DNA of 63,036 nt, counting the filler, from Phoronis australis (lineage: Eukaryota > Animalia > Phoronida), in NCBI GenBank assembly GCA_002633005.1. It is 6 parts of 6 records of this genome, joined end to end, with 100 filler letters (N's around TTAATTAATTAA, not from the genome) between each part and the next. Parts side by side here need not be neighbours in the genome. Positions count along the whole stretch, not along the records: positions 1 to 31,163 come from NMRA01000971.1; 5 more parts are not named here. One strand, 5' to 3'. Position numbers and translations under genes: made by a program. Positions within the stretch are counted from its first letter, which is position 1; each line of letters starts with the position of its first letter. This document shows, one piece after another, positions 1 to 63,036 of this stretch. Below the pieces are notes generated by a model. The model had not been told where the DNA came from. It made no database searches and saw nothing but the letters and a program-made list of their open reading frames with translations.

Positions 1-1338
1 AACTTGCGAATTTACGGCAGACGCACTGAACGACAATCTAAGAGACAGGTTCATTTGCAGAATACGATCTGACAACATCAAAAAGAGACTGCTTGCCAAA
101 GAATTTACATTTGACGAGGCGATCAAAGAAGCGGTTGCGCAGGAAACGGCGGCAAAGGACATGAAGAACATTCATCCGGGAGGTAATAGCGCGGAAAATG
201 CTGCAACGGGCGCAGTGAATCTAGTTCAAGGAAGGAAATCGTATAACGCAAACCCGAGAGCGAGAAGTACCCCGTGCACGCCGAGAAACGAAACACAGTC
301 ACACGGAACGCAGAGAAATGGTCAAGGAACTCAGCGGAAACAGTGTTGGCGCTGTGGGCTCAACAACCACACACCAGACAACTAGACATTTGAAATCGGA
401 ATGTCAGAAAGGGGCACATTTTGTTGAAGATGACGACATTACCCTTGATTTATTATTTGCCACTGATGAAACGTCCTCACCCGTACCACCAGCAATCAAG
501 GTTAATTCCTATTAAGATTGAGGGAATATTCTATTCAATATGGAATTTGACCTTGGCGCAGGGTCATCGGTCATAAGTTTCGCTGACTATGAGAAACATT
601 TCAAATATATTCCCTTGAAACCTAGACAACAGAATATGCACGCATATGCCGGAGCGCAATTAGATGTTGCGGGACAAATCACCGTAGACGTTGAATATGC
701 AGGCCAAAATGTGGCATTGCCACAAACGATTGTACGAGCGGATCGCCACGCCCCTCCTTTGTTGGGTCGAGTGTGGCTGAGTCAGTTAAAGTTGGATTGG
801 CACCTACTGGCTGACCAATTGAAAAGACCTACGGATGGTCAATACGTCATCACCGACTGGATCAATGAGTTCCAGACAAAATACCCAAACGTCTTCAAAC
901 GAGAATTGGGAACCATAAAAGGAATGGAAGCTAAGCTCCACGACGACGTAACACCCATTTTATTGAGGGCCCAACCGGTTCCGTTTCCACTACGTGCCGC
1001 GGTCGAGAAAGAATTGGTGCAAATGGAGAACGAGGGCATCATCAAACGTGTGGATTACAGTGAGTGGGCCACCCCACTTGTTTGTATTCCCAAACCGGAT
1101 GGCAGTGTGAGGCTATGTGGTGACTATAAGGTCACAGTAAATAAGTCAATTAAAACTGACCAATTTCCGATCCCTACACCGGACGAACAGTTTACTAAAC
1201 TGGCTGGAGGTGACAGCTACTCCAAGATTGATTTGCGGTGTGCCTATCAGCAAATGTTGTTAGACACTGACTCACAAAAACTGGTTACCATTAATACACA
1301 TAAAGGCACGATTACCATTTGGTATCAGTAGCTCACCA
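1..1338 (+). mobile_element. Decayed Ty3/Gypsy gag-pol fragment (gag, CCHC knuckle, protease, N-terminal RT), truncated
   Basis: Frame 2 from the window start reads TCEF..LNDNLRDRFICRIRSDNIKKRLL (gag). CWRCGLNNH knuckle ends in a stop. MEFDLGAGSSVIS resembles the protease DTG site. RT motifs SEWATPLVCIPKPDGSVRLCGDYK and SKIDLRCAYQQ, then RLPFGISSSP after a frameshift. No YxDD, RNase H or integrase. Confidence 0.9.
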
Positions 1339-1357
1339 ATTTCCGATCCCTACACGC

Positions 1358-2050
1358 AAGGTTCGTAATATGAAAAGTAAATGTGACCAAATTGCGGCGA
1401 TCGCAGTGTTTCGGATTAGGTATCATACTGAATGCAGGGTTACGTTTTTTCTTGTAATTTGTTGATAAAAATGCTTTCTACACGATGAACCAGGTCATCT
1501 GCCATGTGCAATTTGTCACATCTGGTTGAATTTTTTGATAAAGAATATTAACACCGAGCATAGCCTAGGTCATGGTGAGGTAGGGACCAGGGGGACAAAC
1601 AGTTGATTTGTCATTAATCAGAAAGAATAATTGATGTTATTAAATATATTTCTATTAAAATAAAAAACCAGGCTTGTAATTGAAAATAAAAATTATTTCA
1701 CCATCAGTTCTGCTTTCTTGGTTTTAATAGTTCTTACGTCTATTTCATGTGTTTAAAGTTTCAAATATCTTCTGGACCAAGTTGAATTTTAAAATTAAAA
1801 CACCTAATTTGTTCGTCCAAAGCATAACCTTGTTTTAGAGGTCAGTTTCAGTTAACTGGACAGAGCAAGCATAGTTATCATGTTTCTTCACTAGCCTCGC
1901 TCATCCAAGGGGAAAGGTGTCTGTGCCTTCTGAGAGGGGAATTTTTTCGCCGAGTGAGGGGAAAAATCTACCTCTCGATCACCATCAATAGCACCCCCAC
2001 CCTTTTTGGGCTCTGTTTCAAGTAGCATTTTGTGTTCTTTCAAATTGTCC
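1358..2050 (+). repeat. Unclassified interspersed repeat, copy 1 (inverted copy at ~46890-48050)
   Basis: 1358-1865 aligns by eye to the reverse complement of ~47485-48050 (e.g. gaccaaattgcggcgatcg, gcagggttacgttt, agcatagcctagg..ggtgaggtagg). 2027-2050 matches ~46900-46923. Confidence 0.75.
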
Positions 2051-2689
2051 CATTTAATGGTGAATAAAAGTTGAGGTAGCGCTCGCGTGACCTAGCTGAA
2101 GCTGACATGTGTTTCTGGGCGAATAGCTACGTCCACATTCTGCTTCTGGAAAATTTTATAAAAGTTTTACACCTTCTCTGAGATATTTTGCGAGTGTGAT
2201 TGCACTGTCATACGTTAAATTCTGTTCATAAAATAACATAACTATGGAGTTTTTGCTCAAACTCTCTAATTAAATGAAAGACGTCACACTCCATGAATTC
2301 TGTTCGTTATGCGTTGTCGCGGAAGTCAGTGTCTTTAACTTTGTGATAAACTGTGTTTCAATGAATGGTAACTGTTTTGGCATTCTTGCTTGCATGACAT
2401 ATTGGAAAGAAACAAAAAATTTCCAGTGCTTGGGAGATCACGAGCTACATGAGAATGGTTTTGTAGGTTGTTTGATTAAATGAATTTTAGCACTTTCACC
2501 TGCATTTATTGCATATTTGTAAATAGAGGGTCGACTGTTTCACTAAAAAGTCTTTGTACTTGCTTAGTTATCCGACAATTGTTTGTTATGGCTGTTTTCA
2601 TTGAATTGATCAGGTTTGTCTTCAGAAATGACCTGCATCCTGCAGCAGACATAGTCACTGTGGTAGTGTGGTAGCCAAAAAATTCTGCC

Positions 2690-4308
2690 CATTTATGCCG
2701 TTATGCCTGTCCATTCGGTCTCAGTTGCTCTTTCTCCAAAACCTTTGATGTATGTTCATGAAATATTGCACTTGTGTTTCAACTTTTGTGGATGGAACAG
2801 CACGAGCGAAATTTCAGATGGACCGGACTACCAGTGTGCCTCTAGTGATTATTTTATTTTTTTTATGTTTATCCCTGTATTTTCGAAGGTCCTCAATGGA
2901 TTTTCTTAAATTTGGCAAATAGACATCTATTAGTGAGATCCTCCCGATTTTGGATGGTTTCGAGGTATTTATCACCACCTGTTTGTGATTCTGTTTTTTG
3001 CCATCCTCTATCAACCAAACCACTTTTAGGATGATTGTGACAATTGGTATGCTAATTGTTTCTACTGTGAAGAGGATTTTCTGATGACTTCGACTACTTT
3101 AGGGCTTCTTAGTGGTATTTGTTTGCCCATGGCTGTATCTCCTAAACCCTCTGCAGGATCTTTATTAAATTTAGCCAGTGTATTTATATGAAGTTGAAAA
3201 CAGACCACAACAATTTTTCGGACGGATCTGACGAAAACTGCGTCTCATAGTGGAAATTTCATTTTTTCTTGTTTTCCTCAGTTTCTCTGATTAAGTTTCT
3301 TGATGGATTTTTATGAACTTTGCTTAAAATAGCTTTGTATTAATAAAGTAATTGTTTTCAGATGTTTTTGATGTATTTTGCCCCATGTAGTGGCCATTTT
3401 TTCTGTTTTGTAGTCTGTTTTTTGGTGTCCAACTTCTGATGCTAATACTGAGGCAGACGTTGTTTTCAGACGTGTTCAACTTCTTTGGCACCCCCTAGTG
3501 CCAATTTTATTTTTTTTCGTCAACGGCTGTATCTCCTTAATACCCATTGCAAGATAGTTCCAAAATCTAACTGATGTGTTCCTATTAAGATGGCAAGAGA
3601 TGTCGGGGAGTTTCAGGCCAATCCAACTACAGCTTTGCACCCTAGTGGCAATTTTGTTTTTTACGTTTGCCTCTGTAACTTCTAGAGTTCCTATATGCTT
3701 TTTCCTGAACTTTGACAAACATTTCTATTATGAAGACGATGTAGCTCCTGTACATTTTGTGATGAATTTGATGTATTCTGTACCAACTAGTGTAGGGTCC
3801 ATTTTTATTAGTTTTAGTCTGTTTTTGTTGTCTGCTTCTATATCTGCGAAACTGCACAGAACAAGATCATAATGAAAATTGGCAGATGTGTTCCAACTGA
3901 CAAGAGCATAACTGACGTGGATTTTGTAATGGATTCAACTTCTTTAGTGTCCCCTAGTGACATTTTTCGCATATACAACTGGTCTTGCAAGATGTTTTTG
4001 AAATTATGCTGTCGTATTCCTATAAATTTGACAGCACATGGATGGATTCGACTAACCTCTGTGGTTCCTAATGAGAGCTTGTATTGTTACGGGTTTACTT
4101 TTGTTTCTTTGGAGTTCTTGTGATGGATGTTCATGAATTGTGGCAAATAGTTTTGAGATATGATGACACCTTCCCATTTTTTAATAGGTTCAATGTATTC
4201 TGTGCAGTCTAATGGCCATTTTTTATGTTACAAATAAACAGCCCTGGACGCTCACCGTTTGCGGTGCAGTCGTGTGCGCATGTCAAAGCTCCGGCCGCGT
4301 TGCTCTTG
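2690..4308 (+). mobile_element. HINE-like (Helentron-associated non-autonomous) family 1, diverged copy
   Basis: Shares the internal subrepeats (ccctagtggcaatttt, tcaaccaaacc, tttacctctgtatct variants) and the 3' end (gcgcat..gttgctcttg) with copies at 21083, 26781, 41937 and 62896. Confidence 0.7.
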
Positions 4309-5229
4309 ATGAGTTTTCTCACCTGTTTTGCTGATTCGATGACGCAAATGGAAACCCTGTTAAAGTATGTATCAAATTTCTCAAAAAATTGTGAATATTC
4401 AGTCACTTTACCATCTTGACTTTAAACTCTCATTAAGTGTCACCATGGTATAATACAAATACAAACACACAAGAAGTAAATCACTACATTTGGTTAAAAT
4501 TATCCGAGAAATGTAACATTCAAAGATCTAATTACAATCGATTAAACAAATACAAACCATCAAACGAACACACAAAAAGACTATAACTAGGAGGCTGCCA
4601 TACAAGTGAAATCTGAGGTTGGCTATTAAGATTGAAAGTGGATTCAGTAGCATTTAGAAAAGTACTCAAATCTAAGTTGAGTCGCTGAGAATCATAAAGT
4701 AATAATAAATTGCATTGATTCAGTAAAAATTCATCAATTTGGTTAAAAAAATGCTATAATTCCCATATTTATATTTTTCAGAGGCTTGCCACATTGTTTC
4801 AAATGCTCAAAGCTTTACCATAAGTTTTGGTAATGCATTATACAGAGAAAAAAATCCGAAAAGTTTCTATGTTGAGAAAGTTAACAAAACAGAATTTCAC
4901 CTTTCCACCATACTTTTTTCCCAAATTGAAGAATTTTACCTTAGGTAATGTTAACAAAATGAGGGCGATTTCAACTGGGCCTTGAAGATATCAAAACCAA
5001 TATGATTAACAGGACCTTTCAGGAACAACGTTTACACTAATTATGATGCCTCACTTGCATCATTTTGAAAATTATGTAAACATTTCTGATAATTAAGGAC
5101 AACACCAGCACACAATTGATTAAGTACTGTTGGAATAAATCTTTATGATCGACATATGTCCCGAATAATAGATAAATGATACGTGAGTCGCAAGCTCGTT
5201 ACCAGAGATGAAAAAGAGACCTAGATATA

Positions 5230-5438
5230 GGCCATATAAGGTCATTTATTATGACTAATATAATTACAATATAATGAATGCAGATAAGTAACATAAACAT
5301 GGCCATATAAGGTCATTTATGACTAATACAATTACAATATAATGAATACAGATAAGTAACATAAACATGGCGATATCAGGTCATTTATGACTAATACAAT
5401 TACAATATAATGAATACAGATAAGTAACATAAAGATGG
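5230..5438. repeat. Tandem repeat, ~68-bp unit x3
   Basis: Units start at 5230, 5301 and 5369: ggccatataaggtcatttatgactaatacaattacaatataatgaatacagataagtaacataaacat. Confidence 0.95.
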
Positions 5439-6332
5439 TAATCATCTGGTAAGATGGGCCATAAAAAGTGGCACAAGAGATGTTGTAAGACAGCTCATGC
5501 CCATCTTTATACGTATGTACAAGTCAGTCTCAGTGGTCCCTTACCCAATTTTGTTTGGGCCACAGCAAATCTTCACTCTCTTAGCACACAATATGGTCAG
5601 CAATTGATATTCTATTGTGCTCAATTTCTCCACAAACGAAAATATTAATAAAATTTATGTTAATTACCAGCATGGTTTGTGGTGAGTGAATGTCGTAAAG
5701 GATTTGGTAAGGTTTGCACTATTTCCAACATGGTGATCAACTTTTGAAAGAGTGATAAAATGGCTATTTTGGCATTTTTTTTGTGAAATGTGTAGTATTG
5801 CCATAAGGTCCTAATGGCCTTACTGTATTCTTTATAATACACTGGTGCTTTGTTTGACTTAGAAATGAAATCCAATGTTGATGTAGCTCCCTGGATGTTA
5901 ATTTCATTGACCATTTGGGTAAACCCCTTCCCCCCCGGCTTTTAAAAATATGTTTGACTGGTTGAACGGCCACCACCTGATTTTTAGTCCCCCAATTTAA
6001 CCATAATAGTGGAAAAGTGATTATTAAAGCATCTACTGACCCAAGAAAGTATCAATGACTTGTTTCAAGAAACTTTGTGTGTCAAGATTCTATAACCACC
6101 ACTTGCTTTTAATTTAGTATCACAAATGGTGTTATATCTAACAAATCTCTCTTTATTCTTCTCATACTTGACAATTTTTTTTTCGATGCCATAAAAGCAT
6201 AATTGGAGTTTTTGGTGTTTTGAAAGTTTAGTCAGTGCGGTACTTACCATATTTCGTTGCTCACATTTTCAAAAAAGAAAATAATCCATGACGAACGAAG
6301 TTAAGCGGGATTTGTTTGTTCTTTTTTACTCA

Positions 6333-7057
6333 TCACTTAGTATTTTTTGGAATATTAAGTGTTAAAATAACACTTTTGTGATCTGAGAAATCTTTAGGCT
6401 GAATTTTTGTTCTTTGAACCCAATTCTTCATGCTTTTACTTATGAGAAAATAATCTATTCTACTCTTATTGTCTTTGTGTTCGCATGTGTAACATTCTTC
6501 AGTTTTGTCTGTTCTTTGCCATGGATCATACAATGAGTGCTTTCTTTTGAGTTCTTTAATTTGTGTTGTGATGTCTTGTTGATAATATAATGAACCCTCA
6601 GGGCGATCTGCCGGGTATTGGACTGCATTGAAGTCACCACAAAGAATCACAAATTCTGTATTAAATTCCTCAATAATGTGTTGTATTTTAGGAATGTATG
6701 TTTCCTTACTTTCGTGGGGCCTGTAAATATTGATAAGAGTAAATTCCCTTTCTCTTATAATCAGTTTCATTGCAACATAACTTCCGTTTAAATCCTGTTT
6801 TAACTCAACCATTCTATACAAATTCTTGTCAATATAGGTACAAACACCATGTGATTTTGATGACAGATTGCTGAAATAGTGATGAAAAGTGTCCCTTTGA
6901 AATTCTTCAATCTGCCCACACAGTGTAAAGTGGGTCTCTTGAAGACAAATGATTTGGCATTTCTTAGCTTCCAATATCTTAAAAGCTCTTCCTCTTTTGT
7001 TGCTTTTATTCAGTCCGTTGCAGTTCTGAGTCAAAATTCTAATCGTGGCGGCAGATT
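6333..7057 (-). CDS. L1/Tx1-type apurinic-like endonuclease (APE/EEP) domain, stand-alone, probably a terminal exon
   Basis: All EEP motifs present: TQNCNGL, CLQETH, NIY, CGDFN, SRIDY, FSDH. No ATG start; preceded by a pyrimidine tract plus CAG (tttttacattcctttttattgacag, ending at 7058). Ends TGA TGA; AATAAA at 6152-6157 (minus strand). Confidence 0.85.
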
Positions 7058-7607
7058 CTGTCAATAAAAAGGAATGTAAAAACCATTACTGAGTTGGTGT
7101 ATATGTGATGCATCACTGATAATTGTTGCAATGAGCCAACTGCCTTTTAGATATGTTAAATACATGTACTTTTGTGCAACATATCTTTGTTTCCTTTTAT
7201 TTCACACAACCACTAACTAATTACTACACATTTTGTGAACCCATATTATGTGCCCCCATCGGAAACCCCTTTTATCCTCTCGAAGAATCACTGTAGACTG
7301 GTCTATTGACATCATCATTGTGAGCAACACATTACCGTATTAAAGGCGAAAGCAACCTTTTTTCATGTCATTTTCAGCAAAAATAAGGTTTGTTGGTCAT
7401 CCTAGACATATTTTTCACTTAATTACAGCTTTTCGTAATTTAATTAATTGCCCATCCTCTACTCCGGAAATGACGTTTTGGGAGGCAAGAATTTCGCGCC
7501 AATTTCTTTTCATTTGGTCTGACTGCGAGAGATGAAGAGTCGGTCATTGGTCTACCTTAGTTGTGATAAGTTCGGTTGTTGTTTGTTTTGTTTACGAATC
7601 AGTCAAC

Positions 7608-8330
7608 ATGCCACACTGTTGCTGCGTACCGGGATTTACTCATTATCGTCTCACGCGCGCTTTGGGAATACCCGGCTTTGCATCGCTTTCCGAAGGATGA
7701 CACACTTCGCCGTCAGTACTTGGCCCGTTCGGGTAATGCACCGTTATAGCCGTCCACGCAACGTTCGAAGCAGTGGAGGGTTACCGAGTGTGTGGCAACC
7801 ATTTTCTGTCGTCAGATTACGAGAGAGATATGTACGCTGAATTGATGAAGATACCTGCGAAACAACGCCTGCAGAAGGGTGCCATACCGTCGCCGTTGAT
7901 TCCCGGAAGTGCCCGGCACCAACCCCGAGAAGTTCATTTTTGAAGCGAGAAGCCTTGCAAGCTGTGGCCACTACAGTGACTGGAGGCACTTCATCTACTG
8001 TCACCGTTGCCTCCGAACGTACCCCCAGAGCGTGCAATTCCGGGACTAGCAGTGATTCGCCCTGTGCTGTTGTCTCTAGCCCAGAGGCTTTAAGCAGCCC
8101 TGCAGTGATACTGAGTTGTGGGAGTGAATAGAGGCCCAGTTCGATACCCAGTAAAGAGGACAGTTGGTCGTCCAGTGAACAGATCGGTGAGCCAAACCTT
8201 GATAAGTTTATTGCGGACTTGTCTAAGGTATTGTAGCTATCTAGAAGGTGCCATGTGTGTGGCGAGAGAGTCACACGGCGGGATGTAAGCAGTTTGGGTG
8301 CTTAGTGGAAGTGTGTCGTAGGATACTTGG
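7608..8330 (+). pseudogene. Kolobok THAP-transposase N-terminal relic
   Basis: Across frameshifts: MPHCCCVPG, LHRFPKDDTLRRQY, YRVCGNHF (THAP C2CH). Later KFIADLSKVL*LSRRCHVCG resembles the KFIV..L..CxxC block of Kolobok transposases. Confidence 0.7.
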
Positions 8331-8344
8331 TCAAGTGGGACAGT

Positions 8345-8437
8345 TGTGCCTGTGCGTACTCGCGCCTCATTATGCTCGGGCTCAAACATATACCCACCCA
8401 CTGACTCACTGTCCGTGAAAAAATTCCTCGTCACCAC
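8345..8437 (-). pseudogene. Fragment of the Kolobok convergent accessory ORF (KolX / P2X7 C-terminal-like)
   Basis: Acidic stretch followed by GGYMFEPE, matching the YxFEP N-terminal motif of this family; convergent with the transposase relic. Confidence 0.45.
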
Positions 8438-8639
8438 TGCTATGAATAAGGTCTGTGTTACTCACGCCACTACTGTCACTGCGGTGATATGGGTCACCGA
8501 CTCCAGCCCGTCAGATTAACACAAACTAAACAATCCCTAAATCCAATGTAATTGACTTCTCTAACAACCTAGATTGTGATATACTCGTCGATGGGAAGTG
8601 ATGACGACAATTTTAAAAAACAGCACGAAAACAAAGTAG

Positions 8640-9863
8640 TATAGTTTTCAGGCAAAAATAGCAGTTTTAATTGAACTTACAATACCAGCAGAAGACAATA
8701 TGGAATCAGCACACCTGAGAAAAAGAATGAAATATACAAATCTCGTCGAAGAATGTAAAAACGCAGGATGGCAAACAGTTCTGTTCCCTGTTGAAGTTGG
8801 CAGTAGAGGCTTCATCTACAAATCATTAAAGAAGCTAATGAATTTCCTCGAGGTCCCCAAAGAAATCAAAAAACAAGCATACCAAACGGCATCTCAGACA
8901 GCTCTTAGATGTAGCTATACAATATATTTATCAAGAAATAACAAGCAATTTACAGAATGGCAACTCTGCAACATTTCTAAGCCCAAGATTGAAACACAAT
9001 TAGCTACTTCGTCATCCCCGATATCAAGGAAGACAAACGAAAAATCAACAAAAGATAAAAGATTTGGTCTTTGCAATATTGGAAACACGTGTTTTGTGAA
9101 CTCTACACTTCAAGCTATCTTTTCATGCAACCTCAACTGGCACAAATACAATATCAACAAGAAAAACAATATGAAAACCATCCTTGTGAACACATATGAA
9201 GCAACTAAAAGGTATACATCAACTCCGTCTGAAATTTTGAATAAACTAAGATTACAGAACAACTCTCTTGGCAACGGAAGTCAACAGGATGCCCATGAAT
9301 TTTTACTATGGTTACTGAACCAATGGCACGTTGACACACTTGCTCACAACGCTGATAATGTAACGTCTGAGGTTACTAGTACCTTCCAACACGTGAAGAA
9401 GCAAACTAGGAGCTGTAATAACTGCACAACAACAAAGGAAAAAACACAGATAGACTGGGAGTTGACCGTCTACCTCCCAACGCTAAGGAAAGAAATAACT
9501 ATGCAGGAGTTGTGGCACAGCTTGTGGACGTCGTTGGACATCGAGGACTTTAGTTGCCCAAACTGTAATAGTCTCAGTGGCCAGCTCACATGGTCATTAG
9601 TAAAACCGCCAAAATACCTTTGTATTCATATCTTACGTACCGCGACTAATGGTGAAAAAATCAACACAAAGATTTCCTCGTATGACCTCTCCGGCTACAA
9701 AATAAAAGCAGTCATTGAACACCATGGAAGAAAGACGACGGGTGGTCATTATACATGCTGTGTTAAATCGTCAGCATGGGAATGGATAAATTTTGACGAC
9801 TCTACAGTCACAAGTACATCCAAGCCTCCCCAGGATGCCTACATTGCAATATATGAATTATAA
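8640..9863 (+). CDS. Fusion of a HERO-type restriction-like endonuclease C-terminal region with a ubiquitin-specific protease (peptidase C19)
   Basis: Open from 8640 (first ATG 8700). RLE: YS..AKIAVLIELTIPAEDNMESAHLRKRMKY..LVEEC..AGW....FPVEVGSRGF. USP: GLCNIGNTCF (Cys 9090), QQDAHEFL, CNNC/CPNC, HHG...GGHY (His 9747), WINFDDSTV (Asp 9795/9798), AYIAIY. Confidence 0.88.
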   Translation, partial: YSFQAKIAVLIELTIPAEDNMESAHLRKRMKYTNLVEECKNAGWQTVLFPVEVGSRGFIYKSLKKLMNFLEVPKEIKKQAYQTASQTALRCSYTIYLSRNNKQFTEWQLCNISKPKIETQLATSSSPISRKTNEKSTKDKRFGLCNIGNTCFVNSTLQAIFSCNLNWHKYNINKKNNMKTILVNTYEATKRYTSTPSEILNKLRLQNNSLGNGSQQDAHEFLLWLLNQWHVDTLAHNADNVTSEVTSTFQHVKKQTRSCNNCTTTKEKTQIDWELTVYLPTLRKEITMQELWHSLWTSLDIEDFSCPNCNSLSGQLTWSLVKPPKYLCIHILRTATNGEKINTKISSYDLSGYKIKAVIEHHGRKTTGGHYTCCVKSSAWEWINFDDSTVTSTSKPPQDAYIAIYEL

Positions 9864-12800
9864 ACCAACAAAGGAAATCAACATAAAAAATATGGCGCAA
9901 TTTCAACATCAATGTCGCATATCACATCTGACGCAGCCAAGTCAAGTTATTTTTTGAAATTCATCCTGGTACGGGAATTGGGGATAGTTAGGCCTATAAA
10001 AGATCTTTAACCCAGCCGCAGAGCGTCTAAAGCCGCGCACCGTACCAGTGACTGCGGGCAACTCATCGGGACTCAACTTTAACATCCTTCGCCACAGAGA
10101 TAACAACTCTTGGGCTGTCTCCGGTGAGTCCATTCTTTGTTGAATTATGTTTAGATAAATTCTCACAGTAAACTCAACGCAGAACCAAATTTGGGCGCGA
10201 AATTCTTGCCTTCCAAAACGTGACTTCCGGAGTAGAGGACGAGTAATTAATTAAACTACGAAAAGCTGTAATTTAGTGAAAAATGTGTCTGGGATTATCA
10301 ACGAAACTTGTTTTTGCTCAAAATGACATGAAAAAAGGTTGCGTTTGCCTTTAACCACAACTGGAGCAGCTGATTGGCTGCCGGGACAGTAAACAATTAA
10401 GTAGTTTTCTCAAAGAACGTCACCAATTAGAAACATCGCCGACGTTAGGCATCAATGTCGATTGATGATGCAATTACTAAGCAAAACGATCGTGTCAGGT
10501 AAAGCATCCTTCGAACTGAACAGCGGTGTAGATCTCGGATTGGGTGCTATCGATTCACTCACAACCCACGACGAACCAATTTTCGAAGTATTTGCACCCA
10601 TGCAAAATGCCATACAACAGCTACGCTTCGTACTAAATCTGACAACGGCAAACTTACCAAACTCTGTGGTGAGATGTCCCGATTATACACTAACAATATT
10701 CCGACAATAAGTCACCGCGACACTGGTCGGTACCATTTTATACGATCGTGACTCAGAAATGTCGTCAATTAATGGTGTGTGTGTGAATGTACGTCTCGTT
10801 TTTATCGCAAAAAATATACGTGAAGATGACAACCCTTGGCTGTTGCTTGTCAAACGACGGTCGCAACTTGTCTTGCATCAGAATAATTATAAGTCGGCAA
10901 GAAATTCTCAAGCCCTCGTTTCTGGGACAGCATGCGCGACAGTATGAGTCATCTGTCACTCACATGTTACGGTCAATGTATCGCATACTCCAGTGGTGGG
11001 AACTTAGAGACGCACACCTCTCATGTCGCACATCAAAAGAGAACGCCGGCAGTACTAAATAAAATATTGCACCGGCGTGACTCAATTAAGCGCCTGGGTG
11101 TTGCATATACTCGAATGCATGTGACTATTAGATACCGCTGATTCAACTTTAGCCTTGTGACACATTCTATGAAATCAACATCGCGAAAGGGTGTACTTAC
11201 AAACCCCGCATGTGAATGTCGGGCAGTACGGCTTTGGGTACACTTTGGAGGCACGCACTGAAAGCGTGCAGTCAGCATGTCGATGGGTTGTGCTATGACG
11301 GGGACGGCGTATTTCCCTAATTTCAAGGCATAAAATGCCTTGTGCAATTGGTCTTTCACATCGAACGATAGTTTAAATATGACAACCTATTCGTAGCGCT
11401 AACATTTTCTGTCCAGATGTAGAAGCCAGCCAATTCAAAATTTAATCTTGTGTCTCAGCAAGTTCCATTTATATAAGCAACGTCTCAAGGGTAAACCTCC
11501 AAATTTAATTGTATTAACAAAAGAAATTAACAGCTATTACTCCAGTGAAAAAATTTACAAATGGAAAAATTTACAAACAGATGGTCACAAATGCATAATT
11601 TGATAGCAATGTAAGGATATTTTATCATTCCAAAATACTCTCCCCTCCCTTTTTTCAGAGCCATATACTACCATACTGTCTTGTATGTTTTTGTTTTCTT
11701 TTGTTAAATGTATTTCAAAATCCGGTTCACGTATACTTTTAACTTAGTAAACTTTATTTTCATTGAATTGTAAAGTAAGGCACGGGAACCCCAGACCTTT
11801 GTCCTTACTTATGTTGAACTGGGAGAATAAAAAAAAAAAAAAAATTTTCTGTCCTTTTTATTCAATGATATTTAGTTCCCACCTCAATCGGTTAGACTTT
11901 CCCGCAGGTCTCAGAAATCTGCGTGCAGCTAGCTGCATCGGCTAGGACTAAGTTTCGTATGCCTTGTGTAAATTGCCTTTGCCCTCAAATGAAGAATATT
12001 AGAAATACAAATTACGAATTTTGTCGTGTCAAGGCGGCGTCATAATTGTTGTGTTTGTTTTGTCTGTCGTTTTTTTGTTTGCTATTTTGCCCGTACTTCA
12101 ATAGCTTAGACTTTCTCGACGGCCTGTTGTTTGTGTCGATCTCAGTCATTTAAAATGCAAATTGACAAGTTGACCTATACTGTCGTTTTAGAATCTAATC
12201 CAATGCATACTATTTGGGTGGCAAGTAAAACAGGGTGACTTCCGACACAATTTCAACTAAAATTTGAATGTGCTGATGTCGCAGCGTATGCTCATAAAAT
12301 TATATTTTTCTTCATAGAAATCATGGTGAAACCAAAAAAGAAACCTGGTGGAAATATCTAAAAATGTATTTGGAATTTCACGGGACATATTTTGCGACAT
12401 AATTTCCCCAATTTGACCGCAAGAACTAATGTCGGATTAATTTGAATTCAGCCGTATTAGCAAATTCGTTGACTAATTATACATATTACTCACCAACGAC
12501 AAACATCACCTCCGAGACGGTCAGTAGCATGTTCCGTGACAATTAGCCGGTTTCCCCCCTTATGTTTCAGTTTACTCGGATTCCGGCGCTAATCCATCCA
12601 AACGTTGTTTCTACATTTTCTTCATCTTCCATTTCGCCGTACATTTCATTGACCTCTTCCGCTGTAACGTCCATCCACGGCAAGGTCTTATGCTTTTCTG
12701 ACCCAAGTGCGAAAAGGCTCGGGTCATTCTTTTTTGTCATGCTGTGCATGAGCCTTTTGCTTCGTAAGATGTGTAACGCCGACGTACTCCCCGACATAAT

Positions 12801-13965
12801 CCCGTAATTATCACGGAGCGACTATAAACAGATTTGTTCTCTGGTACACACATTCCGCCAGGATGTTGCCGTGGGTCCGATGAATCTCCATTCATTGCCA
12901 ACCTGTCCCCCAATGCACAGAGGAACCCTGTGCTTTAATTGGTTCGTTAGACCCCGACGTCTTTGTGAATAAGCATTTGATGTTGGACTAAGAAAGTGGT
13001 TCCCACCGAGAACGCGCTACTGACTTCGGCGACGCTAGACTATCGAGGCACAGTGACTTGTAGGATATTACATAGACGTGGAAGTGTCGAGATAAGTGTC
13101 GTATATTATTTGAACATTGTTGTCTCTAACGGATGTAATTCTACAAATCTGTGACTTGAAGTATTCACTAGTCACTGTAAGGTAAGTTTCCTGTGACAAC
13201 AGACTCTTCAGTCCGTCTTGGGTCACAATGATGATGTCATTTGCGTCGATTAGAACGAGCGCCACCAAAGTTTCTTTTCGGCGCTAAAGGGGGTTCCTGA
13301 TGGGGTCAAACGATAGTAATTGGCGTAATTAGCTAATGTCAGGAGTAAAGGAAGGGGTGATATGTTTGTGTCGATCAATGATACATATATTTAACAATTG
13401 TTCAAAAGTCATTTGGCCGTTAATAGGGTCTTTAAGTCCTGTTATTCTATGCATTTTTTATTGTCTTGTAATTGTTTATGACCAGTTCTCAATGCTAGTG
13501 ACTTTTAAACATCTAGACCTAGAAATTTCAAATTTCAGTTAATAATTTGGAAAAAAAAATGTTTTTATTGCATTTTTACCACCCATGTTTTAAAGTGACT
13601 TCTGGAAACCAAGCTAGAATTTTGTAATGTTAGTTGAACATCTGTGGCTATGAGCATGTCCCTTTAGGGTATCACCTTTCTAACAATATTACAAGGTACT
13701 ATGCATTGCTCAAACAAACAAAAGGTGAGTCTAAAACAGCAAATTTTAAAGATTTGACTACGTAATTTTGGAACAACAGTCCGTGAATTTTCAACTGATG
13801 TAGACATAAGCACGTATCCCAATGAGAGATTTTTGTTGGGGAGGTCCTCATTTTTTGTGAGTGCACTAACAAACTTTGTCCTCAGTATCTTATGATGGTC
13901 CATTGTTTCTGACAAATGGTTACAACAACAGAGTATTACTAATACATGCACTTTCTGAGAGTAAT

Positions 13966-14044
13966 CACACACACACACACANNNNNNNNNNNNNNNNNNN
14001 NNNNNNNNNNNNNNNNNNNNNNNNNNNNNNNNNNNNNNNNNNNA

Positions 14045-14126
<82 letters not shown>
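13966..14126. repeat. (CA)n microsatellite spanning an N gap
   Basis: Directly visible; N run 13982-14043. Confidence 0.98.
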
Positions 14127-14128
<2 letters not shown>

Positions 14129-15510
14129 GTTACGACATAAACAAAAAGGTTCGAGTGTAAAGTTCTCCTATTTATTAAAAGATGATGAAACATGTTTTCT
14201 TAATCCAGTTCATTTCTCGACATTGGGTTTACTTAAGTAAGACAAATTATGCTTTCTGTGATGCAGAATAATATGTAACAAGCCAGAAAATGAGACATCT
14301 TACATTTCTTGTACTGAGAGATATTAAATGTGCATAGATTTTTCTCATTCAATGAAGGACTATAACTTGAATTTTGTTCTGGATAACAGTTCTGATGACA
14401 CCGTAGGCAGTTGGGTTGTTTGTTGACTCTCCCAGCTTCCAGTCATCAATCATTGCGATTATTATTATGATACAGTTTTGCCTGTGTTAAGGCCTATTAA
14501 TTCACAACCTATACCCACAAACTTTCTATATTGATCCTAAGAATAAACACCTCAATATCAAGAAATGCAGATTCGTGGGTTAGCTTACTCTTGGAGGTAA
14601 TTGGAAAGTGACATTATCTTTTGTGAAGTTGATCTTATTAGCTTTTCTTGATTTATTTTTTAAAGTGACTTTTAACCAATTTCCATTTGGTACTCGTCAA
14701 ATTGGATTAAAATTTTCATCAGTCATAATAGGTGGACTTCCTAAGGCTGAAAGAACTGACAATTCGTAATTGTGAGACCAGGCTGTACAAGTTTACCTGT
14801 GGTGCCATGTCATTTTGTTCGCTGAGCATGATGGCAAGGAATAGCGAACCATTAGTTCGTTGCAAGAACAAAAATCATTTCTCATCTGAATAAGTAACGA
14901 GTTGGTCTAAATCAAAATTAATTTTCAGCGTTGAAATTAGGGTTCATTTGCCGCTTATTTATGGCATGAAAATGATATGGAAGAAAAAATCATTAGGTTG
15001 ATCTGTGTATGAAAACTTTTTGTTCTTGGTGCAGTTTTGTAACAACAGTTGAAAATAGATTTCAATTACACGTTAAGTAATATGATATGTCATTCCAATT
15101 TAATTATGAAAAATGGATAAACTATAGTGCAATTACCTTGTGCCGCTTCATGTGAAAGCACGATTTCTCTCAGTCCATCAATGTTATCCTCCAAGTGGTT
15201 GATTGTGGTGTTATGCAATGAGACTTTCTTATCCTGCAATCAGTTATTTAACCCATTTGTTTGTAACTGTTTTGATTATCGCAACAGTGCTAAATACAAA
15301 ATTGCTTAACTCATTCATTCTCAATGAATCGCGACAAATGCTGAAGCCAATGTTCAGCTCACCACAGATGATGTCGGAAGTCATGAAACAATGTCAGAAG
15401 ACCTTTAAAATAAAGAATAATATGTCTAACGTGGGTGTTGTGTCTTATGACCGGCTACAGTTTACAGCCTAGGGTTCCATAAAATTGCGTGAAGCTGAAA
15501 AAACGACAAA

Positions 15511-17699
15511 GTAGAAAAAGGCTCTGTTATAATAACTTGTCCAATCGAAATGAATAATTGTGTTTTGGAAACTCAGCGGGACATATTTAAAGAGAAAGTC
15601 AACGTTTTTTATCAACAAAAAATAAATTTTAATTACCACCATGTTTAATGAGTGAAGCCAAATCTCAAATCATTTACGAGACCTCATTGGCGTGTTTCTT
15701 GAAAAAAAAAAACTTTCAAGAGATATTTTAGTGAATTCGCGATCAATAATTTGTAATTCACAAAAAACGGCGATGACATTATTTTTTAAAACCTTTGCCT
15801 TATCTGAAATTGGCTGTGTGGCACTGCTTTTCAAGAAGCGCAGTGGAATTTTTTTGGAATACTTTACGAGACGTGCATAAATTCAACAATAGTGCGTTGA
15901 TTAAAATGAAGATGTGGAAACTAAAAGAACTCTACAAAGCTATGGTGATGTCCGAAATCATTGCACAGTTTTGAAAGTTTTTGGCGAACATTTATGAAAA
16001 AAATTGGCATTTGAAATCGGTTGCTTATCATTTACGAGCCTTCATTTACGGGACGACAATTTTATATTTAGGTCAAGTCCAATTAATTTCACCTACTATT
16101 GGCATGTGTGACATGAATATAGGTCAATTTTTCAAGAACGAGCACGTGCGCTTCAGCTGACATCGATACTGTCTGAAAATATTCGCTAAGGAAGTCAACA
16201 GAACTTTTGGGTAAGTTTTCAGTAATGTCACTTTTATAATTCACATGTTTTAGGGTCGTTATTAACGTACTAGAAGAAGTGACGAAATGCTTCCTGTGAA
16301 ACATACTTTGATTTGAATTTGCTTGACGTTGGTCTTGATAAGTTCTCGTAAAAAATTGTCACGTAAATGATATCCAGTGTCCCGTAAGTGATTTGTTCTA
16401 TTTTCACTCAAATTCATTTCGTTTTTAAGTAGTTATTAAATTATTATCTGTGACGATACATAACTTAATGCAGCTGACCTTGCAAAAATAATAATGACAT
16501 CTTTTATTTTATTTAATACCTATTAATTAGAGTTTGTCACTTTGGTTTGCGTTGCGGAATGCCAAAATCCAAGTCTCAGCGGATGAAGGAATACTCTAGA
16601 GAGCCCGTAAAAAGGCACATCTCGGTGACGAATGGCTTAGAAGAGAAAGTGAATGAGTTACGGGTATTTCGTACCAGTGTCAGAACTGACAGAAGTACAA
16701 AAAGTAGGAAGACACCAACAGAGTGTTAGCTGAGACCAAAAAAGTCAATATATAAGTGAAGCAAGGCAATTTTGTTTCTAAATATGAAGGTTGCCGATAT
16801 CTCGGACAAGTCGTGGACACAGATGATGTTGACTTGCCTTTGAAGGTCAAGTTCTTGCAGCCGTCCAGTAAAATGAGTGGATTGTTTATGTGGCCGGCCG
16901 AAGGAAACAAGATTTGGCTACGGAAAGATGACATCCTGAATCTCGTCATGGACCTCGCACCTACTGGGAAAGCTGCAGAGCGTTCAAGGCATCAGATGAA
17001 TTGCTGGACTACCTTGATTTTTCCTAATGATGTTTTAAAGCCCAGTTAAAATTGCCGTTAAAAGGTTTTTAACCTTAACAGTCTTTAGCCCAATTGTCAA
17101 CGCTTAAGTTGTCATTTATGGGACGTAACATGTGACGTGTTAGATGTCAGGCACAATTGTATAGCAAATGTTGTAAAAATGTTGAATGCAAACTTTTAGA
17201 TCTACCTGTAGATGTACATGTGAGTTGTGTTACAAATGTCTCCACATGCATCACAGACGGTTGAATTATAATCTGTTGTCATTTTTATTACGTAATCAGT
17301 TACATCAACTCATACAAGTGACAACAAATAGCCTTCAATACGTATACTATTCGTCATTATTTCATACCAGTTTTCCTGAAGTGTAGGTGGTCAGAAATAA
17401 TTTCCACCGACACAATATCACTTAGGGGACATGTTGTGTCATTTATGAGACGTCTTTAAATTCACTTAAGGATTTTTTAGTCATCACATTACTGGATATT
17501 GGATACCAGTTTTTGAATGGTTGATAGTCGCTAATGAAAATTAAGACAAGTGCAAATACCACGGCACCTGTTTTTATAAAACACAGTTATAAACAAATGA
17601 CGTGTTTTAAAAAAGTAAAAATTTAGTTCAAAAGTTAAATTTTTATATGTCCACGAAAAATACACAAGAAAGTAGAAAATACTAAGAGCCGTTTTCCTC
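15511..17699 (+). mobile_element. Internally deleted Sola2-like DNA transposon (boundaries tentative)
   Basis: MPKSKSQRMKEY at 16559 is joined closely to a C-terminal block GNFV.KYEGCRYLGQV...VKFLQP...FMWP...IW...DIL (16756-17049). Recurrent (c)atttacgggac-like motifs. Right end reads GAGGAAAACGGCTC on the minus strand, with a degenerate left match at 15511. No TSD found. Confidence 0.5.
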
Positions 17700-18451
17700 A
17701 ATTTTAACAAGCATGCTGATTAATAAAATTGCACAATGATATTGTTCGTTGTCAATGATAACAAACTACACCGAAAATTAACCCAACGAACGCGTTTTTA
17801 TGTTTTCAAATAAATTATCCAGTTGCTCTAATAAAACAACAAACTCTATAACTGCACTTGCTGAGCTGAGGAAATTGTTCAAAACTTATCATTCATACGT
17901 TAAACTAAGAAAAAATAATACTTTAGCCCCAGATGAAGATACTTGAAAATCGAGTGTCTCAGGTGTCGAATTGTCGCAATCCATTGAGAATGGCTCACTA
18001 CCTAATAAGTGTATGTGTAGCATAGCTAAGATCACACAGATGCATAAAACAAATGTTTTGTCTGATGGTAGGGTTTTCCTCATGCATGAGTGTTTAAACA
18101 TTACATACAGAAACATATAGGTTATCCCTGATAGGAATTTATATAGATTATTACATGGGGAAGACAACAGCACCCGTAATGTAGAGCCAAGAGGAGTTTG
18201 GAGAATTATCTGCATAATCCAGAGGGTTCTAAGATAAGGGGGATGACTACTGAGAACATAATGTAATCATCACATACTGAAAGTTAAACATTGCAGTAAT
18301 TCGATCTACCTTTCTCAAGTCGCCTCAGCTTTGTCACTACTTTCAATGTCGGAGACCCAGGATTGGAGGTCGCGACATTTTAAGAAATGCCTAGTTGTTC
18401 TTGTTAAAATAATGTTTTTACTCAAAACCAATTGAAAAAATAAACACAACA

Positions 18452-19012
18452 GAAACGAGAGCGCTCGGAGGAGCGACACTTGGCGGAATTAATCCAAAAG
18501 ACGACGAACACGATATCATTCATGTGACTAGCGAAGAAATCAAGTTGAGAGCATACAATAAACTACAATAAAGAAAGAAAGCCCGTTCAAAACTCTATCT
18601 AAAGTGGTAGTTTAGCAAACACGATAACATTCATGTGACTAGCGAAGAAATCAAATAGAGAGCATACAATCAACTACAATAAAGAACAATAGATGGCGCA
18701 ACATGACGGTCCAGTCTGCAGTAGGACAGTGCTGGCTGGGTCAGTCTGGGTCAACTAGGCATAACCAAAACAAAGTGAGCTGAAAGCCAGCCAGCTGCGT
18801 GTGACCGAAGGAACAACGGTATCCGAAAATCTCGTATAATTCAAAAAGTAGACATCGTAGCGCAAAATGGAAAATATCTCCTGAAAGCCCGTCCAAATCT
18901 CTATGTAAAGTGGTAGTTTGGCAAAACTCCAAAAAATTTTTGAGAAAATTGAAAATTTGACGTTTTTTTGAAATTCAAAGTCAAATAACTTGAAAACAGT
19001 AAGTCTGAGAAA
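18452..19012 (+). mobile_element. HINE-like family 2, copy 1
   Basis: Terminal hairpin cgctc-ggag-gagcg. Core aaagtagac..ctgaaagcccgt..gaaattcaaagtcaaataact..gtaagtctgagaaa is shared with 50360-51328 and, inverted, 22680-23290. Confidence 0.65.
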
Positions 19013-19028
19013 TACGCTCTTGCACACT

Positions 19029-19713
19029 GGTTAGACAACTGTGGTTCTCAGCGTTAAACACATTTTCCATGGGCTTTGCAATAATTCTCCTAAAGATGCT
19101 TAAAATGGACCGGATAAGGTCAATTAGTGCAAAGGTCATGTAACGTTCAAAATGTTCTATCTCTTACGTTTTTCAAGGAATTCTTTTCAATTTCAGCACA
19201 CTGGTGTAAGTCAACATGCCAATTGAAAACCCTATTTTACATCGCAATAGGCCTAACCAATCGGAAAAAGGTCAAAGGTGCAAACTAAAATTTTGAGCTA
19301 GAGAGTTCAGAATTACGTATCTGTTTACTTAGTGTGATTGAGTTTGAATTCTAAATTTTCAGGTCATTTGGTGAACCCATGGGGTCATTAGGTGCACTTT
19401 TCTTCTGAAAGTTTGACCACTTCATTCATCTTGTATTCTGAAGTGCTTAAAGTAAAACATCTGTGATTATTAGCATTAACCACACTTTTATTCGAGTTAA
19501 CAATTACTCCCTCATCGTGGCTCATAATGCACTGGAAGAGGTCAATTAGTGGAAAGGTAATCAAAAAATTAATAAGTAATTTCTCCTACAATTTTAAAGA
19601 ATTCCTTTTCATATTGGTAAACGGGTTGCTGTCAGTAACGTCCCATAATAATTCCAGTAATACGCACGCGCAGAGTCCGTTATTGTCAAGCCATGACAAT
19701 AATCTTTTTAGTT
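19029..19713 (+). mobile_element. HINE-like family 3, 5'-truncated copy
   Basis: Colinear with 20317-20988. Ends in subTIR gcgcagagt, hairpin ttattgtca-agcca-tgacaataa, then tagtt. Confidence 0.75.
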
Positions 19714-20988
19714 ACTCTGCGCGTGTAAGCGCACAGTGCTTTTGTTCCTGGGTTTTCTTCAATTTTATTACTCTGCGCGTGTAAGCGCAGAGTACTGTTG
19801 TTCCTGGGTTTTCTTCAATTTTATTCTTATTCTTCTTATTCTTCTTCCGACCAACTTTGAGGCTTAATAACTCCAAATTGGGTGCAGGTACGGTCTTTAA
19901 ATTCAGCATATGACTTTTGACAGTATATAAATTTGATTGTTTATATAATCATATTCCATATTGCACCGGAAGAGGTCGTTTGGTGCAAAGGTAATAATTT
20001 TCAAAATGGTACTCCTCCTTCAGTTTTAAAGCTATCTTTTTCAAATTCGGTGCACAGGTATAAGTCAACATGACAATTTAAAAAATTACTTTTCTAAGTA
20101 ATCGGGTCAGCCGAACAGGTGAAATAGGTCAAAGGTCATTAGGTGCAAACTGAAATTTTGAGCTAGACACTTCAAATTGACAGGTCTGATTGCCACAAGT
20201 AAATCAAATAGAAATCCAAAGTTTCAGGTCATTTAGTGCAAACATGGGGTCATTAGGTCCATTTTTCTTCTGAAAATTTGACCTTTTCAATCAGCAAGTA
20301 TTCTGATGTGTCAATCGTTAGACAACTGTGATTCTCAGTGTTAAACACATTTTCCATGGGCTTTGCAATAATTCTAAAGGTGCTTAAAATGCACTGGATA
20401 GGGTCAATTGGTGCAAAGGTCATGTAACGTTCAAAACGTTTTTCGAGGAATTCTTTTCGCTTTCAGTACACTTCTGTAAGTCAACATGCCAATTGAACAA
20501 CCTACTTAGCTACGCAATAGGCCTAACAAATCAGAAAAAATAGGTCAAAGGTCATTGAGTGCAAAATTAAAATTTTGAACTAGAGACTTCAAAATTACAT
20601 ATCTGTTTACTAAATGCGATTGAGTTTGAATTTTACACTTTTGGGTCATTTGGTGCACCCATGGGGTCATTAGGTGCATTTTTCTTCTCAAAGCTTGTCC
20701 AATTCATTCATGTTGTATTCTTAAGTGCTTAAAGTAAAGCATCTGTGATTCTTAGCATCAACCACACTTTAAATTGGTTTTACAATTATTCCCTCATCTG
20801 GGTTCATAATGCACCGGAAGAGGTCAATTAGGGGAAAGGTCATCGAACATGTAATTTCTCCTACAATTTTAAAGAATTCCTTTTCATAATGGTAAATGGG
20901 TTGCTGTCAGTAACTTCCCATAACAATTCCTTTAATACGCACGTGCAGAGTCCATTTTTGTCACGCCGTGACAATAATCTTTCTAGTT
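19712..20988 (+). mobile_element. HINE-like family 3, complete copy with duplicated 56-bp head
   Basis: 5' hairpin actctgcgc-gtgtaa-gcgcagagt (19712 and 19768), (ttc/tta)n microsatellite, internal subrepeats, 3' subTIR gtgcagagt, hairpin ttgtcac..gtgacaa, CTAGTT end. Confidence 0.8.
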
Positions 20989-21082
20989 GAAGTTGTGTGT
21001 CTCATTTTTCACAGCATTTAGGGGTCGGTATAATGCCATTTGTTGAACATGCGATTATTTCGCGTCCTCATTTAAGCATTCT

Positions 21083-22292
21083 TTTTATGCGCCCACATAT
21101 TTATATGTGGTCGCATATTGCTGTCATCTCTGTTTGTCTGGGCGTCTGTCGTCCGGTGTCGGCAGCTGTATCTCGATCCTAAACCCCTCACAGGATCTTG
21201 ATGAGATATGGCAGATGTGTTCCTATGAAGTTGACAACGGACGGTGAACAATTTCAGACCTCTCCAGCTACCGTTGTGCTCCCTAGTGGCAATTATATTT
21301 TTTTACGCTTACCTCTGTATCTTCGGATGTCCTCGATGGATTTTCATAAAATTTGGCAGTTAGACATCTATTAGTGAGATGATGCCATCCTCCCATTTTC
21401 GGACGGATTCAGGGTACTTTGCGTCACCTAGTGGCCATTTTTACTGTTTTCGAGTCTGTTTTTTGGCGTCCACCGTTCTGTCAACCAAACCGCTCTAGGT
21501 ATGATTTTGAAAGTTGTCATATATGTTCTTCCTGTGGAGAGGGCGGCTAACGATGATTTTCCGATGACTTGGAATACTATGGCGCCTCCTAGTGGCAGTT
21601 TTGTTTGTTTTTGCGTCCATGGCTGTATCTTAATGCTCTACAGGATCTTTATTGAATTTTGCTGGTGTATTTATATAAAGTTGACTAAAGAGGATGACGA
21701 CTTTCGGACGGATCGGGCTACCGGTGTGCCCCCTAGTGGCAATTTTATTTTTTTACATTTACCTCTGTATCTTAAACGATCGTCAATGATTTTTCCTAAA
21801 ATTTGGCAGTTAGGCATCTATTAGTGAGGTGATGCTATCATCCGGTTTTCGGTAAAATTCGAGGCATTTTGCGCAACCTTGTGGCCATTTTTACTGTTTT
21901 CGAGTTTTGTTATTTGACATCTGTCTTTCTGTCAACCAAACCACTCTAAGGATGGTTGTGGAAATTGGCATTTATGGTCCTAATGGGAAGATGAAGTCTG
22001 ACGATGATTTCCGACGACTTTATTTACCTCTTTGTGGCAGTAATGTTTTTTTGCGCTTATAGCATCTTAGTGGCAATTTCATTTTTTTCTTTTTCCTCTG
22101 TTTTTTCAGAAGTTCCGTGACAGATTTTCATGAAATTTGGTAAATAGCTTTGATGACACAAGTTCTCAGATGGATTCAACATATTTTGTGCCACCTGGTT
22201 ACAAATTTTTATGTTCCAAATAAACACCCCTAGAAGCACAACACTAGCGGTGCATTCGTAGGCGCATTTCAACGCTCCGTGTTGCTCTTGTT
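21083..22292 (+). mobile_element. HINE-like family 1, complete copy
   Basis: T-run then 5' hairpin atgcgcccacatat-tt-atatgtggtcgcat, degenerate (gtc(t/c))n, internal subrepeats, 3' subTIR ggcgcat, small hairpin, gctcttgtt end. Confidence 0.8.
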
Positions 22293-22679
22293 TTAAGCTG
22301 CTGCAGTTAAATCGGCGGCTTGAAACCCTATTGAAGCAAGTTCAAATCTGGCCTCGGGTTCACACCAAAATGTTATTCAACAAGCATTGAATTAAGCTAA
22401 ATGGGTTATTTAACGGTTGTATTTGCCATGTCGGGCTGCTGCGATATCCTATGTCAAATTCTTTTTAATGTGGAATGTCCCAGCACGACCAACCTATTTA
22501 TCCAATAAAAATGAACTCATTTGCATTGCAGCGATATCTTGTCGCCATGTGCTGTAGCTTGTTATATTTATTTATTTGATATTTTTTATTGTAATATTTA
22601 CTGTGAGAACATTCCCATAAATTTTCACTGCAATGGCGCATGCACACCTCGATAACTGGCCGAAAACGTTTTTTCCTGT

Positions 22680-23290
22680 AGAGGGCGCATTGGTGAACTA
22701 ATCATTTTCAAATTGGTCACGTGTTTGTTGCATTTGATCAGCTTTTATAAAATTTTGTCAGACCGAAAGTCATTTTCAAGATGGTGGCTTTGGCGCATTT
22801 GCAACCGTTTTCAATTGTTCTACAGTCACATTTTTAACGGGAAGAGCAAATGACGTGAATTTTTGCATGTGGATTCCTTAAAGTATGCTCTTTCAAAAGT
22901 TCTGCAATAACGTTTTTCTCAGACTTCCGTTTTCGAGTTATTTGACTTTGAATTTCAAAAACAAAACCGCAAAACTTCAATTTTTTTGAAAAAATTATGG
23001 AATGTTGCGAAACTATCAATTTAGATAGAGTTTGCAACGGGCTTTCAGAAGATGTTTTCCATTGTTTGCAAAGATGTCTACTTTTTGAATTATTTGAGAT
23101 TTTCTGATAGCGCTGATCCTTTGTTGAGCGCTCTTACTGCATTGATGTTGGTTTAGTTTATTTGAAAAAGACTGTAGCTTATTTCTTACTAATTTATGAT
23201 ATCTTAGTTCGTCGTATGAATGTTATGATGTTGTTCATCATCGCCACCTTCATCATCACAATCTTCATTGTCGTTAATTTTGCCTAAATC
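22680..23290 (-). mobile_element. HINE-like family 2, inverted copy
   Basis: Reverse complement of the 50690-51250 core (tttctcagactt.cgttttcgagttatttgactttgaatt, acgggctttcagaagatg). Confidence 0.7.
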
Positions 23291-25596
23291 GCTCAAGACT
23301 GTAGGTAGCACTGAACAGTCAGGCCGCAGCCACGGAGCATTTTCTAGTCCCTAGAATTTATGTTGAGGGCATGTGTCAGGTTTGGCGGGTGGTTTGAGTA
23401 AATTGTTGACAACATGTGCTAGGAAACTTATTTACTTGTGTTTTTGAATGAGAAAAGCCAAGTTTTACCTACTTTTGATGCAAACTGGTGGCTGTCATTT
23501 GCTATCATACCCCTGTCGTCTGCTGTCCGAGAAACCGGGTGCGATTTCAGGTGGCTGTCAGGCAGATCAAATTTGCCAAAAAAGTAGCTGGTAAGAGGCT
23601 TACTATGACCACATAGTTAGAATCTAGTGAGGACGAGCATTTTGAATCTGTAGTCAGACTCTTTCTAGAGCTTGCAGGGAAGTGGTTATTTGGGGGAGAA
23701 AATTGTCGTTTTTTGCAAATAGTTTTGTGTGCCAGGATTTTCTTGCCATGTTTATTAACCAATCAGAAAGTTGTACAGTTCGATAGAGTTTTAATCGGGC
23801 TTTCATTTTATTCTGTCGTCTGCTAAATTTCGCCAAAGGAAAAGTAGGTCACAACGGGTGTGACTCCTGGAGTAAAGTAGGTCATAGATTACAGACAACA
23901 CATGTACCATAGTCTTTGAGTAGGTCGACTTGATAACACTGTTTACGCTTTTCTAATCTTGTAACGAAATATTTTGATTAAAAAACTCAGGTTCATAGCT
24001 CAGGTACACACTCATGTCGATCGTCCTAGGCAAACAGTTAGCTCCGGTAGGTCTAGGGCTGTGTCTTATAATGTCAAATTAATGCTTGAAATTGTCCGTT
24101 TGCACCATGAAGACATTTAAGTTAGGCCTACCTTCTGATGAACTTCGCATTTTTGTAGTTTCATTGCATAAAGGTAGCTTTCATTTAATTTTGAACGTAG
24201 CATGATCACTAAGCTGTGGTATAGTTACAAAAGATTGCAAGTCTGGTGTGGTAGTTGCAAAAATAGGGTATATACAAAAATAACTCAAATTCTTTTTTAA
24301 AGCTTCATAAATCTAAATAATCTTGTTTGAGCAACTTCAAAATGAGCTCTCTCTCTCAAATTCTACAGACATAGTGTGTACTAGAGGTCCACACCAAAAA
24401 GTAATTCAATTGTTTATTTTTTGTGACAACAGCTCGAACAAGGCTTTGAGTTCAGTAATCCAGTGCCCTTCTCTGTGCTGATCGAATCTCTGAATTTCGG
24501 CCAGGAGAGAAGTTCAGTTGAACGCCAGCTTACGGGCCTATGAATAACAAAAATGTACCTCTGATACGTAACAAAATGATGTCCATTAGGCCGAAATCAA
24601 TGAAAAAAGAAATAAAATAAAAATGTCACCATTATAGTGCTGAGATCCAGCAGGTGCCCAGACGGAAGGCAGCCAGACGTAGGAAACTCCGGAGTGAAAA
24701 TAGCTCTGCACTAAGCTGAAAAGTGCATATCTTGGAACAAATTTGTGCTTATTATAGCCTCTGAGTAATCAAACAACATTGCTAAGTTCAGCTCGTGTGG
24801 CCGTACAGCCAAGTTTGATCCACAGTAGTTTACGTCTTTCGACATCACTTTTCGGCTTAGGACATGCCAAAAAATGACGGAATATTATTCTGGAGCAGCA
24901 TAACGGCTTTCGGGATTACACATGCCATGTCAACATCGTTTCAATATTCTTCGCGCACAATTTCTTGAGCTATAGACTAAACTAAGTTTTACTCAACTCT
25001 GTGTGGTTTGTCGGGTAAATTGGCGGTTTGGAAATGCAGACGAAGGCATGTCGAGAATGCTGTTTTCTGATTGGTCTATTAAGCCTTCTGTCATAATCCT
25101 GGCGATAGGTCAATTATCCTCGCTCGTGACTCGATGAATGTAGCAGCTAGGCGGAATCCCTTTTATCGTGAGCTGAGTGCAACACAGCTAAGGTGGATAA
25201 ATATGGTCTACTTCAATCGGCCAAACTCCACAGTTTTCCTTGATCAGTGGTTTTGTGACGTCTTGTCGTTTATTGGGAATATTCATGGCATGCTGACCGG
25301 TATCTGGAGACTTTTATGGGTCGCATGGTCGTAAATATGCGACGACGGCACTGGTAAGGGATTTAAAAATTGTCGCAGCATTGTGCCCACGGCAGTAAGA
25401 GGGTAAATAACCAGGAGTCTGTACACCAATCCAAGGAAAATGGTCCCAACTTTCAACGACTAAATCTTTGCTATACAACGGCGTATTTCATGGTATATTC
25501 TATGGGTGCACAGATATCAGTGAGATAAAAACTTATTTCAAACCCATCATGAGGTCACAACTGTATTCTGCAGAATCATCATAAAACATTCATTAC

Positions 25597-25677
25597 CTGA
25601 TCCTTCACCTGCTTCTTGAGTTTTTCGTTCTCCTGGGTCAACTGATTGACCTTTTCCTCACATTGACTTGTCTGATC
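25597..25677 (-). CDS. Internal exon of an unidentified coiled-coil protein gene
   Basis: ttgcag|81 nt|gtaatg, phase 0-0: DQTSQCEEKVNQLTQENEKLKKQVKDQ, with a heptad pattern. Confidence 0.7.
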
Positions 25678-25808
25678 CTGCAATTGAATTGGATAACTTC
25701 ACAAATAATTGTATGTCATCGTCACTATTGCTAAATATAAAATCTAGGTGTATCTGGTGAACTATGTAGCGTAATGTATTTCATAGTGAACGACATCTTT
25801 GTGCTTAC

Positions 25809-25829
25809 ACTTAGCTGCTCCCTGACTTG
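25809..25829 (-). CDS. Candidate 21-nt microexon of the same gene
   Basis: tacag|QVREQLS|gtaagc, phase 0-0, compatible with both neighbouring exons. Weak pyrimidine tract. Confidence 0.35.
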
Positions 25830-26189
25830 CTGTATTTACGGTGTGTCTCCACAAGCACACAGGTTAACTGACTTAAAATCTACTTTCCTTGCTTTTAAAT
25901 AACGTAGAAAATATATCTGAAACTAAATAAGGCGATCCAGATCCTCCCAAGGATACTATTGTTTCATGAAATGAAGAATATAAATCGGTAAATAAAACAA
26001 CAAGAATGGATCAACTGAAATTTGAAATTTTCGGATGTAACAACTTCCTTTTGCTTTTAAAAACGTTTGAAAGGGGGGTGTAGTCAAAATTATGCTGCTG
26101 TTAATCGGTTCCAACATACAAATAAAACTCACATTTGCACGACTTGTGCGCCAAACATTAAGCCGATTGGTATTCATGGTTTAAACACT

Positions 26190-26375
26190 GAATCCTGAAA
26201 GCAACGCTGATTTGCTGATGTGTCAGTGACGTGAATGGCGGGTTATCGGCTGCTTATCACATTCATTGCTTATGTCAAATTTTGAAGTTTACATCGTAAT
26301 TTATTATTGTATCAATTGTCCTTAGTTTTCATTGTTTGCCACAGTGCTGTAAAAGGTTCGCCATGCCTTTTTGTG
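26190..26375 (+). repeat. Old interspersed repeat (second copy ~37450-37640)
   Basis: Shared blocks ctgatt.gc.gat.tgtcagtg, ctgcttatcaca, tgtttgcca, ccatgcctttttgt. Confidence 0.6.
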
Positions 26376-26780
26376 TCTTCTAAAGGGATGGTCATCGCAT
26401 ACCATCGCCAGGTTACCCAAGCATTTGCCCAAAGCTGTGTACTAAATATAGGCCTACAAGTTTGCGCCGATATGGGTAAAAAATGGACAAATAAAACCTG
26501 ACTCACAATTAATGTCATTAAAACTTAATCTCATCCTTGAGTAAACCTAGGAACCAAATTTACGGGTGTTGGAAAAGTTAGCGACCCTTAATTGGCTGCT
26601 GCTAAAATTGTGATACGTTCTCTTGAGTCGGCTTTTTGTGATTACGTCACCTGACCTTTACCAGTTTCTTTTCCTCGATTCTTTTATCAAGTGTTCTTCG
26701 CTGCCGGCACCTAGGTTGCGTACATGTCACAACAAATTATCGGAAATAGTTTCATTTCATTACAAGTTTTATATTTTACA

Positions 26781-28511
26781 TTATTCCGTCATCTGTGTCA
26801 GGGTGGCGTCTGTGCGGCGTCCATCCATCGTCCGTCCAGCGTCCGTCCGGCGTCCGTCCGGCGTCCGCTGCTCTATCTCCAAAACCGATTGACGTATGTT
26901 CATGAAATTTTGCACATGTGTTTCTTTTATGGATGGGACGACATGAGGGAATTTTTGGATGGATCCGTCTACGGGTGTGCCCCTTGTGACAATTTTAGTT
27001 TTTTACGTTTACCTCTGTATCTTCAAAGGTCCTCAACGTATTTTCATAAAATTTGGTATATAGGCATCTATTAGTGAGACGACAATATCCTCTCATTTTC
27101 GGATGAATTTGACGTAATTTGCGCCACCTAGTGGCCATTTTTACTGTTTTTGAGTCTTTTTTTTGACATCCAGTCAGCCCCGCTATCAACCAAACCGCTC
27201 TAAGCATGATTGTGAAAATTGGCATGCCTTGTGTTCTTACTATAAAGTGGACGGTTGATGATTTTCCGATGATTTCGACCACTGTGGTGCCTCCTAGTTG
27301 CAGTTTTTTTTTGCGCCTATGGCTGTTATCTCCTAAACCGTTTGCAGGATCTTTACTAAATTTAGTAAGTGCATTTATGTGATGTTGGCAATGGACGACG
27401 ATGACTTTCAGACAGTTCTGACGATTTTTGTGCCACCTAGTGGCAATTTTTTTTACTTTTACCTCTGTATCTTCAAAGGTCCTCAACGTAATTTCATAAA
27501 ATTTTGGCGTACATCACTCTGTTAGTGAGGTGACGCTATCTCTACATTTTCAGATGGATTCGACCTAGTTAAATACATCACCTCAGTAGCCATTTTTACT
27601 GTTTACGTGTTTTTTTTTTGGCGTCCACCCCTCTAATCAACCAAACCGCTTTCAGGAAAATTGTGAAAATTGGCATATATGGACGACTGACAATGATTTT
27701 CTGATGTCTTTGATTACTGTGGCGTCTCCTAGTGGCAGTTTCTTTTTTGCGCCCACGGCTATATTTCCTAAACCATTTGCAGGATCTTTACTAAATTTAA
27801 GAAGTGCATTTATATGATGTTGACAGCGGACAACGATTTTAGGATGGATCTGACTACTGGTATGCCCCCTGGTGGTAATTTTAGTTTTACGTTTACCTCT
27901 GCTTCAAAGATCCTCAACAGATTTTCATGATATTTTGAAGCCGAGCATCTATTGTTGAGATGACGCTATCCTCCAGTTTTCAGATGGAATCAATGTATTT
28001 TGCGCCACTTAGTGGCTAGTTTTGCTGTTTTTGAGTCAAATCATTCTAAGGATGGTTTTGAAAATTGGCGTATATGTCCTCAGTGTGAAGAGGACAACCT
28101 TGACTACTGTGGTGCCTCCTAGTGGTAACTTTGTTTTGTTTTGCGCCCATAGCTGTTTCTCCTAAACCCACTGTAGGTTCTGTATTAAATTTTTTAATTT
28201 AAAATTAGTAAATGTATTTATATGAAGCTAATAACAATGAGGACTTTCAGGCGTATCCAATGAACACTGTTTCCCCTAGTGGCAATTTCATTTTATTCTG
28301 TTTTCCTTGGTTTCTCTGAAGTTCCTTGACGAATTTCTATTAAATGTGGTCTTTAGCTTTCTATTAAATATTAAGCAATGACATGTTCCAGATGGATTTA
28401 TGTTTTTGCGCCATCTAGTGGCCATTTTTATGTCACAAATAAGGAACCCTAACAGCACACCATTTGCGATGCATTCGTGGGCGCATTTCAACGCTCCACG
28501 TTGCTCTTGTT
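26781..28511 (+). mobile_element. HINE-like family 1, copy with expanded internal array
   Basis: (cgtc/gtcc)n microsatellite, repeated ~400-480-bp internal blocks, 3' subTIR gtgggcgcat, hairpin caacg-ctcca-cgttg, ctcttgtt end. Confidence 0.8.
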
Positions 28512-29488
28512 AGAATTTTCATACCAGCAAACCTAATTTTAGAACTAACCTTGGTGCTCCCGAAAGACATCTCAAATTTTTAGGAAATGGTGTGTGCGCC
28601 GTCTCACGAGCATGCTGTTTTTGAAAAGGACAATACACTTTGTTACAAAAGGTGGCGAATTATGCTACAAAATAACATTTATTGTTTTCCATTTAAACGG
28701 TTGCAACGAACAAGGTGAGTGTCACACTACCAGATTTTACATGCACCCCCTCCAGTCTGTTAGCTTTACATGTTGATGTAGCCTAACTTTTATGATTATA
28801 CCCTGGTAGTAAACGGCTGTGGGAAAACTGCATCTTCTTGCTGAGTGGATCTGCGCAAGCTTATTTGACGTAGCAGCATGGCTAGAGTTATAGTCTTCAA
28901 AATGCAAAAACAACATTAACCTTCTGAATTGCTACTGACTTGCATCCCCAGGTTATAAATTGTGACTTGTTTTTTGATTGTCATAACATTTTTTGATTGT
29001 CATATAACACAATTTGATCTGTCATAGAGGTCCCAATGCTACGCATTTTTCTGACAGTGAAGTCAACACGATATATAGTCTATTTTGAAGTGGTTTTAAC
29101 TTGTGTCGCTTTCCCTTTACCGAAACTCTGATTTATCACTACACCATCGGAGTTTACCCTTTGCTACTGGTTGGGACATTGGAGTTCCAATAGTTCTAGG
29201 GATTAAGTGCAAGATGGCATAATTGATAGTCACTCTTGATTGTATACCTGTGTTGGATGTGATAACCTGCAGCAATTAGTACCATTGGAGTCTCGGGAGT
29301 TAACCTTCCCCACTGCAGTTTAATTTACTACTTTGAAAGGAGTTGTGATGGCTTTTAAGTCCGGAAGTTATGGGTTCCCATGGATGGAAACTTAGCAAAA
29401 CAGCTGTAATGTGGCATTAATGGGACATTAGCCTACTTTTTGTTGTATATTTGGCCAGATGGTTGACCCAATTTTTTACACTACCTAC

Positions 29489-29532
29489 CGTACTCTCGAC
29501 ACTACCAGTGGTCGGGCTCTGGTCTTCTTTGC
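29489..29532 (-). CDS. Small internal exon, probably upstream exon of the coiled-coil gene
   Basis: tgttttacag|44 nt|gtaggt, phase 1-0: (G)KEDQSPTTGSVEST. Confidence 0.5.
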
Positions 29533-29691
29533 CTGTAAAACACAATTAAGACACTTTCATCAGTAGGGCGAGGGCAGTGAGACAATATAAAAATGTTGAA
29601 AGTATTCAAGTTTATTTTGCTTTGCTTACATCACTCATGTCTTAAATGTTGAATGTTAAAACGTCATAGTAGACTCATGTGGATCTCTTAA

Positions 29692-29775
29692 AGGAGAAGT
29701 CCGCCCGATTTAAATAGTCTATTTTACCAACTTAATTGGTCTATATCCACATCACCTCATATACGGTCGATTTTA
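29692..29775 (+). mobile_element. Kolobok-like left terminus; partner end not found
   Basis: TTAA|AGGAGAAGTCCGCCC. A similar end is present inverted at ~55300-55319 (gggtggcattctcct|ttaa) on another contig. Confidence 0.4.
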
Positions 29776-30681
29776 TGTCCCCGAGAGGTGCCACGTTTAC
29801 CTGTGTGAGGAAGATGAGAAATGACGCAGCGATGTCAGTGGTTTCTCTGCAGAGTGACTACCGCTATGGTGTGGTGTGTCTTTCCCGCCTGTGCAAACAA
29901 TGAAGCTGAGATTAAAGCGGGTATTGTTTTTTCGATTTCTTCAAGAGCCCATAATGCTTCGGAAGTGGCTCGCGGTAGTGAAGAATGAAAAGTACACCAT
30001 TAATGCCTAGTGTGAGGCCGTGAAACTTCTCTGTGTCTATCAGTGGCGTGCAGTCGTCAGATCGGTTGTTGATCAGTTTATGATTATGGAGAATTGTAAT
30101 TAGGCGTGAAAACGTAAACAATTACTATTAATTCAAGGCATGAGAACATAGCGTTTTGTATGTTTGATGACTGACTTGTTCATCGGGCTTCTGTTTGATC
30201 CTCTGGGTGTAAGATGTTTTCGCCACTTCTTTTTCGTAGCCCTAAAAACGTCGTAAGCACACCTCTGTTTAGATGGGGTGCTACATCAGGATGGTCCTCG
30301 AGACATATCTGCGTTCCTCCAAGAAGGTGTTTCACTTGTGGCTGCAAACGCAAGTGTCCAGTCAGTCATTTGCATTATCGTGCAGTTAACTCACTGACAC
30401 CATGACAAGTAATTCAAACGGTTTTCTGAACTATCCATGTTTTCTGTTGTCTGTACACGTTCACGGAGCCTCTTTGTTATTTCTTGATCAGTGTATTCAG
30501 GTTCGAACTGTTAGCCTGTGAAACCTAACAATCCACCTGTGAAGTCATCGATTCGTCGGATGATCAATCGTTTAAGTTGGAATTGCGAGTTGCCACGTTG
30601 ATTTTCATTATTGTTAGTTTGACTGTTTCAAAATGAATCATATTCTCATCCTAACCAATGCATATAAAAACTGAAACAAAG

Positions 30682-30812
30682 TCCGCCTTATTACCGTAAT
30701 CGTTCGGGTTAACGCCCTGGGCGGTTAAATTGGCGAATCCAAAAAATCGGGGGAGGGCGGTTAACCGAACATGGGCGCTTATTACGACAGACAACCGCCC
30801 TGGGCGGTTAAT
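30682..30812 (+). mobile_element. Left arm of a TA|CCGTA-terminated (Tc1/mariner/pogo-type) MITE
   Basis: taccgtaatcgttcgggttaacgccc followed by repeated gggcggttaa subterminal motifs. Confidence 0.5.
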
Positions 30813-31163
30813 CTTACCTGGCAATCTAAATCCCGACACGACAATCATACTCGGAACGCGTAGCCCTTTTCAAAGAGCTTTATCGTCACGTCGCCAAATG
30901 ACTGTGAAAACATCATAACAGCGGATGATCCCAACAAAGTTTCTCTTGCCCTCAGATTAGTCATTTACTATTAAATTTACAAAATTGCTGAGTAATAGTC
31001 CCGTGCCGTCCTGCGGTGCGCAGACGACCAGTGACCTCGCAGCCTCCACTAGAATTAAAACTGTTTCAAGATGTGACCCTGCTTAAGTGCGCGCGTGCAA
31101 GCTTCACGTGTTGCAGAGGTCAGACATCAAATTTATGGTTACAGTCTCGTACTATATGTAGCT

Positions 31164-31263
31164 NNNNNNNNNNNNNNNNNNNNNNNNNNNNNNNNNNNNN
31201 NNNNNNNTTAATTAATTAANNNNNNNNNNNNNNNNNNNNNNNNNNNNNNNNNNNNNNNNNNNN
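31164..31263. other. Artificial 100-nt contig spacer (N44-TTAATTAATTAA-N44); same at 34121-34220, 51329-51428, 53149-53248, 59229-59328
   Basis: Identical layout five times; the 12-mer has stops in all six frames. Confidence 0.97.
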
Positions 31264-32198
31264 GCAGTTGAGGCAATACAAACTTTACCACAATTTTTGA
31301 AAATACACCAAGGAACTCTGAAGACAGAGAGGTAAACGTAAAAATTTGCCATTAGGATGTACAGCAGTAGTCAAAACGATTGTGCCTATATGCAAATTAA
31401 TACATGGATCTCTACAGGAGACATTACCTGAGCTTATATGCCAACTTAATTAGTTGCATGTGCCAACATCCGAACCACTTGGGTAAAAAAGGCTGCGAAA
31501 ACTATTTCGTTTATCGGCCAATGGGCAGGCGCAACAATACAGTACACACGGTTGGACGTGCTTGATTTTGATGTAAATTTTGCTCTGAGAGGACCGCGAA
31601 CAGAATACAAGACAAGGTATGGCCTTCAGTCACTATACATAGCTAGCTAGGTATGAAACACGTAGCCCCTCGGCTGGCTATATACATCGGTTTCTGTACT
31701 AATCTAAACATGCCTATTTTAAATGAGTGATAGCCAAAATACGGCCACCAAATAAGCGGTTTTCATCTCACCAAGAATACATTTTACACTTAAAATTGTC
31801 TCTCAAAAAGTGCTTACTTTCTCCAGCGATCCTTTCTGGTTCATAACCTTGATGAACCATCTCTATGGGAGTAAATATGAATTTGTAAAAGAATTCCAAA
31901 TCCACTTTTTTGTTGTTCTTAAATTTTTCATGTGCTCGATTACCAAAAAGTATTTCAATTGATGTCACGAGAGTTAGGCAACAACAAGCCTGAGATTGAG
32001 TGAAGCGTGTGAAACTTGCAAAAAGTAGCATGGAATAATACTCGGGGAAATTTGCGAGACTTAATTGTGTCCCTTGGACTTTTGTGAAGGTCAGCAGGTG
32101 TGATTTTGCGGAACTTCTGCAAAATGGCACCTGTCGAGTGAACCGTAACAGATTTTTATATACAATAGTCACTTTGATTTGCCATGGTTTCATAATAA

Positions 32199-33051
32199 TG
32201 TAGTAATTGCCGAGATTACAAGACTCAGGGATCGAACCAGCGACTCCCATAAAACCGGCAAGCATCCTAACCATTCAGCTACTAGGCAATTGCCCGTTAG
32301 CGAGTATAGCTAACAGAGGCCCATATGATTCACCAGAGAAGTACATCTACAACATTCCACCCTTTCCTACGGAACAGGCACACTACCAGGAAGGTGAACA
32401 CCACGATGTCTCGCATACAGGTCATCAACGTCCCTTGGTACCTTTACCACCACAACACAGATGAATACAATGTAGTCTCTCATACAGGTCTGTAGTAAAT
32501 GTCGACGTCATGCAGTCTCGGCTGTGGCGTCTCTATGTTGTGATGTCCTTTTCGTGACAATGTTGGTCTTGGCCTGGTGCGACATCTAATGCCAGAAGAG
32601 CCCAGCCGAGGTCATCCTTCGATCACGTGACGAGCCACCCATCAAGACCACGTGACAAGATCGTCTGGGCCTTCTGGAGTTCGCTGCCGTCCTGTACGGA
32701 TGTAATGTGAGTATCCTCCAGACTTTTCTCTTGCACTGTGTTAATAGGCCCGAACCTGTGTGTCCTCTTTGGCCAACTGATTTCCTTTATTACAACAGGT
32801 CCTTGACTAGTGGATCCTGCCATGCGCGCCATCCTGAGGTCCGCGGGTACTAGTTGGCAGTACTTCATCGGTAGATCTGCGCTTGCCGACTACGCCATTT
32901 GTAGTAATAGCCGAGATTACGAGACTCGAGGATCGAACCAGCGACCCCCATAAAACCGGCGAGCATGCTAACCATTCAGCTAATAGGCAATTGCCCGTTA
33001 GCGAGTGGCTACCAGTGGCCCATATGATTCACCGGAAGTACATCTACAACA
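32199..33051 (-). mobile_element. Complete TRIM (non-autonomous LTR element) with tRNA-like sequence in its LTRs (Helenus-like)
   Basis: LTRs 32900-33051 and 32199-32354 (TG...CA). TSD ATAA at 32195-32198 and 33052-33055. PBS TGGCGTAGTCGGCA (32884-32897), complementary to the tRNA-Ser 3' end. PPT AGGAAAGGGTGGAA (32355-32368). A box TAGCTGAATGG and B box GGTTCGATCC in both LTRs. Confidence 0.9.
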
Positions 33052-33112
33052 ATAATAAAATCAATAGGCAGTGACCTGCTATATTTGCTTATTTTACTAA
33101 CCAAGCACTCAC

Positions 33113-33387
33113 CCACTAGATGCCATTAAAAATATCTTAATTGCTCTCAGCTGTTCATTCAGTGCAGTTCCCAACATATACGTTAAACGTAACCAGGCAG
33201 TCAATCGAGTAAGAAACAAACTTGCAGCTTGTGCAAACTCTTCCTCTAGTTCAGGTCCAGTTTTGTTTTGATTCTGTGAGATAAAATCCTCTAAAATTTG
33301 TCTTCTCATGGATTTTGAACCTTTATCCCACTCCTGGAGCAAGTTCATAATTCTGGAAATTTGACTTTGTTGCTTAGCCGAACCCAT
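33113..33387 (-). CDS. ARMH1: Armadillo-like helical domain-containing protein 1 (C1orf228), first coding exon
   Basis: MGSAKQQSQISRIMNLLQEWDKG...NQNKTGPELEEEFAQAASLFLTRLTAWLRLTYM matches the recalled ARMH1 N-terminus (LQEWD, [22 protein letters not shown]). Donor gtgagt at 33112. Confidence 0.88.
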
Positions 33388-33898
33388 TTTCTCCTAGTCA
33401 GGTGAAGTTTGGAATGAAAACAAATTATGGGCGATGAAATCCAACTATCTTTTCCTTCTCTTAACACTACTTTCAGGTCGCAATTACGAGGTAAACGCAG
33501 TATAAAATCACGTTTTGCGGTTTGTTTTCATGTTGCCAACCTCTTGGTCTCCATCTTGAAATATTGAACCGTATATGCCCCCTAAAACCTACACCCATTG
33601 GTCCACTCTTTGTTACTTGGCCAATGAACAATTGCTTTACATTTTTTTTTCCTTTGATCTTCAAACCCCTTATGGCAGGAAATGGATTTGTTAAGTTTTA
33701 ATAAAAATAGTTTCTTACTAAAGAGAAACTAGATAATTTTCACACTTGATCATATTTTTATACAATTATTTTCTCTGATAATATTGGAATTTTTCTGAAA
33801 TATAAATTAAATAACTTTTGTTATTCGCACTCACCTACTACTGAAAGCTCTCCCTAAATTAAATTTCGATCCCTGAAATCTGACGTTAAGCGGTGAAA
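33388..33898. promoter_or_regulatory. Putative bidirectional promoter / 5' UTR region between ARMH1 and TMEM53
   Basis: 511 bp between divergent ATGs. CCAAT/ATTGG boxes at ~33597-33625. An X-box-like gttgccaac at ~33532. Confidence 0.55.
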
Positions 33899-34086
33899 AT
33901 GGCCGAGGACGACTTGGATTATCACGTCTGTTTCCCTTCGCCTGATCCACCATCGGGGGACGAGTTGTATAACGACTTTGCAGCAGTGCAAGACGACACA
34001 AGGAACCCAGTGATTATTCTTCTTGGGTGGACCGGGTGTGACGATAATCAGTTGTGGAAATATAGTTCAATTTATGAAAAGAAAGG
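33899..34086 (+). CDS. TMEM53: Transmembrane protein 53, first coding exon
   Basis: MAEDDLDYHVCFP...[29 protein letters not shown] matches the recalled TMEM53 sequence (LDY.[27 protein letters not shown]). Donor gtcagt at 34087. Confidence 0.9.
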
Positions 34087-37000
34087 GTCAGTACTTGTAG
34101 TACACGGTGTACTAGTACTANNNNNNNNNNNNNNNNNNNNNNNNNNNNNNNNNNNNNNNNNNNNTTAATTAATTAANNNNNNNNNNNNNNNNNNNNNNNN
34201 NNNNNNNNNNNNNNNNNNNNGAAGTACATGTAAGTTCATTACAGATTTGTAATTTCTCCATGATTTATTATCCATAACACGAAATACGAAAATAGAGTCA
34301 AAACGAAGACATGATCCTGCTTGAGTGACATTTTTATCACCTGCAATGTACACGGTCATCACAACCACGTCTATAATATGTGTGTGCATGTGTTACCCAA
34401 CTTTCGCCAGTTGAAGTTGTAGAGTTTGCGTACAGGTACATGTACATGCTCAACGGTTGCACGGATGGACGTCACTGAGAAGTGAAGGAGAACGCGACTC
34501 GATGGTTTTAGTTTCAAGTTGGTGGCACCACACGTTTTAACCACGGTTGGCTGCCTTCCGAATTTCATTGAAAATTGTATGCTGTACATTTTGTTTTTTT
34601 TCTGCTCGTGAAGGCTGCGGATCATGACATTTGTTTCTGAGTTATGTTCTGGCTGAAAGAATGCTGTATATGTAGCTGTTGACACCTTTTGAGGTTAAAA
34701 CCGATTCCTCGCATTGCTTTTCTTAAAACTTAGGATAAATCTCCTGCTTTCTGTCAAAAAGCAGTTTGGATTTAGGTCACTTGCATCTATGTACTATGTA
34801 AAGTCTTGTTCCACGAAAAGTTTATAATTGATCTCTGGTCTGCCAAAGAATTGAACTAACAGTCCGTTACAATTACCTCAGTTAACATCTCGTGCCTCCA
34901 TGACAATATAAGTCTACGTTGATATACCTTTACGCTATAGTCTTTCTCAGTTGCAGATATGGAGCAACACACATCATTGGCGCTCAACATTTTGTTTCTC
35001 CTAATTAGTCACGCGTTTCTGAAATTATTTGCAATAGGTTATATATGTTACTAAAGTATTAAACACCCGGTGCCACATTGCCTTCTGGGTGATTTATATA
35101 GGCCATTTTTCAAATTAAATCTTTTCTGAAATTGGAAAAGCGAAAAGAATAGTTTGCGTTACAATCTTTGGCGAACCAGCAGTTGACAGCACTGTCTCCT
35201 TGTTGTTTAATATGTTTCATTTTTTTTCAACATTCTACTGACCAAACGTGGGAGTAAGTTCATACAGGTATAAAATGCGTCTGTCGCTCACCAAACCCGA
35301 TTTTGGCCATGTAACATTATAGTAAAAACGACTTTTTCGTCAATTTCTCGGGACAAAATAATGCTATGTAACCCTTGATAGCCGAAAACAACATTGGAAT
35401 ATTAAAAAAATCCTTTCAAACTGCTAAACGGGATCTATGCATTCTAGCGAATTACATGCAATTGTGACAGGCAAAGACGCACCAAGACCGCAATGTTAAA
35501 TTTTAGTGATAGGGTGGTAAGAATTTCTACTTGACTCCTGCTTTCATCGTTAACCATTTTTGGTGCATTAGCAGGTGACAAGAAGATTTATCATCAAACA
35601 GGGTACATACTATTTACTGGCGTTGAGAGACGTCATTGACGTCTTACAAAAATAGCAATACATAAACAACTGGAGTGGTTTGCTTTGATTTATTCACATA
35701 CCAATATATCAGGTCTGCTTCTGAGAATAAAAACTCCGAAACAGTAGAAAACGATACAAAAGTCCACTAAAAAGGCACGAGAACTACCAAAATTACGTGA
35801 ATGCATAATTCATAGCGATCTAGTGATTCTACCCCATGGTTCTTAGTAAAGGCATCCACATTCTCAAAAATTCAAGCACACATTTTTAGGCTGGGTGCGC
35901 TTATGACGACGAGAAGAAACATTTTAATGTCTCTCAATGAAAATTGCCGGTATTAGAGACTTCCCTGAGTGTATGTACGCTTAACATATTAGTAAGAATG
36001 GACAAGTTCGTGAGTTGTTTTGGGGTAAGCTGTGTGCGGGCAGTACGTACATGTACGATTAGGTTTCACGCTAAGCCCGTAAGGGCTGCTTTCACTGACC
36101 TTGCGGGCCGTCGGAATTTCAAAGTTTTTGTGCGCGTACACCGCCAAGGCCAGTGCCCGCTCAGCAGTCTTAACCCAGCCGAGCCGCCGTGGAAGCACGG
36201 AATGTACAACACGAAATTCCGTATGCATGTTGGCATTCTACGCTATATCGTGAAGGTAAACTACATGTAGTTGTTATGTATTCAGATCTTATAATTCGCC
36301 ACTTACACCAAACGGCACTATAATTGTAATATACATGTAGTAGCAATATATATAGTATATAACAATGTTTAATTATAGCCTCCAGCGACAAAACCACCCT
36401 CTTGATACCAAAACTAAAAGTGTTTTTTAAGCAAAATATTGTTTTTTACTTGCACACCACAGTCACTTGGCACCATAGTAGTTTTTACAGTTAAAACATA
36501 TTTTCTGAGCTGCAGCAACCCCACCTTGTGGTGAAAAAATAGAGGAGTCAGTGATGTACTTCAACTTGGAATCCTACTTAATCTTAAGAATAAGCGGAAG
36601 TAAGTGTTGCGTGAACTTGAAATTCCAAGATCATGAAAGTGATCTTGAGATTAAGCAAACTGCCAAACCCCGTACGTGAACTTGGAATCTTGCGTGAACG
36701 TGGAATTAAGCGGCTGCCTGGCAAAAATCACAGAACAAGGCGCTTGGGATGAAATCGTTACTGAGCCGGTAGGCTACGGACAGAAAAGATTTCTAAAAAA
36801 TCTAAATAAAGCTTCTGTGGCCTGGTCATGAATACTGGTTCAGGGATTGGAATAAAAAATCATTTAAGGAATGTATTGTGATTTCATGTCCCTCACTTCT
36901 TTACAAAAAATCGTGTGGTGTGGGAAATATTCTCTTACCGGTTACAGTATGTCATAAATGCATTTTCCACTACGTTTGGAACCCATCTGAATGCATTCTG

Positions 37001-39747
37001 AATTGTTCCCTACCCTAATCCAAGTTTAAACAAGCCACGCCCTTGCTTAAACTTGGAGTGATTGTTTATTAGCTATGCAAAGTCACTTGGTGAACCAAAC
37101 AATTTCTGGCTGGTTGAAATATGTTGTAAGCACAACGTTTTTCTTACCTTGAGACTTTATTGAACACGTTAACAATTATTTCTTCCGAATTTCACGTTTA
37201 AGCAGGCCTTTCTAATTTCCCTTTACAAACGATATGTTGTGAAGTAAGCATTCCCTGAAAGATTACAAGACATTATGAACATTTTTTTCTATCCCTGTAA
37301 ATTATCGGCGATTATTTTTTACCCAATGCCAAGTTTAAAAGATGACTGTAGTAAAAATAATGCAGCAGTAAACCGGTTCTAATATACCCATAACACTCAC
37401 ATTTGTCCGAGTTGCTATCCAAACAAAACTGATTCACAATATATTGTAAAAACACTAATGCTGACAGCAGTCTCTGATTGGCCGATATGTCAGTGGTTGA
37501 CAGGGCATCGACTGCTTATCACATATTTCTGCTCCATATTGGGGCATTGAGTGGATAGAGTTTACATTGCGTTTTATGTATCACCGATTCTTATTATTTA
37601 CTGTTTGCCAGTGTAGTAAAAAATTCTCCATGCCTTTTTGTATGGCACCTACTTGTTCAAACTCTGCGAAAAAGGTGTCGTCCAAGACGGCGGACATAGG
37701 ACACCATCCGTTGCCCTTGCCTTGGTACAAGGCTGTATGCTAAATTATTCAGAACAAAATACTATTCCCTGTAATAAGCAAACTTGGAATCAATGTCTTT
37801 TCATTTCACAAAAAACTAAGTGGTGAAGCAAGCTTTCTCTCGCAGATTACAATAAGCTGTAAACGCAATTCCTGTTCTTGATACTACTCTAACACATTTT
37901 ACCATTCGTCTTCTACATAATTTCAAATTTAACCGGTACTTAAAGCAGTATGGGGTTTCACATTTTTCAATTTCAAAAAAAACTCAATACCTTTAATGAG
38001 ACACTTTCATAGACAAAAATGAAATCCTCGAGTTGGGCCCATTCTTTTTGGAAAGCTCAAGGGGTCACGGAAAACATGTTCTCCATGTTACTGCAGGTGG
38101 ACCGTGGTCTCTCACTGGAGATGATGTACGTTACAACGAAAATAATCGATAGTTTTTAAAGATATTTAAAAATAAGAATGTGACTTTGCTTTAGCAATAT
38201 CTGTAGGGACAGGTCCATTTTTTCCAACATAGCACCAAATTATAATACAACATAAAACATATTCTGTAAAGTTACAGAGGCTGACATACAGTATTTTTTC
38301 AAACTAAATTACACAATGTCCTAATTTCACAAGGCTACTAAAATATTTCTTTCTTTTTCAATAGAATCCAATCCAACTCTAGCTAAATTTCAACAAAAAA
38401 ATCTTATTGCACAAGACCAGTCACAAACAAAAACTTAAGGACTGGACACAATGTCGACATTCAACTCCGACGAAAGTTCGACTACGTAAACTGACAAATT
38501 ATTCTAGCAAGAAGATTATCCAAATTTGACAGTCTTGGAGACTTCTGTTGAAGTCTGTCAATTTGTTGGCATCAGGTGATATATACTTACTTCTAAAATG
38601 ATCCCTGTCCCCACCAAGGTTTGAACCCAGGACTTTCTGCTAACCCGTTAGTCAACACCTGATGTGATCAACATATGGCGTATGTGAAGAGCAACAGTTA
38701 TACGACATCATTTACTGCGCAGTAAAAGAAAAGTGTTCAAGCATCAGGTTAAGGTTATGGGAGATCCTAGACAAATGTCTAAACTTGGTGAAGCGGAAAA
38801 CATATCTTGCAAATGGCTGATAGGATTCCAATAAAAACTTTCAGATCTTGTACTTTATGCACTTTTTCTCCATCAGGCTTTTAGAGATTATATTTTGACT
38901 TATCTACTTTGGCATGGGAAGGCTAGGTAAAACAGGGACTTTCGGTAATTTCATGAGAAACTCAAACGTTGATTAAAACGAAAAGGATTACTAAAAAAAA
39001 CACAATCGGCATTTTTCAGATTCCATCTTGAACATTTATATAAAAAGAAAATTGGTCATGTTATCGACTCCACTGTTTTGTTATGAATGTAATCCCTTTT
39101 CCCGAATCTTATTAAAATTATGGTCAATGGACCCAATTAATGGGAGATTGATATGTAAAGTCATTATATACAGACTCTCTACTTTCATGAATTGAAGTAG
39201 TGTTTTAGAAAGTTAAATTCCAAAGCTTGTAGATATTTGTCAGTAAGGTGCCACATAACTTTATGTCCTGACAGTAAATTTTGGGTTACTCATTTGTTTC
39301 ATTACATGACAACTGATACTTCTGTCCTCTGATTGTCTGGAATACAGTTTGATAATTTTGACCCACCACCTTGTGGAATAACACTTCATTTACGCCACCA
39401 GGATGTCACGCAAATAGCAATGTGACCAATCAGATACCCTAAAAATCATAAACCCTGACAGCAAAGTAAGCAGACAATGTCAGTACATCAAACTTAGCAT
39501 TAAAGAAGCATCATTAGCCATTTAATAAAAGAAAGTTAGACTGATCTATCAGGCAGATTAGGTTACATAGACCTGAGAGGGACATATGCTACATGTACAT
39601 TAGTGATTCATCGGCAAGCAGATTCAAATGGTGTAACAGCAATGAAATGGGGGTCCTCCAGCTTTGGCTAATCTGTTGACCTACAGTAGCACGAATTGTT
39701 ATCACTGATTCTGTGTAAGCCATAAAGATGTTCACTAACATGTGCTG

Positions 39748-39860
39748 TCAATGAGACCAGTTGTGTGTCCTTGATTTAGTAGCTTGAATGCGCTGCGTCA
39801 GTTGAGGGGGACTCTTCCGCTTATCTACGACTTTCTGGAAGACAGGAAGGTGCTTGGAAC
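39748..39860 (-). CDS. Possible terminal coding exon, unidentified
   Basis: atttatttcaaacag acceptor, then (G)SKHLPVFQKVVDKRKSPPQLTQRIQATKSRTHNWSH*. No family recognised. Confidence 0.25.
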
Positions 39861-40899
39861 CTGTTTGAAATAAATAGAATAGTTTAAATTCCTTTTAGGC
39901 AAACCTGATAATACTACATACACAACTCTTCAATAAAAAATACGCATTACTGACAAAATTGTTTTCATGTTGACGGCGCATAATACATGTACGTTTGTAT
40001 TTAGCCGTGACTTTACACTTCAAACTAAGGCAGCGCTTCAAAAAGAACGCAACAGCGTTCTATGCTCTCGTGACGACCGTGTCCCACTATGGTCTGACCT
40101 TTCAGTAGACACATCGACTGTCTCATGAATAAAAATAATTCGGTGTTAAACGCACGTGGCCAGGAAGCTCGCACTACATACGTTAACCTGTCATCAAAGA
40201 CATTAGTCGGGAACTATCCATTCATGAAACGGGTAGCATAGCATCGATAAGAAATGAATATTGCCACTAATTTCCGACAATTTCTAATATTATAAAACAT
40301 GTTTGCGTTATTTTTGAGATGGATTGTTTGATTAACCATAATTGGTGTTTTTAAGCCAAATATCCGGTAAAATGACAACTGACAGTGAATGCTTGCACGC
40401 ACACCCTTACACCGAAAAATAACTGTCAGATAGTTCCGTACCCATCCAGTTACACGGCGACTAATATGGGCCTTACCGAGACAAATGTCAAAAGTTTTTA
40501 GCACGAGAACAGCAGGTGCTGAATGAAACACGCTCTGGTTTAGGCTTACTGCTTGTGCAAATTTCTTTAGACACATCTAGCTAGTTAGATTGCATGGCTC
40601 TGACCAAAAACGGTCTCTGCTTTGGCAAATGAACTCTAGTGACACACATGCGTTTGCTTACTCGCAGACGAACTTCAAAACAAACGTCACGTGACAACAA
40701 CATGTGTGTTCGACCAAACATTTTTCTCGCCGTGTTGCCGATCATACATGTAGATGGCACGATCTTGCACAGATTTGTACTTAAACCTGCCAGTAATCTA
40801 GACTCCACGGAAATTAAAAAAATCTACGAGATGCTACTTATAAAACTTAATGAGGTTTTCAGGTGATTTGCATGAGTCGAAACCATTTTTTTAAAGCAT

Positions 40900-41572
40900 T
40901 GAAGTCGCCATATCGAAGACGGCGATTTCGAGGCAGTCAGTCGGCGAGTTTTTGCCCTGGGATTTCAGCACAATTTTTTGTAAAATGATCGTAATTTAGC
41001 AGCAAAATTTGATAGCAATGCACCACAGTTTTGTTGAAAGTCTCTCATAGATTACATATACGTCACAGAGTGTAAATTTGAGATGAATCTTAGCTTCCGA
41101 TTTCACTCGTTTGAGAGACCGGGTTTCAACCGTCTTGGGTTATAATAAGCCCCCCCGAACCGAACTTTTCTAAGCACCCTGGGCTGTTATTACGGCGAAT
41201 ACGGTAATTTAAACATTTTGCAGATCTCACGAGGTATGTGTCCTACTATGGTCTGGCTTTTCAGAGCAGACACAGTGTACTTGTCAACGGAAGTGAATCT
41301 CGCCATGAGGCGGCAAGTTTTCGCCCTGGAATTTCCCCAAAATTTTCTGAAAAAGGATCGTAATTTAATGAAGTTTGATAGCAATGTACCACAATTTTGT
41401 GGAAAGTCGATCTGTCGTAGGCTACAGACACGATAAATTTGATGAATCCTAGCTTCGGATCTCACCTGTTTAGGACACTGTGTTTCAACAGCCTTATGAT
41501 CCAATAAGCACACCCCCTCTCCTGAAACAAATTTTTCTAAGCACCCTAGGCACTTACTAGGGCTAATACGGT
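40900..41572. mobile_element. Two tandem right arms of a CCGTA-terminated DNA transposon, with a HIRAN-like coding remnant
   Basis: ~40905-41204 and ~41295-41572 are direct copies ending ...ctaagcaccct.gg...aatacggt. Minus-strand DKYTVSA...IVGHIPREICK lies between them. Confidence 0.5.
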
Positions 41573-41936
41573 GTCTATAAATGAGACCAAGAAAGCAACT
41601 TGGATTTGGTGGACAGAAAGTCGTAACTATATATAGCTGTCCATTAATTTAAAAGCAGCCATTGACAACCCCTCCCATTGTTTGATTGGGTTAATTTACC
41701 TAATTACATGGCGAATCATTGTATCTGCCATCACCTGAAACTTCATCAAGTTTTTTTGTCTGTACTCTACATACAGGTTGCACTATTTGTCCCAATTGGC
41801 ACACGATTCACCCACAATTTCTAGTCCCCCGAAGTGCTAGAAGCCTATGGTCGTTCATCATGATCAGATTCAAGATGGCGGACGTGTTGGCTATTTTGTT
41901 TTCGAAGTCAAATTCAAATGCTCACAGAGGTCGCAT

Positions 41937-42930
41937 TTCTATGCGCCCACATACATGTACCTATATGTGGGTGCAAATTGCCTTCATCTCTGGGCTCCAG
42001 CGTCCGCAGCTGTATCTCCTGAACCGCTCAAAGTATCTTCAGCAAATTTGACAGATGGGTTCATATGAAAATGACGACAGAAGAGGACGAATTTCGAACG
42101 GATCAGACAACCATTGTGCCCCCTAGTGGCAATTATTTTTTTACATTTACCTCTGTATCTTTAAAGGTCGTCTACAGATTTTTGTGAAACTTGGCATATA
42201 GGCACTTGTTAGTAGGATGATGCTATATTTCTGTTTTCGGAAGGAGTGAAGGTATTTTGCGCCACCTAATAACCATTTTCACTGTTTTTTGGCGTCTGCT
42301 TCTCAATCAACCAAACCGCTCTTGAAGATGATTGTAAAAATTGGCATGCATGTAATTTCTTACTATGAAGAGAAAGCCTGACGATGATTTTCCGATTAAT
42401 CTGGCTAGTGTGGCACCTCCCAGTGGCAGTTTATTGGTGACATGATGCTATCTCCCTATTTTCCGAATTATTTGAGGCATTTTGCGCCACCTAGTGGCCA
42501 TTTATGTTTTTTTCCAATCGTTTTTTTGGCATCTGCTCCTCTATCAACTAAACCATTCTATGGATTATTGTGAAAATTGATATATCTGTTCTCAGTTTGA
42601 AGAGTATGGCTGACGATGACGACTAACTACTGTGGCGCCTCCTAGCTTTTTTGCGCCTATAGCTGTATGCCCTAAGCCTACTGCAGGATCTTAATTAAAT
42701 TTAGCAAGTGTATTCATATCATGTTGAGAAGAGATATTGACAACTTTCAGGTGCACTGCCCCCTAGTGGCCATTCCATTTTTTCCGGTCTTTGTTTCTCT
42801 ATAGTTTCTTGACAGATTTTAAGGAAATCGGTAAAATACTTTCTATTAAAAAATCGATGTTTCTGTTTTCGGATGGAGTTGACATGTTTTGCGCCATCTG
42901 GTGGCCATTTTTATGATACAAATAGATGTC
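41937..42930 (+). mobile_element. HINE-like family 1, 3'-incomplete copy
   Basis: atgcgcccacata...tatgtgggtgca hairpin head and the family subrepeats. Confidence 0.75.
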
Positions 42931-43011
42931 ACAAGAAGCATGCTGTTTGTGATGCCCAATTGCTTCAAAATTTTTCGCTCTCCGGCAGCCTTTTTGTTGG
43001 GTTCTTCTTTA

Positions 43012-43178
43012 TCAATATAGGAAGACCCGCTCTCCGGCCTCCTTTCGGCGAGGCCCCCCTATTTTAATGTAGGGGCCCGGCTTGTCCGGCCTCCTTTCGG
43101 CGGGCTCCTATATTAATATAGGAGCCCCGTTATCCGGCCTCCTTTCAGCGAGGCCCTCTATATTAATATAGGAGGACT
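43012..43178. repeat. ~53-bp minisatellite x3, rich in hairpins
   Basis: Unit tccggcctcctttcggcgaggcc..ctatattaatatagg. Perfect 26-bp palindrome at 43102-43127. Confidence 0.85.
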
Positions 43179-46100
43179 CGCTTTTGAGGTCTGAAATTCA
43201 ATTTTTGCCGATGTCATTTTAATAAGAATAAGCCATTTTAAATAATAAGTTGTTAATAGAGTTATAGATGACCTACGTGCCCGCCATGTAGCTTTCAAAA
43301 TAAAAATCTAACGCTTAAAACCCCCAAGACTTATGTGGCTGCTTTCAAAATCGTCACTTATATTGGTCTACATGTGAAAACAGACAACGTGGAAATAACA
43401 CAAAATTCGGTGAGTGAGCTGAAAATCCATATAATTTCGACTAAAGTCCGATCTAATTCTGGATAAAGCTCAACAATATTTTGACAGGTGTTCCAACTAC
43501 GTTGTATAAATGCCGAAATGTTATTGCGCAAGCCCTTTTCATATGAACGGTTAGGCATTCCACGAGTAGTTTACAATTTCAAAATGTCTGTCATGTTTCC
43601 CAGGTTGGGTTTTCCATTTAACCTGAAGGTGATTTCCAAAAAGATTATAAATTCGACCGTGACAAAAATTAGTCTACGTATGTTCAAGGAATTTCTATAT
43701 AAATTGGATGACAATTTTACTTAATCACTAATTTTATGGGAATGACGATTTAAGATTTTTAAGAACCATTCTGCGAAATTTCAAAAGAAATAGAAACATC
43801 ATTCTAGGGGTCTCTCATCTACATTAAGAGTATAAACTTTGTTGATGTATTGGTGTCTTAAGTTTTGTCTTTAGGCCACTAAAGATTCACGAACAGAATG
43901 ACACGTTTTTGCATACCGAAAACAGCAATAGGTAGGTTGCACACACTGAGAGAAATTGCATGATGGAATTAGAAAGTGATTCATTAGTACATGCGTATAT
44001 TTCAAACAATGATTTTGCTGCATCCGTCAGGTGGCAGGGAAGATAAATATAGAAGCACTTTTCGTACTGTTGAACGTGGGTAACCTTAATAGCGCCTGAC
44101 ATATCCATATACCATTTCACTCAAATTATTTATTGTTCATAGCTGACCATGTCAGAGATTTTTTCATACTGCAATTGATTTTAATTAAGGGTTCGAGACT
44201 TTGCATATTGTACAAACGGAAAGCTCGAAAAGTATGAAGACAAACGCCCACCCCGAAGGAAAGGTGTCGATGTCGGAAATGCTGAAATCGCAATTACACG
44301 GTGCGCTCCAAAGTTATCATTACCTTTGTGGCAAATTTTGACTCGCACATTTTTGTCAGCGGCATAGATTACGAGTTTAAAAGTGCTTTATATTATTTTC
44401 ACAAATATTGTGACAGCTTAATTTAAAGTCCATCGGAATATCTTAGTTCTTAGCCTGAAAAACGTAAGCTTTTAATCACAAAGGCATAAGTTTTTGACAA
44501 ACATTGAAGTATTTTGGAACAAGCATTTTGGAACGGTCTTAAGTTTTCAGAATTTAAGTTTTCAAAAACTTTATTTTTTTCCAAAAACTTGTTCAAAATA
44601 CTTACGTTTTTCAAAAACGTAAGCTTTCACAACTTAAGTTTTCAATGAACTAACTTTTAAAAGTTGAAGTTTCCCAACAGCAATAAGTCTCAATTACACA
44701 AGTGTTCGACTTCCAATAAATTAAACAAGAGTGGAGTATAGTAACTACTTTAATGATGTTCATTTAACAAAAATAAAGTTCTGTTATCATTCCATTAACA
44801 ATGATAAATTGCAGGAAAAATTAACTTGCTCAAAATACACTAGCCCTATATGATAAGAGAAACTAGAAACAATTGAAAAACCAGTTCTCTAAGTGTCATA
44901 AATACATTGTTGTGAAAACTAAATTAGGCTAATAACATAGTCACACATGCATATTTCTCGGTTTATGACAGTGTGTGAGAACTGAGGGAACGGAATGGAA
45001 TGTTCATGTATATACAGAGAAAGCACTAATTACCAAACCATGAAACACAACTAAAGAGAAAAGTGATTACATGGCGAGGAAAGACTAACGAATGTTAATT
45101 CGTCTTCAGCACATGCTTTTTCTACTAAAATTACAGCAATGACACCCGAAGTAACAAAATATATAACATGCAAAAGTAAAGAATATCCTCAAAGCCTATT
45201 ACAGAGAAGAGCATAAAATAAAACGTAACAGGTAACTGAAAGTTTGTGGGCAAGGGCCGCAGATGTGATTTTGGTTAAGCACTGTTAGATTTTTCCTGCA
45301 ATTATTTGGCTGGAAATGGTACCTGTCATTATTTTCAACAGTAAATCATACATGTGTACACACCATGATGCCATCTAAAAATTTTCACCTGATTAAGAGG
45401 TCTCCTTTCTAACCCGCAGATAAAAAATAGGCTTTTTCAACCAGTAAAAGTATATATTTTCTGAAAAAAAAGATCAGGAAATAAAAAAATATTTTACATG
45501 TATGTACCTTTACTATGACTACCTCGATACTTTTGTAAGTCAGTACATTCATAGCAAAATAACCCCTGGGTCTATTTTAATGAAGCGTTTTTAATGAACA
45601 CTTCAAATACCTGAAAAACTCTTTCCTGTCAGAACCTATGACAAGTGAACTCGCAAAACATCTTGTTATTTTTAAAAAGCAGTCGTATTCATCATTGAAC
45701 ATCACGCAAAAACTAGGCCTTTATATTAAAAATCTTGATTTGCCGAAGTGGACAAAAACACGACAAAGTCCTTAGAGATGACGGCTTCAATGTCTTCCGT
45801 TAATTATTCAGTGACAACTTGTGTTCATTCATTATGACCTTCACGCCCCTAAGCCGCGTTCATGATTTCAACATTCTCTTGCAATGTTATCCGAATTCGT
45901 AGTTTGTAATTAACTGAATTTATTGCAAAATCGTTTAAATAGCCAAGTCAATTTCCAATGCATCGAGTCCACCTAGGTAACAGGGGGAGTCAACATAAAT
46001 TTCAAGTGCGAGCATCTTTTTGTTTTTAAAAGATGATCTTTCAGATTTTGTTGCTATCGGTTTAACGATTAGCATCGTATAGAAATGGCAAGACTCAGAA

Positions 46101-46414
46101 TGAAGTGACTCCGCATGTTGTATGTAATGAGTGTCAAGTAATAAATTGGATGTTACTGGAGCACAGCGTCAGTTAGCACCTATCGCGGGCAAATCCAGAA
46201 ATATGAACTGTTTCAAAAATGCTAATACTGTCACTGGTGGGCAACTCGTGCATATGTCATTTCCTGGATAGACCGATTTTGGCCATATTTCATAAAGTTC
46301 CACCTAAGAAATCTAGTTAAATAAGCTGCCACCAGGGGAATGGCAGTAGTCGATATATTTAAACATCGACGTCGATCGATTTTACCACCATAGAACCTAT
46401 TCACGCCGACAGGA

Positions 46415-46590
46415 GGCGCGTTTCAAAACGAGGCTCGCTACGATAGCTCTGTTAGCTTATCCGCGTAGTTGTACTCCGCGTTGCTCGAACAACTACAAAA
46501 AATACGGAATTCTGTATTACAATCCCTAAGGATGTTGGGATTTGGAAGCGTTGGGTCCTTGCCATACGCCGCGACGAAGGAAAATATGTA
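46415..46590 (+). pseudogene. THAP-domain relic of a DNA transposon (inverted copy ~51625-51775)
   Basis: PRCSNN...IPKD..IWKRWVLAIRRDEG across a frameshift. caaaacgaggctcgctacga and gcgttgctcgaac are shared with the inverted copy. Confidence 0.55.
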
Positions 46591-46923
46591 CGTGTAAAAT
46601 TTATAACTTTTTTCATATCATAATTTGTCGCATTTTGGACTGCCGGGATACCGCCATGTCGAGGACCGGAGAATCTTCGGCCAGCCAGGCTGTGTTTTCA
46701 TGACGAAGCGCGATGCATTTTTCTTTACAAAAAGGACAGGGCCCTCAATCCCTCAATTTTGGGGCCAAATATCGGCAATATTCCCCTCTCAAAAATATTG
46801 AAAAATCACGCGAAATTCCCGGCCACGAGGCCTACTGAAAAATCTCCTTTGTGATTGAAATTTTTCTCCATCTGTTCAAATCACCTGTGACCACAGAGAT
46901 GACAATTTGAAAAAGTACAAAAT

Positions 46924-47475
46924 CATAGGCGGATTTAGGGGGAGGTGGCAGACCCCCCCCCCCTTTGACTGCTGAAAGCAAAATCAACCAGCAAAACGCG
47001 ACGTGAAGCTGGAGGAAACAGGTACTGAGTTCGAACTAGGACCGGTAGCGGACGAGGGGAGAAAACGCGTTCCGTTTTATTCTTTTTAGTCCAACGACAT
47101 ATTTCCTGAACAGAAGGTATACATCCTCGGCGCCCGTAGCTTCCAGGCCGCCTGCGTGCATACAATCGCGCTTATTGTTGCCCGGCTGCTTCTCCGAGGA
47201 TGTCGGCCCCCCGCCCCTGCAGTCACTAGGCCTATATGGTATCCTAGATCAGCCACTGAAAATGCTAATTGAGACAGAGCTATTAGAGCTTACAAAAGGG
47301 CGGGGTGCTATTGATGGTGATAGGGAGGTCAGTAGAGTTTTCAATGACCCGTCATTCAGCGAAAGGTTCCCCGCAGAAGGCCGCCCACACATGAGGCACC
47401 TTTCCAAATGGAATATGGGAGAATTTTGGGGGGATTGGGGCATAGCCCCTTGGCTCCACACTAAATCCGCCACTG
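46924..47475. mobile_element. MITE-like insert with GGCGGATTTAG inverted termini (hAT-like)
   Basis: cataggcggatttag ... ctaaatccgccactg; interrupts the repeat shared with 1358-2050. No TSD seen. Confidence 0.5.
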
Positions 47476-47484
47476 TTTTGTGGT

Positions 47485-48050
47485 GTTCTGTCCAGTGAAC
47501 TGAAATTGAGCTCTAAAACGAAGTTATGCTTTGGACAAAAGAATTAGGTGTTTTAGTTCTAAAATTCAACTTGGTCGAGATTAATATTTGAAAAATATAA
47601 CACATGAAATAGACGTAATTATTAAAACCAAAAAAGCAGAATTGATGGTCATATAATTTTTATTTTCAACTGCGAGCCTAGTTTTATATCGTAATGAAAA
47701 TATATATTTAATAACATCAAGTATTATTTCAGATCAATGACAAATCAATTGTTAGTCCCGATAGTGCCTACCTCACCAGGTCCTAGGCTATGCTGGAAGC
47801 TAGTGATGGGCCTACTCTTGATTAATTAAACCAGATGAGACTAATTGCACTGCAGCAAAATACTATGAGCCACCACTGTGAAATATATCTTCAACTCGTC
47901 AACAATACGACCAGATGACCTCGTTCGTGTAGAAAGCATTTTTATCAAGAATTTATTAGAAGAAACGTAACCCTGCATTCAGCATGATACCTAATCCGTG
48001 ACTACGATCGCCGCAATTTGGTCATGTTTATTCTTCATGTTTCGAACCTA
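47485..48050 (-). repeat. Unclassified interspersed repeat, copy 2
   Basis: Reverse complement of 1358-1865. Confidence 0.75.
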
Positions 48051-49379
48051 GTTTTCCGGAAAAAACTATATCCTTTCGTCAGACAACTCTTTGGTGCATA
48101 GACTTGTTCTTTAATTGTATCTGTGGTTAATTATTGACACATTTTTCAAGATTTAATATTCAGGTTGGACTCCAAAGACCGGCCATTTAACTCAAGCTAT
48201 GTAAATTTCCGCTTTGTTTATGGCTGTAAGCCTCGCTTTGGATTTTAAAGTCCGCGGCGTGAAAAGAGTCTATAGGAACATATTTGCAAAAAAATAAGGG
48301 GGTCAACTGATGAGCTTTAGGAGACAGCTGCATACTGCCTGTACTCAACGACTGCTGAAAACGTGACGTCATGCCTTTATATATCCTCTTGCTGGGAAAA
48401 ATAAAAAGCACCCTTTCTTTTTATCTTCTAAGTCGGACAGCAAAATCATGGAAAATATTGTTTGAAATCAATAGCACCCAGCAAACTGGCCCCCAGAGCA
48501 CCTCACAAATCGCAATAAAATCAATAAATACAATATTTTTTATGAGAACGAATTTGAAAGTTAAAAATCTGCTACTCGATAGAAATTGTCAATGTCTACA
48601 TTAACATCTTTTTATCGTTCAAGCTCATTTAAGCTGTTCTAAACTACTTCACGGAATGAACAATTTGAGCCAATAACAATATTCATATTCATCATACTCT
48701 AGCTTAAAAAAATAATGAACCAAAATATTGAAATAAACATTTTTACATCTCTCACGGGGATGCATGGACACTCAGTATTTTTCACGATCTCGGTCAACGA
48801 TTTGGTGCGCTCGTGGAATGGCAATTATCCTGTCTTCAGACAGACCGGTAGAGGAGATTTAAAGTGGCATAGAATGCGAAAAACACAAAAATGCAATGAT
48901 CAAATTGGTTTTCTGCCACTGAAACAGAAATCAAACTGTTCGCCAGGTATTTTTACGGTTTCTTCGTACACACTTTTAATTTTTGTTGATATCAAACCAT
49001 TTTCCGTTGGCTTCCAATTTCACGAATTACGATCCGTCTAGTGCTTGTGTCTTCGTAGATTTTTCCCTTACTCTCCAAAAGACCATTCCTTGGCAAGACA
49101 TACCGTATCACTTTCCCTTATCAACTGACAACACAAGAAGAGAAATTTGCGATTCTCCGCAAGGAAGGAAAGCTCAAACATTTCGTATTACATAGCAGAG
49201 TATGTATTCATTCTTCAAAAATTCACACAGAGAGGGTACTCTAATTTAACTGCAAACAGGTTCTAAAAATGATTCCGGACGGGAATCGTTACAAGTTTAC
49301 TGGCAGTGGTGGTTTGAACATGATTATTCATGTGAAAAGTGTACCAACAATTTCCTATTTGATCTTAGTATTGATTGTT

Positions 49380-50225
49380 TTGCCTTGGGAAATATATGAG
49401 GCCATTTAACAATTGCCTAATCTCAAGGCTGGTGTTGATGATGTCGTTATTTTTGAAATGCTGAAGTGCACTGAGGTAACGATAGTGCCAGTTTTGCATC
49501 AGTTATTTAATGCAATTTTTTATTCTGGGTATTATCCCCAGACATGGTGTGACGCAATGCTTACTCAAGTACATAAACAAGGTAATACCGATGGCCAAAA
49601 TAACTATAGAGGTGTTTTCCTGTTGTCTGCTTTGGGAAAAGCTTTTTTCCAAATTTTAATAATATCCTTTATTGCTAGGCTGAAAATAATGATAAATTTT
49701 TATGAGTGTCAAGATAGCTTTAGAAAGAGCTACTCTATGACCAAGTTTTTACATTTCAAACTATGTGTCATAAGGCAAGGTGGGATATTTTACTGTACCC
49801 TTGTAGATGTCTCGAAGGCATTCGATCGAATCCCTCATAATTTACTCTTCCATAGATTGAAAAATATTGATGTGCATGGTAAAATTTTCAACATCATCAG
49901 CTCTCTTTATGGCGAATTGGGCACTTGTTTGAAAACTCAAGATGGTCTTGCGGAGTTCTTTGATTGTATTGTTGGCACGCGCCAGGGTTGCATGATCACC
50001 CCAAAATTATTTGCGTTGTATCATGGTTTTATGTTCCTCTACCGCCGTCAACTTACAACGTATGCTAAATTGTTTGGCAGAATTTTGTGAATCATGGGGC
50101 AACCAAGGCAACTTGAAGAAAACCAAGGTGGTCGTTTTCAGAAATTTGGCTCCCTTGGACGATATGAGAAATGGTTTTACAATGGGACCCTGGTCGATGT
50201 GGTATCTCATTAAAAATACCTAAGA
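49380..50225 (+). mobile_element. Decayed LINE reverse transcriptase (RTE-X/CR1-group-like)
   Basis: LFNAIF.SG.YP.TW, HKQG...NNYRGV.LLS, VDVSKAFDRI, GTRQGCMITP.LF. The YADD region is missing. LQRMLNCLAEFC..W..NLKKTKVVVF follows in the next frame. Confidence 0.88.
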
Positions 50226-50359
50226 CAAATCATTGACCCCCAAAAGTATACGCCTACTGAGACTTTTTGTTAGCCAGCTTGATACTGGTACGTTAGTAAT
50301 TTCGGGACATTCTCTTTTCTTCTGGTGTGCAAGAATGAAGTAACAAATCAAGAGACATA

Positions 50360-51328
50360 ACAAATGAAAGCGCTCCGAGGAGCGAACCTTGGCGAAATTA
50401 ACCAAAAAGATGACGATAAAGATGATGACGAAGATGAATGTAAGAACAGACTAATTTAATAAGAGACAAAAAAACAGAAGAAGAAAGCATCAGTGGTAGT
50501 TTAATAAAACAAATGAAAGCGCTCCGAGGAGCGAACCTTGGCGAAATTAACCAAAAAGATGACGATAAAGATGATGACGAATATGACGAATATGACGAAG
50601 ATGGTGGCGAGGATGAACAAAAGAAGTTAATAACATACACATGACGAACGTAGGAGTCCGAAATCAGTAAGGAAAAGGCTAGTCTTGAACGACACTTGGC
50701 GAAATTAAGGAAAAGACGGAGATGATGACGAAGATGATGACGATGATGACGAATATGATGAGGGTGTTGGCGATGATGAACAACATCACAACATTCATAT
50801 GACAAATTTAGATGTCATAAATCATTAAGAAATAGGCTACAGTCTAGTTCAATAGAAGCTAAACCAACCTGAATGCAGCAAGAGCGCTCAACAAAGGAGC
50901 AGCGTTATCACAAAATCTCACATAACTCAAAAAGTAGACGTCGTAGAGAAAAATGGAAACCATCTTCTGAAAGCCCGTTCAAAATTCTATCTAAACTGAT
51001 GGTATCGCTTAATTCCGTAAATTTCTCGAAAAAAATGAAATTTTGCGTTTTTTTAAAGAAATTCAAAGTCAAATAACTCGAAAACGGTAAGTCTGAGAAA
51101 AAAATTGTTACATGCCATTTGAACGAACATACTTCAAAGAATCCACATGCAAAAAATCACGTCTTTTTCTCTTCCCATTTAAAATCGCACTCCAGCACGA
51201 CTGAAAATGGGTCAACATGCGCCAAATCCGCCATCTTGAAAGCAACTTCCGGTTTTTTGGTTTTGTATAATAGCATGTCATAAGAAACTAATACCTGTAA
51301 AAATTTGAAGGAATTGGTCTGATAATGC
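50360..51328 (+). mobile_element. HINE-like family 2 with tandemly repeated head and (GAT/GAC)n tract
   Basis: gcgctccgaggagcgaaccttggcgaaattaa at 50370 and 50519, partial at ~50690. Core shared with the copies at 18452 and 22680. Confidence 0.7.
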
Positions 51329-52449
51329 NNNNNNNNNNNNNNNNNNNNNNNNNNNNNNNNNNNNNNNNNNNNTTAATTAATTAANNNNNNNNNNNNNNNN
51401 NNNNNNNNNNNNNNNNNNNNNNNNNNNNAAGCTAATCTTCCCCATTGGTTAGTTTTGTATTTGGCGCACATTCTGATTTGTCGAATAGGTTCACTTGCAG
51501 TTATATGTTATATCTTAATACTAGAACACCAGAAACTTTTAATATATCATAGCGAACAAGTATTTTTGTCAACGAACCACCTCGGATTTTATCCTTGTAC
51601 AATAAAAACCAACATCTTTTTGGACAACGCTTCCGAACCTCAACATCCTCAGGGATTATAAAACAGACAGTTGAGTGTCCGTATTTTTTCTAGCCGTTCG
51701 AGCAACGCAGAATACAACCAGTATGTCGATAAGCCTTCGGAGCTGTCGTAGCGAGCCTCGTTTTGGAACGCGACTCTTGTTTATAATACGCACCAGTAGT
51801 TGGACAAACTACGTAACTTTTCAGTGATCCTGTTATGACTGAAGAATCTCCCTGTGAACACAAAACAGGCAAATAACTTTTTTAACGTATTTGCCATTTT
51901 GATTTTAATTTAGACACAGTCCGGTTTCCTGCGACTGTATCATGCATGTTGTGCCCTAGTTAATAAACGGTTGCGTTAGTCTCGAAGTTCTTCTGCGATA
52001 AAAACGAAGTAAACTCTCAGAAAAAGGCAGTCTCGTGGTTTAAGTATATACTCTGAGTAGCAGAACATTTGAAACTACCTAACATAGTGGGCACGTACCC
52101 ATTTCATTCTTGGGCACCACAGCCTGAGTGAATGGAAAAATGAAAAAGTGTTCTGTCGCACTGTTTTTTGAGGAGTTCTTAAGCAATCGCGTCACTGTCT
52201 TTTTATTGCCCGTTCATACCAGTAGCAGCAGCGACTGCGGATTTCATAGGAATTTCAGGCGGTCTGGGATTAAACGAAACACTGCACCACGGCATCATTT
52301 ATAATAAAAGCGTTGGACGAGAACCAATTTGTAGTGGACGAATTTTCAAAGGATGTAAGGCAGTAATGCAACCAGGTACCGCAAGGGAGTCTAAACACGA
52401 CTCCCGTTTGGAACAGCAGAGTTAGTAACTTAAAAGATTTTAAGTTTTA

Positions 52450-52630
52450 CCTGATCTTGGAAAATTGAATAGAATTCTGGTGACATGAGTAACCAGCTCC
52501 TCACTCAGATATGTTAGAGTATTCGCTTCTGATGTTGAAGTGTCGCAATCGTCTCTTAACGGTGCTGACACTAACACCCATCATCTTAGAGATATCCAGA
52601 GCAGTGAAATTGGGCGCTGTAAAATTACGT
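52450..52630 (-). pseudogene. IS3EU-like transposase HTH relic
   Basis: FTALDISKMMGVSVSTVKRRLRHFNIRSEYSNIS, then EL..HVTRILFNFPRSG after a frameshift. Confidence 0.65.
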
Positions 52631-53004
52631 ACAATGTATGGCGAACGAGCTCTGCAAGTTATTTTAGAGTCCGACTGATCCACAAAATCAGTACACCCCT
52701 TTCTTAAAAAATGGGTTAAAAGTTAGAAACAAAGGACACAAGTTTCCATCAGTTGTAACGTCGATTTTCGACATTGATGTTGGGGAGGAACAACAGTCTG
52801 GCGACAGCAACACGTAATCACCCCGCGAAGGCGATGATTTTCGGCAAAATTTATTCGTTTTCGTTTTCGTAGTATGTCTTTTTCCCTATGGTTCAGGACT
52901 ACTTCTGAATCCAGGAACAAAAACTGAAAAAGGCAGGGATCGTGATAACGTTGGAGAACGATAACATTTATATATAATAAGGTGTTACAACTGTCATCGA
53001 TATT

Positions 53005-53049
53005 ATTTTTGCTAAAAATTACATCAGTGAAAAAAGGTTGCTTTCGCCT
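53005..53049 (+). mobile_element. Solo right TIR related to the Kolobok element at 7344-10350
   Basis: tgaaaaaaggttgctttcgcct is the exact reverse complement of 7344-7365. Confidence 0.7.
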
Positions 53050-53248
53050 AACGCCGCGACACCTTTCGCCGGGCTAGGTAAGCTGGCATGAGATGACGTG
53101 AATAAAGACCGATTAAGACGGTAAAAACACTAATTAAACAGTGGCGGANNNNNNNNNNNNNNNNNNNNNNNNNNNNNNNNNNNNNNNNNNNNTTAATTAA
53201 TTAANNNNNNNNNNNNNNNNNNNNNNNNNNNNNNNNNNNNNNNNNNNN

Positions 53249-53623
53249 GAGCTATAGGGGACTTGTCCAGTTCCAATCTCAAAGATTTGAGAAGATCCGG
53301 TAATTGACCGTTGACCCCACAAGGCAAGTAGACAGGAGAATACCCTTCGACTTCGCTGGCATCTCTTCCATTGTCGATAGCTTCTGGGTCATGTGTGTCA
53401 GCCTCAGCAAATGCTAATTCAATTGATGGCGATTTCTCTGCACCCTCGTAGCGGATAAGCACAGCGTAGACTAAACACAACAAAGCGTCTATCGTACTAT
53501 AACCTTGAGGCGAAGCAATGTTTGCTAGAATTGTACAAACTTCTCTTCCGACGTTGAAGGATAACTTTTTGTGGTATTCTTCTTCAACATCTTTCGGCCT
53601 GTTGTTTCCTTCTTTTGACATAC
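53249..53623 (-). CDS. Exon resembling the C-terminal lobe of an NRPS condensation domain; cut by the gap
   Basis: Acceptor catttcag, ATG at 53621, open to the gap. RPKD...LSFNVGREVCTILANIASPQGYSTIDALLCLVYAVLIRYEG parallels RP...SF.L...L..LA...G.T...LL.A...LL.RY.G. Confidence 0.5.
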
Positions 53624-54487
53624 CTGAAATGACAGTAATATTCCAAGCAACAACAAACAATGGTCTCGCAAAAATGTACTCGTGTAGGACGTCCATGCAA
53701 AGATATGTGAACAACAAGAAAATGACAGTTTATTATATCGAAGCAATACACGATTACTTGGTGAAATGGACTTTCTCTTCGTATGTTGCCGGGTCGTGAA
53801 GTTATTTAAACTTTTTGTATACTCGCAACAGGTCGTTTTTTCGTCCGATCGACATGAAATCCACGTTAAAATATCGAGGTCAATTTTTGGGGGACAAAAT
53901 CGGTCCAAGAGACGGCGCTGTGACGATTATTTTTAAAGAAACCAACTTACGAAGGCTTAGCTCTGTGGTTCTAATCCACAAGTCTGTATTTACACAAATA
54001 TACATTTTTACTTATCAAAATTATATATTTTTTAAAATTATAAGGCGCGTAGAATTTGATTCCTGACCTGATACCAATCTTGAAATAACTGAGTTACATG
54101 ACCATGTATTTTTAGTAAAATTTAGCGAGAACGAAAGGAGCATTCATAGCAAAAACAACTGGTCGAATTTTGTTTAATACAAATGCTCTCAAATACAATG
54201 TTACGATTTTGTAATTCATCATTTCGTTTTCGTTTTCGTTTTATAGATCTTTTCGTTTTTTCATAGAAATCTCGAAAAAACAATTTTTGTTAATCTTTCA
54301 TTCAAATGTGGAACAGTTTAAAAATAGTTCTTTTAAGAACAAGTTAAAACTTGTTATAATTTGTTAATAATCTCTCATGCAAAAGTGGAACAGTTTAAAG
54401 ATAGTTCTTAACTGCGTTTTGGAGAACAGATTCATGTTAAATGTTATGTAGGACATGTCAATATAAACAATGTCGGGTTTAAACTGG

Positions 54488-54529
54488 CTTGACATGTTTC
54501 GGCATTTATTAAAACACCATCCTCAGAAG
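54488..54529 (-). ncRNA. Minimal type-I hammerhead ribozyme (Penelope-like element type)
   Basis: CUU-CUGAGGA-U-[GGUGUUU uaau AAAUGCC]-GAAAC-AU-GUC-AAG: conserved core, stem II, palindromic mini stem III (ACAUGU) and a 3-bp stem I. Confidence 0.55.
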
Positions 54530-55927
54530 AAAAAACAGTTTCCACCTTGCTAAGCCCAACAGCAAGTAATGATACACAGACACACTCAGTCAAGTCGGTT
54601 TTAATCTGTCGTTGATATCATGGAGATCTTATATAGGAAACTAGAAAAATGTCTAAACTTTGCTAGCTTCATAACATCATATCTCAGAAACAGCTGATTG
54701 GGTTTAAGTAGAATGTCTTTTCGTGACTGGAGGTTTTGTTTCCAACTCAAGCTGGTTTATGTTCGTTCCAGTCCCAGCGGCCGCGACGGGCCTGATCGGG
54801 TTCCGAGCCACTGGCCGGGAAAACAAGCGTTTTGTGTGTTTAGAACTCAAAAAATCACAAGTCTAAACAACAAATATCTAGGTTTTCTTGTCTGTATTTC
54901 ACGGAAGGATACTTCGAATTTATCTCCGAACAGACCCCAAACAACTGCTACGGACCCTGCTAAATTAGCCTGCCGAACTTTGTAGGGTACGGTGTGTCCA
55001 AACACCAATAAATGCGTAACAGCGAAATAAAACAACACGTTTTTATAAGAACTCGGTGTATTTTTAAAAGTTTTACATCGAATTTTGGTGATTTATTGGT
55101 GTTAAACGATAAATTCAAGCGATAAGCTGACATCAGTAACCCGTATTGTGAACTGCTGAAGAGACTGCGCGTGAAACCAAAGACGTCATTGGATGATTTC
55201 AACACCTCCGTCTGCCGTCAGGTGTCAGGTAACGCAACCGAACGTGCCGTTATCGAGTAGAACTACTCGATCTAAATTGATACAAAATAGGTTGTTTTTT
55301 GGGTGGCATTCTCCTTTAAGAACGTCTTAGAGTATTTATTAAGCGAATAAATTAATTGTTACAACATTCATTAATATTCAATGGCGTAATCATATCAACA
55401 GCAGCGCAAACCAATTATTAAGTTACAGGTGTTATCGTTATATTTAGTTTTCCTACCATTTCATCGTGCAATAGGAGCTCCTTTATTTCCGCAAGAGGCT
55501 GTCGTGAACATTTCTGTGTAAAAACACAAGCTTGTGCAACGGTGTTCCCGACAAATCTCGTCTTCGTCCTCTTTCATGACCGGTACAGATCGAGGCATGA
55601 GTCGGACACTGAACCCATATCATCGACAAATTATAACGGTACAAAGCTTTCGTAAATTTGAAACAGACAAGACAAAAACGAGTGTCATTTACCAGAATTA
55701 AAACCTAGTTTGCACCAATATTCGAAGAAATGAAACCGGCGACTGATATTCGTGACTGGGCTCTGACAGCCAGGCTTAGACAGTTCGAGAAATGTATAAC
55801 TCGACACTAAAGTGATTAGGAAACTGAAATAATGGCCACTCTGAAATCAAGAGTGTCCGCAGACTAAGTGGGGTCCGACTCGACTTCACTCGCCGAAAAC
55901 TTTGGTGTGTGAGGGTAGAGTTCTTAC

Positions 55928-56094
55928 GGCCTGAAACACGCAAAGTATGCCGATACAGCGAAGTCTAAGTCATTACTTGTTTCACCTGTAACCTTAGTGT
56001 CGTCTCCACCCAAATCTCTATACCTGTCTTCATAATAATCGTCAAGTTCGTTCTCTAAGTCTTCGTAACTTACAAAATCTATGCGCACACCCAG
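55928..56094 (-). CDS. Candidate internal exon, unidentified acidic protein
   Basis: ttatattttag|...LGVRIDFVSYEDLENELDDYYEDRYRDLGGDDTKVTGETSNDLDFAVSAYFACFRP|gtaaga. Confidence 0.45.
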
Positions 56095-59000
56095 TCTAAA
56101 ATATAAGGGGGCTCGAATTTTTCGGTATGCGGACCTTTTACTAAAAAAATAACGAAGATTAAAATAAAAAACGGGGCCATTTGGTTCAGGCCTACGAACT
56201 GTGCATCCATGCCGATTTCCTGTGGACTTTGTGGACTTTTGTCTCTTTACTCGGACTTTTTGTTTCACTAGGAGGATCTTTTTGTCCAATTCGCCAAGTT
56301 GGGGGGCTCGTTCGAGCTCCCCGAGCCCACCCTGGGTGTGCTCATGAAATCACTACTATTCACCTTTACATATATACTGTCAACTGAGGAACGTCTTCCA
56401 CTGATAACATCACGTTGCGGGAAACCAAAAAATCGTGAATATTTCTTTGAAATTCAAAATTCCCCAATTATTTCTCAAAACAAGGGAATGTTTACTTATC
56501 TTTTAAGTTATGAAATTGTTATATAGTACCGTTACACAACCTCAAAAAGGGCAAAAATCCATTGCAGGAACGTCTTAAGTTGTGGGGCGCTATTTCACTC
56601 AAATGACTATCATTCCATTAACAAGAGATAGCATTAGGCGATGTTGTTGGTAACTAATCGTATTAGAATAGTTTTAACAATCTGTGTTCGCCGACTATGG
56701 ATGAATTATATTCATACTTGTGCGATATAACTACATTGCATGAACAGTTTCCGAACATACGCCTCCACCTGTCAGAAAATACGTCAGGGCGTATATTCAG
56801 TTTTATTTGACGTTTTTTAAAGGTCGTTTTCCTAAGATCTGCCCATGGACATATTTTTTTCACCATTCCTGGTACTGACTGCCAAACTCCCGTGAGTTGA
56901 AGTACCGTAAATTAAGAACGTTTACGCAGACCACGGCTGAATTGAGTTTTGGAGCATGACGCGGTTGCACAAGTTGAAATTTTTATCCGCCTTGCATTTA
57001 TGTAAATAAGTTCATTAGACGACGCTATCATAACATACAGTACTATTAATGAAAATGTTCAAAACATCAACCATATTAATATAAAGATTAGTATAGACGG
57101 AACGTTAGCACAGTGAGTTCTCCATCATCGGTAATGCAAACAATTTAGGGAGAATAATAGTGCGTGAAATGTAATGAGTACTAATGATCTGTGGAAACGG
57201 GAAGAAAATTGAGTGCACACAGTCATGTGACATTTATTTCGATAACGATCTTCAGCACTTCGAAAAAGTTGACTATGAAACTCAAACAACGAGACTTTGA
57301 TGTTTTGCAAATTCCCTAATGATTTGTAGTTGTCTAATATATATTCGTTATAGTAACAAGTGCCTTTTTCATTATCATCAGCAGCATATATATTTTCTCA
57401 AATGACCTGAAATGTGTTATAACACGAGTAGTTAATAACACCGAGTATGTAATTTTTGATATTACATGGGCAACTCACAAAGTAGTGCAAAGTAGGCATT
57501 CATGCGTCTTACATTTTATCGTCTACAAAACACTAAAACAACCAAACGCGCGCCAAACAAGCAATACCGGAATTCCAAGAAAGTGACGAGGTTATGATTG
57601 ACAAATCGTGAGTCGCAACTTTACGTACTCCCAGTTGGAAGGACATGCAAACAACTTTTTAAACAGACCCATCTTCGGCGGCGAATTCCATCCTCGTTCA
57701 TTCAAACGGAGACGAGCTCTAACTCAAGAAACGCGGCGAGACTGTCTGTATTTGATTTGTTAAAACAAATCAAATATAAACATAACAACATCTATGCTCG
57801 TATGCTAACTGAACAAATTTGGCAAATTTTTCTAGGAAAATATTCAAACGATTTTAATCATTTTACTCTGGGTTCATATGAAACGTTAGGTACTTGGAGA
57901 AGTATATTAGAAATACCATGAAGTGCACTGCAAAAGGTGAGCAGATTTTTAAATCTAAAATAAATAATTTCTCACTGCAGTTTGGTCTTAGCCTGAGAAA
58001 TAAATTTAATGAAATACGGATAAGTTGTACAAGAGATAAACAAGTTTCATACAATATGTAAATTATGCTCCGTACATTATAACAAACCTGAGCGCAAACG
58101 AAGACTCGTTTAAAACTGCAAACTGCACTTACCGAAGTGATCGCGTAATGTGAATTAGATGTTAAGAGTTCTGTTGCATAGGAAATCTTTGAAAGACAAC
58201 AGCGAAATACAAAGGAAATTTGATTCTGAAAACCGGAATTTCTGGTTCCACAGTTTGATCCTGATCGATCTCAACGACTCAGAATCATTTCCTTATAATG
58301 ATCACCTAACCTCGGCTTGTATTTATTGCGTGTCGCCATACCCTCACCTAATATGATGTGGGCCGCATCTCCAGTCTTTTCATCACGTGACCGTATCTCG
58401 GGGGGCTTCATTTTTCTTATTTGACTAGTATTTGAATTGCATATCTTTTTTGTAAAAACAGATTTTTATTCACCAAAAGGTGTCTCCGTGTGCTGTCTCA
58501 CAATTTGACAAGGTTTAAAAGGCCATATTCATTAAGATACTGAATGATGTAGAAATGAAACTTATTCCAAGGAAATCTTCCACTAAGCGGAGTTATTTAC
58601 CCGAAACGACCATTTTGTTGTTTCACTACAATAAATTAAAAACAATGAGTTTTAAAATGCTGTAATCAATTATATCTATCTGAAACAAATAATTCAAAAT
58701 GTAAAAAATAATCCTAGACTTGCTCAACTGGCTGAAAAACGGAAATGAAATTAAGGCTTTCATTTTCATAAAATCAATTTGATAACATCTTTCTCACCGC
58801 GTACATGCATCGTTTTCAAATTCGCACTTTTGGGGTTGACCAACTCCACTAAAGTATGTTTTCTTCAGTCGATGATGATTTCGATGTTCTCGATGCAAAT
58901 GGAAATGAAACCCTATCACGACAATCAGAGTAAATGCCTCATTCGACTTCCATGTTTTTAACCATCTAGACATGACGAAATGCAAATTTTGAGTGTGTGC

Positions 59001-59921
59001 GCGAGAGCGGGCGCGTGTGTGTTGAACATCCTACTCATTGCTACACTCTTTCGTTATTAGTACGGCAATAAAGCCGCCTTCTGTCACAAAACAGTTTTTG
59101 ATTTAGATCAATAACTGTTCTGAAATTGGTCTCAGATTTTTTCTCAGTCGACACAGGTTTCTCATCTTCCTTTGGAAAGAAGAGGCAGGCCAATTTTGCT
59201 TGAGACTAGGCTCTACAAAATGACTTGTNNNNNNNNNNNNNNNNNNNNNNNNNNNNNNNNNNNNNNNNNNNNTTAATTAATTAANNNNNNNNNNNNNNNN
59301 NNNNNNNNNNNNNNNNNNNNNNNNNNNNGCAAACAGGAACAGGTACAAACACAGCAACAAGGGGTATTACGGTAAAATCTTGCCATTGTAGGACACTAAA
59401 TGGTGTAATTTTTTATATTTCATTTTTTCCAGAAAGGACAAGAGGCACACATTACAGGGCTCAACATGAGCGAGTAAACGCTCGAAAATACGAGTGGAAA
59501 AAGTTTAATACACGTAGGATTTGATCTAACTCGTGCGGGCGCTAAGAGGGCGTTCGGATATCAGAGTAAAAGGCTTAATTCAATTTCTGTTTTTTCTTTT
59601 AAGCAGGACTCTTGCTTTAAATACAGCTCAAGACAAACATAATCAGACAAAATACCATTTCGTCATCATTACTGCTAGTTCTGCCAACAGTAAACGTGAC
59701 TGGTGTTGACTATTAGGACAGCAAAATTCTAGTCACAGAATGGCTTATCCGCCTCACTAACTTTCCTGTTAATTCCCTTTCGTTCTCGGTCATCATGGGA
59801 GACTACTCTGGCGATGAATTCGGCTTCTTCTCAGCCAGCATGACTGGGCATTCTGGATTATTTTATTTGAATCTATTGCTATTCGCTTTTGCTGTAATTT
59901 ATTCCTGCTGGCTGTTTTCAG

Positions 59922-60058
59922 TTGGACTGTGACGTGCTGCTGGTCTGCATCGGCCGCAAACCTTACACTGAGAGTCTAGGTCTGGAGTCTGTAGGTCTGA
60001 CCACGGACCCCAAGGGCAGGATACCAGTCAACAAGAACTTTCAGACTACAGTGCCAAA
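59922..60058 (+). CDS. DLD: Dihydrolipoamide dehydrogenase (E3), internal exon
   Basis: ttttcag|[45 protein letters not shown](N)|gtaaga, phase 0-2. Confidence 0.95.
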
Positions 60059-60210
60059 GTAAGAATTCGGTCCTTACAGGTGCTATCACTTAAAGTACAA
60101 ATCATGGGGTCGGTGTCAATAAAATAAGCAATTCATTACCTGGCTTAACTCCTGACCCATTCTATAAGTCCACTCATTTTTTTCACCCGTTTAATTGCGA
60201 TTTGCCCTCA

Positions 60211-60810
60211 GGGCTGTTCCAGTAAAATATGTATGGGAGGGGGGGGAAGGCACCTTTTTTTCGCACCCACCACCCATATTTTTCATTTATTTCTTCAGCC
60301 TACCACCCGTAATTTTTTATAAGTTTGAAATGCAACCACCCGTAATTTTTTTTTGTTATTGATTGACTGCACAGGCGCTTGAGTTTATCTGTTCCTCCAT
60401 CACCACTAACGTCATTCATTACTAAGAAAACATATGTTTCTTATATATGGTTATTAGCCATCGAGAAATTCGAGCACCTGTGGTTAAATGGTGTTATGGG
60501 CATGCCGATGAGGAGATCGGAGGGAGTGAAAAAGTCGGAGCTTTTTGCAAGTTGCATTTTTGTTTCAGTTTTTGATTCTGTGCGGATTGTTTATATAAAA
60601 TTTACTAAAATTACCCACCATCAAACATTTTTGGCCCAATGAAACAACAACGACCTGTAAATTTTTATTTTTTTGAAGTACGACCACCAGCCATTTTGAA
60701 TTTAAATCAAACGCAACCACCCATAAATTTTTATTTCAGTTGCCTTCCCNATAAATTTTTATTTCAGTTGCCTTCCCCCCCCTCCCACACAGATTTTGCT
60801 GGAACAGCCC
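60211..60810. mobile_element. PIF/Harbinger-type MITE in a DLD intron
   Basis: ~42-bp imperfect TIRs GGGCTGTTCCAG...CTGGAACAGCCC. 3-bp TSD TCA (60208-60210, 60811-60813). Repeated accacccgta motifs. Confidence 0.85.
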
Positions 60811-61460
60811 TCAGAATTTCACCCCTGGTCAGCTGGGAAGATCACCCTGGTGAATTTGATGGTAAACGGTGAATCCAACATGTGATTTTCAAGGGAAACC
60901 TCCCCTGTGCACATTGTTTATCACATCTGCATTGTTGTCGGTAATGATCAGAAATTTCTTCAAGCATTCTTGTCCTGGTTTCTTTTAAGTGTTCATTTTA
61001 ACTATGAATGTCATTCAACTTCTAGGAAGTTCTGATAGCAAGGCCCAGGGTATCTGAAAATTACATAGTTGCCTCTCTATGCTTTTCAACATAATCTGCT
61101 GGCGACTTCTTGTTTCAACTGCACAATCATCTTTTCAATGCATATTGAGTCTTGAGATTTGATGGTTGATATCTTTATTGTTTGGTTGAAAATCGAAAAT
61201 CTGAGTCACAGTTCCCTCGTGCCAATCGGCCCACACTTCAAAGAGTAACTGATGGTCAAAACTGCTGAAAGTGTCAAAAATCAAAGGGCCTGAAAATGAG
61301 TCATAAATGTTTGCTATCTAATATATTGGTCCCATAGTACAAATGCAAAGCAAGAATAGTTCAAGATGCACCATGTTTTAACTTGAAAGAATTGTTACAG
61401 ACTCAGATTTCCTGCGCTGTTGTGAAGTACAATTTGTAATCCGCTTCTCCTAATTTCCAG

Positions 61461-61522
61461 CATCTACGCCATCGGTGATGTCATAGAAGGACCCATGTTG
61501 GCGCACAAGGCGGAAGACGAAG
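61461..61522 (+). CDS. DLD: Dihydrolipoamide dehydrogenase, internal exon
   Basis: ttccag|[20 protein letters not shown](G)|gtatta, phase 2-1. Confidence 0.96.
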
Positions 61523-61699
61523 GTATTATTTTCCTTCACGAATTCAGAGCACCTTGTTTGCTACATTACTGAAACAATGATATTTTAGTGGAGCACATTT
61601 GCTGATGACTTTGATGGATGAGGTAAACTGAATGTGCAGCACGTAACTAGACCACAGATCATTGTAGGTATTTCACTAGAAATACCATGTCTACTCAGG

Positions 61700-61860
61700 T
61701 GTGAGCCCATCCCCTCTTTGGCTTATTCTTGTGTGTAAGTTCACCTAATTGGGTGCAAGCCAACCCCCGATTTCTATGTTGTACTAGCCCACCTACTTGG
61801 GTACAAGCCCACTCCCAATTTCTCTCTTGTATTTGCCCACTTGCCTGGGTATAAGCCCTT
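61700..61860. repeat. Degenerate ~46-bp minisatellite x3
   Basis: Recurrent ttgt...gcccac....tgggt.caagcc. Confidence 0.55.
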
Positions 61861-62275
61861 TTTCTCTTACCTTGTAGTCATTAAATCATCACCTTTTCTT
61901 GCTCGCACCATGTCACTAAGCGGGCTAGTGCAAAGCTGCCTAGAGAAACTGTTCTCGAAAAAGCACATTCGTCAAACGTGATATATAAGCCGTTGGTCTT
62001 ATGCAGAGAGGAGACTATATTAACAGCGAAGGATCTCACACTGATGAATACGAGTGAAGTTTGAATAGAGACAACTTTTCTAAAATGTGGCGACATGTTT
62101 TTGCAGTAAAACATCTACCTTTTTCAAGATTTATTCAGAGAATGGATGCAAGAATACCTACAGGTACAATACACATGTCGCTACAATTTAGAAAAGTCGT
62201 CTTTATTCAAACTTTACATAATAAATAGCTATGCCAGGCCGTTGTCACTTTTTAACCTACCTGTATTCGCCACAG

Positions 62276-62403
62276 GCATAATCTGTGTTGAGAACATGTG
62301 CGGTGGAGCCGGTCACTTGGACTACAACTGCGTCCCGTCTGTGATCTACACGCACCCCGAGGTCGCCTGGGTCGGCAAGAGCGAGGAAGACTTAAAGAAC
62401 GAG
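62276..62403 (+). CDS. DLD: Dihydrolipoamide dehydrogenase, internal exon
   Basis: cacag|(G)[42 protein letters not shown]|gtaaag, phase 1-0. Confidence 0.96.
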
Positions 62404-62895
62404 GTAAAGCATGGCAATGCAGTAAATCGCAGGGTGGGTGATCACGGAAGTGTTCTTAGAGACATGATTGGTACCCACTTATGGAAAATGAAACAATACT
62501 GTCCAAACGGCATGGAATATTCATGGAAAATGAGAAAATACCATCTGAAGCTCATGTAGTAATTGTGAAAAATGTAAAACACAACATTGATTTTCTCAAT
62601 TTGACATCATTCTGGGAAACTAATAATCACGCTTTATAAGTCTCTGGCTAATTAGCATTTTGAAAGCTGGTTTGGGTCAGAGTTATCAAGTAGGGCAGAT
62701 TTGTTATTTTCAATTACGGCAAATCAACGGTATTTTATTTGGTCTTCAAAGCTTCGTAGGACTAGATTAACAACAGTTACTGTTTTATTTTGGCTATATG
62801 AGCAGAAAGAAGTTGAAGTCACACTGACAGATCTAGGGTGTTGTAAAGTGGAGTGGGCAACCACATCACAGAAGCCCTGCAAACTGGTAGCGGCA

Positions 62896-63036
62896 TTTTT
62901 ATGCGCCCACATATTTATATGTGGACGCATTATGCCGTCATCTCTGTCCGTCTGTCCGTCCGGGCGGCGTCCGGCGTCTGGCGTCCGCTGCTCTATCTCC
63001 AAAACCCTTTGACATACGTTCATGAAATTTGGCACA
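62896..63036 (+). mobile_element. HINE-like family 1, 5' end (runs off the window), in a DLD intron
   Basis: tttttatgcgcccacatatttatatgtggacgcat hairpin followed by (gtcc/gtct)n. Confidence 0.85.

Follow-up and report, generated by a model that had tools for sequence, protein, structure and literature searches.

Within a 63,036-nucleotide stretch of Phoronis australis DNA (the window: the whole stretch that was analysed), we identify what is almost certainly a 5′-truncated LINE with a restriction-like endonuclease (RLE), whose protein ends in a USP-family deubiquitinase domain. Translation of the stretch gives an uninterrupted frame of 407 codons on the plus strand (8640-9863), while in 1000 shuffled versions of these bases the longest frame reaches no more than 168 codons (median 80). 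The frame was confirmed to join the C-terminal half of the RLE to an intact USP domain, and the copy is laid out as follows:

8647..10158 (+): 5′-truncated non-LTR retrotransposon copy, from empty-site joints (5′ edge 8645-8647, 3′ edge ~10158)
8647..8969 (+): RLE, C-terminal half, from fold comparison; E12, K28 and Y32 kept, PD aspartate cut off
8970..9065 (+): S/K/T-rich linker by composition, predicted to be disordered (pLDDT <50 for residues 102-137)
9066..9863 (+): USP (peptidase C19) domain and stop codon; Cys151 at 9090, His370 at 9747, Asp386 at 9795
9414 and 9555 (+): CxxC pairs of the USP, inside 9066..9863
9864..10158 (+): 3′ untranslated region with a splice donor, from loose ends in X8 and X9 and from sequence

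An earlier note on this DNA had reported the stop-free 407-codon frame and, within it, an RLE, an S/T/K-rich linker and a USP, and had read these as the 3′ end, truncated on its 5′ side, of a non-LTR element whose lineage encodes a USP of its own. All of this holds: the frame is that at 8640-9863, its first part matches R2 by fold and its last part Pfam UCH, and long relatives exist that combine reverse transcriptase (RT), CCHC, RLE and USP. The span given at the time, 8520..9890, is replaced by that of the insertion, ~8647-10158.

Pfam returned no match to the RLE part of the frame, and it is through fold comparison with R2 proteins that the RLE assigned earlier to the N-terminal part is borne out. 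When this part was modelled alone, its top seven Foldseek matches were all R2 proteins (best E 8.8e-4), and VIA-align placed residues 1279-1390 of R2Tg first (Z 8.3, rmsd 4.9, 107 residues aligned; runner-up 5.8), a Z that is, taken alone, only middling. The RLE-type motif PD..E..K..Y is complete in 43 of 48 fused relatives. E, K and Y are found in this copy, and PD can be read from a sister contig (of run X1), which runs 255 bases further 5′ and whose final letters give LRPDIVLWS in the frame of 8640-9863. The RPD motif, described earlier as disrupted, is instead cut away at the edge of the copy (~8645-8647). The peptide DCDILVD (8572), which had been likened to the pre-RLE motif, was rejected as a part of the retroelement: it lies in a different frame and in the flanking DNA element, other copies of which read differently there.

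The empty-site joints in contigs run 8635->10161 (X1), 8635->10159 (X5), 8644->10159 (X4) and 8635->10162 (X8 and X9), and depth is ~25-350 inside the insertion vs. thousands in its flanks. The junction sequences contain neither a poly(A) or repeat tail nor a clear target-site duplication, and the empty-site letters differ among copies. Several copies exist in the species, with 5′ junctions at 8647, at 8781 and, in one case, extending to RPD, while contigs with different flanks stop near 10161-10167, the common 3′ end. Scattered copies that are cut at varying 5′ positions and share their 3′ end are expected of an RLE-type non-LTR element. The RLE-USP junction is crossed by contigs of two studies and by RNA reads of a third; contrary to the earlier concern, it is not single-copy. 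Elsewhere in the window, neither another copy of the insert nor a remnant of an upstream RT was found. Indels shift the frame in sister copies, and the USP is left out in contigs of low depth with the joints 9024->9951 and 9027->9901. The copy described here, with neither RT nor the PD aspartate, is itself dead.

This copy landed inside a high-copy, non-autonomous Kolobok-like DNA element, which the earlier note had overlooked:

7340..7500 (+): TTAA and left terminal inverted repeat, which starts AGG; the two arms match as complements at 89% across 161 bases
10194..10354 (-): right terminal inverted repeat and TTAA, from arm comparison and end sequences
7608..7937 (+): decayed THAP-like coding remnant with stops and frameshifts (Pfam THAP E 0.0053, under the curated cut-off)

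TTAA followed by AGG stands at both ends, and the TTAA target, the RR (AG) termini and the inverted repeats that the accessible text of PMC6004289 gives for Kolobok are all present. Translations of the enclosing element yielded no DDE transposase, only the sub-threshold THAP remnant.

The USP domain matches Pfam UCH at residues 143-405 of the frame (E 2.3e-34, 119.6 bits), well over the cut-off of 23.9. Cys151, His370, Asp386/387 and the oxyanion Asn (N146) are all present, as are QQDAHEF and the two CxxC pairs, in agreement with the peptidase C19 with Cys box, His box and FDD recognised earlier. The model of the domain matches the USP catalytic-domain fold in Foldseek (E 1e-19) and aligns with USP12 over 266 residues (Z 26.3, rmsd 2.8). 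The fold matches to USP12/46/1/35/30 are near-tied and do not indicate a substrate. The domain is predicted to be active on ubiquitin, and very probably is. It is most unlikely to be a protease for a SUMO/NEDD8-type modifier or for the element's own polyprotein. Such a role would recall the Ulp1/C48 proteases of NeSL, Utopia and one Dualen element; the fold matches also include enzymes of the USP fold that act on ISG15 and SUMO, and the L-x-R-F motif pattern is often missing (absent in 25 of 48 fused USPs, with LRT at that place in this copy). However, among solved structures the USP profile matches best the ubiquitin enzymes USP2, USP21 and USP8 (E ~1e-49 to 1e-52), and USPL1 stands far down by fold (Z 17 vs. 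26).

Among the best 150 matches (50%-identity representatives), 40 have both RLE and USP, 70 have the RLE only and 40 the USP only; in the redundant set, the order is RLE then USP in all 81 sequences with both. Sixteen long RT-CCHC-RLE-USP proteins were found (1231-1861 aa, mutual identity 24-76%), which keep the (F/Y)(M/A)DD motif of the RT and RPD..ELTCP. RT and CCHC lie upstream of the RLE in relatives, including the clade-mate P0198, and both are absent from this truncated copy. In the matches and contigs examined, the full-length proteins that the earlier note had anticipated are seen in relatives and not in this species' own family. Intact ORFs occur naturally (e.g. P0192, L075). The catalytic Cys is kept in all 48 dereplicated fused USPs and the four zinc cysteines in 47-48 of them, while the full triad is present in 42 of the 43 complete domains, the lone exception being truncated. 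The linker between RLE and USP spans 23-263 residues and the USP itself 221-315. Identities of RLE and USP co-vary (rho 0.60), with none of 2000 permutations as high.

Early word-index searches with a single protein had returned 4 and 5 generic USPs (22-43% identity) and zero fused proteins, as would be expected if, at this locus only, a host USP retrocopy had come to lie by chance behind a piece of an endonuclease. A full HMMER scan and profile search reversed that outcome by finding the fused proteins. Given 40 fused representatives among the best 150 matches, the several copies found in this species and the lack of a close host USP in the match lists, chance joining is largely refuted, and we consider it extremely improbable.

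In our RT phylogeny, which is a quick tree, USP-less elements nest among USP-bearing ones, and a single clade of USP-bearing elements is rejected (AU p 2e-69). The AU test neither rejects nor establishes a single origin of all fused USPs (p-AU 0.21, 29 of 91 rows). This copy and P0198 fall in one 6-row clade (support 99), and P0198 has a JAB/JAMM domain (E 1e-16; one contig) where the USP would sit. In one relative (a cluster of four), a DNA ADP-ribosyltransferase of the DarT type (E 6e-20) sits between the RLE and the USP. When the JAMM-bearing part was searched against the Atlas, no match was usable, and no RLE-USP, RLE-JAMM or RLE-DarT element is described in the literature searched. Tentatively, the C-terminus behind the RLE may be a swappable counter-defence slot that was filled repeatedly and independently: several times by a USP, once by a JAMM and once by DarT with USP. 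If this is true, the slot enzymes would act on host ubiquitin or DNA-damage signalling, and no retrotransposon would have been shown before to counter ubiquitin-based restriction with an active deubiquitinase that it encodes itself.

Most RNA over the 8640-9863 frame comes from a single strand, which is probably the antisense one; none of the indexed runs containing the stretch is recorded as RNA. Many RNA reads use a splice donor in the 3′ untranslated region (exon end 10123, intron start GTGAGT). Loose ends in X8 and X9 lie behind 10123-10125, and DNA contigs go on to ~10161-10167. A spliced leader at the 10123 donor is not favoured, as the exon is longer than 100 bases and the listing contains no accumulation of starts. 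A single, chance-level Rfam match on 9800-10400 leaves the 3′ end unexplained by any RNA family, and the 3′ ends of the metagenome loci compared have no common tail or target.

Selection was assessed in those 24 of 171 locus pairs whose USPs are ≥50% identical. In 23 of the 24, pN of the USP is 0.18-0.37 and pS 0.69-0.87; RLE pN (0.16-0.28) is near that of the USP and linker pN (0.41-0.67) above it. Of the 23 supporting pairs, 21 belong to one seven-member clade and hence are non-independent; in the sole near-identical pair, USP pN is 0.057 vs. a pS of 0.068. These codon comparisons indicate that the USPs of the relatives are under purifying selection, and since the USP of this copy is at most 27% identical to other fused USPs, they concern distant relatives. 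Sister copies and alleles were compared through 34 in-frame differences among 40 listed of 322 found. The listed differences are 11 synonymous and 5 non-synonymous in the RLE (p 2e-4) and 6 and 11, respectively, in the USP (p 0.20), so that no significant constraint on the USP appears in this species' own family. Along with the USP-skipping joints, the frameshifts of sister copies, the probably antisense RNA and the nesting of USP-less elements, the latter ratio would suit a USP carried as optional cargo that benefits some lineages and is decaying in this one, where the fusion would be a relic. We hold this to be improbable, because the frame is open and every catalytic and zinc residue is kept in this copy, constraint in the relatives is strong, and changes after insertion in dead copies are expected to be neutral.

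Ubiquitin attack by the host is described for LINE ORF1p (TEX19.1/UBR2; PMC5570191) and for LINE ORF2p (TRIM41; PMC11868049) in the portions of these papers available to us. The earlier note had suggested, as possible roles of the USP, protecting the RNP from degradation or removing repressive ubiquitin marks. By a narrow preference, we propose that the predicted active USP of the RLE LINE protein strips ubiquitin from that same protein, so that the RNP outlasts host clearance. Intact elements would encode one RT-CCHC-RLE-linker-USP protein and would insert by target-primed reverse transcription, like R2. Because it is fused to the element protein, the USP could act in cis on this protein and whatever is bound beside it, a step whose chances we judge to be about even. 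In this way the USP would work against degradation driven by E3 ligases, such as LINE-1 proteins are known to undergo, and would give the RNA-protein complex time to integrate before the host clears it.

AMSH is K63-specific. The JAMM substitute in P0198 looks AMSH-like, and signalling therefore fits it better than proteasomal protection, which counts against self-protection. It would suit an active USP that works at the insertion site, deubiquitinating histones or repair factors (candidates are H2A, PCNA, FANCD2 and K63 chains) and delaying or steering repair during reverse transcription. The USP lies directly behind the DNA-cutting domain, at the linker lengths given above, and the relative with DarT between RLE and USP points the same way. 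A repair-related role has been proposed for transposon Ulp1/OTU domains (accessible text of PMC2836005). However, the near-tied fold matches give no hint of such substrates, and the JAMM and DarT cases amount to one contig and one cluster; we regard action at the insertion site as possible but rather unlikely.

Returning to protection of the element's own protein, ubiquitin-driven degradation restricts LINE proteins, and deubiquitinases on DNA transposons have been put forward as a counter-move, their role in transposition being, in the source text available, a proposal. Here, RT, endonuclease and a deubiquitinase domain are joined in one retrotransposon polypeptide, an arrangement found in dozens of divergent lineages, and natural USP-less and JAMM-bearing relatives offer ready comparisons. 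RLE proteins evidently tolerate a large C-terminal fusion, which is relevant to R2-type insertion tools, and the fused relatives are a source of compact USP domains.

Among known systems, elements of the HERO clade likewise have one ORF with RT, CCHC knuckle and RLE. Their insertion is mostly non-specific (PMC4640811, in part); the one site mapped here, inside a DNA transposon, is too small a sample for comparison. HERO is reported from fish, lancelet and sea urchin in the available part of PMC9004415, and P0138, an RLE element of herring/pipefish that is not assigned to a named clade and served as a landmark in the tree, groups as sister of the principal set of USP-bearing elements (support 100). 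The HERO text available mentions no protease, while here a USP follows the RLE. R2 provides the best solved match both for the RT of P0187 (E 4e-24) and for the RLE of this copy. The matched RLE region of R2Tg is the end of that protein (1279-1390 of 1390), whereas here the USP continues past it; R2 has an rDNA target, and there is none here. NeSL, Utopia and Dualen are, as here, RLE-bearing LINEs with a cysteine protease for a ubiquitin-like modifier, but theirs is a SUMO-type Ulp1/C48 protease N-terminal to the RT and not a C-terminal C19 USP. Finally, Ginger1 (OTU/Ulp1), Helitron (OTU/VTD) and a Trichomonas transposase-C19 protein share with the present element a deubiquitinase domain on a transposon protein. 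All of these are DNA transposons, whose enzymes belong for the most part to other families (C19 in Trichomonas only), and their deubiquitinase domains have been proposed, in the accessible parts of PMC2836005 and PMC9741609, to prevent degradation or aid repair.

The window holds an open frame of 407 codons at 8640-9863 (+), and shuffling of the same bases yields frames of at most 168 codons. Pfam places a UCH match at residues 143-405 (E 2.3e-34), where the USP residues N146, C151, H370 and D386/387 are present, and the frame also contains two zinc-type CxxC pairs. The AlphaFold model of the frame (mean pLDDT 77.5; linker <50) matches USP catalytic domains in structure, with USP12 at Z 26.3. 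The first 115 residues have no match in Pfam. Modelled by themselves (pLDDT 89.8), their top seven Foldseek matches are all R2 proteins, and VIA-align ranks R2Tg 1279-1390 first (Z 8.3). The earlier note, which proposed an RLE and a USP in one frame, was right on both domains, with Pfam matching the USP and fold comparison the RLE. The two domains are real and share a frame; HERO is the likely candidate clade for the element.

The insertion boundaries and the enclosing DNA element are as follows.

7340-7500: left inverted repeat of the DNA element, 161 bases, TTAA then AGG at the outer end
~8647-10158 (+): retroelement copy, placed by empty-site joints and depth change
10194-10354: right inverted repeat of the DNA element, 161 bases, TTAA then AGG at the outer end

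The inverted repeats are 89% complementary and enclose the frame, and a decayed THAP-like remnant lies between them. TTAA and AGG ends, inverted repeats and THAP are Kolobok features in the partial text of PMC6004289, and the element around the insert is Kolobok-like, high-copy and non-autonomous. A second, short TIR fragment of the same family lies at ~52994-53049. Contig depth, which does not equal copy number, is in the thousands over the flanks and falls to between tens and a few hundred within the insert. In five runs, contigs or reads contain empty-site joints (~8635-8644 to ~10159-10162), so copies of the DNA element without the insert exist; together with the depth drop, these joints give the retroelement an extent of ~8647-10158 in place of the 8520..9890 first proposed. 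DCDILVD (8572), formerly likened to a pre-RLE motif, belongs to the enclosing element. The RPD motif, formerly described as disrupted, was instead lost through truncation: a sister contig from sequencing run X1 runs 255 bases upstream of 8647, its final letters reading LRPDIVLWS in frame. The copy is thus a 5′-truncated retrotransposon end, as had been suggested, cut at ~8647. Other mobile-element remnants in the window are an RT fragment, LTR-type in appearance (522-1331, +), an AP-endonuclease frame of another LINE (6333-7085, -; E 3e-11) and a LINE RT fragment (49410-50090, +). The window also has a tandem repeat with three copies of a 68-base unit (5230-5452) and an exon similar to the dimerisation domain of pyridine nucleotide-disulphide oxidoreductases (62110-62559, +).

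The RLE-USP junction, for which a single-copy chance joining had been considered, is multi-copy. There is a further 5′ junction at 8781 (30 reads in run X8, plus an X1 contig beginning there), many RNA reads carry a shared set of differences that extends across both domains, and contigs whose flanks differ stop near 10161-10167. Two studies (X1 and X4; X5) provide contigs that span the junction, and a third provides RNA reads that do so; the assembly may have been built from X1 and X4. Almost identical insert or flank pieces also occur in runs X6 and X7, whose labels name two other organisms (e.g. 8673-8861 with one difference in X6); this may reflect a close relative, mislabelling or contamination.

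Reads over the frame are mainly first-mate plus (~20-80 vs. 0-15), and the splice donor at 10123 indicates a reverse-stranded library, so the RNA covering the frame is probably antisense. One-strand RNA depth peaks at ~375 over 10065-10119 (within 10010-10125). Most RNA reads exit at 10123-10125, at a GTGAGT donor, into many different sequences (agreement 0.37-0.52), while DNA contigs run on past it; the 3′ end of the element may supply a promoter and a first exon that is joined by splicing to several host exons. Low-depth contigs show USP-skipping joints (9024 to 9951 and 9027 to 9901, with 27-32 bases on either side), and frameshifts are present in sister copies. Among the 34 in-frame differences of the 40 listed (of 322), synonymous and non-synonymous changes number 11:5 in the RLE (p 2e-4) and 6:11 in the USP, with no synonymous enrichment in the latter (p 0.20). 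USP skipping, sister frameshifts, the probable antisense RNA and the USP ratio limit a functional reading here.

Word-index searches with a single protein found no fused RLE-USP. A full HMMER scan gave, for the best 150 among 50%-identity representatives, 40 with RLE and USP, 70 with RLE only and 40 with USP only; long family proteins were gathered by cluster look-ups and profile search. Sixteen RT-CCHC-RLE-USP proteins (1231-1861 aa, 24-76% mutual identity) keep the RT and RLE motifs. RLE precedes USP in 81/81, the USP usually being C-terminal, and the catalytic triad is kept in 42 of the 43 complete fused USPs (48 dereplicated). At metagenome loci, an RLE frame is found in 78/80 and a USP in that frame in 19/80. 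Five of the top matches (P0011, P0012, P0021, P0039 and P0102) have 3-10 tandem USP domains. In 23 of 24 alignable locus pairs (of 171), most of the 23 from one clade, USP pN is 0.18-0.37 with saturated synonymous sites and resembles that of the RLE and differs from that of the linker; the one other pair, whose members are nearly identical, carries no information or points the other way. This indicates purifying selection on the USP in relatives that are distant from this copy. The nearest Atlas cluster is eukaryotic, with Cnidaria commonest among the six with a record, and the sole RLE relative with a name comes from fish and lacks a USP.

In backbone trees, most fused elements fall in one large group that includes a few USP-less members. 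This copy lies outside it, in a six-row clade (support 99; 35 chosen rows, of whose columns this copy fills 23%) with P0015 (USP), P0198 (JAMM) and three USP-less fragments. A single clade of all USP lineages is rejected on the 35 chosen rows (p-AU 2e-69), and one origin in the USP tree is not rejected (p-AU 0.21; 29 of 91 rows). The outcome fits two histories: the USP was gained and swapped repeatedly, or it was gained early and then lost many times. Losses may be overcounted since many rows without a USP are fragments. The USP of P0017, an RLE element, groups with the Helitron USPs of P0081 and P0206 (support 95), hinting at exchange across transposon classes. P0081 and P0206 are Helitron-like (PIF1 helicase and AP endonuclease), with the USP at the C-terminal end.

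Two variants differ in their added domains. In P0198 (one contig; 1443 aa), JAB/JAMM replaces the USP, giving RT-RLE-repetitive linker-JAB/JAMM with an RLE ~49% identical to this copy's; Prp8 also has an RT-endonuclease-JAB order. In P0178 and P0075 (RT-CCHC-RLE-DarT-USP, 1738 aa; cluster of four), DarT sits between RLE and USP (E 6e-20) and shows its HFT and QAE motifs, so that a retrotransposon here carries a DNA ADP-ribosyltransferase domain of bacterial type. Both variants help the main rival account of the USP, a rather doubtful one, in which it would edit ubiquitin where the element inserts; AMSH-type enzymes prefer K63 chains.

Beyond the observed architecture, residue conservation and multi-copy state, we lean slightly towards self-protection of the element. 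By analogy with R2, one protein would bind its own RNA, nick DNA and reverse transcribe at the nick; the USP, predicted from its conserved residues to be an active deubiquitinase, would act in cis through the fusion and protect that protein from ubiquitin-driven removal. Self-protection is favoured because, in the partial texts of these sources, ubiquitin ligases mediate removal of LINE-1 ORF1p (PMC5570191) and ORF2p (PMC11868049), and Helitron deubiquitinases are proposed to block such degradation (PMC9741609).

A literature search found no description of a USP-bearing RLE element, nor do the available portions of the main texts of PMC9004415, PMC5718144, PMC5678591 and PMC13580325 contain one; Repbase, Dfam, a transposon-diversity review and Fell et al. 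2025, outside its scope, could list the layout. The USP-carrying variant of RLE LINEs is real, widespread and apparently undescribed, and is seen here as a dead, 5′-truncated copy. Transposons with proteases for ubiquitin-like modifiers are already known. According to the partial texts of the sources, Ulp1 is N-terminal in NeSL and Utopia (PMC4640811), whereas here the USP follows the RLE; a Dualen element has a C48 protease (PMC5029228), Helitrons OTU or VTD (PMC9741609), and Ginger1 OTU and Ulp1 (PMC2836005). A Trichomonas transposase shares the C19 domain found here, but on a DNA transposon (PMC2836005).
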